Below, one piece after another: positions 1-64,000 of a stretch of 64,000 nucleotides of DNA. A program made the translations under genes and the position numbers. Source of the stretch: Bacteriovoracia bacterium (GTDB lineage Bacteria; Bdellovibrionota; UBA1018; CAIPTA01); the NCBI GenBank assembly GCA_050246755.1, contig JBFWVL010000001.1, positions 1,728,001 through 1,792,000 on the forward strand. Reading direction: 5' to 3'. Position 1 is the first letter of the stretch, and each line of letters opens with the position of its first letter. A model generated the notes under the pieces. That model searched no databases and had not been told where the DNA came from. It saw only the letters and a list, made by a program, of their open reading frames with translations.

Positions 1-1
1 G

Positions 2-1207
2 ATGGGCGTGATCGCGCTGATTCCGGGAATTCCCGCCCTGCCTTTCCTTGGCATCGCCGCGGGCTTGGGCTACTGGGCCTATAGCCTAGGTAAAGGAAAA
101 GAAGCCGCCGCCGTTACCGAGGCCGCCGCCGCCAAGGAAAAAGGCAAAGAAGTTTCCGAGAAGATCGAATCCCTCTTGCCCATGGATATTCTCGAGCTCG
201 AAGTGGGCTACGGCCTGATCAGCATCGTGGATCCGGAACAAAATGGCGAGCTGCTCACGCGTATCAACCAAATTCGCCGCCAGTTCGCGCTGGATATGGG
301 CGTGATCATTCCCTCGCTGCGCATCCGCGATAATCTTCAGCTAAATCCGGGCCAGTACAACGTGCTCCTCAAGGGAGTTTCGATCGGGCAGGGCGAGCTG
401 ATGGTAGATCACCTTCTCGCCATGGATCCGGGCAACGTGGCCGAGCCGGTAGCCGGCGTGCCCACCACCGAGCCGGCGTTTGGATTGCCTGCGCTTTGGA
501 TTTCCGCCAACAACAAAGACGCGGCCACCATGAACGGGTACACGGTAGTAGATCTCTCCACCGTGATGGCCACGCACCTCACCGAGCTCCTCAAGAAACA
601 TTTGCCGGAGCTCTTCGGCCGCCAGGAACTGCAGACCCTCCTCGACAATTTCAAGGAGCAGTACCCCAAGCTCGTGGAAGATTTGGTGCCGAACCTCATG
701 CAGCCCGTTTTGCTGCTTAAAGTGATGCAGAACCTGCTGCGTGAGCAAGTGCCGGTTCGCGATATGCGCACCATCCTGGAGTCGTTGCTCGAAGTGGCCG
801 CGCAGACCAAGGATCCGATCGCACTCACCGAAGCGGCCCGTACCGGCCTGCACCGTTCGATCACGATGCGCTTGCTGGGCACGAGCGGCGAGCTCGCCAT
901 TCTTACGCTGGACCGCCAGATCGAAGAAACAATCGCGAGCTCCATCGTGGCCACCGACCGCGGGCACGAACTGGCCACCGATCCCGATTTCGTGCGCCGT
1001 TTGTTGGGCTCGCTCAACATCGACGTGGCGCGCTCGCTCGAGCAGTACTCGCAGGCTGTAGTGCTTTGCTCGCCCTCGATTCGCTATCACTTTAAGAAAC
1101 TGGTGGAAAGATTCATCCCCAGCTTAATCGTTCTCTCCCATAACGAGATCGCGCCCAACGTGAATCTCAAATCGATTGGTATCGTGAGGTTGGAAGATGC
1201 AAGTTAA
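2..1207 (+). CDS. flhA: Flagellar export protein FlhA (5'-truncated at window edge)
   Basis: Last TM segment then the FlhA cytoplasmic domain (LELEVGYGLI, RIRDNLQL, EPAFGLPALWI, GYTVVD, VLSHNEI); directly upstream of flhF. Confidence 0.97.
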   Translation: MGVIALIPGIPALPFLGIAAGLGYWAYSLGKGKEAAAVTEAAAAKEKGKEVSEKIESLLPMDILELEVGYGLISIVDPEQNGELLTRINQIRRQFALDMGVIIPSLRIRDNLQLNPGQYNVLLKGVSIGQGELMVDHLLAMDPGNVAEPVAGVPTTEPAFGLPALWISANNKDAATMNGYTVVDLSTVMATHLTELLKKHLPELFGRQELQTLLDNFKEQYPKLVEDLVPNLMQPVLLLKVMQNLLREQVPVRDMRTILESLLEVAAQTKDPIALTEAARTGLHRSITMRLLGTSGELAILTLDRQIEETIASSIVATDRGHELATDPDFVRRLLGSLNIDVARSLEQYSQAVVLCSPSIRYHFKKLVERFIPSLIVLSHNEIAPNVNLKSIGIVRLEDAS

Positions 1208-2720
1208 GAAATTCGAAGCGGCTACCATGCAGGAAGCGCTGAAGGTCATTAAAAGAGAATTGGGCCCGGATGCCATCATCCTGTCCACCAAGCATCTCAA
1301 GAGTGGCTTCGGCTTGATGAGTAAAGCTTCGGTGGAAGTTACCGCCGCCGTGGCCGAAAAAGATTTAAAGAAGAAGAAAATGGCCGAGAAAGATCTGCCC
1401 CAGAACGTGAAAGAAAAAATCTGGAACAGCAAGGCGGAAAAACAGAGCGAAATTTACGATACTTATTTCGAGAAGCAGCTCAAGCGCGCCAATAAGGACC
1501 GGGTGGAAATCGCCGAGGCTTCTCGCCGCGCGAAAGAGCCCGCGCCCATTCAGCAGACGCAATCGCGCCAGATCACCGACGACCAGCGCGCGGCCGCGGC
1601 CATCAACGCCCAGCGCCAAGCGCAGCGCCAGCAGCAGCAGAGCGTGCGTCAGCAGATCATCGAGACCGAGCAGCCGCGCTATGCCGCATCTCCCGCGCAG
1701 GCATCTTCCCCGGCCACCGCCGTGCGCGAGCGCCGCTACATCGATATCTCCGACGAAGAATCTCCCGCCCAGGCTCGCGCGTCGATCGTTAATACGGGCG
1801 GCGAAAGCTCCTCCTCCGATACGAAGGTGCGTTCCCTCGAGAAAGATATCGAGCAGCTGAAATCGATGATCGGCGAGCTCGCTTCCGGCGCCAGCGGGCG
1901 CGAAGAGAGCGACCCCGACCTGAGCGAAGAGCTGGTTCGGGCCATGCACGACCTCGCCAATCAGGGCATCGAGAAGAAATTCGCCCGCGCCATAGTGCGC
2001 CAGGTTTCTTTCGATCTCACTCCCGAAGAGCGCGCTAACGAAGGCGCTATCATGGATAAGATCGCCTACTACCTAATGGAAGGCGTGAAGGTGCGCGACC
2101 TGCTCGACCACGTAGGCGCCGTTGCCGGCAAATCTACTTCCACCGCCGTGGCTCTCGTGGGGCCCACCGGCGTGGGCAAGACCACCACCATCGCCAAAAT
2201 TGCCAGTCTCGGAATTCTCGAGAAGCGCTTGCGCGTGGGCCTGATCAATCTGGATTCTTATAAAGTGGCCGCCGCCGATCAGCTCGCAACCTACGCGAAG
2301 ATCATGAACGTTCCTTTCCGTTCGGTAACCACCCGCGAGGAACTGCAGCAGGCGGTATACGATTTCGCCAGTCTGGATCTCGTGCTGATCGATACCACCG
2401 GCCGCAGCCAGAAAGACCAAGAGAGTCTTTTGCAGCTGCGCCACATGCTGGCCTCGATCGAGGGCGTACAAACCGCGCTGCTCGTGAGCGCCACCACCAA
2501 AGATACCGACATCACCGAAGTGGTGACCCGCTTCAAGATTTTCAATCCGGTAGGCTTGGTATTCTCAAAACTCGATGAAACCAGCCTCTACGGCTGTATC
2601 TACAATGTGCATAAGCGCAGCGGGCTGCCCTTGCTCTATTTCACCGTGGGCCAGCGCGTGCCGGAAGATATCGAGAAGGCCAGCGCAGAGCGCATCGCCG
2701 ATTTAGTTTTGGATTTATAG
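1197..2720 (+). CDS. flhF: Flagellar SRP-family GTPase FlhF
   Basis: N-terminal MQVKKFEAATMQEAL...ELGPDAIILST; G1 GPTGVGKTTT, DTTGRS, SKLDET, GQRVPEDI. Confidence 0.97.
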   Translation: MQVKKFEAATMQEALKVIKRELGPDAIILSTKHLKSGFGLMSKASVEVTAAVAEKDLKKKKMAEKDLPQNVKEKIWNSKAEKQSEIYDTYFEKQLKRANKDRVEIAEASRRAKEPAPIQQTQSRQITDDQRAAAAINAQRQAQRQQQQSVRQQIIETEQPRYAASPAQASSPATAVRERRYIDISDEESPAQARASIVNTGGESSSSDTKVRSLEKDIEQLKSMIGELASGASGREESDPDLSEELVRAMHDLANQGIEKKFARAIVRQVSFDLTPEERANEGAIMDKIAYYLMEGVKVRDLLDHVGAVAGKSTSTAVALVGPTGVGKTTTIAKIASLGILEKRLRVGLINLDSYKVAAADQLATYAKIMNVPFRSVTTREELQQAVYDFASLDLVLIDTTGRSQKDQESLLQLRHMLASIEGVQTALLVSATTKDTDITEVVTRFKIFNPVGLVFSKLDETSLYGCIYNVHKRSGLPLLYFTVGQRVPEDIEKASAERIADLVLDL

Positions 2721-2761
2721 TTAGTCGCTGATTCGAACGTTGAAAGTCCATGGAGGGACGA

Positions 2762-3625
2762 ATGTTGCAGTTAAATACGGGCGGAAAAATTCGCCGGAGC
2801 AGAGATAGAGTTGGCTCGGAAAGCCCACGGATGCGGGTAATTTCGGTCACCAGCGGTAAAGGCGGAGTGGGTAAGAGCAGCGTGGTGGCGAATCTCGCTC
2901 TATCGATCGCGGCCCGCGGCCAAAAGGTGCTATTACTCGACGGCGATTTCGGCCTCGCGAACCTGGATATCATGCTCGACGTTCGCTCCAAGGGGACGAT
3001 TCACGACGTTCTGCATGGCGGCCGTGACCCGCTCGATATTCTCGCCCGCGTGTGCCCGAACGTGGACGTGCTACCCGCGTCTTCCGGAGTACTGGAAATG
3101 ACCAGCCTCGGGATCGAAGACAAGAGCCGCTTGCTGGAGATTCTCCAGAGCCTCGAAAATCATTACGACTACCTGCTCATCGACACGGGCGCGGGTATCA
3201 GCGACGACGTTACCTGGCTGAATTCCTCCGCCAGCGAGATCATCGTGGTGGCCACTCCCGAACCCACTTCGATCACGGACGCCTATGCCTTGATCAAGGT
3301 GCTCAACCAGAAGCACAAGATCAAAGATTTCCAGCTGCTGGTGAATCAGTCACGCTCCGAGGCCGAAGCATTGCGTGTGTACCAGCAGATCACCGCGGTT
3401 TCCGATCGTTTCTTGAACGTGGCGATCGACTACCTGGGGCACGTGCTTTGGGACGATATGTGGACGCACGCGGTGCGCCAGAGAAAACCGATCGTATCGG
3501 CTTATCCCACATCGAATGCCGCTAAGAATTTTGAACGCCTAGCCGATACGTTTGCTAAGCCCCTCGAACGCACGGTTGCTTCGGGGAATGTACAGTTCTT
3601 TAGAGCACTGCTAGGGCACGCCTGA
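2762..3625 (+). CDS. flhG: MinD-like flagellar number regulator FlhG/FleN
   Basis: Deviant Walker A SGKGGVGKS, DGDFGLANLD, IDTGAG, PEPTSITDAY; lies between flhF and fliA. Start placed at ATG 2762 behind GGAGGG. Confidence 0.93.
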   Translation: MLQLNTGGKIRRSRDRVGSESPRMRVISVTSGKGGVGKSSVVANLALSIAARGQKVLLLDGDFGLANLDIMLDVRSKGTIHDVLHGGRDPLDILARVCPNVDVLPASSGVLEMTSLGIEDKSRLLEILQSLENHYDYLLIDTGAGISDDVTWLNSSASEIIVVATPEPTSITDAYALIKVLNQKHKIKDFQLLVNQSRSEAEALRVYQQITAVSDRFLNVAIDYLGHVLWDDMWTHAVRQRKPIVSAYPTSNAAKNFERLADTFAKPLERTVASGNVQFFRALLGHA

Positions 3626-3644
3626 ATTAGGAGGATGAGGGATT

Positions 3645-4460
3645 ATGAACAAGGCAGTTGAGAAATATAAAAACCAATCCGAGAAACAACCCCGTCCTTC
3701 CGAGAAAAAAATCGGGAAGAAACTGATCGACGGCCTCACCAAAGATGAAATCGTGGTGAAGTACGCTTCGCTCGTAAAATACCTCGCGCAGAAGATCGCG
3801 ATTCGTCTTCCGGCGAATATCGAGCTCGACGATTTGATCAGCTCCGGCGTGATCGGGCTGATGGATGCCGTGGATAAATACGACCATACTCGCGACAACA
3901 AATTCAAAACCTACGCCGAGTTCCGAATCCGGGGCGCGATGCTCGACGAGCTTCGCTCGCAAGACTGGGTTCCACGCTCCGTGCGCGAAAAGGCCAAGCA
4001 GCTTGAGCGCGTTTTCGCCCGGATCGAGCACGCCAAGGGCCGCCCGGCCACCGATACCGAAGTTTGCGAAGAGCTGAAGATCAACCCCGAAGAATACGGC
4101 GAGCTCCTGAACGAAGTTCGTTCCGTCTCTTTGCTCAACTACGACGATCTCAATAGCCTGACCAAAACCGATAAAAAATCGATGCTCGGCCTGATCGAGA
4201 ACGGGAAACTGAACAACCCATTCGCCGAAGTAAGCCGCACCAATCTCAAGGGTATGGTGGAAGAAGCCATCAACGGGCTTCCTGAGAAACAGCGCTTGGT
4301 GCTCGCTCTATATTATTACGAAGACATGAACCTGAAAGAGATCGGGCGCGTGCTCGAGGTAACGGAATCCCGGGTGAGCCAATTGCACACTCAGGCCATC
4401 CTGCGTCTCAAAGGAAAGTTAAAGAATAACTTCGACGAATTTTTACAGCTTTTGGCCTAG
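3645..4460 (+). CDS. fliA: Flagellar sigma factor sigma-28 (FliA/WhiG)
   Basis: DDLISSGVIGLMDA, FKTYAEFRIRGAMLDELRSQDWVPRSVR, region 4 LKEIGRVLEVTESRVSQLH; AGGA/GAGG RBS. Confidence 0.97.
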   Translation: MNKAVEKYKNQSEKQPRPSEKKIGKKLIDGLTKDEIVVKYASLVKYLAQKIAIRLPANIELDDLISSGVIGLMDAVDKYDHTRDNKFKTYAEFRIRGAMLDELRSQDWVPRSVREKAKQLERVFARIEHAKGRPATDTEVCEELKINPEEYGELLNEVRSVSLLNYDDLNSLTKTDKKSMLGLIENGKLNNPFAEVSRTNLKGMVEEAINGLPEKQRLVLALYYYEDMNLKEIGRVLEVTESRVSQLHTQAILRLKGKLKNNFDEFLQLLA

Positions 4461-4527
4461 GCCAGAATGGTCTCCGCCGCGTAAAGAAGCGGCGGAGATT
4501 TTTAACCGATATCGCATTCTCAATGGA

Positions 4528-5535
4528 GTGAGCTTGCAGCGGCAACAGATAAAAGAGCAATTAGGAGCCCTCGAGGAGCAGTTAGAACTGCTGGGTAGCC
4601 GCGCGCGCACCGAAACCCTCGAAGCCTTCCAGAGCCTGCACGAGCTCATTCACAGTGATTCTCTCCGCAAAAGTCTTTCCGCTTCGGATTTTCTTACCCG
4701 TATTACCGCCGTGCTTGTGCAAGAGGCTTCGGCGCAGGGCTACGAAATCGCCGTGTCCCACTATGGCGAGGGACGAATTTCGGCTGAAATGGTGGAAGTT
4801 TCAATGGGCGCCATCATGGCCTGCCTGAAAGCTTCCCTCCGCTCTTTCCGCGGGATGGGAAAAGCACAGCGCTTGCAACACCACCTCTTTCGCACCTATT
4901 CCGTCTACATCGAAGTGCGGGCCACTAGCGATGGCGTACACTTCCGTCTGATCGACGACGGCAAAGGCTATTCCGGCGGCTTCATCACCGAGCTCGATTC
5001 TGAAACCCAGTTCCAGAAACTGCGATCGCAAGTGGCGGCGCACGGCGGCTGGTTCGCGCGCCATTCTTTCCAGAACTTTGGCGGTGCGATCGAATTCAAG
5101 GTTCCCGTTCCGCGCGCCCGATTCGAATGCCTGGTGTTGCGCCAAGGAGCCGTTGAGCTGCTGTTGCCCGAGTCTTACTGCACCAAGCTGGTAAATATCC
5201 ACGCGGAAGGCCTGCCCTGCGCCGATGGCGACATCGTCACTCTTCTTTGCGCCACCGAAGGCTTACGTGTTCCAGCGGAGGGCGAGAATATCGCGCCGGT
5301 TTATGCCGTGCAGGTATCGGTGGCCGATTTCCAGTTTTGGATTCTCTGCGAGTCGGCGGCGGCCCGGGTAAAAACGCGGCGCTATTCCTGCGCGGATTTT
5401 TTGGAAGAAGGAACTTGGTTCGAGAATCTTGGCCTTTATCCTAGCAGTGGGGCGCTGAATGCGTTGCCGCTGCTCGAGGGAGAGAATTTAATGCGGCTTT
5501 ATAGCCGTTGGGAGGCCGCGCGTGCGAGCATCTAG
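4528..5535 (+). CDS. Degenerate CheA-like protein (P3-P4-P5-like remnants, probably catalytically inactive)
   Basis: HATPase-like G1 box (FRLIDDGKG), VAAHGG...FGGAIEFKVP and a CheW-like continuation (CLVLRQGAVELLLP); no Hpt domain and no N-box Asn. Confidence 0.55.
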   Translation: MSLQRQQIKEQLGALEEQLELLGSRARTETLEAFQSLHELIHSDSLRKSLSASDFLTRITAVLVQEASAQGYEIAVSHYGEGRISAEMVEVSMGAIMACLKASLRSFRGMGKAQRLQHHLFRTYSVYIEVRATSDGVHFRLIDDGKGYSGGFITELDSETQFQKLRSQVAAHGGWFARHSFQNFGGAIEFKVPVPRARFECLVLRQGAVELLLPESYCTKLVNIHAEGLPCADGDIVTLLCATEGLRVPAEGENIAPVYAVQVSVADFQFWILCESAAARVKTRRYSCADFLEEGTWFENLGLYPSSGALNALPLLEGENLMRLYSRWEAARASI

Positions 5536-7819
5536 GATCCATTTTACTTTTTCGGCCTGTATCGTAGGGGCTTTCGTGGTCACGCTCTTTCTCACCCTCG
5601 CCGGATTTTTCCGCTCGGTGGAAAAAAATTCCGCGATGGGATCGGGAGAAAACCGCATCGTGGCGCAGCTGAAGGGTTTCCAGGAGCAGCTCAAGCAATC
5701 CCAAGAACCGGAAGACGTGAAGCGCAGCCTGAAATCCTTTGATCTTTCCTCGGGCTTTGGCCCCGAGAGCCAGGTAGGGAAAGACCTCCGCAAGGCGTAT
5801 GCGCCCGTGATGACTAATTTTGCGAATAAGCCCCGCGAAGCGGAGGCCCGCTACCTGCTCGGTAAGAAGCGCGAGCTCATGGAAACTTTGGTGAACGCCT
5901 ACCGCAAAGAGATTCCCCGCGGCGACATCCGTCTCCGCGCGATCTACCTGAATATCCTCTTCGATACCCAGAATAGCCTCCTCAACGAAAGCGATGAGAC
6001 CGAGGAAGTATATATCCGCCGCAACAAAGAGCGAATGGCTTCGCTGCGCCCCCTCGTGGCTGGTGCCGGTGATCCCACCCTCGCGCCCCGCGTGGCCGCG
6101 CTCGAATCATTATTCACCAGCTACGAAAAAGCATATAACCAGGCCTCCGAATGGCGCCGGCAGAAAAACGAGTTGCTCGAGCGGGCAGAGAAGGCGATTC
6201 CAAAAACGGCGCACGATCTTTACCAAGCTCAAGATACGGGCACCGAAGACTTCCGCCGTTCCTTCCTCTATTCCTGCGTGCTGGGCCTCCTCGTGGCTTG
6301 CGGTTCGGTAGTGGCTCTGCTTGTGGCGCATAAAATCGCGCGCCTCCAATTTGAGACCCGCAGCGGCGCCCTCGTGGCTTACCTCAAGGAATTCGGACGG
6401 GAGCGCACGGATCCTCAATCGGAAAAAGCCGCGGAGCTACTGCAGGAAGATGCCGATTGGGCCGCGATCTACCAGAAGACCAAGGCGGCCGAGGAGGAGT
6501 TCGTGGTGGAATACCAGACTCACCTCGCGCTCTCTAAATCTCTCGAGCTCCCGTACTTCGTGTTCACCAAAGACCGAGTGGCGAAGCTCTGGAACGCCGA
6601 AGCGGGTGCCTTATTCGGCCTTGAGGCCGGCATGACCCCCTCGATCGACGATTTGATCCACGAAGGACGCATTGCCGTGCGCGAAGGCGAAGTCGGCGTA
6701 CTCACCGAGCTTGTGCGCGGATCCTTCGCGCTGCCGCAAACCGATGCTTTCGAGTTTTTGGTACGAAAGGGTGATGAGCTGATTCCCGTGGAATTGATCT
6801 CTAGCCCCATTGTGAGTGGCCGGGCCGCCGGCGGAAAAGTATATTGCCTGCGCGAGATCCGCAACGAGGCCGCCCGCATCGACCGTGCCGTGGCCGTGCA
6901 GATGGCTCGCGTGCGCGAGTTCGTGCAGAAGGTTTCCAATTTCTATCCCGCCGAGCTCGTTTCGGGCGAAAAAGACTCTCCGGCCGTGCGCGATATGACC
7001 GCCGATCTCAATAACATGAAGCAGAAGATCGACGAGCGCGAGCACCTCTGGAAGAGCGAGACCGGCGCCCTCATCGATCAGATAGAGCGTCAGAAAGAGA
7101 TCCTGCAGAAAATTACCAGCGAGCTTACGGCAATCCGCAAGGGCCACAGCGAGGTTCTCGGCCTCGTGCGTGCCGTGCACACCACCGACGGAGATTTCTT
7201 TTCTGAAGTTTGCACCCTCGAGCGCGACGTGCAGCGCTGGCGGGCCAACCGCACCCACTTGCTTTCGGATCTCGCGAGCTACGAGAAGGTGGTTACCACT
7301 GCCACCACTTATGAGCAGGAACTTCGCGGCGCCACGAAGGAAATGTCTGATTTTCTGAAAGAGTACGAAACCGCCCAGAAAGCTTTGGGCGCCTTCGCGG
7401 ACGAAGCCAAGGTTCGCGCCGTAAACCTGGGCCTTACCGAAGATAGCGCGCAGTGGGAGTATGCCGATCACGCGCGCGCCTACGCCGACTCTCTCCAGCG
7501 ATTCATCGCGAGCACTTCGGAGCTCGTGGCTAAGGTGAACGAGTTCATGCAAAGCCATCCGGCGGGATCCATGGCCGCGCACCTCGGCGGCAAGAAGATC
7601 GATACCTCCCTCCTCGGCACCATCGGCGAGGAACAGGATCGCTTGGCCGAGTTCTTCCAGCGCTGGAAGGAATCGGGGGCAGGCTTGGTAGAAGGCGGGG
7701 AGCAGGCGCTCGGGCTGCTGCAGGCCGTGGATAAGAAGGGTGCCCTGGCCGCCCAGCTCAACGATACCGTGCTGCTCATCAACGAGCAGGCGAAGGGCAA
7801 CCTCAGCCGCTGGAACTAA
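5522..7819 (+). CDS. Membrane protein with periplasmic helical domain, PAS-like domain and degenerate MCP-like coiled coil
   Basis: Two TM helices, PAS-like segment (PYFVFTKDRVAKLWNAEAGALFG...IPVELISSPI), long heptad-rich C-terminus; overlaps the upstream gene by 14 bp. Confidence 0.6.
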   Translation: MRASRIHFTFSACIVGAFVVTLFLTLAGFFRSVEKNSAMGSGENRIVAQLKGFQEQLKQSQEPEDVKRSLKSFDLSSGFGPESQVGKDLRKAYAPVMTNFANKPREAEARYLLGKKRELMETLVNAYRKEIPRGDIRLRAIYLNILFDTQNSLLNESDETEEVYIRRNKERMASLRPLVAGAGDPTLAPRVAALESLFTSYEKAYNQASEWRRQKNELLERAEKAIPKTAHDLYQAQDTGTEDFRRSFLYSCVLGLLVACGSVVALLVAHKIARLQFETRSGALVAYLKEFGRERTDPQSEKAAELLQEDADWAAIYQKTKAAEEEFVVEYQTHLALSKSLELPYFVFTKDRVAKLWNAEAGALFGLEAGMTPSIDDLIHEGRIAVREGEVGVLTELVRGSFALPQTDAFEFLVRKGDELIPVELISSPIVSGRAAGGKVYCLREIRNEAARIDRAVAVQMARVREFVQKVSNFYPAELVSGEKDSPAVRDMTADLNNMKQKIDEREHLWKSETGALIDQIERQKEILQKITSELTAIRKGHSEVLGLVRAVHTTDGDFFSEVCTLERDVQRWRANRTHLLSDLASYEKVVTTATTYEQELRGATKEMSDFLKEYETAQKALGAFADEAKVRAVNLGLTEDSAQWEYADHARAYADSLQRFIASTSELVAKVNEFMQSHPAGSMAAHLGGKKIDTSLLGTIGEEQDRLAEFFQRWKESGAGLVEGGEQALGLLQAVDKKGALAAQLNDTVLLINEQAKGNLSRWN

Positions 7820-8438
7820 GCAGGGCTTCTAATTTTTGGAGAATTTCTTGGGCATTTCCGTGCAAGGAGCTCTCATCGGTTTCATTCGCAATTAGATAAT
7901 CCGCGCGCTTCATCTTTTCGGCCTGGGGCATCTGGCTCCGCAAAAGTTTCTCGGCCTGTTCTTTTGAGCAATGATCCCGCTTCATGGTGCGCTCGATACG
8001 CACTTCGTCGGGAGCATGCACCGTGATCACCAGATCGAGTTGCTTCTCGGATTTTGCTTCAAAAAGCAAAGGAGCTTCGTAGAACACGATTTTTTTTCCC
8101 GAAGCAAACAAGGCGTCCGCTTTTTCTTTCGAGAGGGCCTGAATTTTCGGGTGCATGATGGCCTCTAGCTTCAGCCGCAGCGCGGGATCGCGGGTGATTT
8201 CCGCGCGCATAAAGCCCCGGTCCAGCGAACCATCGGCCGCGATCGCGCGTGCGCCAAAAACGTTTTGGATTTCTCCTAAAGCGGGGCCACCTGGTTGCGT
8301 GAGCTCCCGATTGATTTCGTCGGCGCTGAGCACGGGATACCCGGCTTCCGCGAAAAAACGGCTCACGGTGGATTTTCCCGAGCCGATTCCCCCGGTAATA
8401 CCCACCCAAAGGTGTTTAGGCTTGGCTTCTTTTTTCAT
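7803..8438 (-). CDS. coaE: Dephospho-CoA kinase
   Basis: VGITGGIGSGKSTV, LDR, LEAIMHP, YEAPLLFE, SQMP...ADYLIAN. Confidence 0.96.
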   Translation of the reverse strand: MKKEAKPKHLWVGITGGIGSGKSTVSRFFAEAGYPVLSADEINRELTQPGGPALGEIQNVFGARAIAADGSLDRGFMRAEITRDPALRLKLEAIMHPKIQALSKEKADALFASGKKIVFYEAPLLFEAKSEKQLDLVITVHAPDEVRIERTMKRDHCSKEQAEKLLRSQMPQAEKMKRADYLIANETDESSLHGNAQEILQKLEALLSSSG

Positions 8439-8529
8439 CACTACACGCTAGCCTCGCAGAAGGTGCTTCGGTAAGCCCCGGAGAATGCCGATACATATGA
8501 TACTATAGAAGAATTAGGCCAAATTTACT

Positions 8530-11103
8530 ATGCCGGACCAAACACCAAATTCGCGAAATGAAAAGCCCTCGCGCTCCGTGCTCGAAACGGACCATCCTGT
8601 TTTCGGCAAAGTGAAGCGTGAGTTGCCGATGCTTCAGCCGCGCATGCTCTCGGCGAAGCACCCTCATATCCAGAAGCTGCGCGAGTGGGCTAGCTCCGCA
8701 TTGTTTATTCGCGTGGGCCTGATTTTCGCTGCCGCTTCCATCCTGAGCTTTTTCATTTACCGCCAGATCACCGATCCCTTTCTCGATTATAAATTGAATG
8801 ATGTGGCTCAGCGCCATTTGATCGCCCAGCGCACCATGGAAATGGTGGACGAAGAAACCACCGAGGCGAAACGGAAGTCGGCCACCGAGGCGATTCTCTC
8901 TGTCTACGACTACGATCGCCGTATTCCCGGGCTCGTACGCGGCCGCATCGCCCAGGCATTCCTGCAGATGCGGCGCCAGCACCAGGACGTGGTGAGCCTC
9001 GCGAATCGCCGTAATATTTCTCCGGAAGAGCTGGATAAATCGGAGAGCTTTCTAAGCGCCAAGAAAACGTTTTCGGAAATTACCGAGGTAGACGTATCCG
9101 ACGCCCAGTTCGTGGGCTTGGCCCGCACGGGCTTCAATCCCCGGGTGGAAAAAATCCTAACCCACCTGCTGGCCGACGTGAACCTGAACCTCATCGTATC
9201 GAACCGGGAGCTCCTTAAAAGCGAGATCGGCAAAGGCATTACCTTGAATCGCATCGACGCCGGAGTAGAGGGCCGCACCGAGCTGGTATTCCATAATATC
9301 GGCGCCATCATCGACGTGGAAACCGCCCGTGCGGATCTGGAGGCCAAGGCCAAGGCGATGTTCGATACTCCACAAAACCAGGCCTACGCTCCGCAGGCCG
9401 AAAAAATTATCGCGGTGGCCAAGCGCTTCGTGGTGCCGAACCTGACCCTGAATCGCCAGGAAACCGAGCGCCGCCGCAAGGCCGTGATGGACGAGATCAA
9501 GCCCGTGCTCGTGAAGATCAACAAGGGCGAAAGCATCGTGAAGTACCAGGAAACGATCAATAAGCGCCACCTCGCGATCTTGAAGCAGATGGAGCGCAAC
9601 TCGCAGAGCGATAATTCCCGCTTCCAGTTTTTCTTCACTACGATCTTCCTCTCCCTGCTGATCTATTCGCTGGTGGCTTTTCTTTCCGGAGGAATGGCGG
9701 CGTTCAAACTGAGCTGGCAGGATTTTCTGGCCCTCTCCATGCTGATGGTGGCCACGATCTTGCTGATCAAAGGATTGCAGTTCATCGTGGCGGAAGCTTT
9801 GCTCGAGCGCATCCCGCAGCTGCCCTTCGATTTCTATTATTACCTCGTGCCGGTGGCCGCCGGGCCCGTGATCGTGCGCATGCTGATGGATAAAGAGCCG
9901 GCATTAATTTTCTCGGTAGTGCTTTCGATCGTGGGCGGGATCCTGCTCGAGCGAAACTTCTTCTACGCCGCTTATATCTTAAGCTCTTCCTTGATTGCGG
10001 CGCAGCTCGCCCACACGATCAAGACCCGCTCCGTGATCTACCGCGCCGGTATTCTCACGGGGATCGCGAACGTGGCCATGATCACCTGCATTATCGCCAA
10101 TACCCGCAACGCCGCTTCCCTCAGCATGCTTTGGCAGGATATCGGGTGGATCGCCTGGGCCGGATTGCTCTCGGGGCTTTTCATGTCGATGATCGTGGTT
10201 TCGCTGGTTCCCCTCGTGGAATTAATTTCCGGGCGCACTAGTGATCTGCGTTTGCTCGAGCTCGCGAATATGAACCACCCTCTTTTAAGGGATTTGATGG
10301 TGAAGGCCCCCGGCACCTACCATCATTGCATCGTGATCGGCTCCCTCGTGGAGGCCGCCGCCGAAGCGATCGGCGCTAATCCACTGATGGCGCGCGTGAT
10401 GGCTTACTACCACGACGTGGGCAAGACCGAGCGTCCGCTTTATTTCATCGAGAATCAGGGTGGGGGATATAATCGCCACGATGGATTGCAGCCGCATATG
10501 AGCGCGATGATCATCCGGGAACACGTGAAGCGCGGCCAGGAATTGGGCAAGAAGCATAAATTGCCTCAGCCCCTGATCGATGCGATGAGCGAACACCACG
10601 GCTCTTCCACCATCGCGTATTTTTATAATAAAGCTCGCTCCCAGGCCGAGGATCCCGAGTCCGTGCTCGAGAGCGACTATAAATACGACGGCACCAAGCC
10701 CCAGTCCAAGGAGACCGCGCTCGTGATGCTCGGCGATGTGGTAGAAGCCGCCACCCGTTCCGTGGCCGACCCCACGCCGCTCCGCCTCAATGGCGTAGTG
10801 AAAAATATCCTCAATAAATATTTCGCTGAGGGCCAGCTCTCGGAATGTAACCTCACGCTCCGCGATCTCGATTTGATCGCCAAGAGTTTTCTCGACGTAT
10901 TGCTCGGGATCTACCACGCCCGGATCGAATACGGAGTGCCTTCCATCCGCGACGGTGCTAAAAAGAGGAATGCCAATTCGGATCAAAAAGGAAGTGCGCG
11001 GTCACCAGGCGGAAGCGGAGTGGGTCCTTCGCCGAGCGCGGCGCCATATACGAAGCCTTTCCCGGTGCCGGGTTCCGGCGGCGGCGGCTCTAAAAAAAGC
11101 TGA
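8530..11103 (+). CDS. 7TM-HD family phosphohydrolase (PgpH/YqfF-like cyclic dinucleotide phosphodiesterase)
   Basis: Large extracytoplasmic domain, multiple TMs, HD domain (APGTYHH, YYHDVGK, YFIENQ, EHHGSS, DVVEAA); adjacent to ybeY as is usual for this family. Confidence 0.9.
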   Translation: MPDQTPNSRNEKPSRSVLETDHPVFGKVKRELPMLQPRMLSAKHPHIQKLREWASSALFIRVGLIFAAASILSFFIYRQITDPFLDYKLNDVAQRHLIAQRTMEMVDEETTEAKRKSATEAILSVYDYDRRIPGLVRGRIAQAFLQMRRQHQDVVSLANRRNISPEELDKSESFLSAKKTFSEITEVDVSDAQFVGLARTGFNPRVEKILTHLLADVNLNLIVSNRELLKSEIGKGITLNRIDAGVEGRTELVFHNIGAIIDVETARADLEAKAKAMFDTPQNQAYAPQAEKIIAVAKRFVVPNLTLNRQETERRRKAVMDEIKPVLVKINKGESIVKYQETINKRHLAILKQMERNSQSDNSRFQFFFTTIFLSLLIYSLVAFLSGGMAAFKLSWQDFLALSMLMVATILLIKGLQFIVAEALLERIPQLPFDFYYYLVPVAAGPVIVRMLMDKEPALIFSVVLSIVGGILLERNFFYAAYILSSSLIAAQLAHTIKTRSVIYRAGILTGIANVAMITCIIANTRNAASLSMLWQDIGWIAWAGLLSGLFMSMIVVSLVPLVELISGRTSDLRLLELANMNHPLLRDLMVKAPGTYHHCIVIGSLVEAAAEAIGANPLMARVMAYYHDVGKTERPLYFIENQGGGYNRHDGLQPHMSAMIIREHVKRGQELGKKHKLPQPLIDAMSEHHGSSTIAYFYNKARSQAEDPESVLESDYKYDGTKPQSKETALVMLGDVVEAATRSVADPTPLRLNGVVKNILNKYFAEGQLSECNLTLRDLDLIAKSFLDVLLGIYHARIEYGVPSIRDGAKKRNANSDQKGSARSPGGSGVGPSPSAAPYTKPFPVPGSGGGGSKKS

Positions 11104-11449
11104 GCTCTCCATTGTTCTCGTAAACGATAGGTCCATTCAAGCCCTCAACTTTCAGTGGCGTAAGAAAAATAAAGCCACCGACGTGCTTTCATTCCCCCAA
11201 ATGACGGTGCCAGAATTAAAAAAAACTAGCGGGGAGGTAGCGCTGGGCGACGTGGTGATCAGCGTAGAAACTGCGGCCGTTCAAGCTAAAGAGCGGGGCC
11301 ATAGCCTCAAGAAAGAGCTCGATATCCTGCTCGTGCACGGAATTTTGCACCTTCTCGGCTATGACCATGAGTATTCAAAGTCGGAATCTCTGCGCATGCG
11401 CCGCATGGAAAAGAAGATTCTCGGCCACCAAGGGCTGATCGTCCGCTAA
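10970..11449 (+). CDS. ybeY: rRNA maturation endoribonuclease YbeY
   Basis: LNFQWRKKNKATDVLSF, LGDVVIS, HGILHLLGYDH zinc motif. Confidence 0.95.
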   Translation: MPIRIKKEVRGHQAEAEWVLRRARRHIRSLSRCRVPAAAALKKAELSIVLVNDRSIQALNFQWRKKNKATDVLSFPQMTVPELKKTSGEVALGDVVISVETAAVQAKERGHSLKKELDILLVHGILHLLGYDHEYSKSESLRMRRMEKKILGHQGLIVR

Positions 11450-11467
11450 ATAGCTGATCTAATACGC

Positions 11468-11497
11468 TTGACACGGTAGTACGTGCCTTGTCACACT
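11468..11497 (+). promoter_or_regulatory. Candidate sigma-70 promoter (TTGACA-N18-CACACT with TG extension), leaderless
   Basis: TTGACA at 11468-11473, TGtCACACT ending at 11497, 6 nt before ATG 11504. Confidence 0.45.
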
Positions 11498-11503
11498 ATT
11501 GCC

Positions 11504-12061
11504 ATGATGGATCGCTCTTCTCCCGAAATTCAGGTGCCGCGCCAAATCATGACCTCGCGCCCATCCCGGGACGGCCACTGGCTTAAGCGCCTCGTGGACA
11601 ATGAGAGCGAGCTCCTGCGCACTGGCGCCGGCGATTTCATCAGTCACCAGGATCACCGAAAAGTAGTGGAAGAAGCTTCCCTCGAGTTCATGCAGCAGAT
11701 CAAAGAAGAGTTCCTTAACTGCGTGGACCTTTTCAATTCCTACCGCGGCGGATCTCATCTCCCGAACTCGGTGAAGATTTTCAATATTTCGAATACCGCG
11801 GCCGATTTCATCATCTTCCGCAATACGCTCAAGCTCGTGATCTCGAACCCGGCCCTCGGCGTGATCAACTGCTCTTTCGTGAACCGCGCGAATACCTTCA
11901 CCAAGGCGCCGGTGAAATCGAAAAAAGAAGGCTACGATCTGATCGCGCAGCTGTATCCCTTCAATGATCTCGCCTGGACTTTCCACGGTGAGCGCGTGAA
12001 CGTAGAGGCCGTGGTGCGCTACTTATTCACCGATTTCGTGAAATCTTCCGCTATTTTCTAG
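11504..12061 (+). CDS. Hypothetical protein
   Basis: About 185-aa ORF filling the gap after ybeY with typical codon usage; no recognised motif. Confidence 0.75.
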   Translation: MMDRSSPEIQVPRQIMTSRPSRDGHWLKRLVDNESELLRTGAGDFISHQDHRKVVEEASLEFMQQIKEEFLNCVDLFNSYRGGSHLPNSVKIFNISNTAADFIIFRNTLKLVISNPALGVINCSFVNRANTFTKAPVKSKKEGYDLIAQLYPFNDLAWTFHGERVNVEAVVRYLFTDFVKSSAIF

Positions 12062-12089
12062 CGCTTGCCTCCGGCGTCGAGGGCGAAAA

Positions 12090-13034
12090 TTACGCCCCTA
12101 GGCTCTTCACCGCTTTATCCCATTTTTCCAGGCCCAGCCCTGGGCTGAGGTCGGCGAGCAGATTCAGGTAGAGTTGCGCTTTCGTCTCGCATTTCCAGGT
12201 GGGGAAAGACTTCGTGAATAGGTCGGAGTTCAGCGAAGTATCGCGCGTCCATTCGTCGCTGGGCGTTTTCACGGTCACGCTATCTTTACCGATCACGCGC
12301 AGCCATCCCTTCAGAAAATCGTATTCGCTCAGGGCGGGCCCACCGAGGTGAAACGTGCGGTGCTTGCCGGGAAAGGGGCCGGTGAGCGCCTGGTGGAGCG
12401 CATGCGTGAGCGAGCGGGTGGAGATATAGCTATGGATGCGCTTCTTCTGGCCCTGCATCGCTTCGCCCTTCGCGCACCGCACGCGGATGCGATCGAAGCT
12501 GCTGAGGCGGTAGGGGTGACCGACTCCCACTACGTGGCCCACGCGGAAGATCGTGCTTTCGAGGGTTTGCGCGCGAATATAGCTATGGGCCGTAATTTTT
12601 TGTTTGCCGAGAGTATCATCGAGGGTGAAAGAGGTATCCTCCTCGGAATAATTTCCAGTTTCCCCGTCGTACACATCCGCGCAGCTGAGGTGCAGGAACT
12701 GCGCGCGCAGCTTGGACGCGAGCACCGCGAGCGAAACGGGCAGAACCACGTTCATGTTATCGCTGATCTTGGGGTGTTCATGGATCTGTTTACGATCGGT
12801 GATGCCCATGCAGTTGACGATGAAGTCGGGTTCCTGCATGCGGATCACGGTCTCGAGCATCTCGAGATTTTTTAGGCTAACGGGGTAAATCTGGGTATTG
12901 GGAAAAAAAACCCTATTGTCGAAGTAGCAGCCGGAAACCAGAAAGTCGGCGTTTAGGCGGCGGGCGAGGTGGTAGCCGATGAGGCCGCTTACGCCCACGA
13001 TGAAAACCTTCTGCTTTCGCACGAATCCCGCCAT
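12090..13034 (-). CDS. RmlD-like extended SDR (sugar-nucleotide binding), catalytic residues altered
   Basis: VFIVGVSGLIG, EPDFIVNC, HLSCADVYDGETGNYSEED; the YxxxK position reads LGKQK. Confidence 0.8.
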   Translation of the reverse strand: MAGFVRKQKVFIVGVSGLIGYHLARRLNADFLVSGCYFDNRVFFPNTQIYPVSLKNLEMLETVIRMQEPDFIVNCMGITDRKQIHEHPKISDNMNVVLPVSLAVLASKLRAQFLHLSCADVYDGETGNYSEEDTSFTLDDTLGKQKITAHSYIRAQTLESTIFRVGHVVGVGHPYRLSSFDRIRVRCAKGEAMQGQKKRIHSYISTRSLTHALHQALTGPFPGKHRTFHLGGPALSEYDFLKGWLRVIGKDSVTVKTPSDEWTRDTSLNSDLFTKSFPTWKCETKAQLYLNLLADLSPGLGLEKWDKAVKSLGA

Positions 13035-13060
13035 GAGAATATTCTACTGCCCGCAAGGGC

Positions 13061-13092
13061 AAAAAAATAGGGGTGGGAAAGATTCCCACCCC
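13061..13092 (-). terminator. Intrinsic terminator of the flagellin at 13116-13946
   Basis: GGGGTGGGAA-aga-TTCCCACCCC hairpin followed by a T-tract on the minus strand. Confidence 0.85.
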
Positions 13093-13115
13093 CTTTAGAG
13101 TACGTTGGTTCGAAC

Positions 13116-13946
13116 TTAGGCGAGCAGCTTCAGCGCCATCTGTTGCGACGAATTGGCGTGACCCAATACCGCTACACCAGCTTGCTGGAGGATTTGCTGT
13201 TTCACTAGTTCCGAGCTCTCTTCGGCGATGTCGGTATCACGGATACGAGAGTTCGCGGCCGAGAGGTTTTCATCGTAGATGGAGAGGTTGCTCACCGTGG
13301 AGGCCAAGCGGTTCTGCATGGCACCAAGGGTAGAACGTACTTCGTTTACGCGCTTCAAGCCGGAGTCAATTTTCGAAAGCGAATTTTGGGCTCCTAGTTT
13401 AGATATTACCGAGTCTTGACCGATTCCCAAGGATTCAACCCGGGCGTCGGCAAATTTGGTATCGTAGCTCAAGCGATCGTTAGCCGTGTTATTCACACCC
13501 ACTTGGATATCGATCGGTTGTTCACGTCCGCTCAAGAGCGGAATACCGTTGAAGTTCGTGGATTCGGAGATCCGCTGAATTTCCTGTTTTAACGATTGGA
13601 ATTCGCGGTCCGTGAAGGCTCTTTCCGTGTCACCGATCGTATCAGATGCAGCTTGGATCGATAGTTCGCGGAGACGAACAAGAATGTTCGATACTTCGTT
13701 GAGACCACCTTCCGTTACCTGTACGAGGGAGATACCGTCGGATGCGTTACGCTTCGCTTGGCGCAAGCCGCGGATCTGAGCTTTCAAGTTTTCAGAGATC
13801 GCGAGCCCCGCAGCGTCGTCACCGGCTTTGTTGATCCGGTTACCGCTAGAGAGTCGCTCGAGGGATTTCTGCGTGGAGTCGGTGCTGCTAGTGAGCATTC
13901 GACGCGCATTGATCGCCGCGATATTTGTATTAATTCTAAGTCCCAT
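13116..13946 (-). CDS. fliC: Flagellin (short, 276 aa)
   Basis: MGLRINTN, LERLSSGNRINKAGDDAAGLAISE, LGAMQNRL, ANSRIRDTDIAEE. Confidence 0.98.
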   Translation of the reverse strand: MGLRINTNIAAINARRMLTSSTDSTQKSLERLSSGNRINKAGDDAAGLAISENLKAQIRGLRQAKRNASDGISLVQVTEGGLNEVSNILVRLRELSIQAASDTIGDTERAFTDREFQSLKQEIQRISESTNFNGIPLLSGREQPIDIQVGVNNTANDRLSYDTKFADARVESLGIGQDSVISKLGAQNSLSKIDSGLKRVNEVRSTLGAMQNRLASTVSNLSIYDENLSAANSRIRDTDIAEESSELVKQQILQQAGVAVLGHANSSQQMALKLLA

Positions 13947-13951
13947 TTTCT

Positions 13952-14025
13952 TATCCTTCCGTGGTCATCTTTCTATCCTCCGTGAATAGCTTCTCTCTAT
14001 GTAGAAAAGCACAGCATCCTGCTGT
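13952..14025 (-). promoter_or_regulatory. Putative CsrA/RsmA binding sites in the flagellin leader
   Basis: Minus strand carries the hairpin ACAGCA-GGA-TGCTGT and two CACGGA(A)GGATA motifs, the last overlapping the RBS. Confidence 0.65.
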
Positions 14026-14065
14026 TGATGGTTTCTATCAGTTTTTGACTCGCCCAAATAAAGTC

Positions 14066-14090
14066 GGTTCCGGTCATTAAGACCGGAACC
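14066..14090 (-). terminator. Hairpin between the flagellins (probable terminator of the upstream flagellin)
   Basis: Perfect 10-bp stem GGTTCCGGTC/GACCGGAACC, 5-nt loop, followed by GACTTTATTT on the minus strand. Confidence 0.6.
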
Positions 14091-14198
14091 TTCCGCAGGA
14101 AACAGGGCGCAACTTTAACATCGCGTTTTTATGGCTTCGTTCGCTTCAGCTTGGTAACTCAACTAGTACAGGCCAAAATCTTTCATAAGCTTCATCCT

Positions 14199-15044
14199 TT
14201 AGTGTTGCATCGCGCTTAGGAGCTGCAAGGCTCCGGCGCCGCTATTGTTCGCTTGCGCTAGTACCGAGGTACCAGCCTGGGCGAGGATGTTCTGCTTCGT
14301 GAGTTCTGCCGTCTCTTCCGCCATATCCGTGTCACGGATGCGGGAGTTAGCGGCCGAGAGGTTCTCGATCGCGATGCCGGCGTTATTAATCGTGCTTTGT
14401 AGGCGGTTTTGCATGGCGCCGAAGTCCGCGCGAATCGCCGACACGCCCTGAATGGCTTTGTCGATGAAAGAGAGCGAGGCTTGGGCTCCGTTTTTGTCCA
14501 AAACGCTGGTGAGATTCAATCCGAGAGCGGTAGAGCTCACGTTCGTGGCGCTCGGATCGAAGGTGATCCGGTCGATGGTGGGATTATTTCCCACGCCCAC
14601 TTGGATATCGATCACGCCGCCGCCGCCATTGAGCAGGGGCACGCGGTTGAATTCGGTAGAGTTCGAAATACGGTCGATCTCGGAAAGAAGGGCTTCGTAT
14701 TCTACGTTCAAGAATCTGCGTTCGGAAGCGCCGATGGTATCGGATGCGGCTTGCACCGAAAGTTCGCGCAGGCGGATCATGATATTGGAGATCTCGGTGA
14801 GCCCGCCCTCCGCTACCTGAACCATGGAGATACCGTCTTGAGAATTTCGCTCGGCTTGTTTCATGCCGCGGATCTGAGCCTTCAGGCTCTCGGAGATGGC
14901 GAGGCCGGCGGCGTCGTCGCCCGCGCGGTTGATGCGGCTACCGGAAGATAGACGCTCTAAGGATTTATCGAGTGACAGTCTCGTTTGACGCAGGCTTCTT
15001 TGCGCGTTCACTGAGGCCACGTTTGTATTAATTCTTAAACCCAT
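14199..15044 (-). CDS. fliC: Flagellin (short, 281 aa)
   Basis: MGLRINTNVAS, LERLSSGSRINRAGDDAAGLAISE, FGAMQNRL, ANSRIRDTDMAEE. Confidence 0.98.
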   Translation of the reverse strand: MGLRINTNVASVNAQRSLRQTRLSLDKSLERLSSGSRINRAGDDAAGLAISESLKAQIRGMKQAERNSQDGISMVQVAEGGLTEISNIMIRLRELSVQAASDTIGASERRFLNVEYEALLSEIDRISNSTEFNRVPLLNGGGGVIDIQVGVGNNPTIDRITFDPSATNVSSTALGLNLTSVLDKNGAQASLSFIDKAIQGVSAIRADFGAMQNRLQSTINNAGIAIENLSAANSRIRDTDMAEETAELTKQNILAQAGTSVLAQANNSGAGALQLLSAMQH

Positions 15045-15140
15045 GACTCCATCCTCCTTGATGGGAATCGTTTCTCTCGGTTCCGCAGTCCTTGCTTCCC
15101 CGGTAGGCCACTTGCTTTGTTTTCAGTGCCTACATGTATC

Positions 15141-15167
15141 TCTTCGGAGTCAGGAAAAATTTCTTTA
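15141..15167 (-). promoter_or_regulatory. Sigma-28 promoter of flagellin
   Basis: TAAA-N15-TCCGAAGA on the minus strand about 100 nt upstream of the ATG (consensus TAAA-N15-GCCGATAA). Confidence 0.7.
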
Positions 15168-15210
15168 AGGAAAATAGGAAAAAACTTTAGACAGTAGGCA
15201 TGATCATTAA

Positions 15211-16356
15211 ATGGACATTCGCAATCCGAACCAGGTAGAGCTAATGGATTTAATTGGTCGGGTATCCGCTGCTTTCTCCTATACTAAGGAAGAAGGAACG
15301 GTGGCCCGGGATTTCCCACTCTTCTACAATATCCACAACTTAAAGCATCTATGGGCCGCCTACGAAGGGGAGAAACTAATAGGCCACGCGGGCTATTTTC
15401 CGGCCGTTTTACGAGTAGAAAACCTTCCTTTGCCGGTGGCGGGAGTGGGTGGGGTCTACACGGAAGCCGATCACCAGGGCCAGGGTTTGGGCACACAATT
15501 AATCGAAAAAAATATTTTCGAAGCCAAAAAAAATGGCGCCGCGCTCGCCGTTTTATGGAGCGACCGCCACGATTTCTACGGAAAAATGGGGTTCTATCTC
15601 ACTGGCAGGCAGTGGACGATCGTGCTCGAACCAAAATTCTCCGCCGCCCTTCACGAGAAGGGCACGCAGCTTCACCTCGATAAATCTTCGCTGGAAATAT
15701 TTGAGGGCGGAGACGATTCCAATTTCCTGCGCCAGAGCCACGAGATGATTTCGCACCTTCCCATCGGCGTGAGCCGGACCTTAGAGGAGCATACTGCTTA
15801 TCTCGCTTCGGGATCTTGCAGGGTAATTTCCGCCTGGGCGGGAAACGAGCTCGCGGCCTACTTCGTGATCGGCAAAGGGAAAGACCTCACCAACTGCATC
15901 CATGAATGGGCGGGCGACGAAGCCGCGCTCCATCACCTGGCGGCGCACTGCCTGGAAACCTTCCAGCAAACGCTGTATCTGTTCAGCCCTCAGTTCATGC
16001 CCGACGAAGTGAACTGGATCTATTCCCTCAATGAACTCGGCATTCCGATGAAGGCCGAATACATGGCGCTCGTGAAGCTCTTGGATTTCGCGAAGATGAA
16101 ACGGCTCGTGAAGGATTACTTAGCGAAGGCTGGAATACCGGAAACGGATTTGCGGCTGGAGCAGAAGGAAACGGATAAGGAGGCCCCGGGGGCCGACAAA
16201 TATACTTATATAGTGCAATGGCGCCAAGAGACGGAGCTACACTTTACCGAGGCGCAGTTCTTGCGCTTCCTCTTCGGGCCGGAGTTGCCCACTTCGCAAG
16301 AGATGAAGGCCTTCTTCCCGCTGCGGATTTGGTACTGGGGAATGGATTCGGTTTAG
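15211..16356 (+). CDS. GNAT family N-acetyltransferase (Eis-like N-terminal domain)
   Basis: AGVGGVYTEADHQGQGLGTQL acetyl-CoA motif, AVLWSDRHDFYGKMGF. Confidence 0.85.
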   Translation: MDIRNPNQVELMDLIGRVSAAFSYTKEEGTVARDFPLFYNIHNLKHLWAAYEGEKLIGHAGYFPAVLRVENLPLPVAGVGGVYTEADHQGQGLGTQLIEKNIFEAKKNGAALAVLWSDRHDFYGKMGFYLTGRQWTIVLEPKFSAALHEKGTQLHLDKSSLEIFEGGDDSNFLRQSHEMISHLPIGVSRTLEEHTAYLASGSCRVISAWAGNELAAYFVIGKGKDLTNCIHEWAGDEAALHHLAAHCLETFQQTLYLFSPQFMPDEVNWIYSLNELGIPMKAEYMALVKLLDFAKMKRLVKDYLAKAGIPETDLRLEQKETDKEAPGADKYTYIVQWRQETELHFTEAQFLRFLFGPELPTSQEMKAFFPLRIWYWGMDSV

Positions 16357-16419
16357 GGATACGGAAAGCGGATAAGCGCTAAATCTGGGGAAAAGCCTCG
16401 AACCTTCCGATACGCCAGT

Positions 16420-17457
16420 ATGTTCCGCGTGTTTCCTCTTGCCCTCTTCGTGCTCTTTCTTTGCGCTGGCCCGGCCCGCGCCGAGGTGCGTTTGGCCGTC
16501 TGGAACCCTCCCGGTTTTAAGTACGCCTTTGTGGTGGCGGTGAGGGAAGGGGAGAGTCTGGCCGCGGCGGTTGGCCGTTACCAGAGCGCGGTGAACCTCA
16601 ATCCTGATTTACGGGCAAGCTTGGTGAAAAAGCCACTCGCGCTAAGAACTGGTAAGCTCAGCTTATTTTCCGAGCAGGCGCCCGGGCCGCGCGCGTTGGT
16701 CTTGGCGAATAAGGCCGTTGATATGCAGCACGCGCAAGATTACGTGAACGCTCCCGCCAAACCTTTGCGGGCGAGGGGAGTGAAGCCCTATGTTCTGCCG
16801 CTGGCCGCCGAGCTCGGCTTGTCGGCTTCCGAAGCGGAAGAGTTTCGGGCCAAGCTCACGCGGGAATTCGATTTGCTCCTCGCCATCGGCGGCGACGATA
16901 CCCATCCGCACCTCTATGGCCGCGAGATCACCTACGCCAAAGAGCCCCTGAGTATGACGCGGGACCTCGCGGAAAAGAATCTGGTCGAACACTATACTAA
17001 GAGCGAGCGGGGATTTTTTCTCGGTATCTGCCGTGGGAGCCAGCTGCTCGGGATCACCGTGGGGTGTCCCTTGGTTCAGGACATCGAAAAGGAGAAAAAC
17101 GTTGCTGGGCACCGCCATGGCTTTCATTCTGCCTGGATCGATCGTGGCCAAAGCGAGCACCTCACCAAGATTTTCCCCGGCGCCGCGGAGATTGAAATTA
17201 ATACTTTGCATCACCAGGCTGTAGCAGAAGGCAACAGCTTGCTGCGCGTAGTGGCCCGGGATCCCTTCGGCGTGGTGGAGGCCACCGAGCTCGCGAACGG
17301 GCGTGGGCTCGGCGTGCAGTTTCATCCCGAGCTCATGAGCGCGAAAACGAAGAATCCTTTTTTCGACTACGTAGCCACCCAGGCTAAATCCGCTTATGCC
17401 GAACGGGTCCGTGGCGGCTGTGAGGCGCGCTACGGCCTCTTCGCGAAACCAAACTAA
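16420..17457 (+). CDS. Class I glutamine amidotransferase-like / peptidase C26 (PuuD-like) with signal peptide
   Basis: IGGDDTHPHLYG, nucleophile LGICRGSQ, LHHQAV, GVQFHPE; N-terminal Sec signal ending ARA. Confidence 0.85.
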   Translation: MFRVFPLALFVLFLCAGPARAEVRLAVWNPPGFKYAFVVAVREGESLAAAVGRYQSAVNLNPDLRASLVKKPLALRTGKLSLFSEQAPGPRALVLANKAVDMQHAQDYVNAPAKPLRARGVKPYVLPLAAELGLSASEAEEFRAKLTREFDLLLAIGGDDTHPHLYGREITYAKEPLSMTRDLAEKNLVEHYTKSERGFFLGICRGSQLLGITVGCPLVQDIEKEKNVAGHRHGFHSAWIDRGQSEHLTKIFPGAAEIEINTLHHQAVAEGNSLLRVVARDPFGVVEATELANGRGLGVQFHPELMSAKTKNPFFDYVATQAKSAYAERVRGGCEARYGLFAKPN

Positions 17458-17576
17458 GCCAAAATTTTCTCCACGCCCAAAATCCTTGCGCCGGAAATTT
17501 TTTGTTCCACTGGATTATTATTTGGCGCAGGAAAAAAATCTGTTATTGCTAATTTCAGGTCTTGAACAAAGGGGGA

Positions 17577-18665
17577 ATGCCGAAGATGGGAAAAATCTGG
17601 CTGGTTCTGTTCTACGCTCTCACTCAGTCCGTAGTTGCCCACGGAGGCGCGAACAACCCACCGCCGATTTCTCGTCCTCGCCCAGCGGCCCCCGAAGCCG
17701 GCACCGATCCTTACCTTAGTAAGCAATGGCACCTCGATCGCATCGGCGCCAAAGAAGTTTGGAAGATCTCCATGGGAGATCCTTCCACTACGATCGCGAT
17801 CGTGGATAGCGGCGTGAACTACAATAATCCCGATATCGCGCCCAACCTTCACTTCAATCCGAACGAAATCGCCGATAATAAATTCGACGATGACCACAAC
17901 GGCTTCGTGGACGATATTCTCGGCTGGGATTTCGTGCGCAATTCGGGGCTTCCCTTCGATCGCTCTGGGCACGGCACTTTTATGGCCGGCATCATCGCCG
18001 CCGTGGCCGACAATGGGGTGGGCGGGGCGGGGGTTTGCCCGAAGTGCTCCATCATTCCGGTGCGCTTTTTGAACTATGATGGCCTCGGAGACACCGAGGA
18101 CGGCATCAAGGGCATCTATTACGCGATTAAGGCGAATGCCCGAATCATCAATATGTCGTTTGCGGGCGAAGGTAAGGACGACGATCTCGAAAAGGCCATT
18201 CAGGTGGCCGGTGAGCACGATATCCTGATGGTGGTTTCGGCGGGGAACGATCACGAAAATATCGATTTCGCCGCCACCTATCCCGCGCGTTACGATTTGC
18301 CGAATATGATCACCGTAGCGGCCAGCAGCAAAGAAAGCGATTTGAATTATCGCTCGAACTGGGGCCAGCGCCACGTGCATCTTGCCGCTCCTGGCGACGA
18401 TATCTGGAGCGCTTGGTTCGATAAGTGGGATTACGGGGATGGAACTTCAGATGCCGCCGCCGTGGTAAGCGGTGCCGCCGGATTGGTGCGCAGCATTGCG
18501 CCCAGCCTCACGGCTCCTCAGGTGAAAGCCATTCTTATGGCCACGGTTCGCCCTTCGGCCGCCCTGGCTCGTAAAACGATTAGCGGGGGTGTGCTCGATG
18601 TGGAAGCCGCCGTTAATTGTGCTCGTCAGCGGGCGTTGCCTTGCCTTCGGAAGGGCGGAAAGTAA
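17577..18665 (+). CDS. Secreted subtilisin-like (S8) serine peptidase
   Basis: Triad motifs IVDSG, HGTFMAG, GTSDAA; oxyanion SAGN; signal peptide. Confidence 0.9.
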   Translation: MPKMGKIWLVLFYALTQSVVAHGGANNPPPISRPRPAAPEAGTDPYLSKQWHLDRIGAKEVWKISMGDPSTTIAIVDSGVNYNNPDIAPNLHFNPNEIADNKFDDDHNGFVDDILGWDFVRNSGLPFDRSGHGTFMAGIIAAVADNGVGGAGVCPKCSIIPVRFLNYDGLGDTEDGIKGIYYAIKANARIINMSFAGEGKDDDLEKAIQVAGEHDILMVVSAGNDHENIDFAATYPARYDLPNMITVAASSKESDLNYRSNWGQRHVHLAAPGDDIWSAWFDKWDYGDGTSDAAAVVSGAAGLVRSIAPSLTAPQVKAILMATVRPSAALARKTISGGVLDVEAAVNCARQRALPCLRKGGK

Positions 18666-21507
18666 ATCCGCCGATTTCGCTCTTCTCTTTTTCCGCGGCG
18701 GGCAGGAATGAATCCGGCCGCATCAGAGGCAGTCTGGCGGCCTCTTCTTTTTGCTTCGCCGTCAGCCTTTTTTCTTTTCTGGCTTTGCGCTTCGCTACTT
18801 TGTCGAGGGACTCGTCTTGGCCGTCCGATTTGGCGAATTTCTTTTTGAGTTTTACCGTAATGGTAGGCGCCCGCGCCGCGTTTCTTTCTTCGATTTTCGC
18901 GCCCTTCGCCATCTGCTGCTGAATCGCCTGTACTTGCAAGGGGCGGAATTCGTCGGGACTTAGGCCCAGCGACTCTAGGAAGGCATCACTGTCGGCGAAG
19001 AATTGCTTGGGATTCTCCCGCCACGTTTTGAGCATATTAGGCGCGTTATCTTCGAGGGAAAGCACTACCTTTTCCCCATTCAGTCCCCGATTGGCCAGCG
19101 CGCGGAAAAATTTGATCTGCAACGCTTGAAGGTGTTCGTCGGTCATGGCGTCGCTCATGCGGAACTCTACGCGGTCGCTGCCGCCCTTGGAGAAAGAAGG
19201 GAACCAGTCGTCGATACCGGCTTTTTTGATATCGATGGTTTTCTTGTAGGCCTCGGGCACCACATCGTTCATCAGGCCGGTGGTATTCATCTGAATATAG
19301 GCCGGTTTGCGGGTAACGAAGGGATTGAAGTACTGCTTGTTGTAGAAGAGGTACTGGAGGTCGCCCCAGTCTCCTTTGAAATCGTTGATGCTATTCACGA
19401 ACTCTTTGCCATAGGGAACGGGGATGGCCACGCGCTCGCGGAAGGGATGCTGGAAGAGAGCCTGGATTAAGGTGCGGTTCTTCTCGAATACGCGCGTGAA
19501 GTTGGCCATGCGGCTAGCGGCCTCTTCCGAACTAAGCTGCTGGAGCTGTTCGAGGCCCATATTGAAATGGGCGCCGCCGGCGGAGCGCTTGGGGTAATTG
19601 CCTTCTTTGCGCATGGCCCGGTAGAGCGCAGCGAGCTCGGTCATGTCTTGCGGTTGTATCTTCGGCGTAGGGGCCTCGATATGCCCGCCGTGAGGATTGA
19701 TCGCTTTTCCCTTGGCGTCGTAGGAACGCTGCACGCCATCCCACTCCACGCGCCAGTCCCGGCCCTGCTTGTCGGTCACGAGGTAGCGAACCGAGAGGCC
19801 GTGCCCATGGCCGCCGTCCTCTACCTTAGTTACCTTAACGGCGTCGATTTCTTTGGCGAAAGATTCCGCCGCACGCCGGATGCGCATCTCGGCTTCTTTT
19901 TTGTTCTTCGGGCTGAAAGCGAAGCGGTGGGAGGTTTCAATCCCGATGGGGGTTTGATTCACGTCGATCGGGCCGTCGCTCTTCACGGTAATTTCCGGAA
20001 GCTTCGTGGGCTGAGGCATGAGGTAGTGCTCGAGATCCACGTCGAGGCGCAGGCGGCGCGCGAAAAGGTAATTGATGCGCTCTAGCTCGCTTCTTACTTC
20101 CTCCCGAAGCGCGGCGAGCTCGTCGCCCTTAAGCTTGGGCGCCTTTTTCACGTATTGCTCGGCGAGCTCGAGATATCGTTTAGCGAAACGCTTCTGGGCG
20201 CGCTTGAGCACGTCTTTCTTATAGTCGATATCCAGGCGGTTTTCCCAGGGAAGCATCGGGGCCAGCACGCGGTTGCGGAAATGGTTATAGGCCCGCTTCG
20301 AATCTTTGTATTCGAGGTTGGGGAACATCGCTTCGAATTTCTCCAGCGTGCCGATTTCCTTTTCTTTCAGCCAAGGGGAGAAAAGCTTTTCGCTTGGCGA
20401 GGAGGCATTGAAGTCGTAGGAGCGGAAATCCTTCATGCCGGAGTAATCGCCGGAAGAAAGGCGGGCTTCCATCACGTCGGCGATGAAGTCCCGTTTGGAG
20501 CCGGTATTACCGGAGCGCTGTTCGAAATCGGTGAGGCGGCTCCAGCCGTCGGTCTCGGAGCCCTCACGCGGCTTGAAGGCACGGGCGCCCATGGTGCGGT
20601 ACTTCTGGTTGAATTTTTCGGGCTTGCCCTCCACGAAGGCTTCCGCGAGGCGATCGAGCATGTCGCGCTCGTATACGCCGAGGTAAGGGTGGAATAAGAG
20701 GCTCTTCACCTCGTCCGGATTTCGCTTGATCTGGCGCCAGTAGAGGAACCAGCTGGTGGCATCGAGATTTTCCAGGTATTGCCCCACCATTTTTTCACGC
20801 GTGGCTTTGTCTTTCGACCAGCCGTGGAAGAAATGCTGGTGGCCCACTTTCGCTTCGAGGCCGGTTTCCACCGTCTGGCGGTCTTTGAGGTATTTTACGC
20901 GGTCGGCTTCGGAGCCCACGGAACGCACTTCGTAGGATCCGAGGTCGTCGCCCACGGTAAGGAATTTCGGCGTGATCCCGGAGCTGCGCACGTCGTCGAA
21001 GTTCAGCACGTTATCGTAGAATAAATTCTCGCGGCCCTGCACGTTGATGAGAGAGAAGGGATTTTCGGCGCTGGTGAAGAACTTCACCTGGTCTTCGCGG
21101 GAAAGCTTTGCCCATTCTTCGGGTTTCACCGTCACGCCTTCGGGCACGTACTTGGTGGGATACTCGTCGAGGAAGTTGAAAAGGAAGCTTTTCTTGCCGA
21201 AGGCTTTCTCTTTTTCCAGGCGGTCGTTCATGCGCTTGGCGAAGATCGTCTTGTCCACGGAATCGAACCACTGGGCGATATCGCTGTAGAGCAAGCCCTC
21301 TTTCTCGAAGGCGCGGGCGATGGGAAGATTACTGTCGAAAGATTTTACGATCTGCTTGTCCGCGGTGAGGGTGGTGGCGCGGAGATTGAAAAACGCGTCG
21401 TAGCAGCGAAATGGATCCGCGCCATAGGCGGAAAGCGCCAGCACCGAGTAAACGGCGGCAAAAAGCGCGGTGGTCTTAAGAGAGCGGAGGGAAAGCCAGA
21501 ATCGCAT
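18613..21507 (-). CDS. Large secreted protein with amidoligase-like (COOH-NH2 ligase fold) domain(s)
   Basis: Signal peptide; C-terminal half has IGIETS, WRVEWDG, HIEAPTP, AGGAHFNMG and RVEFRM in amidoligase motif order; the N-terminal half has a similar but weaker series. Confidence 0.6.
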   Translation of the reverse strand: MRFWLSLRSLKTTALFAAVYSVLALSAYGADPFRCYDAFFNLRATTLTADKQIVKSFDSNLPIARAFEKEGLLYSDIAQWFDSVDKTIFAKRMNDRLEKEKAFGKKSFLFNFLDEYPTKYVPEGVTVKPEEWAKLSREDQVKFFTSAENPFSLINVQGRENLFYDNVLNFDDVRSSGITPKFLTVGDDLGSYEVRSVGSEADRVKYLKDRQTVETGLEAKVGHQHFFHGWSKDKATREKMVGQYLENLDATSWFLYWRQIKRNPDEVKSLLFHPYLGVYERDMLDRLAEAFVEGKPEKFNQKYRTMGARAFKPREGSETDGWSRLTDFEQRSGNTGSKRDFIADVMEARLSSGDYSGMKDFRSYDFNASSPSEKLFSPWLKEKEIGTLEKFEAMFPNLEYKDSKRAYNHFRNRVLAPMLPWENRLDIDYKKDVLKRAQKRFAKRYLELAEQYVKKAPKLKGDELAALREEVRSELERINYLFARRLRLDVDLEHYLMPQPTKLPEITVKSDGPIDVNQTPIGIETSHRFAFSPKNKKEAEMRIRRAAESFAKEIDAVKVTKVEDGGHGHGLSVRYLVTDKQGRDWRVEWDGVQRSYDAKGKAINPHGGHIEAPTPKIQPQDMTELAALYRAMRKEGNYPKRSAGGAHFNMGLEQLQQLSSEEAASRMANFTRVFEKNRTLIQALFQHPFRERVAIPVPYGKEFVNSINDFKGDWGDLQYLFYNKQYFNPFVTRKPAYIQMNTTGLMNDVVPEAYKKTIDIKKAGIDDWFPSFSKGGSDRVEFRMSDAMTDEHLQALQIKFFRALANRGLNGEKVVLSLEDNAPNMLKTWRENPKQFFADSDAFLESLGLSPDEFRPLQVQAIQQQMAKGAKIEERNAARAPTITVKLKKKFAKSDGQDESLDKVAKRKARKEKRLTAKQKEEAARLPLMRPDSFLPAAEKEKSEIGGFTFRPSEGKATPADEHN

Positions 21508-21513
21508 AACGAC

Positions 21514-21540
21514 GTATCGTCGGCGAAAGGCGAATCTTTA
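21514..21540 (-). promoter_or_regulatory. Sigma-28-type promoter, leaderless
   Basis: TAAA-N15-GACGATAC ending 6 nt before ATG 21507. Confidence 0.6.
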
Positions 21541-21572
21541 GTGATTTAGGGCGGTTTGCGAAGGGTTAGGGT

Positions 21573-23246
21573 TTATCGCAATACCTTCAAGAAGGAATAC
21601 ACGGCGGCGGCTAGGAGAGAGAGGCCAAGTACGCGGAAACTCATGGACCCCATATGTAGAGAAACAAAAAAACAGGTGGCGCCCACCGTGAGGCTGCCCA
21701 CGAATACCAAAGCGGTAGCGAGTAAGCGGAAGTTTTTTTCGCTTTGGGCGCGCTCGAGTTCCGCGTCGCTATTCTTAACCTCGATGGCGTAGCCGTTCGC
21801 CGCGAGCCGTTTAAAGAACCAGTGGAGCTGCCGCGGCAGCATCTTTACCACCTGCTGCACGTCGCGGGAACCGAGCAGCATGCCCTTAGAGACTTGGTCC
21901 CAGTCGTAGTTGGGCTTTAGGAGCGGCGCCACGTAGCTCTCGAGGAGGGGCATGGGATTGAAATTTGGATCGAGTTTTTGGCAGGTTCCCTCGAGCGTAT
22001 AGAGTGCCTTGAAAATCAGCATCCATTCGCGGGGGATGCGGATCTGGTGCCGGGCCGCTACGGAAGTGGCGTCGATCAGAACCTTGCCCACGTTCAAGGT
22101 GGAAAGCGGCAATCCGAGGTAAGGGGCCACGGCGGCGTGGATGCTGCGCTGGAAAGAATCGAAGTCGGTTTTCCCGCGGCTAGCGCCGAGCTCGGCGAAC
22201 TCGAGGCAGAGGGTTTCAAAGTCTTCTTCGGAAAGTGCCACAAAAATACGCAGCAGGGATTCTCGGGCGCGAGGCGTAAGGTAGCCCATGATGCCGAAAT
22301 CGATCATACCCACGCGGTTTCCGTGATCGCCGCCCGCGGGCAGGGCAAAAAGATTGCCGGTGTGAAGATCGCCGTGGAAGAACCCGTCTTCCAGCGCGGT
22401 CTTTAGAAAAGCGCGCCCGGTGATCTCGGCCAGGGATTTACGGTCGAAGCCCCCGGCGTTGAGCGCGGGGATATCATCGAGCTTTACCCCATCCAACTTT
22501 TCGATCACGAGCACTTTGTGGCTGCAAAGCTGGAGGTGCACCTCGGGCACGTAAACATCGGGCATTTCTTTCAGGTTGGCGCGGGACTTTAAAATATTAT
22601 TCGCCTCGAGAATAAAATCGAGCTCGAGGCTCATAGCCTGAAAGAATTCCTCCACGCAAACCTGGGGGGCCATTACTTTGGTTTCGGGAAAGTATTTCTC
22701 TAGGGCGGCAGCTAGGCCGGAGAGAACCGAAACGTCGGCCTTGATCAAGGTATCGATGCCGGGGCGCTGCACTTTCACGACCACGCGCTCGCCGGTATTA
22801 AGCACCGCGGAGTGCACTTGGCCGATTGAGGCCGAGGCCAGCGGGGTTTCATCGAAGGAAGAAAAGAACTCGTCGAGGCCGGAGTTGAGTTCACGTTCCA
22901 CGGAATTTTTGATCACGGCGAAGGGAAGGGGGCTCACTTGGTCTTGGAGCTTGCTGAGCTCACGCACGTATTCTTCCGGCAAAAGATCGGAGCGGGAGGA
23001 GAGCAGCTGGCCTAGTTTAATGAAGGAGGGACCGAGCTCCTCGAAGGCCATGCGTAGGCGTTCAGGCGCGGAGAACTTAATTTCGGCTTCCGATTTTTGG
23101 TATTTTTCGGGGATGAAGCGGCTAAATCCCAGCTTTCCCATCAGCTCTTGGAAGCCGTACTTGGCGAACACGCTCGAAATCTGCTTAATCCGCCCAATAT
23201 TTTTAAACGTTCTGGAAACCTGCCTGGGCGCCGACAGAATGCTCAC
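21573..23246 (-). CDS. ABC1/AarF/UbiB family atypical kinase
   Basis: LGPSFIKLGQLLS, ASASIGQVH, VVVKVQRP, FFHGDLHTGN, IDFG; C-terminal TMs. Confidence 0.93.
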   Translation of the reverse strand: MSILSAPRQVSRTFKNIGRIKQISSVFAKYGFQELMGKLGFSRFIPEKYQKSEAEIKFSAPERLRMAFEELGPSFIKLGQLLSSRSDLLPEEYVRELSKLQDQVSPLPFAVIKNSVERELNSGLDEFFSSFDETPLASASIGQVHSAVLNTGERVVVKVQRPGIDTLIKADVSVLSGLAAALEKYFPETKVMAPQVCVEEFFQAMSLELDFILEANNILKSRANLKEMPDVYVPEVHLQLCSHKVLVIEKLDGVKLDDIPALNAGGFDRKSLAEITGRAFLKTALEDGFFHGDLHTGNLFALPAGGDHGNRVGMIDFGIMGYLTPRARESLLRIFVALSEEDFETLCLEFAELGASRGKTDFDSFQRSIHAAVAPYLGLPLSTLNVGKVLIDATSVAARHQIRIPREWMLIFKALYTLEGTCQKLDPNFNPMPLLESYVAPLLKPNYDWDQVSKGMLLGSRDVQQVVKMLPRQLHWFFKRLAANGYAIEVKNSDAELERAQSEKNFRLLATALVFVGSLTVGATCFFVSLHMGSMSFRVLGLSLLAAAVYSFLKVLR

Positions 23247-25861
23247 TCAAAATCCTCGGGCGTCCAAAAATCCCGGTTGGCCGCCGGGGGAATGTTTTTC
23301 TTGGGACTTTCCGCGACGGGAGTGCTGGAGGCAGTAATGGCCGGCTTATTTTTCTTCGCCTTGCCTTGCAGAGGCTCGAGCTCGATTTGCAGGAGGTGAG
23401 GATTGGTGCGCACGATCTGCACGTCGATCTTATTGCCCACCTGAATCACCAGGCCGGAACGCTTGCCGCGCAGATGGAAGAGTTTCTCGTTGAAGGTAAA
23501 GTCCGCACCGAGCCGCTCGATGGGCACGAAGCCCTCCACGAACACATCGGTGAGCTCCACGAAGGCACCCTTGGCGTTGATGCCAACCACGGTGCCCGTA
23601 TGCTCTTCACCGAGGTGGCGCTCGGCGTAGCGCACTTGCTTGATGCGGATGAGCTCGCGCTCGGCGTCGGTGGCCACGCGTTCCTGCTTGGAGCAGTGGG
23701 CGGCGGCTTCTTCAAGATCTTTCGCCACGGAGCCCTTCGCCATCGATGCTTCTTTTTTGCTCTTGTGGATGAAGGCCTTCAGCAGGCGATGCACCATGAG
23801 ATCAGGGTAGCGGCGGATCGGGCTCGTGAAGTGGGAATAGGCCTGTGACGCCAAGCCGAAGTGCTTGAGATTCGTGGTGGTATAGTAAGCCTGCTTCATG
23901 CTCCGAAGCATGAGGAAGTTCAGTACGCGGGAAGCAGGGTTTTCTTCGATCGCGCGCAGGATCTTCTGGTAGGTGATCGGATTAATGTCATCGATCCACT
24001 TCTCGTTGATGCGTACCTGAAGGGTGCGGGCCACGTCCATGAACCGCTTCACGGCATCTTCTTCGGGCATTTCGTGCACGCGGAAGATGAACTGCATTTT
24101 ATGCTCTTCCATGATCTCGGAAACGGTTTCGTTGGCCACGATCATGAACTCTTCGATGAGGCGGTGGCTATCGAGGCGCTCAGTACGGATGATCGTGTCC
24201 ACTTCGCCGGTCTCTTTGTTCACCTTCACTTTGGCTTCGGGTAAATTAAGATCGATGGAGCCGCGCTGGATCCGCAGATGGTGCAGCTTTTTATAGAGAT
24301 CGAACAGGAGCGCGAGGCTTTCGCGCACGCGCGGATTATATTCGTGGCCGTTTTCCGGCCGGTCGAAGAACTGCTGCAAGGTTTCGTACACGCAGCGGTG
24401 CTGGGAGCGAAACACGGCTTCCAGCACCCGGTGCTTCACTTTGCGGCCGGTGAGATCGAAGTCGATTTCGGCCACCATGGCGAGCCGGTCTTCGTTCGGG
24501 TTCAGCGAGCAAATTCCGTTCGAGAGGCGCTCGGGAAGCATGGGCAGCACGCGGTGAGGAAAATAAATCGAGGTGGCGCGCTCGTAGGCTTCCTTATCCA
24601 AAGCGGTTCCGGGGCGCACGTAGTGGGCCACGTCGGCGATCGCCACCCAGAGGCGAACTTGGCCGTTTGGCAGTTTTCTGGCGCAAACTGCGTCGTCGAA
24701 ATCGCGGGCATCGGCGCCGTCGATCGTCACGAAGGGGAGGTCGCGCAGGTCTTCGCGGTCCTTGATGTCGCTCTTTAAGATCTCGGAAGGGATGGCCTTG
24801 GCCTCGGCGATCACCTCGTCGGGGAAGGTTTCGCGGAGCTTATGCTTCACAATGATATAGGGGTCATCAGTGGTGCTATTGAGGGAATCGGCCAACACGT
24901 TGAGGATGCGGCCTTCGATTTGGCCGCCGCCCTGGGGCATCTTCGTCACTTCCACCACGATGGCCGAGCCGTCCACCACGTCTTTATAGGTGGGGTCGCG
25001 CTCGAGCACGATCTGGAGCTGCATCTCTTTGGTGTCGATCTCGGCCATGGGCGGAGCGTAGGCGGTGCCCTTGATATAGCGGGCCACGGCTTTTTGCAGG
25101 CCGCGCTCCACCACTCGGTATAACCGCCCGCTGTAGCCCTTTTCGGCGCGGGTATTATCGAGCACGATTTCCACGATATCGCCGGTAAGCAAGTCTTCGG
25201 CTTCTTCCGGATTAAGAAACACGTCTTCCTTGAGGAAGGGGGGGGGATCGATGGGAGCCACGAACGCGAATCCGCGGCTGTTCTTCATCACCTTGCCGGT
25301 AACTAAATTTTTCGGGGGCGGGCGTTTGCCGGTCTGGCGCGAATCCCCGCGTTGATTTCCTTCTGAATTCTGCCGCTCGCGGAAATTGCTGGGGCGTCCT
25401 TCGCGGCCACGCTCTTCGTTTCTCTCTTCGCCCCCGCTTCGCTGGCTATTGCGGTTATGCTCGCCGCGGGCATCGCGCGCGCGCTGATTTCCTTTGTCGC
25501 TGCCGCGGCGGGCGGTGAGCCGGCCGGGAGTTCCGCTGGCGAGCCGGGGTTGGGCGAGTTCTTCACGAAGCTCGCGGTTATCTTGGCGGCCGCCCGGGCG
25601 CTGCTGATCGTGGCCGCGAATTTGTTTGGCGCGATTCGTTTTCGGGGGGCGGATGCGGAAGAGCCCGCCGGATCCGCGTTCCACTTCCTTGATTTTCACT
25701 AAGTAGCGGAGCTCGGTGTCCACCGCGCGCTCGATTTTAGGATTGCTCAGTTCTTCTTTCGAGAAAATCGAACGAAGAAGAACGCGTAAAGTAATGGGGC
25801 CTTGCGCTTGGGAAAGGGCTTGGAGGATTTCGTTGCGGAAGCGGAGTTTCAGTTTCGCCAT
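23243..25861 (-). CDS. rnr: Ribonuclease R
   Basis: Cold-shock domains, RNB motif TIDGADARDFDDA, HFTSPIRRYPDL, C-terminal S1 domain; R/G/E-rich N-terminal insert. Confidence 0.93.
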   Translation of the reverse strand: MAKLKLRFRNEILQALSQAQGPITLRVLLRSIFSKEELSNPKIERAVDTELRYLVKIKEVERGSGGLFRIRPPKTNRAKQIRGHDQQRPGGRQDNRELREELAQPRLASGTPGRLTARRGSDKGNQRARDARGEHNRNSQRSGGEERNEERGREGRPSNFRERQNSEGNQRGDSRQTGKRPPPKNLVTGKVMKNSRGFAFVAPIDPPPFLKEDVFLNPEEAEDLLTGDIVEIVLDNTRAEKGYSGRLYRVVERGLQKAVARYIKGTAYAPPMAEIDTKEMQLQIVLERDPTYKDVVDGSAIVVEVTKMPQGGGQIEGRILNVLADSLNSTTDDPYIIVKHKLRETFPDEVIAEAKAIPSEILKSDIKDREDLRDLPFVTIDGADARDFDDAVCARKLPNGQVRLWVAIADVAHYVRPGTALDKEAYERATSIYFPHRVLPMLPERLSNGICSLNPNEDRLAMVAEIDFDLTGRKVKHRVLEAVFRSQHRCVYETLQQFFDRPENGHEYNPRVRESLALLFDLYKKLHHLRIQRGSIDLNLPEAKVKVNKETGEVDTIIRTERLDSHRLIEEFMIVANETVSEIMEEHKMQFIFRVHEMPEEDAVKRFMDVARTLQVRINEKWIDDINPITYQKILRAIEENPASRVLNFLMLRSMKQAYYTTTNLKHFGLASQAYSHFTSPIRRYPDLMVHRLLKAFIHKSKKEASMAKGSVAKDLEEAAAHCSKQERVATDAERELIRIKQVRYAERHLGEEHTGTVVGINAKGAFVELTDVFVEGFVPIERLGADFTFNEKLFHLRGKRSGLVIQVGNKIDVQIVRTNPHLLQIELEPLQGKAKKNKPAITASSTPVAESPKKNIPPAANRDFWTPEDFE

Positions 25862-26191
25862 TCTAGTCTATGGGTCTCAAAGGGGTCGGCAGTCGCGTTC
25901 TGAGAAGCGACATTTCATGCACGTTTGCATAGTACTCTCAGTTGGCGGGGAATTCTTGATAAACCCTTGTCAGGATTCCACACCCAATAAAATCTATGGT
26001 TTAAAGGTTACATTAAGGAAATAACGCAATGCGCGAATATTAATTACATAGTTATGATGCAGATGCTTTTGTCAAAAGTTCAAGAATTATCTGGCACTCC
26101 ATTTGGTTCTTGTTAGCATTATTTTACTAATTCGTTAGGGCCAACGTTCAGGGATTTGAAAGTCGGCGTGAATCTACATGGAGGAATTTGT

Positions 26192-27901
26192 ATGAAGTCA
26201 GCAGGAATCGCATGGTCCTTAGCAGTTATCGGTGCCGCCGGTGCCGGATTGTTCACTGGGCTCGACAATAACGCACATTCAGATATCGCAAAATTTACGA
26301 CCCAGCTTGCGCAACACGAGCGCGTGCCCGGCGAAGTAATCGTAAAGATGTCGCGCCAGGGTAAAACCCTCGCCGTGAATTCTTTGCTCTCGCAATTCAG
26401 TATCTCCTCCATGAACGCTTTCGAAACGAACAACAGCTTTTATAAAGTGAAGCTCGCGCGCGATTCCGATACGGCGCAATTCCTCGAGGCCGCTTCCCAC
26501 AATCCTTCCATCGAATACGCCGAACCCAACTACATCATGCATGTGCTTGGTTCCGAAGATTCTGAAGTGCTTCCTAACGACTCCGATTTCGACAAGCTCT
26601 GGGGCATGAAGAATATCGGCCAAAAAGATTCCGCTGGTACCGTTGGGGTTGCCGGCGCTGATATCGGTGCTACCAAAGCCTGGAAAACCACCACGGGTAA
26701 TAAAGACATCCTCGTGGCCGTGATCGATACCGGCGTGGACTATACCCACCCCGATCTCAAGGACAATATCTTCGTGAACGCGGGCGAGATCGCCGGTAAC
26801 GGCATCGACGACGACGGCAACGGTTTCGTGGACGACGTGCATGGCTGGAACTTCGCCGGCGTTTCCACCAACGATCCTATGGATGATAACGAGCACGGTA
26901 CTCACGTATCGGGCACGATCGGCGGCAAAGGAAATAACGGATTGGGCGTAGCCGGTGTGAACTGGACCACCTCCATCCTTCCCGTGAAATTCCTCACCGG
27001 CGCGGGCAGCGGAACCTTGGAAGACGCCGTGAAGTCGATCCAGTACGCGACCCTCATGAAAGCCAAAGTGATGAACAACTCGTGGGGCGGCGGTGGTTTC
27101 ACCCAGTCTCTCTACGACGCGATCGCGGGCGCCAAAGCCGCTGGTTTGCTCTTCGTAGCGGCCGCCGGTAACGATAGCCAAAATGCCGATTCTAGCCCGC
27201 ACTATCCCGCCGGCTACCAGATCGACAACGTGATCGCCGTTGCGGCCACCACCAACCAAGATACGCTCGCTAGCTTCTCCACCTACGGAAAGCGCACCGT
27301 GCATATCGCGGCCCCTGGCCACAAGATCTACTCCTCCGTTCCGGGCAATAAGTACGATTCCTTCAGCGGAACCTCGATGGCCACTCCTCACGTAGTGGGC
27401 GCCGCGGCTCTTCTCTGGGGAACCGATACCAGCATGACCTATGCTCAAGTGAAAGAACGTCTCTTGGCTTCCCGCGATTTCATTCCTTCGCTCTCGCGTA
27501 AGGTGGCATCGAGCGGCCGCTTGAACATCTACAATGCGATCAACGGGATCTATCCTCCTTCTCCGGAACCAGCCGAGAGCGCTTGGCGTGATTTCGCCTT
27601 CCAAGGCACCGTAGAATCGGAACACCCTTACGCGAACTCCGCGAAGCAAGAGTGGTCGATCGAGGGCCCCGCCGATGCGAAGTTCATGCGCGTGGTATTC
27701 TCGAAGGTTGACCTCGAGAGCGGCTACGACTTCGTAAAAATCTACGACGCTTCGGGCGCCGAGATGGATGCCGTGTCCGGCAAGAGCGATAACCAGACTT
27801 CGTTCTACGTAACCGGCAACAAAATGACCCTGAAACTCACCTCCGACTCCAGCATCAACAGCTGGGGCTTCGCGGTGGGCAAGGTTCAAGTAGTTTATTA
27901 A
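26192..27901 (+). CDS. Secreted S8 subtilase with prodomain and C-terminal CUB domain
   Basis: VIDTG, HGTHVSG, AAGN, GTSMATPHV; C-terminal ESEHPY...DLESGYDFV...FAV CUB-like domain; GGAGG RBS before ATG 26192. Confidence 0.93.
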   Translation: MKSAGIAWSLAVIGAAGAGLFTGLDNNAHSDIAKFTTQLAQHERVPGEVIVKMSRQGKTLAVNSLLSQFSISSMNAFETNNSFYKVKLARDSDTAQFLEAASHNPSIEYAEPNYIMHVLGSEDSEVLPNDSDFDKLWGMKNIGQKDSAGTVGVAGADIGATKAWKTTTGNKDILVAVIDTGVDYTHPDLKDNIFVNAGEIAGNGIDDDGNGFVDDVHGWNFAGVSTNDPMDDNEHGTHVSGTIGGKGNNGLGVAGVNWTTSILPVKFLTGAGSGTLEDAVKSIQYATLMKAKVMNNSWGGGGFTQSLYDAIAGAKAAGLLFVAAAGNDSQNADSSPHYPAGYQIDNVIAVAATTNQDTLASFSTYGKRTVHIAAPGHKIYSSVPGNKYDSFSGTSMATPHVVGAAALLWGTDTSMTYAQVKERLLASRDFIPSLSRKVASSGRLNIYNAINGIYPPSPEPAESAWRDFAFQGTVESEHPYANSAKQEWSIEGPADAKFMRVVFSKVDLESGYDFVKIYDASGAEMDAVSGKSDNQTSFYVTGNKMTLKLTSDSSINSWGFAVGKVQVVY

Positions 27902-27926
27902 GACCTTCTTATGTAGCTGACTGGGG

Positions 27927-27960
27927 AAAGGGCTCTCGCAAGGGGGCCCTTTTTCTTTTT
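27927..27960 (+). terminator. Intrinsic terminator
   Basis: AAAGGGCTCTC-GCAA-GGGGGCCCTTT hairpin followed by a T-rich tract. Confidence 0.85.
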
Positions 27961-27980
27961 GTGATCGTTGGGAAGAACCT

Positions 27981-28448
27981 TTGAAGAAGACTCTCTGTTT
28001 ATTCCTGTTTCTCGCCCTTTTCGTGAGCCATTCGCTGGTGCATGTGGGCAGCCTCCTGCGCGGTAAGCAGCCGGCGCTAAATTTCTCCAGCCCCGTGCTC
28101 CCGGTTTTGTTTTCTTTCGCGCAACAGCCCCTCGTGTTCGACCGCGAAAGCGTATTCTTCAACACGATGGAGATCACCCTGAGCGCGGGCACCGAAGCTC
28201 TGGTGCTTTCGGGCGCGGGAATGCGGAAGTTCGTGGAGAATTACTACCGGGCTCTGCTTTTCTTCCATTGGCCCCACCATGTGGGCAAACTCACCGGCAA
28301 GAGCGTCCTTACGCAGACTTTCTGCCGCAATGAAGAGAGGCTAAAATCGGAGCTAGGATTTCCCCAAAAGCCGGAAGCAGTGGATTGGGTGGTTCGTAGT
28401 TCCTCCCGCACCATTCTCTTCTCGGAGCACGTGGAGTGCGGCCCATGA
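27981..28448 (+). CDS. Hypothetical membrane-anchored protein, partner of the HTTM protein
   Basis: N-terminal hydrophobic helix; ATGA overlap with the downstream gene. Confidence 0.6.
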   Translation: MKKTLCLFLFLALFVSHSLVHVGSLLRGKQPALNFSSPVLPVLFSFAQQPLVFDRESVFFNTMEITLSAGTEALVLSGAGMRKFVENYYRALLFFHWPHHVGKLTGKSVLTQTFCRNEERLKSELGFPQKPEAVDWVVRSSSRTILFSEHVECGP

Positions 28449-29206
28449 AGTTCTTCGGTGAAAATTTCCGCCAGGTATTCGTGCGCGTTTCTCTCGGTGC
28501 TGCCGTTTTTTACTATTTCCTTTGCCTGGCCCTGCGCTTTACGGATTGGATGGCATTCAGCGTTCTTTCCGCCGAGAACAATTCCTGGCTCCTCCATTCC
28601 GTTCTCATTTTCGGAATTTTATCTTCCGTTACTTTTTGCGCGGGTTTCCATACGAGGATTTCTGCCCTAGTCCTGCTTCTTACCTTCCACGGATCCACGC
28701 TGCTGTTTCCGATTCTGCGCGAAGTGCACACGGCCTATTTCGCGGCGATTCTTTTCATCTTCGCGCTGTACTATTGCGGGCCTAAAGCCTGGTCACCGCT
28801 GGAAGTGAAGCTTGGCGAACGCAAGCGCTGGCAGCCATGGCTATTGCTCGCGGTATACTTAGGATTTTCCGTGTCGGGTTTCTCGAAACTTTTCTTTGCT
28901 CCCTGGAAAACGGGGGAGCTCATTACCTTTTTTTGCGGCCTGAGTCCGTTGGCCTCGCTAGTGGGACCAGGGATCTGCGGGATCCTGCCGGCCAAACTAT
29001 TGGGCTGGGGCGTGCTCTTTATCGAATCGAGCTCATTTTTTTTGGCGCTGTTCCCACGCACGCGAATCGTAACCTGGAGCCTAAACACGCTCCTGCATTT
29101 TGGGGCGCTTTTTTTCGTGAATGCGTCCGTGGTATCGATCGGAATCTTAATCCTGCAGGTATTTCTCTTGGATGAGGACTGGCTGAAGCGGGATAGGGCG
29201 AAGTAG
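28445..29206 (+). CDS. HTTM-like (SdpB / vitamin K-dependent carboxylase-related) membrane protein
   Basis: Multiple TMs; GFHTRISA, YLGFSVSGFSKL...W..G, IE...LLH motifs typical of HTTM domains. Confidence 0.65.
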   Translation: MKFFGENFRQVFVRVSLGAAVFYYFLCLALRFTDWMAFSVLSAENNSWLLHSVLIFGILSSVTFCAGFHTRISALVLLLTFHGSTLLFPILREVHTAYFAAILFIFALYYCGPKAWSPLEVKLGERKRWQPWLLLAVYLGFSVSGFSKLFFAPWKTGELITFFCGLSPLASLVGPGICGILPAKLLGWGVLFIESSSFFLALFPRTRIVTWSLNTLLHFGALFFVNASVVSIGILILQVFLLDEDWLKRDRAK

Positions 29207-29254
29207 GCTCGCAGCTCCCAAAATTTTCTTTCTCCAAATTTTGCGCGAAATAAT

Positions 29255-30010
29255 CTAAGGAAAATTTTTCCCATCGGCCGGCAAGGATCCGCGGGGGATC
29301 ACGCATAGGCCTGGGCCCGTGGCCTTATAGTCCACGCGCTGGAAGCCCACCGGCTGATCGAACATCGCCATCGAGCAATCACCCACTTCGTCGCAGGAAA
29401 TCGAATTGCGTTGGCGCGTGATTTCCATGCGCGGCGTTTTCTTGGTGGGAGCCATCACGAGGAGATCGTCGAGGCGGCCGTTTTCATTCACGAAGTTCGT
29501 GGGCAAAGGCCGATGGATGGATTTTGGCGCTGCCCGGTAGGCCTGCACCAACTCGAGGCCGGAGGGGCACTTGCCTCTAACGGCCGCGGATCCATAGCCT
29601 TGAAGCTCCGGCGCGAGACCCGGGGCAGGCGAGAGCGATACGGCCACCGAGAACAAATCGCTTGGCGCAGCGGCCAGGCCAAAACGAAGCTCGGGGAGTG
29701 TTTCGCTGCAGCGCATGCGCATCACCGGAAGGTTACATACGCCTTCCGCGTAGAACTCATCGCGGGCCATTTTTTCAGCATTCGTGAAAGCGGCGGAATG
29801 CGAAAGGTAATGCGTGAACTTTGCCGAGAGCAAGCCCAGTTGCTGGAAGGAAGTGCAGCTTAGTTCGTTGCCATTTACGCCTTCGCCTTCGAGGAAATTC
29901 GTCTCGCACTGGTAGGAGTAAACTTTGGCGATATCGGCCGGAAGCTCGGCGGCGTGAGCGGCGGTGAAAGCGGCTAGCGACAGGAAAAAAGACAAAAATA
30001 GCGCGTGCAT
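29255..30010 (-). CDS. Secreted Cys-rich hypothetical protein
   Basis: Signal peptide ending AHA; 8 Cys; no recognised family. Confidence 0.65.
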   Translation of the reverse strand: MHALFLSFFLSLAAFTAAHAAELPADIAKVYSYQCETNFLEGEGVNGNELSCTSFQQLGLLSAKFTHYLSHSAAFTNAEKMARDEFYAEGVCNLPVMRMRCSETLPELRFGLAAAPSDLFSVAVSLSPAPGLAPELQGYGSAAVRGKCPSGLELVQAYRAAPKSIHRPLPTNFVNENGRLDDLLVMAPTKKTPRMEITRQRNSISCDEVGDCSMAMFDQPVGFQRVDYKATGPGLCVIPRGSLPADGKNFP

Positions 30011-30228
30011 GGAGCCCCCCGTTTGGCGTGAGCGAGTTTTATAATCAGAACGGATTGGGGGGTCAATGCGAGAGGCGGGGGTGAGGCATTTCGGGGGGCT
30101 AGGGGATTCCGGGTGAGATTTGGGAGGGATGAAGACAAAAACCGGTAAAATCCCAGCACAATCAAAGAGATATGCTCACCACCAAATCCCTTTTCTTGCG
30201 CCGTGCGGAACGTTACTATTTTCGTCCG

Positions 30229-31260
30229 ATGGACGGTGACTTTTACAAATCCCACTTAGAACGCGTGAGCAGGAGCTTTTCCTTCTGCATCGCCCAGCTC
30301 GACGGTGATTTCCGCAATTGGGTGAGCCTTTCTTACTTACTTTGTCGCATTCTAGATACGGTTGAGGATGCAAATTGGGCCAAGCCCGAACAACAGGCGG
30401 AAGCCTACCTTCGTTTCCAGGAATTCTTAGATCGTTCCGTGCCTCCCGCCCGCGTGAAGGCCTGGATTGAATCCTTTCCCGCGGGCATCTCCGAGGGAGA
30501 GCGCTTGCTCATCGTAGACGCCGGCGGCGCCTTCGAGCGGTTCCATGCTTTACCCCAGAGTATTCAGGCGATGATGCGTTCTTCGATCCTCAATATGTAC
30601 CGGGGCATGAACTATTTTTCCCGCGAGCGCAAAGAAGGCAGCGCGATCCGGCTGCGTGATCTGCCCGACGTGAATCAGTACTGTTTCTTCGTGGCGGGCG
30701 TGGTGGGAGATTTGCTCACCAATCTTTTGGCCGGGGCTTCGGGCAAGGCCGTGGATCCCTCGCATTTGCTGGATGGCCACCACTTCGGGCTTTTCCTGCA
30801 GAAGGTGAATTTGCTCAAGGATCAGGCGGAAGACGAAAAGCAGGGCCGCCACCTCGTGGTGCCTTCGCGGGAAGCATTGCTGGCGAGCGTGAAGGCGAAT
30901 GCCGAGGGCGCGATCCGTTACCTTACGGCGATACCGGTAAAGGAACGCGGGTACCGGATTTTTTGTGCCTGGTCGCTGTTCTTGGGGCTTTCTTCGTTGC
31001 GCTGGATGGAGAGATCCACGTTCTTTGGCCACGTGTTCATGAATAAGCCGCCCCGTATTTTTACCAAGTGGAAACTCAAGCGGGTAAAAGACCGGATCGA
31101 CGATAACGAGGCTCTCGTGGAATTTTTCCGGCAATGCTTGCCTGCTTTTCCCGCCGTAAACGAGCCGGGCTTGGAAAAAAAAGAGCTGGCTTCTACCTCT
31201 TTGCAGGCTTACCAGGGCCCTCTGGAAGGATCACAGTTCCGTGCCCTAGGGATGATCTAA
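30229..31260 (+). CDS. Squalene synthase (eukaryote-like single-enzyme type)
   Basis: VSRSF flap, ILDTVEDA, YCFFVAGVVG, FGLFLQKVNLLKD, RIFCAW, matching farnesyl-diphosphate farnesyltransferase motifs. Confidence 0.88.
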   Translation: MDGDFYKSHLERVSRSFSFCIAQLDGDFRNWVSLSYLLCRILDTVEDANWAKPEQQAEAYLRFQEFLDRSVPPARVKAWIESFPAGISEGERLLIVDAGGAFERFHALPQSIQAMMRSSILNMYRGMNYFSRERKEGSAIRLRDLPDVNQYCFFVAGVVGDLLTNLLAGASGKAVDPSHLLDGHHFGLFLQKVNLLKDQAEDEKQGRHLVVPSREALLASVKANAEGAIRYLTAIPVKERGYRIFCAWSLFLGLSSLRWMERSTFFGHVFMNKPPRIFTKWKLKRVKDRIDDNEALVEFFRQCLPAFPAVNEPGLEKKELASTSLQAYQGPLEGSQFRALGMI

Positions 31261-31381
31261 ACTCACTCTACCGGGAAGAATCCTGTCTCCGCGTACGTCA
31301 ACTATTCGTTTCCCGGCCCCCGGCTTCCGCATTAATATTATAAGACGATCTTTCTAGAGACTGGAAAGCACCTACCCACGG

Positions 31382-32545
31382 ATGGGGAATACAATGCTCG
31401 TACTGCTCGGATTTTCTGCCCTGCTGCTTTTTTCCACCACGCTCTACCAAATCACCACCGTTTGTTTGCTCCTGCGCCGCCAGGCGAGGAAGCGCGCGCT
31501 GTCTCAGTCCCCCTCTGCTATCCGCGAGTTTCCCGGGATTTCCGTTTTGATTCCCGTGAAAGGAATTTATCCGACCTTCGGCGGAAACCTGCGCTCGATT
31601 TTTGAGCAGGATTATCCGGGGCCTATCGAAGTGATTCTGGGGGTGCAGTCCGAGAGCGATCCCGTGCTGGAGTTTTCCCGCAAGGTAGCGAGCTCGCTGG
31701 GAAAAGGCGATAAGATTCACTTCGCGGTGGGCGGGAAAGACGCGGGCCTCAACCCAAAAAATTCCAATCTTTGCCGCGCTTTTCCTAAAGCCAAGTACGA
31801 CTGGCTCTACTGCTGCGATTCCGACGTGGCCCTCGAGCCTTCGTTTTTTCTTAATGCGATCGCGGTGCTCGACGAAAATACCTACGGCTCCACCTTCAAT
31901 ATTTTCCGCCAGGCGCCGAATCTGGGCGCGATGCTCGAGGGCGTGGGCACGAACACCGAGGCTTCCGCATTTTTCCTCCTCGCGGCGTTAAATCCCGCCA
32001 AGGGCGTGATGAACGGCGCCTCAATGATTTTTCATCGGAGCCTGCTGGCCCGGGTGGGCGGCTTCGAGGTGGCGCTGAATCAGATCACCGACGATCTCTA
32101 CCTCGCTAATAAATTTAACGGGCTCGGTGCCCGGTTCGCGCTTTTGCCCAATAATGTGGTGGAGCATATTCCGGCGCAGTCTTTTTCCGTTTTCTGGAAC
32201 CGCGTTCTGCGTTGGCTGTTGATCGCGCGCTGCAACCGCAAAGATCTTTTCTACGGCGCGCCCACGAGCTGGGTATGGCAATGGAACTTGCTGATGCTGC
32301 TGGTTACCTGCGATTCCCGCTTCCTGCTTCTCTTCGGAGCCGCGCTGGCTGGGCGCCTCCTGTTCTCGATGATTTTTCAGGGAACGCTAGCCGGATGGCG
32401 TGAATGCTGGAAGGTGATCGTGATCCCGATCTACGATTTGCTGGGGCCCGTGGCCTGGACTATCTCCCTCTTTACGAAAAATATCGTGTGGGCCGGGAAC
32501 GAGCTGATCGTGAGTTCGAGTGGTACTTTGGAGCACAAGAAGTAA
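31382..32545 (+). CDS. GT21/HpnI-like (ceramide glucosyltransferase family) glycosyltransferase
   Basis: N-terminal TM, SVLIPVKG, GLNPKNSNL, CDSDV, TDD, RVLRW, C-terminal TMs and IVWAG; stop abuts the cyclase start. Confidence 0.85.
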   Translation: MGNTMLVLLGFSALLLFSTTLYQITTVCLLLRRQARKRALSQSPSAIREFPGISVLIPVKGIYPTFGGNLRSIFEQDYPGPIEVILGVQSESDPVLEFSRKVASSLGKGDKIHFAVGGKDAGLNPKNSNLCRAFPKAKYDWLYCCDSDVALEPSFFLNAIAVLDENTYGSTFNIFRQAPNLGAMLEGVGTNTEASAFFLLAALNPAKGVMNGASMIFHRSLLARVGGFEVALNQITDDLYLANKFNGLGARFALLPNNVVEHIPAQSFSVFWNRVLRWLLIARCNRKDLFYGAPTSWVWQWNLLMLLVTCDSRFLLLFGAALAGRLLFSMIFQGTLAGWRECWKVIVIPIYDLLGPVAWTISLFTKNIVWAGNELIVSSSGTLEHKK

Positions 32546-34444
32546 ATGGCCTATAGCCCCGCAATGAAAACCGCGATCGCTAAAGCGGAAGATTTTCTGC
32601 TCGCTGCCCAGAACAAAGATGGCTCCTGGATCGGGGAGGTGGGCCTCAATCCCGGGCCTACGGCCCAGGCGGTGATGCTCTACGCGAGCCTGCAGAAAAA
32701 ATTCCCGGCTTCGGTGGCACCGAAGGCGAAGCAGTATGTGCTGCGCACCCAAAATCCCGACGGGGGATGGAGCACGCATCCTGGTGCGCCCAGCGAGGTT
32801 TCGCTTACCTGTGAATGCTACGTGGCGCTACGGCTCTTGGGAGTGCCTGCATCCGATCCCGTTTGCGCCAAAGCGCGGAGCGTGATCGAAGCGGCGGGGG
32901 GAACGAGCGCGGCCAATCCCTGGACCCAGCTTTATCTTGGCATCCTGGGAGTTCTTCCTTGGGAAAAAATCCAAATCATTCCCATCGAGCTCGTGCTCCA
33001 GCCCGCATTTTCACCATTTTCGATCGAGCATCTAGCCTACTGGGTGAGGGTGATCACGGTGCCGATGATGCTCGTGGGCGCAATTGGCCCTTATCCGCTC
33101 GCGAAAATGGCGGGAGAGCTGGCCGAAGAACTCTCCACCGAAAATTTCGACTCGCGAAGAAATATGGGGATGATCGGAAAAATCATCGCGAAGTGCGCCG
33201 CCGTGGCGGGCCACGTGGGAGTGCCCGGGCTGCGCGCAGTGGCGATTAAAAAATCCCTGGAGTATATCCGCAGCTGGACCGAGAAACACGGCGACTTCGG
33301 CGGCAATACTTGCACTGCGATCAACGTGATCGTGGCGTATTCGAAAATCGGCGAACATGAAGAGGAAGTGCGCAAAGGGCTCGAAGCGTTCATGAGCTAC
33401 GCGATCGAGACGGAGGAGGAATGGCGCCTGCAAACCTGCCAGAGCCATGTCTGGGACGCGGCCTTCGTGATGCAGGCTTTGCGCGGGGAAAACCCCAGTG
33501 CGAAGGTAAAGGCCGCGCTCGAGCGCGGAGCGGAGTGGCTTACCGATCGCCAGATCGTGAAAACGCGCGGGCCCTGGAGCAAGAACGTGAAGGCCGCCCC
33601 GGGGGGGTGGTGTTTCGGGAATCGCCACGAGCATTTTCCCGTAACCGATTGCACGGCGGTTTCGGTTTTGGCGCTGAAAGATACCGTGCCCGATTATTGG
33701 AATACCCGCGGCTCCCGGCTCGCGGTGGACTGGCTCGTGGGGATGCAGCACGGCACGGGCGGCTGGTCGGCCTACGAAAAATTCGAGCGCGGCGAGCTCC
33801 TCAACCGCCTGGTGACGTTCAAGGATATTCCCGATGCCCTTGTGGATCGCCCGAAGGCCGACGTTTCGGCCAAGGTAGTGGAGGCGCTCTGCGCGGCAAG
33901 GCCCTGGCATCCGGAGCTTCATTCCGTATTGGCCGATGCCCGGGCCTTCCTGCTCGCGAAACGGGAAACTTCCTACCAGGTTTGGCGGGGGAACTACGGA
34001 ATAAATTATATTTATGGAACATCCTTCGCCGCCAAGGCTTTGCGGGCCATCGATGGGCATCCCAGCGTGGACTGGGCTCCCGCTGTGCTGCGCTTTTTCT
34101 TGAATCGCCAGAACGGAGATGGGGGCTGGGGTGAGAGCGACGCCAGCTACTTTCATAAGGAGAAGGCGGGGTACGGGCCCTCCACGGTTACCCAAACGGC
34201 CTGGGCTCTATTGGGTCTTATTCACGCGTTGGATCCGTCAAACCCCCCTAAAGAGGCCTTAAAAGCGATTAAAAATGGGGTAGAGTACCTGCTTAAAAAA
34301 CAGGAGGAAGCCGGCAATTGGACCGAGGAACTGTCTTTGTGCACGGTTTTTCCGGGCATGGTTTACTTCCACTACGAATTTTATCCCGTGGTATTTCCGC
34401 TGCTCGCTTTGCGCGAAGCGGGCAAAATACTGGCAGCTCACTAG
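32546..34444 (+). CDS. Class II triterpene cyclase (SHC-like scaffold, oxidosqualene-cyclase-type VTDCTA motif)
   Basis: QW repeats (QNKDGSW, QNPDGGW, QHGTGGW, QNGDGGWGES, QEEAGNW), SHVWDAAF, GGWCF...PVTDCTAV, GINYIYGT, VFPG. Confidence 0.93.
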   Translation: MAYSPAMKTAIAKAEDFLLAAQNKDGSWIGEVGLNPGPTAQAVMLYASLQKKFPASVAPKAKQYVLRTQNPDGGWSTHPGAPSEVSLTCECYVALRLLGVPASDPVCAKARSVIEAAGGTSAANPWTQLYLGILGVLPWEKIQIIPIELVLQPAFSPFSIEHLAYWVRVITVPMMLVGAIGPYPLAKMAGELAEELSTENFDSRRNMGMIGKIIAKCAAVAGHVGVPGLRAVAIKKSLEYIRSWTEKHGDFGGNTCTAINVIVAYSKIGEHEEEVRKGLEAFMSYAIETEEEWRLQTCQSHVWDAAFVMQALRGENPSAKVKAALERGAEWLTDRQIVKTRGPWSKNVKAAPGGWCFGNRHEHFPVTDCTAVSVLALKDTVPDYWNTRGSRLAVDWLVGMQHGTGGWSAYEKFERGELLNRLVTFKDIPDALVDRPKADVSAKVVEALCAARPWHPELHSVLADARAFLLAKRETSYQVWRGNYGINYIYGTSFAAKALRAIDGHPSVDWAPAVLRFFLNRQNGDGGWGESDASYFHKEKAGYGPSTVTQTAWALLGLIHALDPSNPPKEALKAIKNGVEYLLKKQEEAGNWTEELSLCTVFPGMVYFHYEFYPVVFPLLALREAGKILAAH

Positions 34445-34538
34445 GCAAAACCTCCACACCTGTACAAAAGATAAACAAAAAATGGGGGCCGGAATCGATA
34501 TTCCCCAACGAAACTCAGGTGTTTGCCCGAATTTATAC

Positions 34539-34570
34539 TTGACTGTTTTTGTCGGATTCTTTAGTATACT
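34539..34570 (+). promoter_or_regulatory. Sigma-70 promoter for the hydrolase-epoxidase unit
   Basis: TTGACT-N17-TAGTAT, with an overlapping TATACT 6 nt before ATG 34577. Confidence 0.6.
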
Positions 34571-34576
34571 TGCACC

Positions 34577-35992
34577 ATGTTGAAGCTAAAGCTGTTGATG
34601 TTGCTTACCGTAGGTTCCACCGCGCTCGCCGCCAATTCCTTCGCTGGAGTTATATACGATAAAGGCGGGATGCCCCGCTGTATCTCGATGGAAGGAAGAG
34701 ACCTCCTTCTCCTCTGGGATGCATCAGACCTCTACTCCCGGGAGATCTATACCCTCGACACCGGTACCTATACGGCCCGCGATACCATGAATCCGCAGAC
34801 CTATAACTGCCACAGCTTGCCCGCGAAGCTGAGCGAAGTGCCAAAATCTGATTTAACCGTTCTCGCCAAAGGCGCCAAAAGCGTGGGCCCATTCAGCCTG
34901 GCCAGCGCCCGCATGCAGAAATCCTTAGACCAAATTCGCAATGGCGCTACCGCCTACCGCGAAGAAACCGACGCAAAATCCTTCCTGCGCAAGTACCCCA
35001 TTTCGAATTTCACGCTCGAAACCAACCGCCGGCTCACCGCGATGTATGGTGTGGGCTTCGTTTCCGAGATCTACGCCGAGATCATCGCCAGCGACCCAAA
35101 CAACAAGGCATTCTCCGATTTGATCAACGGCAACCTTCGTTCCCAGGCTTCCGATCTGGCCGCCGTGAAAAAGAATCGCACCGTGATCTACGTGAAAGGA
35201 ATCGGCCACGAGCTGAACAATTCCAAGCAGTACGATGTGTTCGTGGATAATCTCCGCAAAGGCGGCGTGGAAGTGAAAATCGTGAAAACTCACTCTTGGG
35301 ACACGATCGATACGAACGCCGCGATCGTGAAGAGAGCGCTCGAGATCGAGCTCAAGAAAGGCAAAAGCCTGATCTTGATCGGCCTTAGCAAGGGCGGCTC
35401 GGAATCCCTCCTCGCGCTTTCTATGCTTAGCAAGACTCTCGATGCGAAGCCCGCTGGCTACGGAAAAGTGGAAGCCTACCTCGGCCTCTCGGGCGTATAT
35501 GGCGGATCTTTCCTTGTGGACTGGGCCGGCAGCCTTCCCCAGCGCTTGATCATGAGTCATCTCATGAAAGACGAATATGAAAAAGAAGGCAAGAAGCTGC
35601 CCACGATCGACGGAATCCTCGACGTGAAATCCGAACCCGTGGCCGACGTGATGAAGCAAGTAGCCCATAACGGCTTGCCCCAGGAAACCACTTATTTCAG
35701 CATCGTGGGCGCGATCACCGGCGATGGTCTCGCCGCTAAAACTTCCTATATTCGCAGCTTGCAGCAAGACATCATCCGCGCGCAGCTCGACGGCTACGGC
35801 GCGAACGATGGATACATCGAGTATCCCGGAACCGCGGTACCGAAAAAATTAGTGAAGAAGTCCTATATCGGTAGCTTGAATGCGAGCCATTCCCTTGTGG
35901 ACGGCACGTACCAAGGGCAGCCGGTGGTGGGTGGCCCGGAAAACGTAGTGAACGCCATCTCGATGGCCGTTTTCCAGATTCTCGCAAAGTAA
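34577..35992 (+). CDS. Secreted alpha/beta-hydrolase (lipase/acyltransferase-like)
   Basis: Signal peptide ending SFA; oxyanion segment YVKGIG, nucleophile elbow GLSKGG, NDG, ASH. Confidence 0.75.
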   Translation: MLKLKLLMLLTVGSTALAANSFAGVIYDKGGMPRCISMEGRDLLLLWDASDLYSREIYTLDTGTYTARDTMNPQTYNCHSLPAKLSEVPKSDLTVLAKGAKSVGPFSLASARMQKSLDQIRNGATAYREETDAKSFLRKYPISNFTLETNRRLTAMYGVGFVSEIYAEIIASDPNNKAFSDLINGNLRSQASDLAAVKKNRTVIYVKGIGHELNNSKQYDVFVDNLRKGGVEVKIVKTHSWDTIDTNAAIVKRALEIELKKGKSLILIGLSKGGSESLLALSMLSKTLDAKPAGYGKVEAYLGLSGVYGGSFLVDWAGSLPQRLIMSHLMKDEYEKEGKKLPTIDGILDVKSEPVADVMKQVAHNGLPQETTYFSIVGAITGDGLAAKTSYIRSLQQDIIRAQLDGYGANDGYIEYPGTAVPKKLVKKSYIGSLNASHSLVDGTYQGQPVVGGPENVVNAISMAVFQILAK

Positions 35993-35997
35993 TCCTC

Positions 35998-36027
35998 GTT
36001 GTTGTTGAACCAGTTGTTGTTGTTGAG
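35998..36027 (+). repeat. Two short (GTT)n tracts in the epoxidase leader
   Basis: (GTT)3G at 35998-36007 and (GTT)4GAG at 36013-36027. Confidence 0.7.
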
Positions 36028-36035
36028 GTTTTGAA

Positions 36036-37427
36036 ATGTCGAACGTTGTTAATAAGAATAGTCCTGACTTTTTGATCGTTGGCGCTAGCATCGCGGGCAC
36101 CGCCCTGGCGGTTGGTCTCAGAGAAAAAGGTTTCAACGTGATGCTGATCGAGCGCGAAGCTTCGCCCCGTGAGCGCTTCAAGGGAGAATTTCTCCAGCCC
36201 TTCGCCGTGAAACAATTCACGAAGCTAGGCTTCGGCGATCTCTTCCACGCCGAAGGCACCCAGAAGATCCGCGAATTGAAATTCCGCGATCTCGACAAGG
36301 ACAATAACGTGGTGAGCGAAGTACTCGTGCCCTACCTGGGCCAAGATTTTGCCGCCGTGGTTCCCCATAAAGATTTGATCACCGGCCTCCAGAAGCGCGC
36401 CACCGAGCTTTTAGGCGAAAGCTTCCTACTCGGCACCACCGCGGAACCGCTGAACCAAGCTGACGCCGATTTTCTAGAGCACCCACGCTTCCTGATCAAG
36501 CGCGAAGGCCAAGAGTCCTTCGAGATCTCACCCCGTTTCGTGATCGGCTGCGACGGACGCCAGTCGGCGGTTCGTTCCTGGATGGGGGGCCCCAAGGCTC
36601 CCGCCATGGGTTCGCCCACCTTCGGCACCCAGCCCGAATTCATCGTGGGCGCCGAGCTTCACGGCAAACGTCCACTCCCTTGCCGTTACGAAGTGATCCG
36701 TACCGCGGGCCAAGGCACAATCGCGCTTTTCCAAACCCGGCCGGAATCGCAGCGCCTCTACTGGAACGCGCTCGCCGTTCCCGGTTCGAATAAAAAAACC
36801 TGGGAGAGCTCGCTCCAGAAGATCGTTCCCGAGCTGAAAGAGCTGGCCGACCTCGATTCCTCCGACGTGGAGAACGTAGCTGGCAGCCCCGCCGACCAAG
36901 TCTGGTTCGGCCCCGCCGCGAAATCGAACTTCTTCCTCGTGGGTGACGCGCTCGCCGTTACCTCTCCGCTCGGCGGACAGGGCATGACCTGCGCCATGCG
37001 CGAAGTGGAATCTCTTCTCCAGAGTTTCCAGCAGTACGTTGATGGTGTTTCTACCCTCGGCGAAGTACGGGAAGACTACTCTTCGCTCGCCCGCTCCACC
37101 TACTACCATATCTGCCTGCTGAACTTCGGCCTCTACTATCTCTTCTACGCCTCGGGCCGTATGTTCAAGCTCGTTTCCCGCTTCATTCTCGGGGAATGGA
37201 ATAAGCATCCCGAAATTTGCGCTCGCGTGGGCGCGCTCTTCAGCGGCATGAGCTTCGACACTCCCGGCCTCGGTGAGCTTCTCCGTCTTTGGGGAATCCT
37301 ATCCTGGGTACAACCCGCCGCCCACAAGCCGGCTCCTCGCAAATCCTTCATCGGCGCCGCGCTCTACCGCCGCCGTTATACGGATGCGCGCGAGCAGCAC
37401 CGCGCCAATAAAGCGCACTCCGCGTAA
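36036..37427 (+). CDS. Squalene epoxidase-like FAD-dependent monooxygenase
   Basis: IVGASIAG, RFKGEFLQP (cf. SQLE RIVGELLQP), GCDG, GDALAVTSPLGGQGMT (cf. GDAxNxRHPLTGGGMT), LYYLF; located in a squalene synthase/cyclase cluster. Confidence 0.85.
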   Translation: MSNVVNKNSPDFLIVGASIAGTALAVGLREKGFNVMLIEREASPRERFKGEFLQPFAVKQFTKLGFGDLFHAEGTQKIRELKFRDLDKDNNVVSEVLVPYLGQDFAAVVPHKDLITGLQKRATELLGESFLLGTTAEPLNQADADFLEHPRFLIKREGQESFEISPRFVIGCDGRQSAVRSWMGGPKAPAMGSPTFGTQPEFIVGAELHGKRPLPCRYEVIRTAGQGTIALFQTRPESQRLYWNALAVPGSNKKTWESSLQKIVPELKELADLDSSDVENVAGSPADQVWFGPAAKSNFFLVGDALAVTSPLGGQGMTCAMREVESLLQSFQQYVDGVSTLGEVREDYSSLARSTYYHICLLNFGLYYLFYASGRMFKLVSRFILGEWNKHPEICARVGALFSGMSFDTPGLGELLRLWGILSWVQPAAHKPAPRKSFIGAALYRRRYTDAREQHRANKAHSA

Positions 37428-37451
37428 TTCTCGATCTCTCAACAACATGGT

Positions 37452-37486
37452 GGGGCCGAACTTTGGTTCGGCCCCTTTTTCTTTTT
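37452..37486 (+). terminator. Intrinsic terminator after the squalene epoxidase
   Basis: GGGGCCGAAC-TTTG-GTTCGGCCCC followed by TTTTTCTTTTT. Confidence 0.92.
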
Positions 37487-37642
37487 AGCTCCGCAACGCC
37501 CACACTGCAGAGTGTTCGGTAAAAAAACACGTCTCTTTTTGGCTCGATTTTCGGCGAAAAGATAACAGGTAGAGGGGCCCGTTTTCCCTCGGGAAAAGCC
37601 CACCTAAGTTGACGGTTTTTTGAATCTAATCGATCATTAAAC

Positions 37643-38968
37643 ATGCCTTTTTCCGCCCCCCGAAAAGCAAAATCGCTTTCGCTCATTTTATTGAGCTGCG
37701 CGCTTTGCCCGGCGGCGGACGCGGCCCGGCCGATTTTAACGCCGCGAAAGGCCGCACCGCTGCTGATCTACGATATTGGGCTCGAATTGTGGGGCGCAGG
37801 CGGCGCACGCTCGCTCGCGAAAACCCCGGTGAATCCGGACAATCTCGTGGCGCGTATTCCGGAAACCGCGCTCACGGCGGAAGCGCGGCCAGACGTGCGC
37901 CTCCGCGTGAAAAAAGCCCGCGTAACGGCGCGGCCCCGCCTAATCTATACGCAAAACAATACGAAATCGGGCGCGGCCAAAACCACCAAGAACGTGGGCC
38001 GGATCCAGTGGAGCGAAGCCTACGCCTCGCTCGACATTTCGGATACGCTAGCGCTCGCCTACGGGTTGCAAAATTACCAGTGGGGCCCTTCTGAGTCGGC
38101 GAGCCCCAGCAATAGAATTTTCCGCGATACGGTAGAGGCCAAAGACGTGCTCTACGTAGTAAAGGGCAAACACCTCGTGCGCGTGAATTTTACTCCTCGG
38201 CCGGGGTGGAGCGAAGTGGCGCTCTTCGAAGTTTCCACGAACGGAAGCCCGGAATACGAAGCCCAGGAAAAGTTCGCCCAGAAGGCGCTCCTGAAATCGG
38301 AGTATTCCTGGGGCGGGGGCGCGGATTATGCCGGCATCGTTACGGGCTGGAGAAACCACGATGGGCTCTGGATCGGAGAGTACTTTAATTCCGACGTCTA
38401 CGAAGGCCTTTCGCTTTTTTTCGATATCAGCCACCAGATGGGAAGCCTGGCGTACTATCCCGTGGATAATTCCGGCGTCACCGTTCTTTCCCAGGCGCAT
38501 AAGTCCGATAAGAAAATTTATACCTTCGCCACCTTCGGCGGCCACTACGCGTTCGTGAACGGAATCGATCTCCGCTTCGAGGGAATTTTTCAGGAAGCCG
38601 GTTACAGCAAGAAACAAGTGCAGTCGGTATGGAACGCCCTCGCTTCGAACGTGCCGCAGCAGCAGGTTTTCTTCGCCATGAACTCGGCGCTGGCGTACCA
38701 GAACGGGCTCGAGTTTCCCGGGCAGAAATATCTATTCTCCTCCGTGCGCTATCCGAATTTTTTGAACGTGCGGAACTGGACGCTCTACGCGCGCGGCCTT
38801 CTTTCGCTGCAGGATTCCTCGAGCTCGGCCTTTCTGAGCTCGGAAAACGCCGTGGGCCAGCGCGGAACGATTTTCGCGAGCGTAGCCGCCTTCTCGGGAA
38901 AAATGGATTCGGAGCTGCGGGGCCTCGTGGCCTACGCGGGAATATTGGGGTACCGGCATGCCTGGTAG
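37643..38968 (+). CDS. Putative outer-membrane beta-barrel protein
   Basis: Signal peptide, alternating aromatic beta-strand pattern, C-terminal YRHAW; first gene of the ABC operon. Confidence 0.7.
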   Translation: MPFSAPRKAKSLSLILLSCALCPAADAARPILTPRKAAPLLIYDIGLELWGAGGARSLAKTPVNPDNLVARIPETALTAEARPDVRLRVKKARVTARPRLIYTQNNTKSGAAKTTKNVGRIQWSEAYASLDISDTLALAYGLQNYQWGPSESASPSNRIFRDTVEAKDVLYVVKGKHLVRVNFTPRPGWSEVALFEVSTNGSPEYEAQEKFAQKALLKSEYSWGGGADYAGIVTGWRNHDGLWIGEYFNSDVYEGLSLFFDISHQMGSLAYYPVDNSGVTVLSQAHKSDKKIYTFATFGGHYAFVNGIDLRFEGIFQEAGYSKKQVQSVWNALASNVPQQQVFFAMNSALAYQNGLEFPGQKYLFSSVRYPNFLNVRNWTLYARGLLSLQDSSSSAFLSSENAVGQRGTIFASVAAFSGKMDSELRGLVAYAGILGYRHAW

Positions 38969-38974
38969 GAGTGA

Positions 38975-39655
38975 GTGATGAGCAAGTCGATCATAAAATT
39001 GGAAAATATTTCGAAGGATTACCGCATGGGTCAGATCCGCGTGCCCGCGCTGAAATCCGTGAACCTGGATATTTTCGCCGGTGAATTCACCGCCGTGATC
39101 GGAGCTTCCGGCTCGGGCAAGAGCACGCTGCTGAATATGATTGGCTGCATCGATCAGCCCGATACCGGGAAGATCTTTCTCGACGGCGTGAATATCATTC
39201 CCCTGAGCGACGATAAGAAGAGCGATCTCCGGAACCAGAAAATTGGATTTATTTTTCAGTCGTTCAATCTCGTGCCGGTGCTTTCGGTATTCGAGAACGT
39301 AGAGCTTCCGCTGCTCATCAATCCCGCCATCTCGGCCGAAGACCGCAAAAAGCGCGTGCTCCAGGCCATCGACGATGTGGGTCTCCAGGCGTACGCCAAA
39401 AATCTTCCCGATCAGCTCTCGGGAGGGCAACGCCAGCGCGTGGCGATCGCCCGCGCCCTGGCCGGCAATCCCGTGCTGGTATTAGCCGACGAGCCTACCG
39501 CCAACCTCGATTCGGATTCTTCCAACAAGATCCTCGATCTGATGATCGATCTCAACTCCAAGCGCGGGATCACCTTTCTCTTCTCCACCCACGATGAAAA
39601 GCTGATGAAGCGCGTTTCCCGTATCATTCACATCAAAGACGGGGTGGTTGGCTGA
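38975..39655 (+). CDS. ABC transporter ATPase (LolD/MacB-like)
   Basis: GASGSGKST, IGFIFQSFNL, LSGGQRQRVAIARAL, ADEPTANLD, STHD. Confidence 0.96.
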   Translation: MMSKSIIKLENISKDYRMGQIRVPALKSVNLDIFAGEFTAVIGASGSGKSTLLNMIGCIDQPDTGKIFLDGVNIIPLSDDKKSDLRNQKIGFIFQSFNLVPVLSVFENVELPLLINPAISAEDRKKRVLQAIDDVGLQAYAKNLPDQLSGGQRQRVAIARALAGNPVLVLADEPTANLDSDSSNKILDLMIDLNSKRGITFLFSTHDEKLMKRVSRIIHIKDGVVG

Positions 39656-41010
39656 TGTGGCAGTTCTGGTTCCTTTCCCTTAGAAACCTTCGTCGCAATT
39701 CCAAGCGGAATCTCGCCACGGGCTGCGCGATCGCGTTCGGTTTCTGCGGGATCCTGCTTTTGCAGGCCTACGCCTTTCGCGTGGAGAATTTTCTGCGCGT
39801 GCACACGCTCTACTCCCTGCACACTGGACATATCGTGTTGCTCGCGGACCAGGGCTTCGATAAATTTCGCTATAATCCCCGCAAGTATAGCCTCACGCCC
39901 GAAGACCAGCGCTTCATCCTGAACGCCTTGAAAGACGAGGCCGGGATCGAGGCGGTGGAGAAGCAAATCACCGGGCAGGGTCTGCTGGGGAACGGCTGTA
40001 TCTCGCTGCCGTTCATAGCGCGGGGATTAGAGCCCGCGGTCGACAAGATCCTCCGGGCGCACCCGCAAGTAAAGGAATGGATGCCCAACCAAAAATTCCT
40101 GAAATCAGGGCAGGGGCTTTCCGATTCTAAGGCAGGTGAAGGCCTACTCCTGAGTTTGGGGCTGGCTACGGCGCTAGGCAAAACCACGATGCTCGGCGAT
40201 ATTCCGCCTGGTGCGCCGATTACGCTCGTGGATTGCGCGGCTCCCGACGTGAAGGAGCAGCTGAAAAAAGATTCCAACGTGCAGCTGCTTTCCGGCACTT
40301 GGCGGGGAGCAATGTCGGCGGTGGATGGAGAAGCCATCGGAATCTTCCAGACCGGGTTCCAGGAAGCCGACAATTCCGCCATTTTGGCCGACGTGGCCTT
40401 GCTCCAAAAATTGTTCGATACCGAGAACGTGGAGAGAATTTCGGTCTGGCTTAAAGACGATAAAAAAATCCCCGAGCTTTCCAAAAAACTAAACGAAAAG
40501 TTCGCCGCCGCCGGGAAGAAATATGATCTCGTTTCTTGGAATGAAGAACGGCTTTCCCCTTACTATTTCGGCTCGAAGCAATTTCTCGACACTCTTTCGG
40601 CCTTCGTTTCGATGATCCTCGCCGCGGTGATCGCCCTCTCCGTGCTCAATTCCACCACCATGACGATCATGGAACGTTCCCAGGAAATCGGCATGTACCG
40701 CGCGATGGGATTCCGCCGCCGGCAGGTGCGACGCCTTTACCTGCAGGAATCGCTGCTGCTCTCCTTGATTTCGCTCGGGGTGGGCACGCTTCTAACCATC
40801 GCGGTGATCCTGGCCATCAATTCCGCCAATATTGTTTACTATCCGCCTGGTGTCTCAAACGGGATGGTCCTTCGTTTCGTGCTTAACGAAAGCTCTGCGG
40901 CGAAGGCCGCGGGGATGATCCTAGTCCTGGTTTTATTGGCTACGTTCATGGCGGTTTCTAGCCGGCTCCGGCAAAAACCCGCTGACTTATTGGGAGGTAC
41001 TTTACGATGA
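39655..41010 (+). CDS. ABC transporter permease (FtsX/LolE/MacB-like)
   Basis: LRNLRRN...TM, large periplasmic domain, ERSQEIGMYRAMGF, three C-terminal TMs. Confidence 0.92.
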   Translation: MWQFWFLSLRNLRRNSKRNLATGCAIAFGFCGILLLQAYAFRVENFLRVHTLYSLHTGHIVLLADQGFDKFRYNPRKYSLTPEDQRFILNALKDEAGIEAVEKQITGQGLLGNGCISLPFIARGLEPAVDKILRAHPQVKEWMPNQKFLKSGQGLSDSKAGEGLLLSLGLATALGKTTMLGDIPPGAPITLVDCAAPDVKEQLKKDSNVQLLSGTWRGAMSAVDGEAIGIFQTGFQEADNSAILADVALLQKLFDTENVERISVWLKDDKKIPELSKKLNEKFAAAGKKYDLVSWNEERLSPYYFGSKQFLDTLSAFVSMILAAVIALSVLNSTTMTIMERSQEIGMYRAMGFRRRQVRRLYLQESLLLSLISLGVGTLLTIAVILAINSANIVYYPPGVSNGMVLRFVLNESSAAKAAGMILVLVLLATFMAVSSRLRQKPADLLGGTLR

Positions 41011-41777
41011 TCCGGTTTCTTATGGTTTTTTTCCTCAGCGTTTCCGCCATCGCCGCTTCGGGCCCTAAGGGCAAAGCTCCGGCTAAAGGAGAAGGTGTGA
41101 ATGCGCTCGAGCTTCTTAAGGTGAGTGACCGCGCACGCGGAGCCGCCGCCGCGCTCCAGGGCGTGAGCTGGACTTCCCAGGTGAAATCCGTGGAGGCCGA
41201 TGAGGAAAGCAGCGTAACCTACGCGATCAAGATCCGTGGGAACGACGCGCTCGCCGAAGCCATCGATCCTCCCCGCCAGAAAGGAGAGCTCGCGCTCTTC
41301 AACGACCGCACACTCTGGTTTTTTAAGCCGGGCCTGAAGAAACCCATTAGCATTTCTCTACGCCAGAAGCTCATGGGCCAGGCGGCAAACGGCGATATCG
41401 CTTCCACGCAGTACGCCCGCGACTACGAACCCGTTTCCACGAAGCAGGAAACCATCAACGGACACCTGGTTTGGCTCCTCGATCTCAAGGCGAAAGCCAA
41501 GAACGTGACCTACGACCGCATCCGTTACTGGATCACCGATAAAGAGAAGCTCGCCGTGAAAGCGGAGTTCCTCACCGTTTCTGGCCAGGTTTTTAAGATC
41601 GCGGAATTCAAGTATGGAAACACGATCGTGCTCAAAGGCACCAAGTTTCCTTTCGTGGGCGAGATGAAGATTCGCGACGCGAATAATCCCAAGAACGTGA
41701 CCACCATCACTTATAGAAATCCCCGGGAAGAAGCGCATGCTCCGAGCCTTTTCAACGTGAACAACTTGGTAAAGTAA
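41007..41777 (+). CDS. Outer-membrane lipoprotein-sorting (LolA-like) protein
   Basis: Signal peptide; P.RQKGE, LWFFKPG.KKPISIS.RQKLMGQAANGDIA, YDRIRYWI. Confidence 0.85.
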   Translation: MIRFLMVFFLSVSAIAASGPKGKAPAKGEGVNALELLKVSDRARGAAAALQGVSWTSQVKSVEADEESSVTYAIKIRGNDALAEAIDPPRQKGELALFNDRTLWFFKPGLKKPISISLRQKLMGQAANGDIASTQYARDYEPVSTKQETINGHLVWLLDLKAKAKNVTYDRIRYWITDKEKLAVKAEFLTVSGQVFKIAEFKYGNTIVLKGTKFPFVGEMKIRDANNPKNVTTITYRNPREEAHAPSLFNVNNLVK

Positions 41778-41779
41778 GA

Positions 41780-43105
41780 ATGTATACCTCGCGGAAACTA
41801 TTGATGCTCAAGCTGGCATCGAGAAATATCTTCCTGAACTGGCGCCATAGCTTGGCCACCGTGCTTGCGATCATGGCGGGCTTTACCTCCGTGGCGCTGC
41901 TGGACGGATTTATTTCCGCGATCAACGAAGTTTCTCAGGATGGCACCGTGAACAAGGGAATGACCGGGCATTTCTTGCTGGAAAAGCGCGGAGCCAAAGA
42001 TCATCTCTTCGAAGATCCTTGGCTCTATTCGCTGAGCAAAGAAGAGCAGGATAAAGTTTCGGGATGGCTTGAAGGTGATAAGCGCGTGAAAGCTTCGATG
42101 CGCTACCTCACGCTCAGTGGTCTCATTTCCAATGGGAAGAACTCGGCGATCTTCATTGGCGCCGGCATCGACGAAGCGCGCGGCCTGAAATTCCGCGGGG
42201 ATAAGTGGGCCTGGAATACCGTGGCCGGGAAACCTTTCTACCTCGATAATTCCGGATTCCAGATGGGCGTGGGTATGGCCACCCGGATGGACTGCAAGTT
42301 CAGCGAAAAGTACGACCTCAATAAAGACGGCTCCTATAAGGCCGAAGAGAGGCCGCTGGAATGCGCGAATCCCGTATTTCAAATTTCCGCTACCACGGAG
42401 CATGCTCAAGTGAACGCGCTCACGTTGAGCCCCACGGGCCTCGTGGATCTGCATATCCGAGAATACAACGATAAGATCATCTACTTGCCCCTCACGGCGG
42501 CCCAACAGCTCCTCGATACCGACCGGATCACTCGGTTCTCGGTACTGCTCAACGATGAAGGCACACGAAACGCCTTTGTTCGCGATTACGAAGAGAAAAT
42601 TAGGGCCTCGGGACTGGATCTTGAGGTCGTGCACTGGCTCGATCACCCCGTGGGCTCGGCTTCCAAAGGCGGGATGGCAGTGTTGAACATGTTCCGTTGG
42701 CTCTTCCTCACGATCGTGGCGGTGGTGGCCGTGATGTCGGTGGCTAATTCGCTGATGAAGAGCATCAACGAGCGGATCCGGGAGATCGGTACCCTGCGCA
42801 GCTATGGCTTCCGGCGTACCGATATCGTTCTTCTATTTTCGTTTGAAGGTCTGCTGCTGGGGTTCTTCGCCTGCCTGTTGGGAATAATCCTGAGTTCCGC
42901 CCTGGCTTTTGCGATTTCCAATGGAGGAATGACGTTCAATGCCGGCGTGATGAGCACGCCGCTGGCCATCAAGATCGATCTCGCGCTGGGCGTATGGGCA
43001 GGTTCTTCCTTCGTGCTGTGCCTGGTAACGTTCCTGGCTTCCTGGATTGTTTCCCGCCGGGCGGCGAAGATGACGATCGCCGATGCCTTACGGCATATCG
43101 CCTAA
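41780..43105 (+). CDS. ABC transporter permease (FtsX/LolE/MacB-like)
   Basis: ASRNIFLNWRHS...TM, ERIREIGTLRSYGF, C-terminal IADALRH. Confidence 0.92.
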   Translation: MYTSRKLLMLKLASRNIFLNWRHSLATVLAIMAGFTSVALLDGFISAINEVSQDGTVNKGMTGHFLLEKRGAKDHLFEDPWLYSLSKEEQDKVSGWLEGDKRVKASMRYLTLSGLISNGKNSAIFIGAGIDEARGLKFRGDKWAWNTVAGKPFYLDNSGFQMGVGMATRMDCKFSEKYDLNKDGSYKAEERPLECANPVFQISATTEHAQVNALTLSPTGLVDLHIREYNDKIIYLPLTAAQQLLDTDRITRFSVLLNDEGTRNAFVRDYEEKIRASGLDLEVVHWLDHPVGSASKGGMAVLNMFRWLFLTIVAVVAVMSVANSLMKSINERIREIGTLRSYGFRRTDIVLLFSFEGLLLGFFACLLGIILSSALAFAISNGGMTFNAGVMSTPLAIKIDLALGVWAGSSFVLCLVTFLASWIVSRRAAKMTIADALRHIA

Positions 43106-44016
43106 GCCAACCACCTCTTGCGCTTGAGCCAGAAGAAGATACATAGCTCGATCACGAGCATGGCACTAAGCGCGCCGGGATAGCCCCATTTTGTGTTTAG
43201 CTCCGGCATATGCGCGAAGTTCATCCCGTAGATACCGGTCACCAGATTTAGCGGTAAAACGAAGATGCTCACCAGGGTCAAGAGCCGCACCACGTCGCTC
43301 GTGCGGTTCGCGCTCAACGAAATCGAGAGCTGCACCAGGTCGGTGGTGGTTTCCACGAGATCGTCGGAATAAAAAAATAAACGATCGGCTTCTTCCTTCA
43401 ACGTTTGAATCGCCGCCGAATTGGGCTCGCCCAGTTTTGATACCGAAGGGAGGAGGTCGCGCGTGAGGCGGAGCATGCGCTTAAAGAGCGTGGCCCGTTT
43501 TTTCACGATCAGCGCGGTTTCAAGGATGGGGGCCGGGGCCGATGTGGACGAGTCGCGGAAGATGGCGTCTTCGAGCTCATCGAGAACCACGTTAGCGTGG
43601 TCGATCGGGGCATCGTAAGTGAAAAGGCATTCCTCCACGATATCGTGAAGCACGCTCGCAAGCTTGGGCGGTTCCCGGTTCGCGCTCTTTTCCCAAGCTA
43701 CGCGCACGCCCTCCAGCCAGGGAAGCTGTGCCCGGTGCACTGAAATCAAAAAGTTCTCGCCCCAGAAGAGCGCTACCTTGCGGGTGGTTTCCTGCACGCC
43801 GGTGGCCTGGCCGGGAGACTTTTCGTCGAAGGCCCGGAGCATGAGCAAGCCCCCGTTCGGCGTGCGCTGGAATTTGGGCAATAGATCGGGATCAAGGCAG
43901 TCGCGGAGAGGGGATTCAGGAAGACCGTACCTGGCGGCGAGTGCCGTAAGCTCACCGGGACTTGGCTCGTAGACATCGAGCCAATGGGAAGAGCCGAATT
44001 CGAGTTTGCGTTCCAT
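43102..44016 (-). CDS. corA: CorA family Mg2+/Co2+ transporter
   Basis: C-terminal two TMs with GIYGMNF..MPEL..KWGY signature. Confidence 0.9.
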   Translation of the reverse strand: MERKLEFGSSHWLDVYEPSPGELTALAARYGLPESPLRDCLDPDLLPKFQRTPNGGLLMLRAFDEKSPGQATGVQETTRKVALFWGENFLISVHRAQLPWLEGVRVAWEKSANREPPKLASVLHDIVEECLFTYDAPIDHANVVLDELEDAIFRDSSTSAPAPILETALIVKKRATLFKRMLRLTRDLLPSVSKLGEPNSAAIQTLKEEADRLFFYSDDLVETTTDLVQLSISLSANRTSDVVRLLTLVSIFVLPLNLVTGIYGMNFAHMPELNTKWGYPGALSAMLVIELCIFFWLKRKRWLA

Positions 44017-44025
44017 TCCCTTTTT

Positions 44026-44352
44026 CTAAAGCGCTTCGTATTCTCTTACGAGTACTTTCTTCTCGTTGATCGACCATTCTTCGCCGCTTCCATGCTTGGC
44101 GGTGCCGATGAAGGACTGGCCATCGCCTCCTATGCGGAGCTCGAGCTTCCATTCGTTGCATTGGTCGCCCTGGGAAGTGAATCCAATCTGATCCAAAGAA
44201 TTCGAGTAGGCATTGTATTCCGCATGGTAAGCGGCTTCTCCGCCGTAGATCGCGGCGAGGGAAGTTTTTGCGCAGTAAGGGTCTAGTGGCTTCTTTTCGG
44301 CGGCGAGGGCGCATACCGGAACCAAGAGCAGAAAAAGGGCGATTTTTCTCAT
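44026..44352 (-). CDS. Small secreted protein with a type IV pilin-like head segment
   Basis: Sec-type signal peptide then AKTSLAAIYGGEAAYHAEYNAYSNSLDQIGF and WSINEKK, resembling pilin alpha1-C and terminal strands. Confidence 0.6.
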   Translation of the reverse strand: MRKIALFLLLVPVCALAAEKKPLDPYCAKTSLAAIYGGEAAYHAEYNAYSNSLDQIGFTSQGDQCNEWKLELRIGGDGQSFIGTAKHGSGEEWSINEKKVLVREYEAL

Positions 44353-44409
44353 AAGCACTCCTATTTAAATAATAGCAAGGGCTCTAGTTGTGCGCCTAGG
44401 TGGCAATAC

Positions 44410-44964
44410 CTACAGTTTCGGCAGGGTGAGTCCCGGTTGATTCATGTACTTGCCGCTTTTGTCTTTATAGCTGGTTTGGCACGGTTCATCGCTCTCGAAA
44501 AAGAGGAGCTGGGCGATGCCTTCGTTGGAATATACCTTCGCGGGCAGCTGAGTGGTATTCGAGATCTCCAGCGTGAGGATGCCCTCCCACTCGGGCTCGA
44601 GGGGGGTAACATTCACGATTAATCCGCAGCGCGCGTAGGTGCTTTTTCCCACGCATACGGCCAATACGTTGCGAGGGATGCGGAAATGCTCCACGGTGGC
44701 CGCCAGGGCGAAGCTATTGGGCGGGATGATGCAATGGTCGGCGTTGATCGTCACGAAATTGCGATTATCGAAATTCTTAGGATCCACGAGAGTGGAGTTC
44801 ACGTTCGTGAAGATCTTATACTCGGTGCCCACGCGGATATCGTAGCCGTAGCTCGAAACGCCGTAGGAGATCTGGCCCTTACGAACTTGTTTCTCTTCGT
44901 AGGGCTCGATCATCTTATGTTCCCGGCACATGCGGGTGATCCACTTATCGCTCTTGATGCTCAT
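44410..44964 (-). CDS. dcd: dCTP deaminase
   Basis: [37 protein letters not shown]; start at ATG 44964. Confidence 0.97.
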
Positions 44965-45173
44965 TATTTCTTTTTCTTGTTCTGCCAGAAGCCTTTGGGA
45001 AAATAGTCGCTGTGGGTGGAGATGAAACGGCGCATGGCCGTGTTCACGAGTTCTCCCTCGGGAATCTTCATGTTGTCGCTCATCACCTTTAGGCATTCGG
45101 CAACTTCGGCCTCCACGGGCACGGAGATCGACGAATCGAGCTTGAATGGTTCGCGGTATGGATTTTGTGGCAT
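44964..45173 (-). CDS. Small ribbon-helix-helix-like protein
   Basis: [37 protein letters not shown] strand-helix-helix pattern; TAATG overlap with dcd. Confidence 0.55.
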
Positions 45174-45219
45174 GTTCTGTCCCCCTGATTCGAGGGACAG
45201 ATTACTGTGGACTAGGGGA

Positions 45220-46098
45220 TTATTCCAGCACTACGGCCAGTTTGCGCGTGCTCTGAGCGGCGGCGGTTAACGCGGCCACGCTGGCGGAGTCTTCGGCTCC
45301 GCGGCGTATTTCGAGGTAGCCTTTATCTTCAGAAGGAAAGCCGAGGGAAATCTTCAGGTCCATCTCGAGCACTTTCACTTCTTCGGCGCCATTGTGCGTG
45401 GCGGCATCATCGGAAATCACGGCGAAAGAGCGGGCCCGCAGTTCTTTTAGCTCGGCCAAGAGGTGGTTATACAAAGCCTTGCGCGCGTTATTCTCGAAGT
45501 TTGCTTGAAGGTAATCGTTGAGGGCGATGCGCACGAAGCCTTCCCGCCATAGGGCCTGCTGCTGGTCCACGCTGAGGTTCACGGCGAATAGGGCTGCGCG
45601 TTTTTTAGCGGTCTGGCCACCCATGATTTTTTTGCGGCTATTGAAGCGAAGTTTTACTTCTTCTTCGCGCACGTTGCGTTCCGCCTGCAGGGCGGGAGCC
45701 GCAGTGAGGGCGAAGTCGGATTCGGAAATGATCGAGAGTCTCTCGCTGGAAAGGAGGTTCATCGAGCCGGAGATGGCGTTCTCGCGGAGTAGTTCCTCGT
45801 TATTGCCAAAGCCGATACGGGTGGGCTGGGCGCGAGGGCCGATTTCTTTTTCGGTGGAGGGAGCCAGCGGCGAACAGCGGCTGAGTACTAGCATGAGGCT
45901 AACGAGGGCCATGAATTGCAGCACTGGCTGCACGAGGTAGAAGGTGTGCAGGAAGCGCTTAGGGAGGGTGGCTTTGGGCGCTTTGGATTTTTTGGCTGGC
46001 ATAGAGGTATCTCCTGCAGGGGCAATTGCAGGGGCTGTGCCGAGTTTCCCTTGGGACAATGCTTTGAATTTACTGATCTTTTTTGATTTTTCCGTCAA
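45220..46098 (-). CDS. Hypothetical membrane-anchored protein
   Basis: 292-aa ORF with one hydrophobic helix ending in Cys; start uncertain. Confidence 0.6.
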   Translation of the reverse strand: MTEKSKKISKFKALSQGKLGTAPAIAPAGDTSMPAKKSKAPKATLPKRFLHTFYLVQPVLQFMALVSLMLVLSRCSPLAPSTEKEIGPRAQPTRIGFGNNEELLRENAISGSMNLLSSERLSIISESDFALTAAPALQAERNVREEEVKLRFNSRKKIMGGQTAKKRAALFAVNLSVDQQQALWREGFVRIALNDYLQANFENNARKALYNHLLAELKELRARSFAVISDDAATHNGAEEVKVLEMDLKISLGFPSEDKGYLEIRRGAEDSASVAALTAAAQSTRKLAVVLE

Positions 46099-46226
46099 TT
46101 TTCTGATCAGCTTTTGGACGGCTGTACACAGAATAGACGGACTCGGGGCAGAGGTTTTCTGGAGAGGTAGGCCTGGACAGCAAAGGAGGGCTCAACCCCA
46201 TAAGTTATTGAATTTATGAGGTTAAA

Positions 46227-48020
46227 TCAAGGCTTCACTTGGCGGGCGTTAGATGAATCGAAGCTCCAATAATACATCCGGCCCATCTCGTCTTCCCGCT
46301 GGTCCTGGCCCCACCGGACTTCCTTGGAAGAATCCACGCGCGTGGGATTCGCCGGGGAATTATCGTACTCGAATTCCACGCGTAGCCTCGAGCCCGCACT
46401 CACCGCGAGTGGCTTTTTATAGATCTGCGCGAGCTTATTTTTCAGCAGAAAGCGCGGCAAATTGCAGAGCGGCCGCAGTTTTCCGTCTCGCGAAATTTCC
46501 GAAAACTTCACTGATTTTCCCCGGGCGTGCATGTGAAAGCCGGTGGCGAGAATCTGAATATTTTTTTCCACCGTTTTTTCGGCGGCGGCCCAGGTGGACT
46601 CTGAGCCCGGCGGAATCCGCAGTTCTGCTAGCCAGATATTATTAAACTTCAATTCTCTCGGTGGCACGGAATCCGAGTATTTCTCTAGCGAAACTTTCAC
46701 GAATTCGGTTTCAGGTTTTCCCGTGGGGGTGAAGTGAAGCTCCAGGTAAACTCGGGAGCCCTTCGGAATTCTAAAGGCCAGGCCATTCTTCAGCTTATAC
46801 GGCCGCGGAACCGAAATGGTTCCCCAAAGCATCCCGCTCACGTTCTCGGGATCGGCCCATTCGGGCTCGAAGATATTTTGGGAAATATCGACAGGCTTCT
46901 GGGTATAGAAAATATTTACGTGATTGAGAACGGCTGGATTAGTGAACTCGAAATGATAGCCCGAGATCCACATTTCCTCCGCGGTTTCGGCGATGAGCTG
47001 TTCGTAGTGCCAGGGGAAGGAATCATCGGCTTTGATCTTCACCGGCGCTTTCATCTGCAGCACTAAATCGGGCCGGATGCTCGGGTAGTGGAATACTTCT
47101 TTTTTCTCTTTTACCGGCGGGCCCTCCGGATAGCCGGAATCCACCCAGGCGAAGATCGTGCGTTTTTCCTCGGCGGTGAGCGCCACGCTTTGCCCGAGAT
47201 CACATACGGTTTCATCGGCCTCCCAGGGAGGCATCCGCTCGGCACGGATCACTTCCCGGAGCATCCTTCCCCAGCCGCGTAGGTCGCGGTAGTGAATGAT
47301 ATTGGTGGGCGCCACTTTCTGGTTTACGTGGCAGGTATAGCATTTTGCTTCGAGGATAGGGCGCACGTGCTGGGTATACGTTACCGCGGGCGCCTTCAAG
47401 TATTCGATCGCGCAGCCGAGGGCGGGGATATTGGGATGGCTGATCGCCCGGCCGGCGAGAAACTGATCGGCGGCCCTTTCGAAATAATTTTCCGCGGCCT
47501 GGGGCTTGGAACTTCCGTAGCCGAAGCGATCGTCGATGGCGCCGCGGTAGAGGATGTTCCTCGATTTCGGCTCTACCAAAATAACCTCGCCGGTTCTTTC
47601 CACGTTCAGCCCGCGGAGCACGTCTTGGGTTTCGTCGAGGAGGATGGGGATTTTTATCCCGAATTCTTTGGCCTCGGCTTGCAGCGAGGCCCGGGTGTCC
47701 TGGGGGTTTGCGTCCACGAAGAAGAAGCGAATTCCCTTGGCGCTATACTTTTCGCGGAGCTGCTCGAGCTTCGGAAGCATTTTCCTCACGATGGGGCAGC
47801 CCACGCCGTAGGAGATCAGCGCCACCGCTTTGGCCGTGGTTTGGCGGGAAAATTCCATCATCGTGGCGTTCTGATCGAGGAGGGCGAAGTCCTCGATGCG
47901 GGTGCCTTCCGTAACTATTGGGACAGGGGAAGGGCTTCGGTAGCGGGCTGAGAAAAAGAAAATTCCCGCTCCCGCGGCCACCGCGCAAAGAAAGAGCAGA
48001 ATTTTATTTTTCGTGCTCAT
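46227..48020 (-). CDS. Redoxin-domain + c-type heme + copper monooxygenase-like (PHM/DBH fold) protein
   Basis: Redoxin GCPIVR...YRGAIDD; CYTCH heme motif, RMPPW; HMHARG and DEM metal-ligand motifs. Confidence 0.78.
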   Translation of the reverse strand: MSTKNKILLFLCAVAAGAGIFFFSARYRSPSPVPIVTEGTRIEDFALLDQNATMMEFSRQTTAKAVALISYGVGCPIVRKMLPKLEQLREKYSAKGIRFFFVDANPQDTRASLQAEAKEFGIKIPILLDETQDVLRGLNVERTGEVILVEPKSRNILYRGAIDDRFGYGSSKPQAAENYFERAADQFLAGRAISHPNIPALGCAIEYLKAPAVTYTQHVRPILEAKCYTCHVNQKVAPTNIIHYRDLRGWGRMLREVIRAERMPPWEADETVCDLGQSVALTAEEKRTIFAWVDSGYPEGPPVKEKKEVFHYPSIRPDLVLQMKAPVKIKADDSFPWHYEQLIAETAEEMWISGYHFEFTNPAVLNHVNIFYTQKPVDISQNIFEPEWADPENVSGMLWGTISVPRPYKLKNGLAFRIPKGSRVYLELHFTPTGKPETEFVKVSLEKYSDSVPPRELKFNNIWLAELRIPPGSESTWAAAEKTVEKNIQILATGFHMHARGKSVKFSEISRDGKLRPLCNLPRFLLKNKLAQIYKKPLAVSAGSRLRVEFEYDNSPANPTRVDSSKEVRWGQDQREDEMGRMYYWSFDSSNARQVKP

Positions 48021-48661
48021 CGCGAAAAATTTACTTCTCCCGGAATCGCGTCCATGCGGCGTTTCACTTCAAGTGCAACTTCTTCGTTGGATGCGCCACT
48101 TACGATCACCGGCTCACCGTATTCCACTTCCACGCGCGCGAAAGGTTTGGGCAGGTAGGTCTTATTCCAGGAACGTGGGAATCTCCAGGCGCGGTCGGCC
48201 CGGGTGCGCAGGGGGATGATGGGCTTGCCGGTTTTACGCGCGAGCTCGATCACGCCGGGCTTCACCACGTAGATCGGGCCGCGGGGGCCATCCACGGCCA
48301 TCGCGGATTGGGATCCATCGCGCACGGCCTTGATCAAGCCGATCAGCCCGCGCGCTCCGCCCTTCGAGGAAGAGCCGCGAAATACTTGGTAGCCCAGCAG
48401 CGTGAGGGTGCGGGCCATCAGCGTTCCGTCTTTGGAAAGAGAAGAGAGCACGGCGAGGCGGCGGTAGCAGTAGTAGCCCACGAGCACCAGCTCATCCCCA
48501 TGCCAGAAAGAATAATTGCAGGATTCGCTGGGGCCTTTGCGATCCACGTAACGCGCCAACACCTCGGAAGGGCCGAACTCGCGGATGCGCCAGGTGCAGC
48601 TCAGCAGGTAATAAATCGGCGCAAGTAGTGCGGGTAGAATGGCCTGGAGGATCGCGGTCAT
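48017..48661 (-). CDS. DUF374 / lysophospholipid acyltransferase family protein
   Basis: FWHG, SLSKDG, RGSSSKGG, VDGPRGP, SWNK..LPKPF. Confidence 0.88.
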   Translation of the reverse strand: MTAILQAILPALLAPIYYLLSCTWRIREFGPSEVLARYVDRKGPSESCNYSFWHGDELVLVGYYCYRRLAVLSSLSKDGTLMARTLTLLGYQVFRGSSSKGGARGLIGLIKAVRDGSQSAMAVDGPRGPIYVVKPGVIELARKTGKPIIPLRTRADRAWRFPRSWNKTYLPKPFARVEVEYGEPVIVSGASNEEVALEVKRRMDAIPGEVNFSR

Positions 48662-48743
48662 TCGGGAACTATAGCAAAGGAAGACAAGCGGAACGAGCCG
48701 GCAAGCCGGTTTTACTGAAAAAACCAACGAAGCGAACCAAGCC

Positions 48744-50732
48744 TTAGCTAGTGGCGTGATCCAAAATCTCCGCCACGTCTTTCACGAGCACTTGATCCTG
48801 CTTCTCTTTGCTCTTCACGCCGTCGGTGAGCATGGTGGAGCAGAAGGGGCAGCCTGATGCGATCACTTTCGCGCCGGTGCCTAAAGCTTCCTCGGTGCGT
48901 TCGATATTGATGCGCTTGCCAATGGTTTCTTCCATGAACATGCGCGCTCCGCCGGCGCCGCAGCAGAGGCCTTTATTTTTATTGCGCGGCATTTCTTTCA
49001 CGTTCAACTCAGGAATCGCATTCAAGATCGCGCGCGGATCTTCATACACATTGTTCCAGCGGCCGAGGTAGCAGGAATCGTGGAAGGTAACTTCGCCGGA
49101 ATCCGATTTCACGGGTTTTAGTTTTCCCTCGGTAATGAGATCCGCCAAGAAAGTAGTGTGGTGAACCACGTCGTACTGCGCGCCGAAGGCGGGGTACTCG
49201 TTCTTCAGCGTATTGAAGCAGTGCGGGCAGCCGGTGAGGATTTTTTTCGGCTTGTACTTGTTCAAGGTCTCCACGTTTTCCTTGATCAGCATCTGCGCCA
49301 GGTACTCGTTGCCGGCACGGCGGGCGGGGTCGCCGTTGCATTTCTCTTCTTTGCCGAGGATGGCAAAATCCACCTTGGCTTTTTTCAGGAGGCTCACGAT
49401 CGCCGTGGCCACTTTCTTGGCGCGGTCGTCGAAGGAGCCGGCGCAGCCCACGTAGTAGAGCACTTCGGCGTTCGGGTGGTCGGCCATTTGTTTCACGTCG
49501 AGATCGCGGCACCAGTCGGCGCGGGTATCGTGGCCGAAGGCCCAAGGGGTAAAATTATTTTCGAGGTTCTTGAACACGGTTTGCATTTCGGGCGGGAAGC
49601 GGGATTCCATCAGCACGAGGCTTTTGCGCGTTTCGAAAATGAGGTTGGTTTGCTCGATATACACCGGGCAGACTTCTTCACAGGCGCGGCAGCTCGTGCA
49701 GGCCCAGAGCACATCCTCGGTGAGGCCGGAATCGGCGCGTACGGGGTGGGGAATGCCTTCATGATTTTTGGCGAGCACTAGGTCTTTTTGCTTGAGCAGT
49801 TCCACCTTGAAATCGTGCACGAGGCGCGCGGGGGAAAGGGGTTTGCCGGTGATCGCCGCGGGGCAAACCTCTTCGCAGCGCCCGCACTCGGTGCAGGCGT
49901 AGAGATCGAGGGTATTTTTCCAGGAGAGATCGGAAATTTTATTGATGCCGAAGCTGGTGGCGTTCTCGTCTTCGAGATTGGTTTTCTCCATTGCCTTGGG
50001 AACGCCGAGGTGCTTGAAGAAAATATTCGGGGCGGCGGCCAGGATGTGGAGGTGCTTCGAGTTCGGGATATAGCAGAGGAAACCCAGCACCAGGAGGAGG
50101 TGGGTCCAGTAGAACATTTCCTGGCCCACGAAGGCGGCCTCGGGACTTACTCCCGGCAGCAGGCTGGCCCATAGATGAGCGGAGATCGGGAAGAAGCTGG
50201 CGTAGAAACCGGGATCCGTGCCCACGCGGAAAGCATTCATCGCAAACAGCGAAAGCATAAGGCAGGCCGTGATGGCCAAAATGAAAAGCGCATCGGGGCC
50301 AGTGCGCAAGTAGTGGGGCTTGATCACGAGGCGGCGGAAAAAACCAAATCCTACCCCGAGCAGAACGGCGAGCGTCATCACGTCGGCCACGGTATTGTAG
50401 GTTCCGAACACGCGGTCTCCGAGAAGGCGTAGGTTCACGCCGTGGAAAATACCTTCGATCATCATTTCGGTGGTGCCGATGGTGATGATGATGAAGCCCC
50501 AGAAAATCATGGTGTGGGCGGTGCCGGGAGCTTTTTTGCGGCGTACGGATCTTTGCCCGAGAACGTCGATCAACACGTACCAGAAGCGGGCGAGGGGATG
50601 GGAGAGGCGATCGGGGCCGGGCCGGGTTACGGATTGCATCACCGTTACCAGGGATCTAGCGCAGATGGCGAAGTAGGCATTAGCGCCCACCACGGCGGCT
50701 AAAACGAGAAAAGGTTTGATCGTCCAGTACAT
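48744..50732 (-). CDS. Membrane Fe-S oxidoreductase (FadF/HdrD-like, CCG domains)
   Basis: N-terminal TMs, two 4Fe-4S motifs (CTECGRCEEVCP, CTSCRACEEVCP), CCG domains (CPHC, HDSCYLGR, CCGAGG, CPFC). Confidence 0.92.
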   Translation of the reverse strand: MYWTIKPFLVLAAVVGANAYFAICARSLVTVMQSVTRPGPDRLSHPLARFWYVLIDVLGQRSVRRKKAPGTAHTMIFWGFIIITIGTTEMMIEGIFHGVNLRLLGDRVFGTYNTVADVMTLAVLLGVGFGFFRRLVIKPHYLRTGPDALFILAITACLMLSLFAMNAFRVGTDPGFYASFFPISAHLWASLLPGVSPEAAFVGQEMFYWTHLLLVLGFLCYIPNSKHLHILAAAPNIFFKHLGVPKAMEKTNLEDENATSFGINKISDLSWKNTLDLYACTECGRCEEVCPAAITGKPLSPARLVHDFKVELLKQKDLVLAKNHEGIPHPVRADSGLTEDVLWACTSCRACEEVCPVYIEQTNLIFETRKSLVLMESRFPPEMQTVFKNLENNFTPWAFGHDTRADWCRDLDVKQMADHPNAEVLYYVGCAGSFDDRAKKVATAIVSLLKKAKVDFAILGKEEKCNGDPARRAGNEYLAQMLIKENVETLNKYKPKKILTGCPHCFNTLKNEYPAFGAQYDVVHHTTFLADLITEGKLKPVKSDSGEVTFHDSCYLGRWNNVYEDPRAILNAIPELNVKEMPRNKNKGLCCGAGGARMFMEETIGKRINIERTEEALGTGAKVIASGCPFCSTMLTDGVKSKEKQDQVLVKDVAEILDHATS

Positions 50733-50854
50733 GCAGTCCCTCGAGAATGAGTGTGTGGATAAGGTGTATAAGTCGGGGAAGAATTTTGCAATGGCGGGGC
50801 GCGTAAACTTGATTCTGCCTGGTGGCCCCGCGGCTTCGAGAATAAGATTTTACC

Positions 50855-51481
50855 ATGAGAAAAATTCTAGCCCTTCTTTGCCTTCTCCTCGCCTGGCCCG
50901 CCTACGCCTCTACCCCTTCGGTTCATGGCCATGAATTCGTGGCGGAATCGGAGCGTGCCGATCCACCAAGCGAAGAATTAACCGAACGCTTGGCTAGGGA
51001 TTCCGAGTTCGTGGACGAAACCGGAAGCATGGGCTTTCCCAAGGCGGTAGCTACCCTCCAGCGCATCTACGATTCGAAGGAAATTTATTGGGAAACCAGG
51101 GAAGAGGCCTTGCGCACCTTGCTCCTGCGTTTCGAGCGTTCGCCCGGCAAGAAAGCCCGTACTTTGCAAAAATACTTAATCGGAAAGCTACGCACGAAGA
51201 AAGAGCCGCTCGAGGCCAAGAAGCTGATTTACGATTCAATCGCGGGCCAGGCGAATAAAGCCGCCATTCCCGCGATGGTAACGGTGGCGAGCGATCCCGC
51301 CGTGCACGAGTTCGTGCGTTTCGAAGCGTGTAAAGACCTTGCTTCCGAGAAACTAAAGCCCGGCCAAAAGCAGATCGTGCGCAAGGCGCTAAATCAGATC
51401 GCTTCCCTTAAGGCCGTGAAGGCGGGGGAAGTGGAAGGCATGAACGTGGCCGAAGTGGAAAGCCTATTGAAGAAATTTTAG
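50855..51481 (+). CDS. Secreted helical (HEAT-like) hypothetical protein
   Basis: Signal peptide ending AYA; alpha-helical repeats such as REEALRTL and VRFEACKDL. Confidence 0.65.
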   Translation: MRKILALLCLLLAWPAYASTPSVHGHEFVAESERADPPSEELTERLARDSEFVDETGSMGFPKAVATLQRIYDSKEIYWETREEALRTLLLRFERSPGKKARTLQKYLIGKLRTKKEPLEAKKLIYDSIAGQANKAAIPAMVTVASDPAVHEFVRFEACKDLASEKLKPGQKQIVRKALNQIASLKAVKAGEVEGMNVAEVESLLKKF

Positions 51482-51533
51482 GGAAAATCCTAAGGTGCGA
51501 GAGCAAATGATTTTGATTTTGCGCGATGCCAAA

Positions 51534-51553
51534 TTGTAACCATTTCGTTACAA
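51534..51553. promoter_or_regulatory. Palindromic candidate transcription-factor site
   Basis: TTGTAAC-N6-GTTACAA upstream of the chemotaxis operon. Confidence 0.5.
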
Positions 51554-51650
51554 ATGTAAGGTCGCTCTGTCATAAAAAATCTAGTGAAATGTAGCTAAGT
51601 AAATCTACTAGTATTCCAAGCGGCTACAATAGATTTTTTTTTATTTTTAT

Positions 51651-51677
51651 TAAGGCCTCTCTGGTTCCGATCGATAG
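51651..51677 (+). promoter_or_regulatory. Sigma-28-type promoter of the che operon
   Basis: TAAG-N15-ATCGATAG, 42 nt before cheW. Confidence 0.5.
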
Positions 51678-51719
51678 GAGTATGTACCGCAATCGCGGTT
51701 TCATTATCCCGGAGAGCAC

Positions 51720-52223
51720 GTGAACGAAACTAATCTACCAGTCGACCAAAAAGAAAAATCAGTCTACGAAGAGCGTTTCCTCGCCTTCACTCTTTGCAAA
51801 GAGCAGTACGCTATTCCTTTACAGCAAGTGAAAGAGGTGATCGGCTATCAGAATGCTACGCCGGTCCCCCAGGCCCCGAATTACTTTAAGGGAGTAATCA
51901 ATCTACGCGGCCAGATTATTTCGATTGTGGACCTTCGCACTAAGCTGAAGCTCATCAATCCCGAGCTCGGCCCCGAGACGGCCATAATTATTCTCGACCT
52001 GAATCCTTTTTGCCTCGGCGTGGTGGTGGATACCATTGATTGTGTGCATGCTTTCGCTAAGTCTGACATCGATGACTCCAATGGCATCGAGAACTATGCG
52101 AAGCAACATTATATTACCGGCATCGCCAAAAAAGATAAGCAGCTGGTGATTCTGCTCGACGTGAAGGCCACCATCGATCCGGCCGACGCACAAATTCTAA
52201 ATCAAAATAAAAAAGCCGCTTAA
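51720..52223 (+). CDS. cheW: Chemotaxis coupling protein CheW
   Basis: YAIPLQQVKEVI, TPVPQAPNYFKGVINLRGQIISIVDLR, GVVVD. Confidence 0.96.
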   Translation: MNETNLPVDQKEKSVYEERFLAFTLCKEQYAIPLQQVKEVIGYQNATPVPQAPNYFKGVINLRGQIISIVDLRTKLKLINPELGPETAIIILDLNPFCLGVVVDTIDCVHAFAKSDIDDSNGIENYAKQHYITGIAKKDKQLVILLDVKATIDPADAQILNQNKKAA

Positions 52224-52244
52224 TTTAATTATACCGAGGAAAAT

Positions 52245-53990
52245 ATGAAGAATAAGAGCCTGCGCGCCAAACTGTTCCTGCTTTCTGGATTTCTCATTGC
52301 CGTTGCCTTAGTGGTGGGGGCGGTGGGATATTGGTCTTCCGAAAAGATCACCGAAAAGTTCACCGTAATCACCGATGTGAGCTTGCCTAATATTAAAGGC
52401 CTGCTTGAGATGGACGGAAACATCCGCCTGGCCACTGTGCAGGTTCTTTACCTCACCTTGCCAGGAGCTACCGAAGAACAGGATGCCCGCGCCATCAAAA
52501 CCGAGGAAGAGCAATGGGCCGAATTTGATAAGACGATCAAGGAGTATGAATCCATTCCCTTCACCGAGGGGGAAAAAGAGCTTTTCGAAGACTTTAAAAA
52601 GAAAGCGCTGGTCGTACAGGAACACCTTGGCCGTGCCATGGTTTTGGCTAAAAAGAATAAAGATCCACAATCGGCCGAGCGCAAAGAGCTGATTCACCTG
52701 ATGATGACTGACGTGAGAAATTCCGCCCGTGAATCCCGTGCCGCCGTAGCCAAGCTCAAAGAGTTTCATGTGAAAGCGGCTGAATTCAACCAGAAAGCCG
52801 CCGATAATGCCTCCAATCTAGGAGTTTTGCTCTCCGTACTTACCCTGTTAGTTGGTTGCGTCAGTGGCGGTGCATTTGCTTGGTTCTTCTCCGGCTCCCT
52901 GGTGAAAACCCTGCGTTCCATCAGCGATTCCATCTCGGAATCCAGCCTGCAAGTTTCCTCGGCCTCCGGCCAGATCGCGGCTTCTTCGCAGCAGCTCTCG
53001 CAAGCGGCTACGGAACAGGCAGCCTCGCTCGAAGAAACCGCCAGCTCGATCGAAGAGATGAGCGCGATGGTGAAGAAAAACAGCGACAACGCCAAGAATA
53101 CCGCGTCGGTTTCTACCGACTCGCAGAACTCCGCCGAAAAGGGCAAGCAAGCTGTGGAGAAAATGCTTCACTCGATGGATGCCATTAATCAAAGCAATGC
53201 CGTGATCATGCAGCAGATCGATCATAGCAATAATCAAATCGGCGAGATCGTTAAGGTGATCGCGGAGATCGGCAATAAAACAAAAGTAATCAACGATATC
53301 GTTTTCCAGACGAAGCTGCTTTCCTTTAATGCCTCCGTGGAGGCCGCACGGGCCGGGGAGCACGGGAAAGGTTTCGCCGTAGTGGCCGAAGAAGTGGGCA
53401 ATCTCGCGCAAATGAGCGGAAACGCCGCCAAGGAAATCTCCTCGCTGCTGGAGAGCAGCACCCAAAAGGTAGAGGGTATCGTGCACGAAACGAAGACCAA
53501 AGTGGGCACCCTCGTGGCCGATGGAAAAGCGAAGGTGGAAGAGGGAACCAACGTGGCCAAGGAATGCAGCGAGATCCTGAACGAGATCGTGAAGAACGTG
53601 GCCAGCGTTTCCTTGATGTCCACGGAGATCGCCACCGCCAGTGAAGAGCAGTCGCGCGGCGTGAACGAGATCACCAAGGCCATGGGCCAGCTGGATGCGG
53701 TAACCCAAACCAATGCGGCCACTTCCGAAGAGGCCGCGAGCGCGGCCGAGGAGCTTTCCGCTCAAGCGGAATCGCTGAAAGGGCTCGTGAATGAGCTCGT
53801 GGTGGCGGTGAACGGGAGAGCCGATGGCTTCGCCGCTCCCGTGATGGTGGCCAAGCAAGTTCCCGCGAAAAGCGCGGGCGGCAAGGTTGTTCCCTTCGCG
53901 GCCCGTGCCTCCCAGCCGGCGGCGCCCATGAAAAAAGCCGCGGGTGATGAGCGTCCCAGCTACGACGACTCGCGCTTTACCGAAGTTTAG
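52245..53990 (+). CDS. Methyl-accepting chemotaxis protein (4-helix sensor)
   Basis: Two TMs, hairpin tip QTKLLSFNASVEAARAGEHGKGFAVVAEEV, methylation helices, C-terminal RFTEV pentapeptide-like tether. Confidence 0.97.
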   Translation: MKNKSLRAKLFLLSGFLIAVALVVGAVGYWSSEKITEKFTVITDVSLPNIKGLLEMDGNIRLATVQVLYLTLPGATEEQDARAIKTEEEQWAEFDKTIKEYESIPFTEGEKELFEDFKKKALVVQEHLGRAMVLAKKNKDPQSAERKELIHLMMTDVRNSARESRAAVAKLKEFHVKAAEFNQKAADNASNLGVLLSVLTLLVGCVSGGAFAWFFSGSLVKTLRSISDSISESSLQVSSASGQIAASSQQLSQAATEQAASLEETASSIEEMSAMVKKNSDNAKNTASVSTDSQNSAEKGKQAVEKMLHSMDAINQSNAVIMQQIDHSNNQIGEIVKVIAEIGNKTKVINDIVFQTKLLSFNASVEAARAGEHGKGFAVVAEEVGNLAQMSGNAAKEISSLLESSTQKVEGIVHETKTKVGTLVADGKAKVEEGTNVAKECSEILNEIVKNVASVSLMSTEIATASEEQSRGVNEITKAMGQLDAVTQTNAATSEEAASAAEELSAQAESLKGLVNELVVAVNGRADGFAAPVMVAKQVPAKSAGGKVVPFAARASQPAAPMKKAAGDERPSYDDSRFTEV

Positions 53991-53999
53991 TTCCAATCA

Positions 54000-54040
54000 A
54001 ACGGCCCTCCTTGTTTTTTAGGAGGGGCCGTTCTCATTTT
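54000..54040 (+). terminator. Hairpin after the MCP gene (terminator or mRNA stabiliser)
   Basis: AACGGCCCTCCT...AGGAGGGGCCGTT stem with one bulge, followed by CTCATTTT. Confidence 0.6.
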
Positions 54041-54042
54041 AG

Positions 54043-54891
54043 GTGACTATGTCTGCGGCGATCATAGCTTCTTTTAGTGTTGGTCCGGAAATGGAGCTTT
54101 CCGCGAAGGAATTCTCCTATTTTTCTGGTCTATTAAGACAAGTTGCCGGTATCCACCTTGCGCCCGCGAAGATGCAGCTTTTACAGGGTCGTCTCCGGCA
54201 ACGCGTACTGTCGCTGGGGCTGAAATCGTTTGCTGAGTACCAGCATCGCCTCGCCGCTTTGTCGAATGGCGATCCAGAGCTGCAAGAGTTCGTGAATTTA
54301 CTGACCACGAACAAAACCGAGTTTTTCCGCGAGTGCGGGCATTTCGAATTTCTCGCCCAGGTTTTGGCGCAACGAAACTCTCCGGTGCGGATCTGGTGCG
54401 CGGCCTCGTCCACCGGGGAAGAGCCCTATACGCTCGCCATTTTACTGCACCACCTAGGCGTGGCCGACTTCGAGATCTTTGCTTCGGACATCGATACCGA
54501 AGTACTTTCCGTGGCCGCAAGCGCCGTATACTCGCGGGAAAAGCTCCGCGAGATTCCGGAAGAATACCAGAAGACGGCGTTTGACTTCGGAACCAAAGGA
54601 ATCGAAGATTGGATGCGGGTAAAGCCCGCCATCCGTCGCCGCGTGAAGTTTGGGCAGCATAATCTGATCGATCCTCGGTTGCCGGCCAACGGCTTGTTCG
54701 ATTTCGTTTTCTGCCGCAACGTCTTGATCTACTTCACGCCGGAAACCTGCGAGCAGATCATGAATAAGCTTTATCAGGCCACGAAGCCGGGAGGCATGGC
54801 GTTTATCGGGCACTCCGAATCGCTGCAGAATATGAAAACCGGCTGGAAGCCGCTTCGTGCTTCGGTTTACCAGAGAAAGAGTGGCAAGTGA
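54043..54891 (+). CDS. cheR: Chemotaxis methyltransferase CheR
   Basis: LTTNKTEFFRE, RIWCAASSTGEEPYTLA, ASDID, FCRNVLIYF, GHSES. Confidence 0.96.
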   Translation: MTMSAAIIASFSVGPEMELSAKEFSYFSGLLRQVAGIHLAPAKMQLLQGRLRQRVLSLGLKSFAEYQHRLAALSNGDPELQEFVNLLTTNKTEFFRECGHFEFLAQVLAQRNSPVRIWCAASSTGEEPYTLAILLHHLGVADFEIFASDIDTEVLSVAASAVYSREKLREIPEEYQKTAFDFGTKGIEDWMRVKPAIRRRVKFGQHNLIDPRLPANGLFDFVFCRNVLIYFTPETCEQIMNKLYQATKPGGMAFIGHSESLQNMKTGWKPLRASVYQRKSGK

Positions 54892-55370
54892 TCATCGATC
54901 CCGCCACGCAAGTGCCCATCGGCATCGGAGAGCTCGCGGTGTTGAAAGAGCCAAAAGTAATCACCACGGTGCTGGGATCCTGCGTTTCCGTGTGCCTCTA
55001 CGCGCCCGCCCACCGAGCTGGGGGCATGAATCACTTTGCCATGCCGAAAAAGCTAAATGGAGCCCAGGGGCATAACCAATACCACTTCGGTACCGACGCG
55101 ATTCCCGCCCTGGTGGAAAAACTGAAGCAGTTAACCGGAGCTCAGGCTACGGATTTCGTAGCGAAAATAGTGGGGGGCGCGCAAGGATTGTCGAGTAGTT
55201 CCGGCTCGGTAGGCAAAGAAAATATTGCTTTGGCTTTGGCGATGCTGCAGCAATATAAAATTAAAATACTCGGAACCGATACCGGCGGGAATCTGGGCCG
55301 CAAAGTACTGTTTTATCCTGAATCAGGGCGGCTTTTAGTGGCCTTATTGGATGCGCAGGCCGCTGCCTAG
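54888..55370 (+). CDS. cheD: Chemoreceptor glutamine deamidase CheD
   Basis: TVLGSCVSVCL, GGMNHF, AKIVGGA, VGKEN, DTGG..GRK. Confidence 0.94.
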   Translation: MIIDPATQVPIGIGELAVLKEPKVITTVLGSCVSVCLYAPAHRAGGMNHFAMPKKLNGAQGHNQYHFGTDAIPALVEKLKQLTGAQATDFVAKIVGGAQGLSSSSGSVGKENIALALAMLQQYKIKILGTDTGGNLGRKVLFYPESGRLLVALLDAQAAA

Positions 55371-55417
55371 GGTATAGTGGAGGCAGGTGGACTAACCGCC
55401 TGAATTCGAGGTATTCC

Positions 55418-55993
55418 ATGCGCGCTCTTTTTTTGATTTTACTCGCCGTTCCCGGCTTATCGTTCGCTTCCCCGAAGGCGAGCCCGCCGCAAACCGAGAC
55501 GGCCCTCTTCGCCGCCGGCTGCTTCTGGGGCAGCGAAGAATTTTTTCGCAAGATTCCCGGGGTAATGAGCACCAGCGTGGGCTACGCCGGCGGAAAAATG
55601 GAAAATCCTAGCTATGAAGCGGTGAGCGCGGGAAAAACCGGCCACGCCGAAGTGGTGAAGGTGGAATTCGATCCGAAAAAAGTAAGCTACGAAAAGCTGC
55701 TCGATCAATTTTTCAAAATGCACGATCCCACCACGCTGAATCGCCAGGGCAATGATGTGGGCCCCCAATACCGCTCGGCGATTTTCTTTGAGAGCGGCGC
55801 GCAGAAAAAAATAGCCGAAGAGTTTAAGCGGAAGGTGGAAAAATCAGGTGCCTGGAAAGGCAAGATCACCACCGAGATCGCGCCCGCGAGTAAGTTCTTT
55901 CCGGCGGAAGACTATCACCAGCATTACTTGATCAAGAATCCCGACGGCTACGATAATCATTACCTGCGGAATATTTCGTTCGAAAAAAAGTAG
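55418..55993 (+). CDS. msrA: Peptide methionine sulfoxide reductase A, exported
   Basis: GCFWG, VGYAGG, TGHAE, HDPT..NRQGND.GPQYRS, AEDYHQ; signal peptide. Confidence 0.95.
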   Translation: MRALFLILLAVPGLSFASPKASPPQTETALFAAGCFWGSEEFFRKIPGVMSTSVGYAGGKMENPSYEAVSAGKTGHAEVVKVEFDPKKVSYEKLLDQFFKMHDPTTLNRQGNDVGPQYRSAIFFESGAQKKIAEEFKRKVEKSGAWKGKITTEIAPASKFFPAEDYHQHYLIKNPDGYDNHYLRNISFEKK

Positions 55994-56120
55994 GTGCATG
56001 CTCTCGCTGGCCCCAAAATATCTCCATAGATCGGGTAGTTGGGTAAAAGAGTAGCTTGCCTTACACTCTAGCGGTTCATGCGCTGAATTAGCGGTAGCGG
56101 ATTTCGTAAGAGGAATTTAT

Positions 56121-56147
56121 TTAGTTTATCCTTAGGTAAGCCGTTAA
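56121..56147 (+). promoter_or_regulatory. Possible sigma-28 promoter of the kelch lipoprotein
   Basis: TTAG-N15-GCCGTTAA; the -35 is weak. Confidence 0.35.
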
Positions 56148-56175
56148 GAAATCAGGCCTCAAAGGAAGAGACTGA

Positions 56176-59100
56176 ATGCAACGATGTTTCCCCAAATTTT
56201 TTTCACGCGCAGCCCGTTCGGGCCTGAGCCTCGCCGCGGGCGTGACCGCATTGGCCTTTCTCTCCGCTTGCGGCATCACGAATAAGTCCGGCAAATCCGA
56301 CACCAAGGCTTCTTTCTCGAGCGGCGGCATCAGCGTAAGCGAAGCTTCTCCCTCGGTGCAAATCCCCGTGGTTCTCAGCCAGTCCGTGCAGTTTGCATCG
56401 TCGGTGAGCTACAGCATCGTGGGCGGAAGCGCCATCAACGGCAGTGATTTTACGGCTGCCACCTCCGGCTCGCTTAGTTTTCCAGCCGGATCCCGCGTGG
56501 CTTATATCAACGTAAATCTGATTCAGAATGCGGTGGTGAATTCCGACCGCACGGTGGTGTTTAAGCTCAGCGGCGCGAAGGTCATTTCCGGTATCGGTGC
56601 CCAGTCTTCTTTTACCCTTACGATCGTGGACGACGATTCGCAGGCGGAAGTAAACTTCTCCACCTCCGCCCAAACCGTTGCCGAGGCGGCGGGCACCGCT
56701 TTGGTAACCGCCACGCTGGCCACTTCGAAATCGTTCGACGTTACCATTCCCGTTTCGGTTTCCGGCACGGCTACGCAAAACGTGGACTATACTCTCTCGG
56801 GCACCACGATCACGATTCCCGCCGGGAGCACCTCCGCATCCCTCACCGTAAATCTTGTCAGCGACGGCGTCGTGGATGCGGATGAGACGATCATTTTCAC
56901 CATGGACACGCCCACTAACGCCACGGTGGGGAGCATTAATTCCCAAACGATTACCATCACCGATTCGGGTGGAACCGCGCTTCCGACCGTCAGTTTTTCT
57001 GCCGCTACCCAGCTGGTGAGCGAGAACGCAGGTAGCGTGACGGTGACCGTGGATCTTTCCGTGGCCGCGCCGGCCGCCACCGTGGTGCCTATTTTTATCG
57101 GTTCGGGAACTGCCACCGAGGGTGCCGATTTTAGTCTTTCCTCTACCAGCCTGTCTTACGCGATTGGAGAAATTTCGAAATCGTTTACCGTTACCATCGT
57201 GGACGATACCGCTTCCGAGGGAACGGAGTCCATCGTGCTGGGGATCGGTACTCCCGTGAACGCCACCGTGGGAGCCACGGGCACCCAGACGATTTCCATT
57301 ACTGACAACGACGCTGCCGCTTTCTCGATCACGAGCGTGAATCCCGACAGCGGGCCAGCCCAGGGGGAGAACCGCGTAACCGTTTACGGAAATGGTTTCA
57401 CCGGTGTAACGAGCGTGACCCTGGCCGGGATCGCGTGCGGTTCCGTGAACGCGATCAGCTCCAACGAGCTCACTTGCATCGCCGGTGCGGGCGCGGCCGG
57501 CACGGGCGACGCCGACGTAACCGTCGCCGGCCCGACTACTACCACCTTGGTGAACGCCTATACTTACCTGGACTGGACGCCCACCGCCGCCGGCTCCGCC
57601 CCCGCGGCCCGTTACTTCCATTCTTCCGTTTGGACTGGATCCGAGATGATCATCTGGGGCGGCACGAACGAAGTGGGAACCTATTTCGGCAACGGGGCTC
57701 GCTTTAACCCGGCCACGAATTCTTGGACCACGATTGCCGCGAGCGCCACGAACGAACCTTCCTCCCGTGGTGACCACACCGGTACTTGGACCGGCAGCCA
57801 AATGATTATTTGGGGCGGAACTAACGGCACGAGCTACCTAGCCGACGGCGCGAAGTTTACTCCCGTGCTCGGAACCTGGACCGCCATGGCCAGCACTTCG
57901 GCTCCTTCGGCACGCAGCCGCCATACCGCTACGTGGTGCCCCGATGGGCTGCTTGCGGTGTGGGGCGGTTTCAACGGCACCGCGCTCGGCAGCGGCGCAA
58001 GATATAATCCTACGGCGGATACTTGGGTGGCGATGACGGCGCCCCCCGCAGCGGTGGTTCCGCGGTTCGGGCATACGGCGGTACTTTCGCTATCCAGCGG
58101 GTTGTTCCGATTGATCATCTGGGGCGGAAGCGACGGTTCGAACGAATTATCCAGCGGCGGGATGTATAACTTATCCGGAGGTACTTGGACCACCACGCAG
58201 ACTACCGGCGTGCCCTCCGGCAGGACGGGCCATTCGGCGATATGGGATGGTAGCTCGATGATCGTGTGGGGGGGAGTATCCTCCACCATCGCGCAGGGTG
58301 GTGGTGCGAAGTTCACTCCTCCTACGACCGCCGTGAACGGCGGAACCTGGGTGACTATCAGCAATACCAGCGCGCCCGCAGCGCGCGAGTCGCATTCCAC
58401 CGTTTGGACCGGCCTCGAAATGCTGGTTTGGGGCGGACGCAATGGGTCTTCCATCTTCAACGACGGCGGACGCTACAATTCTAGTTTAGATTCTTGGACG
58501 ACGATTTCTACCACCGGCGCGCCCACGGCGCGTTTCGATCAATCGGCGGAATATACCGGCGACCGCATGATCGTATGGGGCGGGAACGACGGGGCGGCCG
58601 CCTTGGCTTCGGGATCGCAGTTCTTCGCGCCCAACGCGAGCTCCAATACCTGGACGGCCACCGCCGTGCCTACTTCTCCGGCTCTCGCCGCCCGCCAGTA
58701 CCACTCCGCGGTGTGGACTGGCTCGGAAATTATTCTCTGGGGCGGTTCCACGCTCGCTTCCGCCACCGACTGCGTAAATACCGGCGCGCGATTCAATCCC
58801 GCCACGAACGCCTGGAGCACGGTGGGCGTAAGCACCACCTCGGCCCCGACCGCGCGTTGCGAGCATTCCGCCGTTTGGACCGGCGGCAGAATGATTATCT
58901 GGGGCGGCCGGACGGCGGCCAACGTGAGTACGGCCACGGGCGGATTGTATAGCCCGGTCGCCAATACCTGGACCACGGCGCTGGCGGGCACCGGCACGAA
59001 TAATCCCAGCGCGCGCTTCGCCCATTCTGCCGTTTGGACCGGCCAGCGCATGATCATCTGGGGCGGGATCGATAGCGGCACGACTAAATCAGATGGATTT

Positions 59101-59724
59101 ATCTATAATCCCGATGCCACCACCACGGCACTTGCCTGGACGGCGCTTCCCTCCACCGGCACCCCCGCCGCCCGCCTGCGCCACGTGGCCGTTTGGACTG
59201 GGAGCCAGATGATTATCTGGGGCGGAAAAAGTGCGATCAGTGCCCCCACCTATTTTGCAACGGGGGCCATTTATGATTTGGCGGGCAATACCTGGACGGC
59301 TACCGCCGCGGGCAGCGCGCCCACCGGCCGAGAGGGCCATACCGCGGTGTGGACCGGCTCGAGAATGATCGTATGGGGCGGATACGACGGATCTTCCCGC
59401 CTGAATACCGGCGCGGAACTAGATCCAATCGGAAATGCCTGGACGGTTCTTACCACTACCAATGCTCCTACCGCGCGTAGCGATCACTCCGCCGTGTGGA
59501 CGGGGACCAAGATGATTATCTGGGGAGGTTTCTCCACGGGATCGGCCCATACGGGAGCGGAATATAATCCGACGAGTACCAGCTGGACAGTGATGACGAC
59601 CAACTCCGCTCCGGCCGGCCGCTTCCGCCATACCGCTATATGGACCGGCGATCGCATGGTAATATTGGGCGGAGTAGACAATGGCACTTCGATCTTCAAT
59701 ACCGGCGGCATGTATATTCCCTAG
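56176..59724 (+). CDS. Surface lipoprotein: 3 Calx-beta domains, IPT/TIG domain, 14 kelch-like repeats
   Basis: Lipobox LSAC; three Calx-beta units ending TI.D.D; ITSVNPDSGP...GENRVTVYG (IPT); 14 HxAVWTGxxMIIWGG-type repeats. Confidence 0.88.
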   Translation: MQRCFPKFFSRAARSGLSLAAGVTALAFLSACGITNKSGKSDTKASFSSGGISVSEASPSVQIPVVLSQSVQFASSVSYSIVGGSAINGSDFTAATSGSLSFPAGSRVAYINVNLIQNAVVNSDRTVVFKLSGAKVISGIGAQSSFTLTIVDDDSQAEVNFSTSAQTVAEAAGTALVTATLATSKSFDVTIPVSVSGTATQNVDYTLSGTTITIPAGSTSASLTVNLVSDGVVDADETIIFTMDTPTNATVGSINSQTITITDSGGTALPTVSFSAATQLVSENAGSVTVTVDLSVAAPAATVVPIFIGSGTATEGADFSLSSTSLSYAIGEISKSFTVTIVDDTASEGTESIVLGIGTPVNATVGATGTQTISITDNDAAAFSITSVNPDSGPAQGENRVTVYGNGFTGVTSVTLAGIACGSVNAISSNELTCIAGAGAAGTGDADVTVAGPTTTTLVNAYTYLDWTPTAAGSAPAARYFHSSVWTGSEMIIWGGTNEVGTYFGNGARFNPATNSWTTIAASATNEPSSRGDHTGTWTGSQMIIWGGTNGTSYLADGAKFTPVLGTWTAMASTSAPSARSRHTATWCPDGLLAVWGGFNGTALGSGARYNPTADTWVAMTAPPAAVVPRFGHTAVLSLSSGLFRLIIWGGSDGSNELSSGGMYNLSGGTWTTTQTTGVPSGRTGHSAIWDGSSMIVWGGVSSTIAQGGGAKFTPPTTAVNGGTWVTISNTSAPAARESHSTVWTGLEMLVWGGRNGSSIFNDGGRYNSSLDSWTTISTTGAPTARFDQSAEYTGDRMIVWGGNDGAAALASGSQFFAPNASSNTWTATAVPTSPALAARQYHSAVWTGSEIILWGGSTLASATDCVNTGARFNPATNAWSTVGVSTTSAPTARCEHSAVWTGGRMIIWGGRTAANVSTATGGLYSPVANTWTTALAGTGTNNPSARFAHSAVWTGQRMIIWGGIDSGTTKSDGFIYNPDATTTALAWTALPSTGTPAARLRHVAVWTGSQMIIWGGKSAISAPTYFATGAIYDLAGNTWTATAAGSAPTGREGHTAVWTGSRMIVWGGYDGSSRLNTGAELDPIGNAWTVLTTTNAPTARSDHSAVWTGTKMIIWGGFSTGSAHTGAEYNPTSTSWTVMTTNSAPAGRFRHTAIWTGDRMVILGGVDNGTSIFNTGGMYIP

Positions 59725-60574
59725 GTTCGGGCGGAGCCTCGCCGTTCTCGTTTGTGCCCTCGCCGTTTTTTCCTGCACTGGAAAACAGAATAGAATTTTG
59801 GCCGAAGTGGGCCGCTTTACTATCACGGCCGGCGACGCTAAGTACCGCGACGAAATGATCCAAGTATTTTACCCTGGGTCGAAAGAGCCCGACGCGGGCT
59901 TCCTTCAATTACGTGAAGTTTTTATTCAGGCGCAGGTACTGGAAAATAACGGAGTGAAGTTCGGCGAAGATGCCATTGATCGTGAGGCGGCGCGGATCGA
60001 TAAGGAAACGCAGGCGCCGGCCACCCTGGAAAAGATCAAAGCCATCTTCGCGAAGAATCCCGCCGCCTATAGAAAAATTTTCGTGCTGCCCACTCTGGTA
60101 GAGCGCACGATCTATTTTGATTTTTTCTTGCGCAACCCGCAGGTGCAGGCCGGGCCCATTGCCGTGGTGAAGGCATTGCTGGCGGCCCTGCCCGCGGAGC
60201 TAAGCGGGGAAGCAAAAAAGCGCGGTCTCACTCGGCTGGAGCTCGAGTATGAGGCTTCGAGAGGATTTTTTAAAAAAGGCCAGGTGGTTCCGGAGCAGAA
60301 GCCTGCGAACGAAGCCTCGGCGCGGGCGCTGGGCGATATGCGGAAGAAGGCGCTGGATTTCGACAACGCTTATTTTCTGAAGCATGCCGCGGAGATTCAG
60401 GCGGGCAAGCCGCTAGGGGAGCCTCTGGACCGGGGCGAAGTATGGCTGGTGCTTCAGCCTAAAAAGAAAGGCGGAAAGATTTTTTCCGCCTTCGTGGTGC
60501 CTAAAATTTCTTACGAGGACTGGTTGCGAGCGGAACAGAGAAAAGTTACGGTCCGCGAATTCAGCCAAAACTGA
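59681..60574 (+). CDS. Hypothetical lipoprotein (SurA N-domain-like helical protein)
   Basis: Lipobox-like VFSC followed by ILAEVGRFTIT; start uncertain. Confidence 0.55.
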   Translation: MALRSSIPAACIFPRFGRSLAVLVCALAVFSCTGKQNRILAEVGRFTITAGDAKYRDEMIQVFYPGSKEPDAGFLQLREVFIQAQVLENNGVKFGEDAIDREAARIDKETQAPATLEKIKAIFAKNPAAYRKIFVLPTLVERTIYFDFFLRNPQVQAGPIAVVKALLAALPAELSGEAKKRGLTRLELEYEASRGFFKKGQVVPEQKPANEASARALGDMRKKALDFDNAYFLKHAAEIQAGKPLGEPLDRGEVWLVLQPKKKGGKIFSAFVVPKISYEDWLRAEQRKVTVREFSQN

Positions 60575-60578
60575 ACTC

Positions 60579-61553
60579 TTAGTGCTGCAGTTTTTTCAGT
60601 TCTTCCGTTAGCGCGGGAGCCACTTGAAAAAGATCGCCTACCACGCCGTAGTCAGCTTTTTGGAAAATCGGGGCGCTGGGATCGGAATTTACCGCCACGA
60701 TCACTTTCGAGCTGCGCATTCCGGCGAGATGCTGGATCGCGCCGCTGATGCCGAAGGCCATGTAGAGCTTGGGCGAAACGGTTTTTCCGGTTTGTCCCAC
60801 TTGATCCGAATGCGGGCGGTAGCCGGCATCCACGGCCGCGCGGCTCGCCCCCACGGTGGCGCCAATCACGGAAGCCAGGTCTTCGAGGATCTTGAAGTTT
60901 TCAGAATTTTTCAGGGAGCGTCCGCCGGAAACGATCCGCTCGGCCTCGGTGAGATCGGCTTTCGCGGCGCCGCCGGCCTTCGCCACTACTTCTTTCACGG
61001 AGGTGCGGGGAGTGCCGGGATCTACGCTGAGTTTATTGATGGCAGCGGTGCCGGGTTTTTCGGCCTTCATGCCCAGCGCATTAGGGCGCACAGTGGCGAT
61101 GGCGGGCTTGGCGCCGAGGAAGTCCACGGTGCCCAAGCACTTGCCGGAATACATCGGGCGCTTCGCTTCAAGCTTGTCGCCGGCAATCGTGATCTCCGTG
61201 CAGTCGGAGGCCATGCCGGTATCGAGCTTCACGGCCACGCGCGGAAAGAAATCTTTCGTTTGCGCGGAGAGAGAGGCGAGGAGCGCATCGGCGCCGGCCG
61301 CTTTGGCGGCATCTGCCACTGCTTTGCTGAATCCTTCGGCGGAATAATGCGCGAGGGCGGCGTGCTCCGCGAGGTGCAAAGTTTTCGGGGCGAATTTATT
61401 TACCTCACCGGCAAGAGCTTCGAGGGTGCCAGGGGCACCTATGAGCAGTGCTTCGGCTTCCACGCCGGCCCACTGGGCGGCGTTTGAAAGGAGCTCTAAT
61501 GCGCCTTTTTTGATTTTTCCGTTCGCGGCTTCGCAATAAATAAGAACTTTCAT
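60579..61553 (-). CDS. etfA: Electron transfer flavoprotein alpha subunit
   Basis: IVSGGR, VGASRAAVDAG, QVGQTGK, GISGAIQHLAGM, ADYGVVGD. Confidence 0.97.
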   Translation of the reverse strand: MKVLIYCEAANGKIKKGALELLSNAAQWAGVEAEALLIGAPGTLEALAGEVNKFAPKTLHLAEHAALAHYSAEGFSKAVADAAKAAGADALLASLSAQTKDFFPRVAVKLDTGMASDCTEITIAGDKLEAKRPMYSGKCLGTVDFLGAKPAIATVRPNALGMKAEKPGTAAINKLSVDPGTPRTSVKEVVAKAGGAAKADLTEAERIVSGGRSLKNSENFKILEDLASVIGATVGASRAAVDAGYRPHSDQVGQTGKTVSPKLYMAFGISGAIQHLAGMRSSKVIVAVNSDPSAPIFQKADYGVVGDLFQVAPALTEELKKLQH

Positions 61554-61560
61554 TTTAACC

Positions 61561-62331
61561 TCAAATCACTTTCGCTTCGTCGTGGAGAACGCGGGCCAAT
61601 TCTTTCGCGGCGGCGGCGGCATCGCCCGCGATCATTTTGCAAGCGCTGCGATCCGGGGGGAGCGAGAGCGCTTTGTAGCCGATCTTTTTCTGCGATTCGG
61701 AAAGATCAAGATCGGCCAGGGACATTTTCTTAATTTCTTTTTTCTTCGCCTTCATGATGTTCGGCAAAGAGGCATAGCGCGGCTCGTTCATCCCTTTTTG
61801 GGCGGCGATCACGCAAGGCGTGGGTAAATCGTATTTCTCGATCGTGCCGCCCTCGATTTCGCGCTCCACTTGGATGGTGGCGCCGTAGGCGGCGCGCAGC
61901 ACTACCGAAACGGCGGGCAGGTTCATGAATTCCGCCATGCCTTGGTGCACCTGGGCGGCATCGTCGTCGATGGCCTGCTTACCCGTGAACACGATATGGG
62001 CCGGGCCGTTCTTTTCGATGGAGCGGGCCAAAGACTTAGCGGCCAGGTAGGAGTCGGAATTTTCCGGCAGGCTCACGTGAATGGCTTCGTCGCATCCCAT
62101 GGCCAAAGCGGTACGCAAAGAATCCACCACGCGATCCGGGCCAGCGCTCACTACGGTAACCGTGGCGCCCGCATTTTTTTCCTTAAATCGGATAGCTTCT
62201 TCCACTGCAAATTCATCGTAGGGGCAAAGGATCCATTTGATCCCGGCCGTATCGATAGATTTTCCGTCGGCACCGATTTTGATTTTGGTCTCGGTATCGG
62301 GCACTTGCTTGATGCAAACAAAAACTTTCAT
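61561..62331 (-). CDS. etfB: Electron transfer flavoprotein beta subunit
   Basis: MKVFVCIKQVPD, PYDEFAVEEA, ALAMG.D, GKQAIDDD, NEPRYASL. Confidence 0.97.
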   Translation of the reverse strand: MKVFVCIKQVPDTETKIKIGADGKSIDTAGIKWILCPYDEFAVEEAIRFKEKNAGATVTVVSAGPDRVVDSLRTALAMGCDEAIHVSLPENSDSYLAAKSLARSIEKNGPAHIVFTGKQAIDDDAAQVHQGMAEFMNLPAVSVVLRAAYGATIQVEREIEGGTIEKYDLPTPCVIAAQKGMNEPRYASLPNIMKAKKKEIKKMSLADLDLSESQKKIGYKALSLPPDRSACKMIAGDAAAAAKELARVLHDEAKVI

Positions 62332-62416
62332 GCACTGCTCCAATTGAAGAAAGGTGGGACGCTCTTTTCTAGCATAAGTTTTAGGATTGCATAGAGCCGA
62401 AAGCGCTTAGCGTGGC

Positions 62417-62599
62417 CTAGTTTTTCGTGCCCTGGGGCTTATACTTCGGATCCCGGACGTCGCAATCTGGCTCTAAGGGAGAACAGCTGAGTTTACGCAG
62501 ATCGGCGGGCTTTTCTTCCGGGGCAATGGGAGGAGCTTTCACTCCGCAGGCGGAGAGGAGTAGGGCAAAACAAAGGATAAGGGCAGCCGGGATACGCAT
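62417..62599 (-). CDS. Small lipoprotein (LptM/YifL-like N-terminus)
   Basis: LLSACGVKAPPIAP lipobox and Pro-rich motif. Confidence 0.6.
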   Translation of the reverse strand: MRIPAALILCFALLLSACGVKAPPIAPEEKPADLRKLSCSPLEPDCDVRDPKYKPQGTKN

Positions 62600-63609
62600 T
62601 AAAATTTTACCACCAGGCCCACGAGGAAACCGTCGCTGCCGGCTTCGGCCCGGGTATCTACGGAACTGTTCATGAGCAGCTGTGCGCCCACGCCGCCCAG
62701 TAGGCGCCCGCCCGCGAGCGGCTGGAGGTCGGTCACGGTTCCGTTCGTGGCGCTCACTACGTTATTTTGGTAACCCACGTAGGGATATAGCTTTAGTAAT
62801 TTGTTTACTTCCACGAGGTAGCGCATCTCTACGCCGATGGGGATTACGCGCACCTGCGCCACGCGATCGCTGGGAAGAGTATGATTGAAATTGTAGATCC
62901 CCGCGGTAAGTTCCGCGCTGAGCAGGGCCATCGCGTCGGATCGCAGCCAATAGTGGCTGCGAAAGGTGTAGGCGTAGCGAACCGCCCATCCCTGGTAGGT
63001 AGTATAGGGAATCCCTCTATTCGTGCCGTCGTTTTCGTTCGCGGTATCGCCTTCGGCGGTAACCGTGGGGAGAACGTGGTTGCGGAACATCGCGAGGCCC
63101 ACCGTCAAGTTATGCGGATTGAAGCTGCTCGGCTGTGGCATACGCGGCCGGAGGGTGACTTCGGGCGAATAACTGTCGTCGTCCAGCTCTGGATTTAATT
63201 CTTTTCCGTCCGGCGTGAAGAAGCGCTCATTGGCCGGGTTGTCCGTTTCGTTTTCCCGGTCGGCTATATAGTCGGGAAGATTATCGGCTTCGGGGAAGGG
63301 CTCGCCGTACAAAATATCGTATTCAAAATCTACGGCCGGAGTTTCGGCGCTGTATTTTTCCAGAACCGCTACGATCGCGGTTCCTCCGTCCAAGCGGATC
63401 ACGCGTCCGGCCGCAACCTTACGGTCTCCCGAGCTGAATAGTACGGGGCCATTCATTTCCAGCCCGGCGGAATTCCCGGCATTCAGGCGCACGAGTCGTC
63501 CGCTGCTACTGGTTTCCAATATCGATACCGCACGACGCGCAGCGTGTGCGGGGGCAATGAGAAACGGTAGGGTAAAAGCAATGAGGCAAAGCCGGCTCTT
63601 GTGGATCAT
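62599..63609 (-). CDS. Exported protein with C-terminal outer-membrane beta-barrel-like domain
   Basis: Signal peptide ending AHA, small N-terminal beta domain, acidic linker, amphipathic strands ending GLVVKF. Confidence 0.65.
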   Translation of the reverse strand: MIHKSRLCLIAFTLPFLIAPAHAARRAVSILETSSSGRLVRLNAGNSAGLEMNGPVLFSSGDRKVAAGRVIRLDGGTAIVAVLEKYSAETPAVDFEYDILYGEPFPEADNLPDYIADRENETDNPANERFFTPDGKELNPELDDDSYSPEVTLRPRMPQPSSFNPHNLTVGLAMFRNHVLPTVTAEGDTANENDGTNRGIPYTTYQGWAVRYAYTFRSHYWLRSDAMALLSAELTAGIYNFNHTLPSDRVAQVRVIPIGVEMRYLVEVNKLLKLYPYVGYQNNVVSATNGTVTDLQPLAGGRLLGGVGAQLLMNSSVDTRAEAGSDGFLVGLVVKF

Positions 63610-63663
63610 CTTTCATAACGATAGTGTGGCGTGTAATCTAAGTCAAACCCGCCGGGAGCCTTC

Positions 63664-64000
63664 ATGAGTATCCAATTTCCAGCGCGCGGCAGCTGGGCCC
63701 GACTGCCCACGCCCATCCATAAGCTTGAGAAAATCTCTTCGGAGTTGGGGGCGGAAATTTATTTGAAGCGCGACGACCAAACCGGCTTCGAATGGAGCGG
63801 AAATAAGATCCGTAAGCTGGAATTTTTGGCACACGATGCTTTGCAAAAAGGCGCTACCTGCCTCGTTACCTGCGGAGGGGTTCAGTCGAATCATTGCCGG
63901 GCTACCGCGGCCCTGGCCGCTAAGCTCGGGCTGCGCTGCGTTTTGCTTCTCCGGGGCGAGGCGCCGGCACAGGCACTTTCGAATAATCTGCTCGATCGCC
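63664..64000 (+). CDS. D-cysteine desulfhydrase / ACC deaminase family PLP enzyme (3'-truncated)
   Basis: Translated by hand because it is absent from the ORF track: MSIQFPAR...LPTPIHKL...YLKRDD...[10 protein letters not shown]...[14 protein letters not shown]. Confidence 0.92.

Follow-up and report, generated by a model that had tools for sequence, protein, structure and literature searches.

Which lipid is made by a gene run that couples a triterpene cyclase to a flavin monooxygenase in a bacterium of the phylum Bdellovibrionota is the question raised by this locus. The window analysed here is a stretch of 64,000 nucleotides from contig JBFWVL010000001.1, and the first-pass annotation had already called its host a probable member of this phylum; in keeping with that call, RpoB of the host is identical to that of a record named Bdellovibrionota bacterium. 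Five genes, all on the + strand, span 30229-37427. We assigned them from their open reading frames and, in each case, further evidence: a squalene synthase (SQS)-type synthase (P0002, 30229..31260, family matches), an integral-membrane HpnI-like glycosyltransferase of the GT2/GT21 type (P0003, 31382..32545, family matches), a triterpene cyclase of 632 aa (P0001, 32546..34444, SQHop_cyclase domains, motif and trees), a putative lipase-fold alpha/beta-hydrolase of 471 aa (P0004, 34577..35992, predicted structure), and a class A flavin monooxygenase of 463 aa that resembles squalene monooxygenases (SQMOs; P0005, 36036..37427, family and PDB matches). The stop codon of the glycosyltransferase and the start codon of the cyclase abut in the junction TAAATG. 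The run is closed by a strong intrinsic terminator on the + strand (37452..37475), which begins 25 nt downstream of the monooxygenase stop and consists of a 10 bp stem with 8 GC pairs, a loop of 4 nt and then TTTTTCTTTT. The initial description of five co-oriented genes with a closing terminator thus agrees with the coordinates of the reading frames and the hairpin. We consider it fairly probable that 30229-37427 forms a single operon dedicated to an oxygen-dependent triterpenoid.

The cyclase carries both SQHop_cyclase domains, which form two alpha-alpha barrels (PF13249, 212 bits; PF13243, 262 bits). It scores 398.6 bits with the squalene-hopene cyclase (SHC) model TIGR01507, under the curated cut-off of 431.1, and about 255-261 bits with the oxidosqualene cyclase (OSC) model TIGR03463 (osq_cycl), far under the curated cut-off of 851. 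In pairwise comparisons, Alicyclobacillus acidocaldarius SHC (266 bits) ranks above human OSC (156 bits). The stretch H-F-P-V-T-D-C-T-A of the cyclase, with the motif residues V366-T-D368-C369-T-A, aligns with D374-V-D376-D377-T-A of the A. acidocaldarius enzyme, and in every clade member examined the equivalents of D374 and D377 are Val and Cys. We found P-V-T-D-C-[TS]-A in all 26 aligned clade proteins and D-x-D-D in the four ordinary SHCs aligned alongside, and V-T-D-C-[TS]-A recurs in all eight further locus copies of the cyclase. A separate active-site alignment gave the same picture (motif in 15/15 clade rows, V/I-x-D-C in 13/13 OSC rows, D-x-D-D in 22/22 SHC rows). The V-T-D-C-T-A clade is small and its known members all come from uncultured organisms; our literature search found no published description of it.

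Beyond the motif, alignment indicates a mosaic active site. OSC-like residues stand at V366, C369, Y410-E411, Q41 and the F605 position, where a small residue is found; SHC-like residues are W166, K443, D439 and E90, and five positions carry residues seen only in this clade (N254, C256, N483, Y484 and V601). The equivalents of W489, F605 and G600 are altered in the clade, and those of W169, W312, F365, F601, Y609 and Y612 are retained in the cyclase. Trp166 is present in 15/15 clade rows, as in SHCs, at a position occupied by His in 12/13 sampled OSCs. This bears on the His/Tyr pair of the OSC deprotonation site (H232 and Y503 of the human enzyme): its Tyr has a counterpart here (Y410-E411), shared with 12/13 OSCs, but Trp166 replaces the His partner and the pair is incomplete. 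Because of this mosaic, the ring system of the product is not predictable.

Phylogeny separates the clade from SHCs. All four trees placed it as sister to the OSCs, with an SH-aLRT of 97 for the grouping in the first tree and UFBoot/SH-aLRT values of 100/98 for the sister relationship. This placement survived the removal of 33 motif and signature columns (SH-aLRT 99) and was recovered in a tree whose representatives were sampled from 1.84 billion proteins (SH-aLRT 92). The OSCs themselves were monophyletic (100/100), with the V-T-D-C-T-A clade outside, as their sister, and not within them. An AU test of a group chosen after seeing the tree rejected the union of the clade with SHCs (p 0.003, log-likelihood difference 25.8). 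The OSC sample in these trees consists mostly of one myxobacterial class plus library representatives, and the outgroup of two long-branched SHC-like proteins that are separate from the window cyclase clade. The first-pass annotation had spoken of enzymes of hopanoid lineage; for the cyclase this finds no support, as trees and AU test make its clade sister to the OSCs instead of nesting it in the SHCs. As a separate observation, the overall sequence scores of the cyclase are nearer to SHCs, although the trees place its clade with OSCs.

The distribution of the cyclase is tied to that of the monooxygenase. Among 127 genomes of the class, an identical set of seven carries the V-T-D-C-T-A cyclase and the SQMO-like gene, namely the host (G000), G019, G038, G060, G061, G070 and G101. 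The two genes are adjacent in seven of the eight other loci, the eighth ending at a contig edge, and the identity ranks of the two proteins run parallel across loci. At E <= 1e-30, no SQMO-like gene was found in class genomes with ordinary DVDDTA SHCs (e.g. G026, G028 and G030). The conserved functional unit is the cyclase together with the monooxygenase, and the remaining operon genes join this pair in only some relatives. The proposal that the two enzymes act in concert on an epoxidised substrate is supported by the invariant motif, the shared genomes and the adjacency. A search for the whole gene set in other genomes had also been suggested: the pair does recur, and the synthase, the glycosyltransferase and the hydrolase do not follow it consistently. 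Co-occurrence and adjacency support an oxidosqualene route, and the constant association of an OSC-related cyclase with an epoxidase-like enzyme suggests an undescribed lipid, sterol-like and oxygen-dependent, as the probable product of the operon.

The monooxygenase appears to be a class A flavin enzyme distantly related to SQMOs. It matches PF01494 with 91 bits; on the squalene epoxidase model PF08491, P0005 reaches 21.6-22.6 bits (cut-off 20.1), a level to be read with care as this model also matches in E. coli and Caulobacter, and true SQMOs of Polyangia score 121-235 bits. Neither E. coli nor Caulobacter is known to epoxidise squalene. Among PDB entries, P0005 is closest to human squalene monooxygenase (6c6n, 61.7 bits, ahead of 35 bits for the second match), and a profile built from eight family sequences matches 6c6n with 99.3 bits over positions 4-400 of 453 (next structure 59.5 bits). 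In searches with the predicted structure, SQLE has the top TM-score (0.70-0.71), and by E-value PHBH-type enzymes come before SQLE, which ranks fourth; the fold search does not single out SQLE. No paralogue of P0005 is present in the host genome. It is the pairing with the cyclase, and only this, that suggests squalene epoxidation by P0005.

Squalene itself would be supplied by the first gene of the run. The synthase matches PF00494 (SQS_PSY) with 86 bits, over profile positions 2-175 of 263 only, and the squalene synthase model TIGR01559 with 91 bits, under its cut-off of 286. Among PDB entries, human and trypanosome squalene synthases score 52-53 bits, phytoene synthase 24.5 and CrtM 20; the HpnD model gives 35 bits. 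Two Asp-rich motifs, D-T-V-E-D and D-Q-A-E-D, are present. These comparisons set the protein closer to SQS than to any of CrtM, CrtB and HpnD. The start at 30229 corresponds to Met20 of the longest reading frame, which opens at 30172, and homologue alignments start at residues 11-25. Synthase orthologues with 46-52% identity occur in four of five congeners that have no cyclase at all; the gene itself is resident in the lineage.

Altogether, a route from farnesyl diphosphate through squalene and oxidosqualene to a triterpenol is, judging from the genes, the probable pathway of the operon. The SQS-type synthase would join two farnesyl diphosphates into squalene, as its family suggests, and the SQMO-like enzyme would convert squalene to 2,3-oxidosqualene, for which distant homology and strict gene pairing speak. 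The cyclase, to go by motif, phylogeny and pairing, would then open the epoxide and fold the chain up to a polycyclic triterpenol with a 3-hydroxyl, Asp368 between Val366 and Cys369 acting as general acid in OSC fashion and not in that of the SHC D-x-D-D. More speculatively, the membrane-bound GT21 enzyme of this sub-lineage may glycosylate a hydroxyl of the product, after which the periplasmic lipase-fold enzyme may attach or remove an acyl group.

As to these last two proteins, the glycosyltransferase has hydrophobic segments at both termini and matches PF13506 (Glyco_transf_21) with 95.8 bits; its best family model is HpnI (TIGR03472), at 173 bits under an equivalog cut-off of 310. Homologues with 40% identity adjoin the cyclase in two other loci, L099 and L105, and reach HpnI scores of 154-175 bits. 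The hydrolase gave no match by sequence in Pfam, NCBIfam or PDB, and has six homologues among 5.8 billion proteins. Its AlphaFold model (pLDDT 77.4, with residues 405-414 below 50) retrieved in Foldseek esterase 5d8m and family I lipases at the top (E 4e-6, TMq 0.36-0.38) and cholesterol esterase 7cof at rank 16. In an alignment of seven sequences, K272, G273, D411, H438, D442, C35 and C78 are invariant, and in a candidate Ser-Asp-His triad of Ser271, D411 and H438 the Ser is Cys in one sequence; the N-terminus, judged by eye, is signal-peptide-like. The fold of the model suggests an alpha/beta-hydrolase of the lipase type, and its family is very rare.

Three other readings of the locus deserve consideration. 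It might be an ordinary hopanoid operon, in which squalene is protonated directly to hopene or diplopterol, the flavoenzyme has some other task and the glycosyltransferase is a plain HpnI. The locus does share with SHC/hpn clusters the two-domain fold and length of the cyclase, many active-site aromatics, including the six retained residues named above, and the HpnI-like glycosyltransferase, and the cyclase scores higher with the SHC model and the A. acidocaldarius enzyme than with OSCs. Unlike those clusters, it has no D-x-D-D, the residues at D374 and D377 being replaced throughout the clade and W489, F605 and G600 changed as well; cyclase and glycosyltransferase stay under the SHC and HpnI cut-offs, and the clade falls outside SHCs in the trees and the AU test. 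The flavoenzyme, moreover, accompanies this type of cyclase in 7/7 genomes and was missing, at the threshold given, from those with DVDDTA SHCs. In a search of the whole host genome, which is 95.7% complete, no HpnH was found above cut-off (best model match 69 bits against 225), and hence there should be no bacteriohopanetetrol for HpnI to act on; the synthase being the sole SQS_PSY gene, HpnC and HpnD are missing too. We therefore regard a hopanoid operon as very improbable.

A second possibility is that the substrate of the pair is not squalene but another polyprenyl in epoxidised form, such as a head-to-tail chain or a meroterpenoid, in the way of actinomycete cyclases that use a terminally epoxidised chain. 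Cyclases of the superfamily with epoxidised non-squalene substrates are known (PMC12414744, in the part available), no SQS gene adjoins the cyclase in any of the eight other loci, and four of the six other carriers (G019, which is 97% complete, G060, G061 and G070) yielded no SQS_PSY gene, so that the substrate there would be scavenged or not be squalene. These four genomes are MAGs, however, and predators could obtain squalene from their prey. The only SQS-type gene of the host heads the operon, one is present too in G101, the closest of the carrier genomes, and the clade groups with triterpenoid cyclases, apart from the SHC-like outgroup; this substrate is accordingly unlikely. Less easily set aside, if still doubtful, is the idea that the triterpenol is the end product, and that the glycosyltransferase and the lipase-fold protein work on different lipids, of the ceramide or envelope type, and are merely co-transcribed. 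A close homologue of the glycosyltransferase is found in 2/8 other loci and 1/6 other carrier genomes, and one of the hydrolase in 1/8 loci; the pair in other carriers has a TetR regulator, an outer-membrane factor and an RND pump as neighbours; and GT21 in Pfam is the ceramide glucosyltransferase family. Against this, the glycosyltransferase stop abuts the cyclase start, the gene stands beside the cyclase in all three loci that have it, its best model is a hopanoid glycosyltransferase, and in L099, which keeps the hydrolase, an extra gene with an acyltransferase domain separates those of cyclase and glycosyltransferase. Of the glycoside or acyl-glycoside suggested at first pass, then, what stands is the presence of both genes; their conservation with the pair does not extend beyond the loci just counted, and such an end product is weakly indicated.

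The preferred oxidosqualene route can be set beside known systems. In the bacterial sterol pairs of Methylococcus, Gemmata and Myxococcota, as the available part of PMC7306690 presents them, a flavin epoxidase gene likewise adjoins a V/I-x-D-C-T-A cyclase, the pathway depends on oxygen, as predicted here, and the OSCs are those to which the window clade is sister. The window cyclase differs from them in its SHC length (~630 aa), its score under the OSC cut-off, Trp in place of the common His and its five unique active-site residues, and the monooxygenase in its 22 bits on PF08491. No P450, and hence no CYP51, was found genome-wide, and ERG4/24 gave no match in a search whose controls were silent too. 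The absence of hpnC/hpnD, hpnH and CYP51, first noted for the window, thereby extends at profile cut-offs to the whole genome. Bacterial and plant (acyl) steryl glycosides would be analogous glycolipids should the 3-OH product be the substrate of the glycosyltransferase and the lipase-fold enzyme. Helicobacter and Borrelia make steryl glycosides from host cholesterol that they take up, with unrelated transferases; the present operon would instead provide its own aglycone by de novo synthesis.

According to the accessible part of McShea et al. 2025 (PMC12414744), SHCs accept oxidosqualene, and metagenomic SHC-crown cyclases, two of them with D-x-D-D, act on it exclusively and yield hopanol; the motif is thus not the sole determinant of the substrate. 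The window cyclase shares with these enzymes an SHC-like look and, by prediction, the preference for an epoxide. They have D-x-D-[D] and belong to the SHC crown, and no epoxidase partner is described for them in that part of the paper, whereas the window clade has V-x-D-C, groups with OSCs and has an SQMO-like neighbour. Tentatively, we propose that a stem lineage of the OSCs survives in the V-T-D-C-T-A cyclases, which would have SHC size and a largely SHC-like cavity but protonate an epoxide. Their partner would be a relative of squalene monooxygenase that branches equally deep, and in uncultured Bdellovibrionota the two would make 3-oxygenated triterpenoids of a new class, which some lineages would glycosylate. 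If so, the cyclases would represent a living intermediate between cyclisation of the hopanoid and of the sterol type, and oxygen-dependent triterpane biomarkers would have a new source among bacteria. No named myxobacterial protein falls in the clade, and the profile of the window monooxygenase family detected no member in 201 Polyangia genomes at E <= 1e-20 (8 candidates scored per genome). A comparable arrangement, an epoxidase homologue beside a non-canonical cyclase, does occur in Plesiocystis and Enhygromyxa, where, in the available part of Santana-Molina et al. 2020 (PMC7306690), SQMO genes are contiguous with an undefined 'SHC-like' cyclase.

The cyclase (P0001) belongs to a plus-strand operon that, as the first-pass annotation had described, comprises five co-oriented open reading frames closed by a terminator (30172-37475). 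An SQS-type synthase (P0002, 30229-31260, counted from Met20), the only SQS_PSY protein in the genome, is followed by a membrane GT2/GT21 enzyme whose best model is HpnI (P0003, 31382-32545), the two-domain triterpene cyclase itself (32546-34444), which starts right behind the glycosyltransferase stop codon (TAAATG), a fourth protein without family match (P0004, 34577-35992) and a class A flavin monooxygenase (P0005, 36036-37427). The terminator consists of a 10-bp GC-rich hairpin and a T-run (37452-37475). Public sequencing runs include none listed with RNA for the operon. The host genome is a MAG of 3.55 Mb in 10 contigs, 95.7% complete. A record named as Bdellovibrionota has the same RpoB sequence, which supports the proposed phylum, and named relatives at 74-75% RpoB identity carry the labels Bdellovibrionales, Bacteriovoracia and Oligoflexia.

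We found that seven of the 127 species genomes of the class carry the cyclase and that the monooxygenase is present in exactly these seven. No cyclase was found in five congeners, three other genomes of the family and two other genomes of the order, and 401 genomes of the phylum gave no match at E <= 1e-60 outside the class. Eight further loci, from six genomes and two metagenome contigs, were compared: the monooxygenase adjoins the cyclase in seven cases, the glycosyltransferase in two, the hydrolase-like fourth protein in one, and the synthase and the downstream Lol-like genes in none. Of the five-gene set initially proposed as a pathway, the conserved unit is the cyclase plus an epoxidase-like enzyme. 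A pattern scan of metagenomes returned only two loci, each cut at the cyclase.

The DCTA motif reported for the cyclase was substantiated by alignment to the squalene-hopene cyclase (SHC) of A. acidocaldarius, which places V366-T-D368-C369-T-A opposite D374-V-D376-D377-T-A. All 26 aligned proteins of the clade formed by P0001 and its relatives carry P-V-T-D-C-[TS]-A; in the same alignment, D-x-D-D is present in four SHCs. In a search of 5.8 billion proteins this clade is sharply bounded, with about 26 clusters at 42-54% identity, below which identity falls to 34% and ordinary cyanobacterial SHCs appear. Three full-length and two fragmentary representatives account for it among 1.84 billion 50%-identity representatives, after which scores are at SHC level. 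A contig scan with the clade alignment was swamped by the generic Q-x-x-D-G-G-W-G-E; it recovered no clade member, and V-x-D-C was absent from all 80 loci returned, which are ordinary cyclase relatives at 29-37% identity. Overall sequence similarity of P0001 favours SHCs, with 398.6 bits on the SHC model versus 261 bits on the oxidosqualene cyclase (OSC) model, and 266 bits to A. acidocaldarius SHC versus 156 bits to human OSC.

Phylogeny places the cyclase elsewhere than among the hopanoid-lineage enzymes to which it had been assigned. In all four trees (LG+C20 PMSF, computed without SqhC and STC and rooted on two long-branched 'SHC-like' proteins), the clade is sister to the OSCs, which were drawn from one myxobacterial class and from library representatives of untold origin. 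The grouping received an SH-aLRT of 97 with 67 rows and UFBoot/SH-aLRT values of 100/98 with 52 rows. SH-aLRT was 99 with the surroundings of the motif and of other shared sites excluded (33 columns), and 92 when OSC and SHC representatives came from the global library. The best tree uniting the clade with all SHCs, a grouping chosen post hoc once the first tree was known, scored lower by 25.8 log-likelihood units (AU p 0.003). Both stems are long (0.86 for the clade, 1.53 for the OSCs), and a class search for OSCs in 151 small genomes, around a locus titled Planctomycetia, found none. Altogether, a position of the clade on the OSC stem is credible.

Some other cyclases touch on this part of the tree. 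Four rare library representatives (P0284, P0347, P0343 and P0403) show half-way motifs, D-L-D-C-T-A/S or D-K-D-C-T-A; of these, two fall within the SHCs, and two long-branched ones lie near the base of the group of OSCs and V-T-D-C-T-A cyclases. The host genome also encodes a second, very divergent cyclase homologue of 629 aa (C2:26821-28563; L091:10711-12600, minus strand), which has D-V-D-D-T-S, is 25% identical to P0001 and served as an 'SHC-like' outgroup. A relative exists in another genome of the class (G038, L098). Two of the three neighbours scanned have no Pfam family, and the third combines chitin-binding (CBM_14) and Ig-like (He_PIG) domains.

The active site, with SHC numbers taken from the alignment of P0001 to A. 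acidocaldarius SHC, combines residues of both families. C369, Y410 and E411 (SHC F/Y420-D421) are common to the clade and the OSCs and derived relative to the outgroup; V366, Q41 (SHC E45) and a small residue at F605 are also OSC-like. W166, where 12 of 13 OSCs have His, is common to the clade and the SHCs, as are K443 (SHC R/H451), D439 and E90. N254 (I261), C256 (P263), N483 (R488), Y484 (W489) and V601 (G600) are unique to the clade. By these residues, the protonation machinery of P0001 is of the OSC type. Elsewhere the cavity resembles neither family, and so we do not predict the ring system of the product.

The monooxygenase P0005 alone scores 61.7 bits against human squalene monooxygenase (SQLE), the next structure reaching 35 bits, and an 8-member profile of its family gives 99.3 bits to SQLE over positions 4-400, 59.5 bits being the second-best score. 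PF08491, a model that also rings in E. coli and Caulobacter, gives P0005 22 bits versus 121-235 bits for the squalene monooxygenases (SQMOs) of Polyangia, to which P0005 is 24-26% identical by BLAST. Foldseek with the P0005 model did not set SQLE apart from PHBH-type enzymes. Judged by these scores, P0005 is not a canonical SQMO. The family profile found no match at E <= 1e-20 in 201 Polyangia genomes (eight candidates scored per genome), and none of 14 Polyangia OSC genes has an SQMO-like gene closer than about 9 kb, so that these loci supplied no SQMOs for comparison. The most economical mechanism would be that the monooxygenase epoxidises the substrate and the cyclase then performs an epoxide-initiated cyclisation to a 3-hydroxy triterpenoid. 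For the host genome, the synthase at the head of the operon makes squalene the likely substrate.

P0002 contains both Asp-rich motifs and scores 91 bits against a squalene-synthase equivalog cut-off of 286; its best solved relatives are the human and trypanosome squalene synthases (53 bits), followed by phytoene synthase (24.5) and CrtM (20). Synthase orthologues at 46-52% identity are present in four of five congeners and six of eight family genomes, all lacking a cyclase, and the gene behaves as a resident one. Among the six other carriers of the pair, only G101 has an orthologue, and a search at family level gave no SQS_PSY gene for G019 (97% complete), G060, G061 and G070. Relatives with neither cyclase nor monooxygenase (G001-G004, G007-G009; loci L172-L175) keep the orthologue in unrelated gene neighbourhoods. 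Comparison of the host genome with four relatives showed no synteny in the surroundings of the synthase, and insertion boundaries therefore cannot be placed.

The glycosyltransferase P0003 reaches 173 bits on the HpnI model (cut-off 310). P0004 had no match in sequence searches of families and solved structures, and only six homologues among 5.8 billion proteins. By fold, its AlphaFold model (pLDDT 77.4) resembles an esterase and family I lipases at modest TM-scores, a cholesterol esterase ranking 16th, and the family conserves a Ser/Cys-Lys-Gly-Gly/Ala elbow, D411, H438 and two cysteines. From gene position, glycosylation and acyl tailoring of the product are plausible in the sub-lineage that bears the glycosyltransferase; the saponin-like end product first suggested is a guess.

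The cyclase-epoxidase system is real and rare, apparently undescribed and, on sequence grounds, a new variant of the oxidosqualene route. The literature searched contained nothing linking Bdellovibrionota with oxidosqualene or describing a V-x-D-C clade beside the OSCs; large-tree supplements may include members. In the accessible part of one such supplement (PMC12414744), the motif, RZA05496 and the group names are absent, an absence that concerns names only, as the sequences are stored cut. How the sterol cyclases came about, out of hopene cyclases or in parallel with them, is a standing question on which the clade bears. According to the parts of that paper available, the root of triterpenoid cyclases in published trees lies between the SHC and OSC families, and these trees offer no intermediate form showing the order of changes (PMC12414744). 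The clade branches on the OSC side with the OSC acid and Tyr-Glu pair already present. Its members still have the length of an SHC, the Trp of SHCs where OSCs have His, and a basic residue where SHCs have His/Arg451; a concrete, testable order of changes follows from this. The same parts describe oxidosqualene-only enzymes of the SHC crown (McShea et al., 2025; PMC12414744), which keep D-x-D-D, unlike the V-x-D-C of this clade. SQMOs beside 'SHC-like' genes are described for two myxobacteria in the available text of Santana-Molina et al. (2020; PMC7306690). The operon also touches a published statement on the Oligoflexia (that paper's name for the present Bdellovibrionota), and suggests a possible use of squalene by a few Bdellovibrionota. 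Should the operon yield stable 3-oxygenated polycyclics, a further source, bacterial and oxygen-requiring, would have to be weighed in reading triterpane fossils.

Several neighbouring genes deserve mention. Directly past the terminator, 37643-43105 (+) encodes a 441-aa protein without family, a LolD-like ATPase, two FtsX-type permeases and a LolA_like protein, a set that may function in lipid or lipoprotein export. We considered these genes as lipid export partners and rejected them as members of the unit, since they lie beyond the terminator and recur at none of the eight other loci. In two relatives (L092:6697-12061 and L106:3982-8609), the cyclase-monooxygenase pair is flanked by genes for an outer-membrane efflux protein and for an AcrB/MdtC-type RND pump, by which the product may be exported; at L092 a TetR regulator gene adjoins the pair as well. 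On metagenome contig L099, which keeps the rare hydrolase too, a 259-aa protein with a 2-oxoacid dehydrogenase-type acyltransferase catalytic domain (1215-1994, +) lies between cyclase and glycosyltransferase. Elsewhere in the window, 26156-27901 (+) encodes a subtilase (Peptidase_S8) with a fervidolysin-like prodomain and a C-terminal CUB domain, a domain known chiefly from animal proteins. Finally, the 3.5 Mb of the host genome hold six FA_hydroxylase genes (sterol desaturase/C4-methyl oxidase superfamily), two in tandem at C3:185232-187078 and the others at C4:201039, C1:888516, C4:112471 and C2:161208.

Follow-up and report, generated by a model that had tools for sequence, protein, structure and literature searches.

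How the oxidosqualene cyclases (OSCs) arose from squalene-hopene cyclases (SHCs) is an open question, in particular whether the substrate (an epoxide) or the stereochemistry (a boat B ring) changed first. As far as the available text of each source goes, the ancestral substrate is left unresolved (McShea 2025, PMC12414744), a resurrected OSC ancestor was inactive, and the candidate intermediates lack XXDC (Hoshino & Gaucher 2021, PMC8237579). The window analysed here, a 64,000-nucleotide stretch of a Bacteriovoracia genome (G000), bears on this question, as it encodes a type II triterpene cyclase with the catalytic motif VTDCTAV. The cyclase is the third of five co-directional genes, which are followed by a terminator-like hairpin:

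30172..31260, + strand: squalene synthase (SQS), eukaryote-type (Pfam SQS_PSY; the best PDB matches are squalene synthases, E 2e-13)
31382..32545, + strand: GT21/HpnI-like glycosyltransferase (PF13506, E 2.7e-27; TIGR03472 at 173 bits, below the cut-off of 310)
32546..34444, + strand: type II triterpene cyclase, here termed the PVTDC family, 632 residues, two-domain fold (Pfam SQHop N and C domains)
34577..35992, + strand: uncharacterized 471-residue protein; its start resembles a signal peptide, and it contains a G-x-S-x-G stretch (GLSKGG)
36036..37427, + strand: FAD monooxygenase, squalene-epoxidase-like, with RFKGEFLQP (best PDB match human SQLE, E 4e-16)
37452..37485, + strand: terminator-like hairpin that closes the cluster (10 pairs, 8 of them G-C, and a T run; a consensus match only)

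The GT21 stop codon abuts the cyclase ATG with a gap of 0 nt, and a GT21 gene lies beside the cyclase in G000, G095 and L158 only. The squalene synthase gene is the sole SQS/PSY gene detected in G000. The 471-residue protein has no Pfam or NCBIfam match and a PDB match only at E 0.74; its GLSKGG stretch is presumably lipase-like, and a homologue (27-28% identity) occurs in the cyclase locus L158. Terminator-like hairpins number 17, against 11.7 expected in shuffles. The G+C content and GC3 of the cluster genes match those of their neighbours, with no sign of recent transfer.

The following positions of the cyclase, all on the + strand, are central to its comparison with SHCs and OSCs:

33041..33043: W166, an SHC-type Trp (W169) where OSCs have His232 (W in 13/13 family and 25/25 SHC rows; H in 17/18 OSC rows)
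33641..33661: the VTDCTAV catalytic motif, reading GTAACCGATTGCACGGCGGTT, residues 366-372
33773..33778: Y410-E411, an OSC-type pair at the Y503 position, where most SHCs have F-D (Y in 13/13 family, 18/18 OSC and 3/25 SHC rows)
33860..33874: D439-V440-S-A-K443, SHC-type at D447/V448 (E-C in OSCs), with Lys replacing SHC His/Arg451
33995..33997: Y484, family-specific, at SHC W489 (Y in 13/13 family rows; W in 18/18 OSC and 25/25 SHC rows)
34346..34363: V601 at SHC G600, where OSCs are one residue shorter, and V606 at SHC F605, both by alignment

SHC residue numbers are counted along the alignment to Alicyclobacillus (A.) acidocaldarius SHC, and residue equivalences rest on sequence alignment. 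In human OSC numbering the motif residues are D455 and C456. Numbers 232 and 503 follow the available text of PMC12414744, and 453 that of PMC4919349.

The motif reported by the initial annotation is present in the 632-residue open reading frame, and the other motifs quoted there (YWVRVITVP, DRPKADVSAKVVEAL, GINYIYGT and FPGMVY) all occur in the translation. VTDCTAV lines up with D374-V-D376-D377-T-A-V of SHC and with DCTAE of a plant OSC, aligning V366, D368 and C369 to SHC D374, D376 and D377. D368 occupies the position of the catalytic acid (SHC D376), V366 that of OSC V453, and C369 that of OSC C456. The general cyclase model TIGR01787 scores the protein at 412 bits, above its cut-off. The SHC model TIGR01507 gives 398.6 bits, below its cut-off of 431.1 (family relatives, 258-419), and the bacterial OSC model TIGR03463 gives 261 bits, below its cut-off of 851 (full-length Polyangia OSCs, 646-913). 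An AlphaFold model (pLDDT 89.8) matches both SHC (E 1.7e-37) and human OSC (E 2.2e-31) in Foldseek. The length of 632 residues had been read as a mark of SHCs; bacterial OSCs span 627-690 residues in the tree labels of Hoshino & Gaucher, so this reading falls away. Judged by the tested features, the family appears to belong to neither OSCs nor SHCs, with a predicted OSC-like mode of working.

The PVTDC cyclases are a real, conserved family of about 30 enzymes. Among the best 120 of 337 matches, 26 relatives at 42-54% identity are followed by ordinary SHCs at 32-35%. P365-V-T-D-C369 is invariant in 27/27 aligned members, which rules out chance, sequencing error or a one-off mutation as the origin of the motif. 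A profile search of 1.84 billion representatives adds a more distant member (P0121) plus fragments. Within the host class, 27 of 127 genomes have a cyclase-profile match. Seven of these carry PVTDCTA (G000, G046, G047, G050, G051, G060 and G095), representing four genera, with four of the seven in one genus; 18 have DxDD or DxDV enzymes as their only readable cyclases, and two further matches are weak or partial. A cyclase was found in 0/10 other genomes of the host order. The DxDD SHCs of the class itself are next best on the family profile, at 400-465 bits. A DNA pattern searched for across the phylum matched 13 times in 401 genomes, six of the matches being known family cyclases, and a reversed control was about as frequent; five of eight metagenome pattern matches are not cyclases. 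A scan of genome contigs returned, among the matches listed, ordinary SHCs, which served as named references, and no family member, and atlas searches returned generic SHC and FAD-oxidoreductase clusters and nothing else.

This is apparently an undescribed kind of type II triterpene cyclase. No description was found in the literature searched, which took in few subscription papers, and the available text of PMC4919349, PMC6127371, PMC9634032, PMC7232578, PMC11951148, PMC13556965 and bioRxiv 2025.07.29.667474 gives no account of it. The N-terminal motifs of the family are absent from roughly the first 400 columns per row of the McShea alignment of 1,139 sequences. Since the literature and published alignments were covered in part, a published tree could already contain the family as a branch that drew no comment.

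Analysis of the curated rows (13 family, 18 OSC and 25 SHC) suggests, from sequence, that the active site is mosaic in character, with initiation residues of OSC type, Trp and Asp of SHC type, and no His232. The initial annotation had described the protein outside the motif as SHC-like. This holds in part: at 28 columns that separate OSCs from SHCs, the family agrees with SHCs at 10 and with OSCs at 9, and has a state of its own at 9. Conserved sites common to the family and SHCs only number 25, as against 10 common to the family and OSCs only, and mean identity is 31% to SHCs and 26% to OSCs. The OSC-type residues beyond the motif are L134, M174, L177, F307, Y410, E411, F494 and V549, together with W126 in 69% of family rows. 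SHC-type residues are W166, D439-V440, G342-x-W344, W396 and P603. States unique to the family are K443 for H/R451, Y484 for W489, Q41 for E45 and V606 for F605, and GGNTC/GGNPY in place of GGIQP. Two further features depend on the alignment: G-T-V-F is seemingly intermediate between G-T-G-F of SHCs and G-V-F of OSCs, and one loop is a residue longer than in SHCs and a residue shorter than in OSCs.

Compared with A. acidocaldarius SHC (1gsz/3sqc), the cyclase shares the fold (TM 0.86-0.88), the length, about 31% identity, and equivalents of W169, W312, F365, D376, D447, Y609 and Y612. Of the SHC cavity aromatics, W169, W312, F365, F601, Y609 and Y612 are kept, whereas W489 is replaced by Tyr and F605 by Val in 13/13 rows. 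The family further differs by D374 to V, D377 to C, H451 to K, G600 to V and E45 to Q, by one extra residue between F434 and D442, by its sub-threshold TIGR01507 scores, and by linkage to an epoxidase-like gene rather than to hpnH/hpnG. With OSCs (lanosterol and cycloartenol synthases; human 1w6k) it shares VxDC, the Y503-E equivalent, F307, M174, F494 and V549, an epoxidase-like partner gene and, in trees, a sister-group position. Unlike OSCs, it lies outside the OSC crown, has TAV or TAL instead of TAE, and has W166, D439-V440 and V601 in 13/13 rows: Trp for His232, D-V in place of the E-C533 pair, and no G600 deletion.

The consequences of such residues for initiation have been approached by mutation of SHC. 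According to the available text of the sources, the triple mutant D377C/V380E/V381A converts oxidosqualene to mono- and pentacycles (PMC9634032), D377C alone converts squalene to monocyclic 3-deoxyachilleol (PMC6127371), and V453 marks lanosterol synthases in bacteria (PMC4919349); the title of a cited paper attributes a switch of SHC to (3S)-oxidosqualene to the deletion of G600. It had been proposed that loss of two Asp residues leaves the PVTDC enzyme too weak an acid for an alkene. That argument proves weaker than claimed: D377C alone still cyclizes squalene and a basic residue (K443) is retained across the family at SHC H451, so residual squalene activity is possible.

The initial annotation offered two origins for the protein, convergence from SHC or a surviving SHC-to-OSC intermediate. 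In a FastTree phylogeny of 295 rows and 611 columns (rows under 540 residues, most cyanobacterial SHCs and duplicates left out), 31 family rows (support 1.0) branch from the stem that separates 41 OSCs from all SHC-side rows. A curated tree of 76 ingroup rows (13 family, 18 bacterial OSC, 25 SHC, 4 STC-like, 5 SqhC and 11 divergent) and 5 outgroup rows, with no eukaryotic OSC or epoxy-polyprenyl cyclase among tree rows, places the family as sister to all sampled OSCs. A Planctomycetota outgroup search gave only high-scoring SHC-type matches, which were left out of the trees. SH-aLRT support for family plus OSC in the fast search is 93.5 on the full alignment, 94.2 once the motif is removed and 89 once active-site columns are removed; residues 7-295 alone (the N-terminal half) give 92.8, the motif-free C-terminal half gives 88.9, and dropping the 11 divergent rows raises support to 100. 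The full search with 5 outgroups gives 91.2 SH-aLRT and UFBoot 99, and LG+C20 PMSF without active-site columns gives 92.6. When included alone, the family and the OSCs each attach at the same point, outside all SHC, STC and SqhC rows. With three outgroup sets, the root never falls between family and OSC and is otherwise unstable among SHC-side rows.

Regrafting the family on 96 branches again makes sister-to-OSC best (bootstrap weight 0.83), with 10 surviving placements, none inside the OSCs; on 20 selected placements the weight is 0.78 (C20) or 0.93 (LG, motif only removed). Placement inside the OSCs, as a canonical OSC, costs 152-206 log-likelihood units and is rejected (AU below 1e-4). Most core-SHC placements are rejected on the 20-placement set, and an SHC-nested position is seen in no best tree. 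A divergent SHC group (L107, L110, P0204, P0237 and P0250) survives as an attachment point (AU 0.28 on 96 branches; 0.24 and 0.069 on 20 placements), as does P0146 on the 20-placement set. Descent from the DxDD SHCs of the host class was also considered; these are sister to the family in no tree, with AU 0.016 and 0.002 on 20 placements but 0.086 on 96 branches. The joint stem of family and OSC measures 0.12-0.16 under LG and 0.25 under C20 and lies between two long branches, the OSC stem alone being 0.74-0.79 substitutions per site under LG. Given how short this joint stem is, and with the long row P0264 beside the attachment point of both lineages, long-branch attraction may contribute. Between the two proposed origins, the trees favour a side branch of the SHC-to-OSC stem (weight 0.78-0.93) over convergence, and we consider it likely that the PVTDC family and the OSC crown are sister lineages, with the family outside the core SHCs.

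The partner flavoprotein provides strong context support for oxidosqualene use. Its RFKGEFLQP corresponds to RIVGEFLQP of human SQLE, and the family founded on it comprises about 40 proteins. A 37-row profile of this family scores SQLE at 125 bits and the next match at 83, and Pfam SE gives the founder 21.6 bits against a cut-off of 20.1 and matches 23/37 members. The monooxygenase occurs in 7 of the 127 class genomes, exactly the seven with a PVTDC cyclase; it is on the cyclase locus in all seven (7/7), head-to-head in five, and is absent from the 18 class genomes with DxDD or DxDV as only readable cyclases. Two of three metagenome cyclase loci carry it; the third (L159) has none within 7 kb downstream and is cut on its upstream side. 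In eight pairs of cyclase and monooxygenase homologues the longest contigs are identical in length, an indirect link, and one of these pairs duplicates G060. In G347, a genome of another class, the monooxygenase lies at a contig end and the only cyclase is DVDD. The only Polyangia matches to the flavoprotein are in genomes that also have an OSC (5/5).

The monooxygenase shares R-x-x-G-E-x-L-Q-P, GD..P..G.GMT and C-terminal helices with squalene monooxygenases (human SQLE 6c6n; bacterial SQMOs), at 22-28% identity to SQMOs. It differs in forming a clade of its own (SH-aLRT 99.9) outside the SQMO clade (99.8) in a tree of 72 rows and 394 columns, a parallel to the position of the cyclases outside the OSC crown; the two are weakly joined, with SH-aLRT 47 for their union and a non-SQMO row (P0320) as sister of the family. 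In Foldseek, a PHBH-type hydroxylase ranks first and SQLE second at similar E-values, and SQLE has the highest query TM-score.

G000 (95.7% complete) contains mevalonate genes; no P450 was found, nor any tblastn match to HpnH, HpnG, HpnD or HpnE with one query each. Sterol tailoring and extended hopanoids are therefore unlikely, and the 3-OH of a cyclized product becomes a plausible sugar acceptor. By contrast, DxDD cyclases of the class do occupy hopanoid operons (hpnH, hpnG, hpnCDE type context). A second G000 cyclase, on contig C2, has DVDD and fits best the tetrahymanol-type model TIGR04277 (371 against a cut-off of 500), so a squalene-using cyclase is available separately. The combination of mevalonate genes and SQS seen in G000 is reported for Bdellovibrionota, a group 'not known to produce steroids' in the available text of PMC8237579. 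The class probably belongs to Bdellovibrionota (Oligoflexia in a broad sense): the second cyclase of a class-mate has 25 consecutive residues in common with a published sequence labelled Bdellovibrionales.

If these genes act together, SQS would convert mevalonate-derived FPP to squalene and the flavoprotein would convert squalene to 2,3-oxidosqualene. D368 of the cyclase would then open the epoxide, assisted by C369 and possibly K443. Motif and gene linkage point to this epoxide as the likely substrate. Cyclization would follow in a cavity of retained SHC shape (W166, F357, W303 and D439), with no His232 and no Cys533 equivalent, and in some hosts GT21 may add a sugar to the 3-OH. The product is most likely a non-sterol 3-hydroxy triterpene; W166 and D439, together with the loss of F605 and W489, suggest that it is all-chair and probably truncated. 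With SHC F605, W489 and G600 all replaced, a truncated chair-chair-chair tri- or tetracycle is our tentative choice. A hopanol-type pentacycle seems less probable, and a protosteryl-derived sterol or arborinol improbable, to the same degree as all remaining products together. On balance, we favour an oxygen-dependent triterpenol pathway in which an oxidosqualene cyclase of a lineage sister to the OSC crown would make a non-sterol 3-hydroxy triterpene. The family would have split from the stem after the switch from DxDD to VxDC and before the gain of His232, the E-C pair and the G600 deletion.

Related enzymes have been placed near this transition. In the available text, the myxobacterial 'OSC-like' proteins (PMC8237579) and the undefined 'SHC-like' enzymes that myxobacterial SQMOs adjoin (Santana-Molina 2020, PMC7306690) resemble the PVTDC family as proposed SC-OSC remnants, some of them beside SQMO. 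The OSC-like members named there come from myxobacteria, apart from one BRC1 row; XXDC is missing from them, and that study considered it improbable that they cyclize oxidosqualene (PMC8237579). The three Polyangia sequences L238-L240, taken as that group, are also without the motif and fall apart from the PVTDC family in trees. HM163 and HM164 are described in the available text as SHC-crown hopanol synthases that act on oxidosqualene and not on squalene and keep DxD[D] (McShea 2025, PMC12414744). Oxidosqualene use on an SHC-like enzyme would be common to these and, by prediction, to the PVTDC family; their DxD[D] and SHC-crown position set the family apart from them as described.

These enzymes of the SHC crown lend some weight to convergence, in which the family would descend from within the SHC radiation, perhaps from a divergent group already loosening its third Asp (DxDC, DxDT or DxDV), with VxDC evolving separately from that of OSCs and an epoxidase-like flavoprotein being recruited. 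The chemistry would be the same (oxidosqualene to hopanol or another triterpenol) and the history different. The divergent-SHC placement survives AU, the final motif residue has changed from D to C in SHC-side rows P0146, P0204 and P0211 too, the scaffold shares more sites with SHCs, and the distribution is patchy, with 0/10 in the rest of the order. Against this, the sister-to-OSC signal survives removal of the motif or of active-site columns and is present in the motif-free half, OSC-type residues are found far from the motif, and the monooxygenase is not nested in known SQMOs, as a recent recruit might be; attachment to the class's own SHCs is rejected on 20 placements, though not on 96 branches. 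We therefore regard convergence as fairly unlikely.

Two other readings concern the chemistry. The substrate could differ from 2,3-oxidosqualene: the flavoprotein could epoxidize or hydroxylate another isoprenoid, such as a polyprenyl chain, a cyclic product or, to the diepoxide, squalene, or else weak protonation of squalene by the cyclase could end at a monocycle, as the 3-deoxyachilleol made by D377C (PMC6127371, available text) and the retained basic activator K443 would allow. The low identity and weak placement of the monooxygenase among SQMOs, the replacement of W489 across the family, and the flavoprotein of G347 without a PVTDC cyclase are compatible with this. It is nonetheless quite unlikely, given the adjoining squalene synthase in G000, SQLE as the clear best sequence match of the flavoprotein, the V at SHC D374 as in OSCs, and the co-occurrence with OSC in Polyangia. 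Chair-boat-chair folding by a true sterol or arborinol synthase, despite the SHC-like cavity, would accord with V366 at V453, a mark of bacterial lanosterol synthases in the available text of PMC4919349, with Y410 at Y503, and with the sister position to OSCs. The lack of His232, the E-C pair and the G600 deletion, the rejection of nesting in OSCs, and the genome without a detected P450 render it very improbable.

Returning to the favoured reading, a side branch of the SHC-to-OSC stem, it is quite possible, if short of an even chance, that cyclase and flavoprotein are a co-inherited pair predating the common ancestor of known OSCs and SQMOs, and represent a pre-sterol pathway, dependent on oxygen, to all-chair 3-hydroxy triterpenes. 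If so, epoxide use preceded the chair-boat-chair fold, and hosts thought to be without oxidosqualene products do make them. The family, in which XXDC is combined with an SHC-like cavity, divides the long OSC stem, would improve ancestral reconstruction of cyclases, and offers direct assay targets, making the SHC-to-OSC transition testable by routine expression assay. Should convergence be true instead, nature would have rerun the SHC-to-OSC switch in this family, and new biocatalysts could be drawn from it. The enzyme may make a bacterial lipid that is new and oxygen-dependent, which bears on how biomarkers are read, and a living side branch of the sterol-cyclase lineage could show how sterol synthesis arose.

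Genes at the host cluster and at L158, a cyclase locus with GT21, include the following:

Window 34577-35992, counterpart L158:3702-5741: protein with a G-x-S-x-G stretch, which goes with the cluster at these two loci
L158:1215-1991: gene encoding a 2-oxoacid_dh-type acyltransferase domain
Window 37643-43105 (+), directly 3′ of the cluster: 441-aa unannotated protein, ABC ATPase, two FtsX-type permeases and LolA-like protein

A family search with the G-x-S-x-G protein gave no match. The position of the acyltransferase-domain gene, between cyclase and GT21, suggests that the product may be acylated in the L158 host. The genes 3′ of the host cluster form a Lol-like transport module; none was seen at the other cyclase loci examined. 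Elsewhere in the window, a subtilase with a C-terminal CUB domain (26156-27901, +) reads as an ordinary secreted protease.

At four loci of relatives (L130, L132, L133 and L155), genes for an outer-membrane-factor-like protein and an RND pump come after the cyclase and monooxygenase, in many cases together with a TetR-like regulator and an SDR. These genes could possibly serve product export or oxidation. The host genome, G000, carries a comparable TetR/RND pair away from the cyclase cluster (C1:525902-530954).

The monooxygenase family also has a member in G347, a genome of another class:

G347:C36:105636-106907, at a contig end: monooxygenase L269

The sole cyclase of this genome is of the DVDD type. 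In Polyangia, motif-less cyclase homologues (L238, LDLGAT; L240, LDLRAT) immediately adjoin SQMO-clade genes. On the SHC side, seven cyclases scattered over the tree (P0146, P0204, P0211, P0237, P0250, P0264 and L107) carry degenerate motifs, among them DLDC, DSDT, DVDV, NCAV and DTDV, making them candidates for further substrate switches.

The host encodes a second cyclase:

G000:C2:26710-28599 (-): L082, 629 aa, motif PDVDDTS

In the model search, its top-scoring model is squalene-tetrahymanol cyclase (STC) TIGR04277, at 371 bits against a cut-off of 500 bits. Related proteins from G050, G053, G054, G055 (two copies), G071, G079 and G105 cluster with L082 in the tree, and a similar cyclase is also present in G347. 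Together, this group may represent a bacterial clade near the eukaryote-type STCs, and could be a candidate source of those enzymes.
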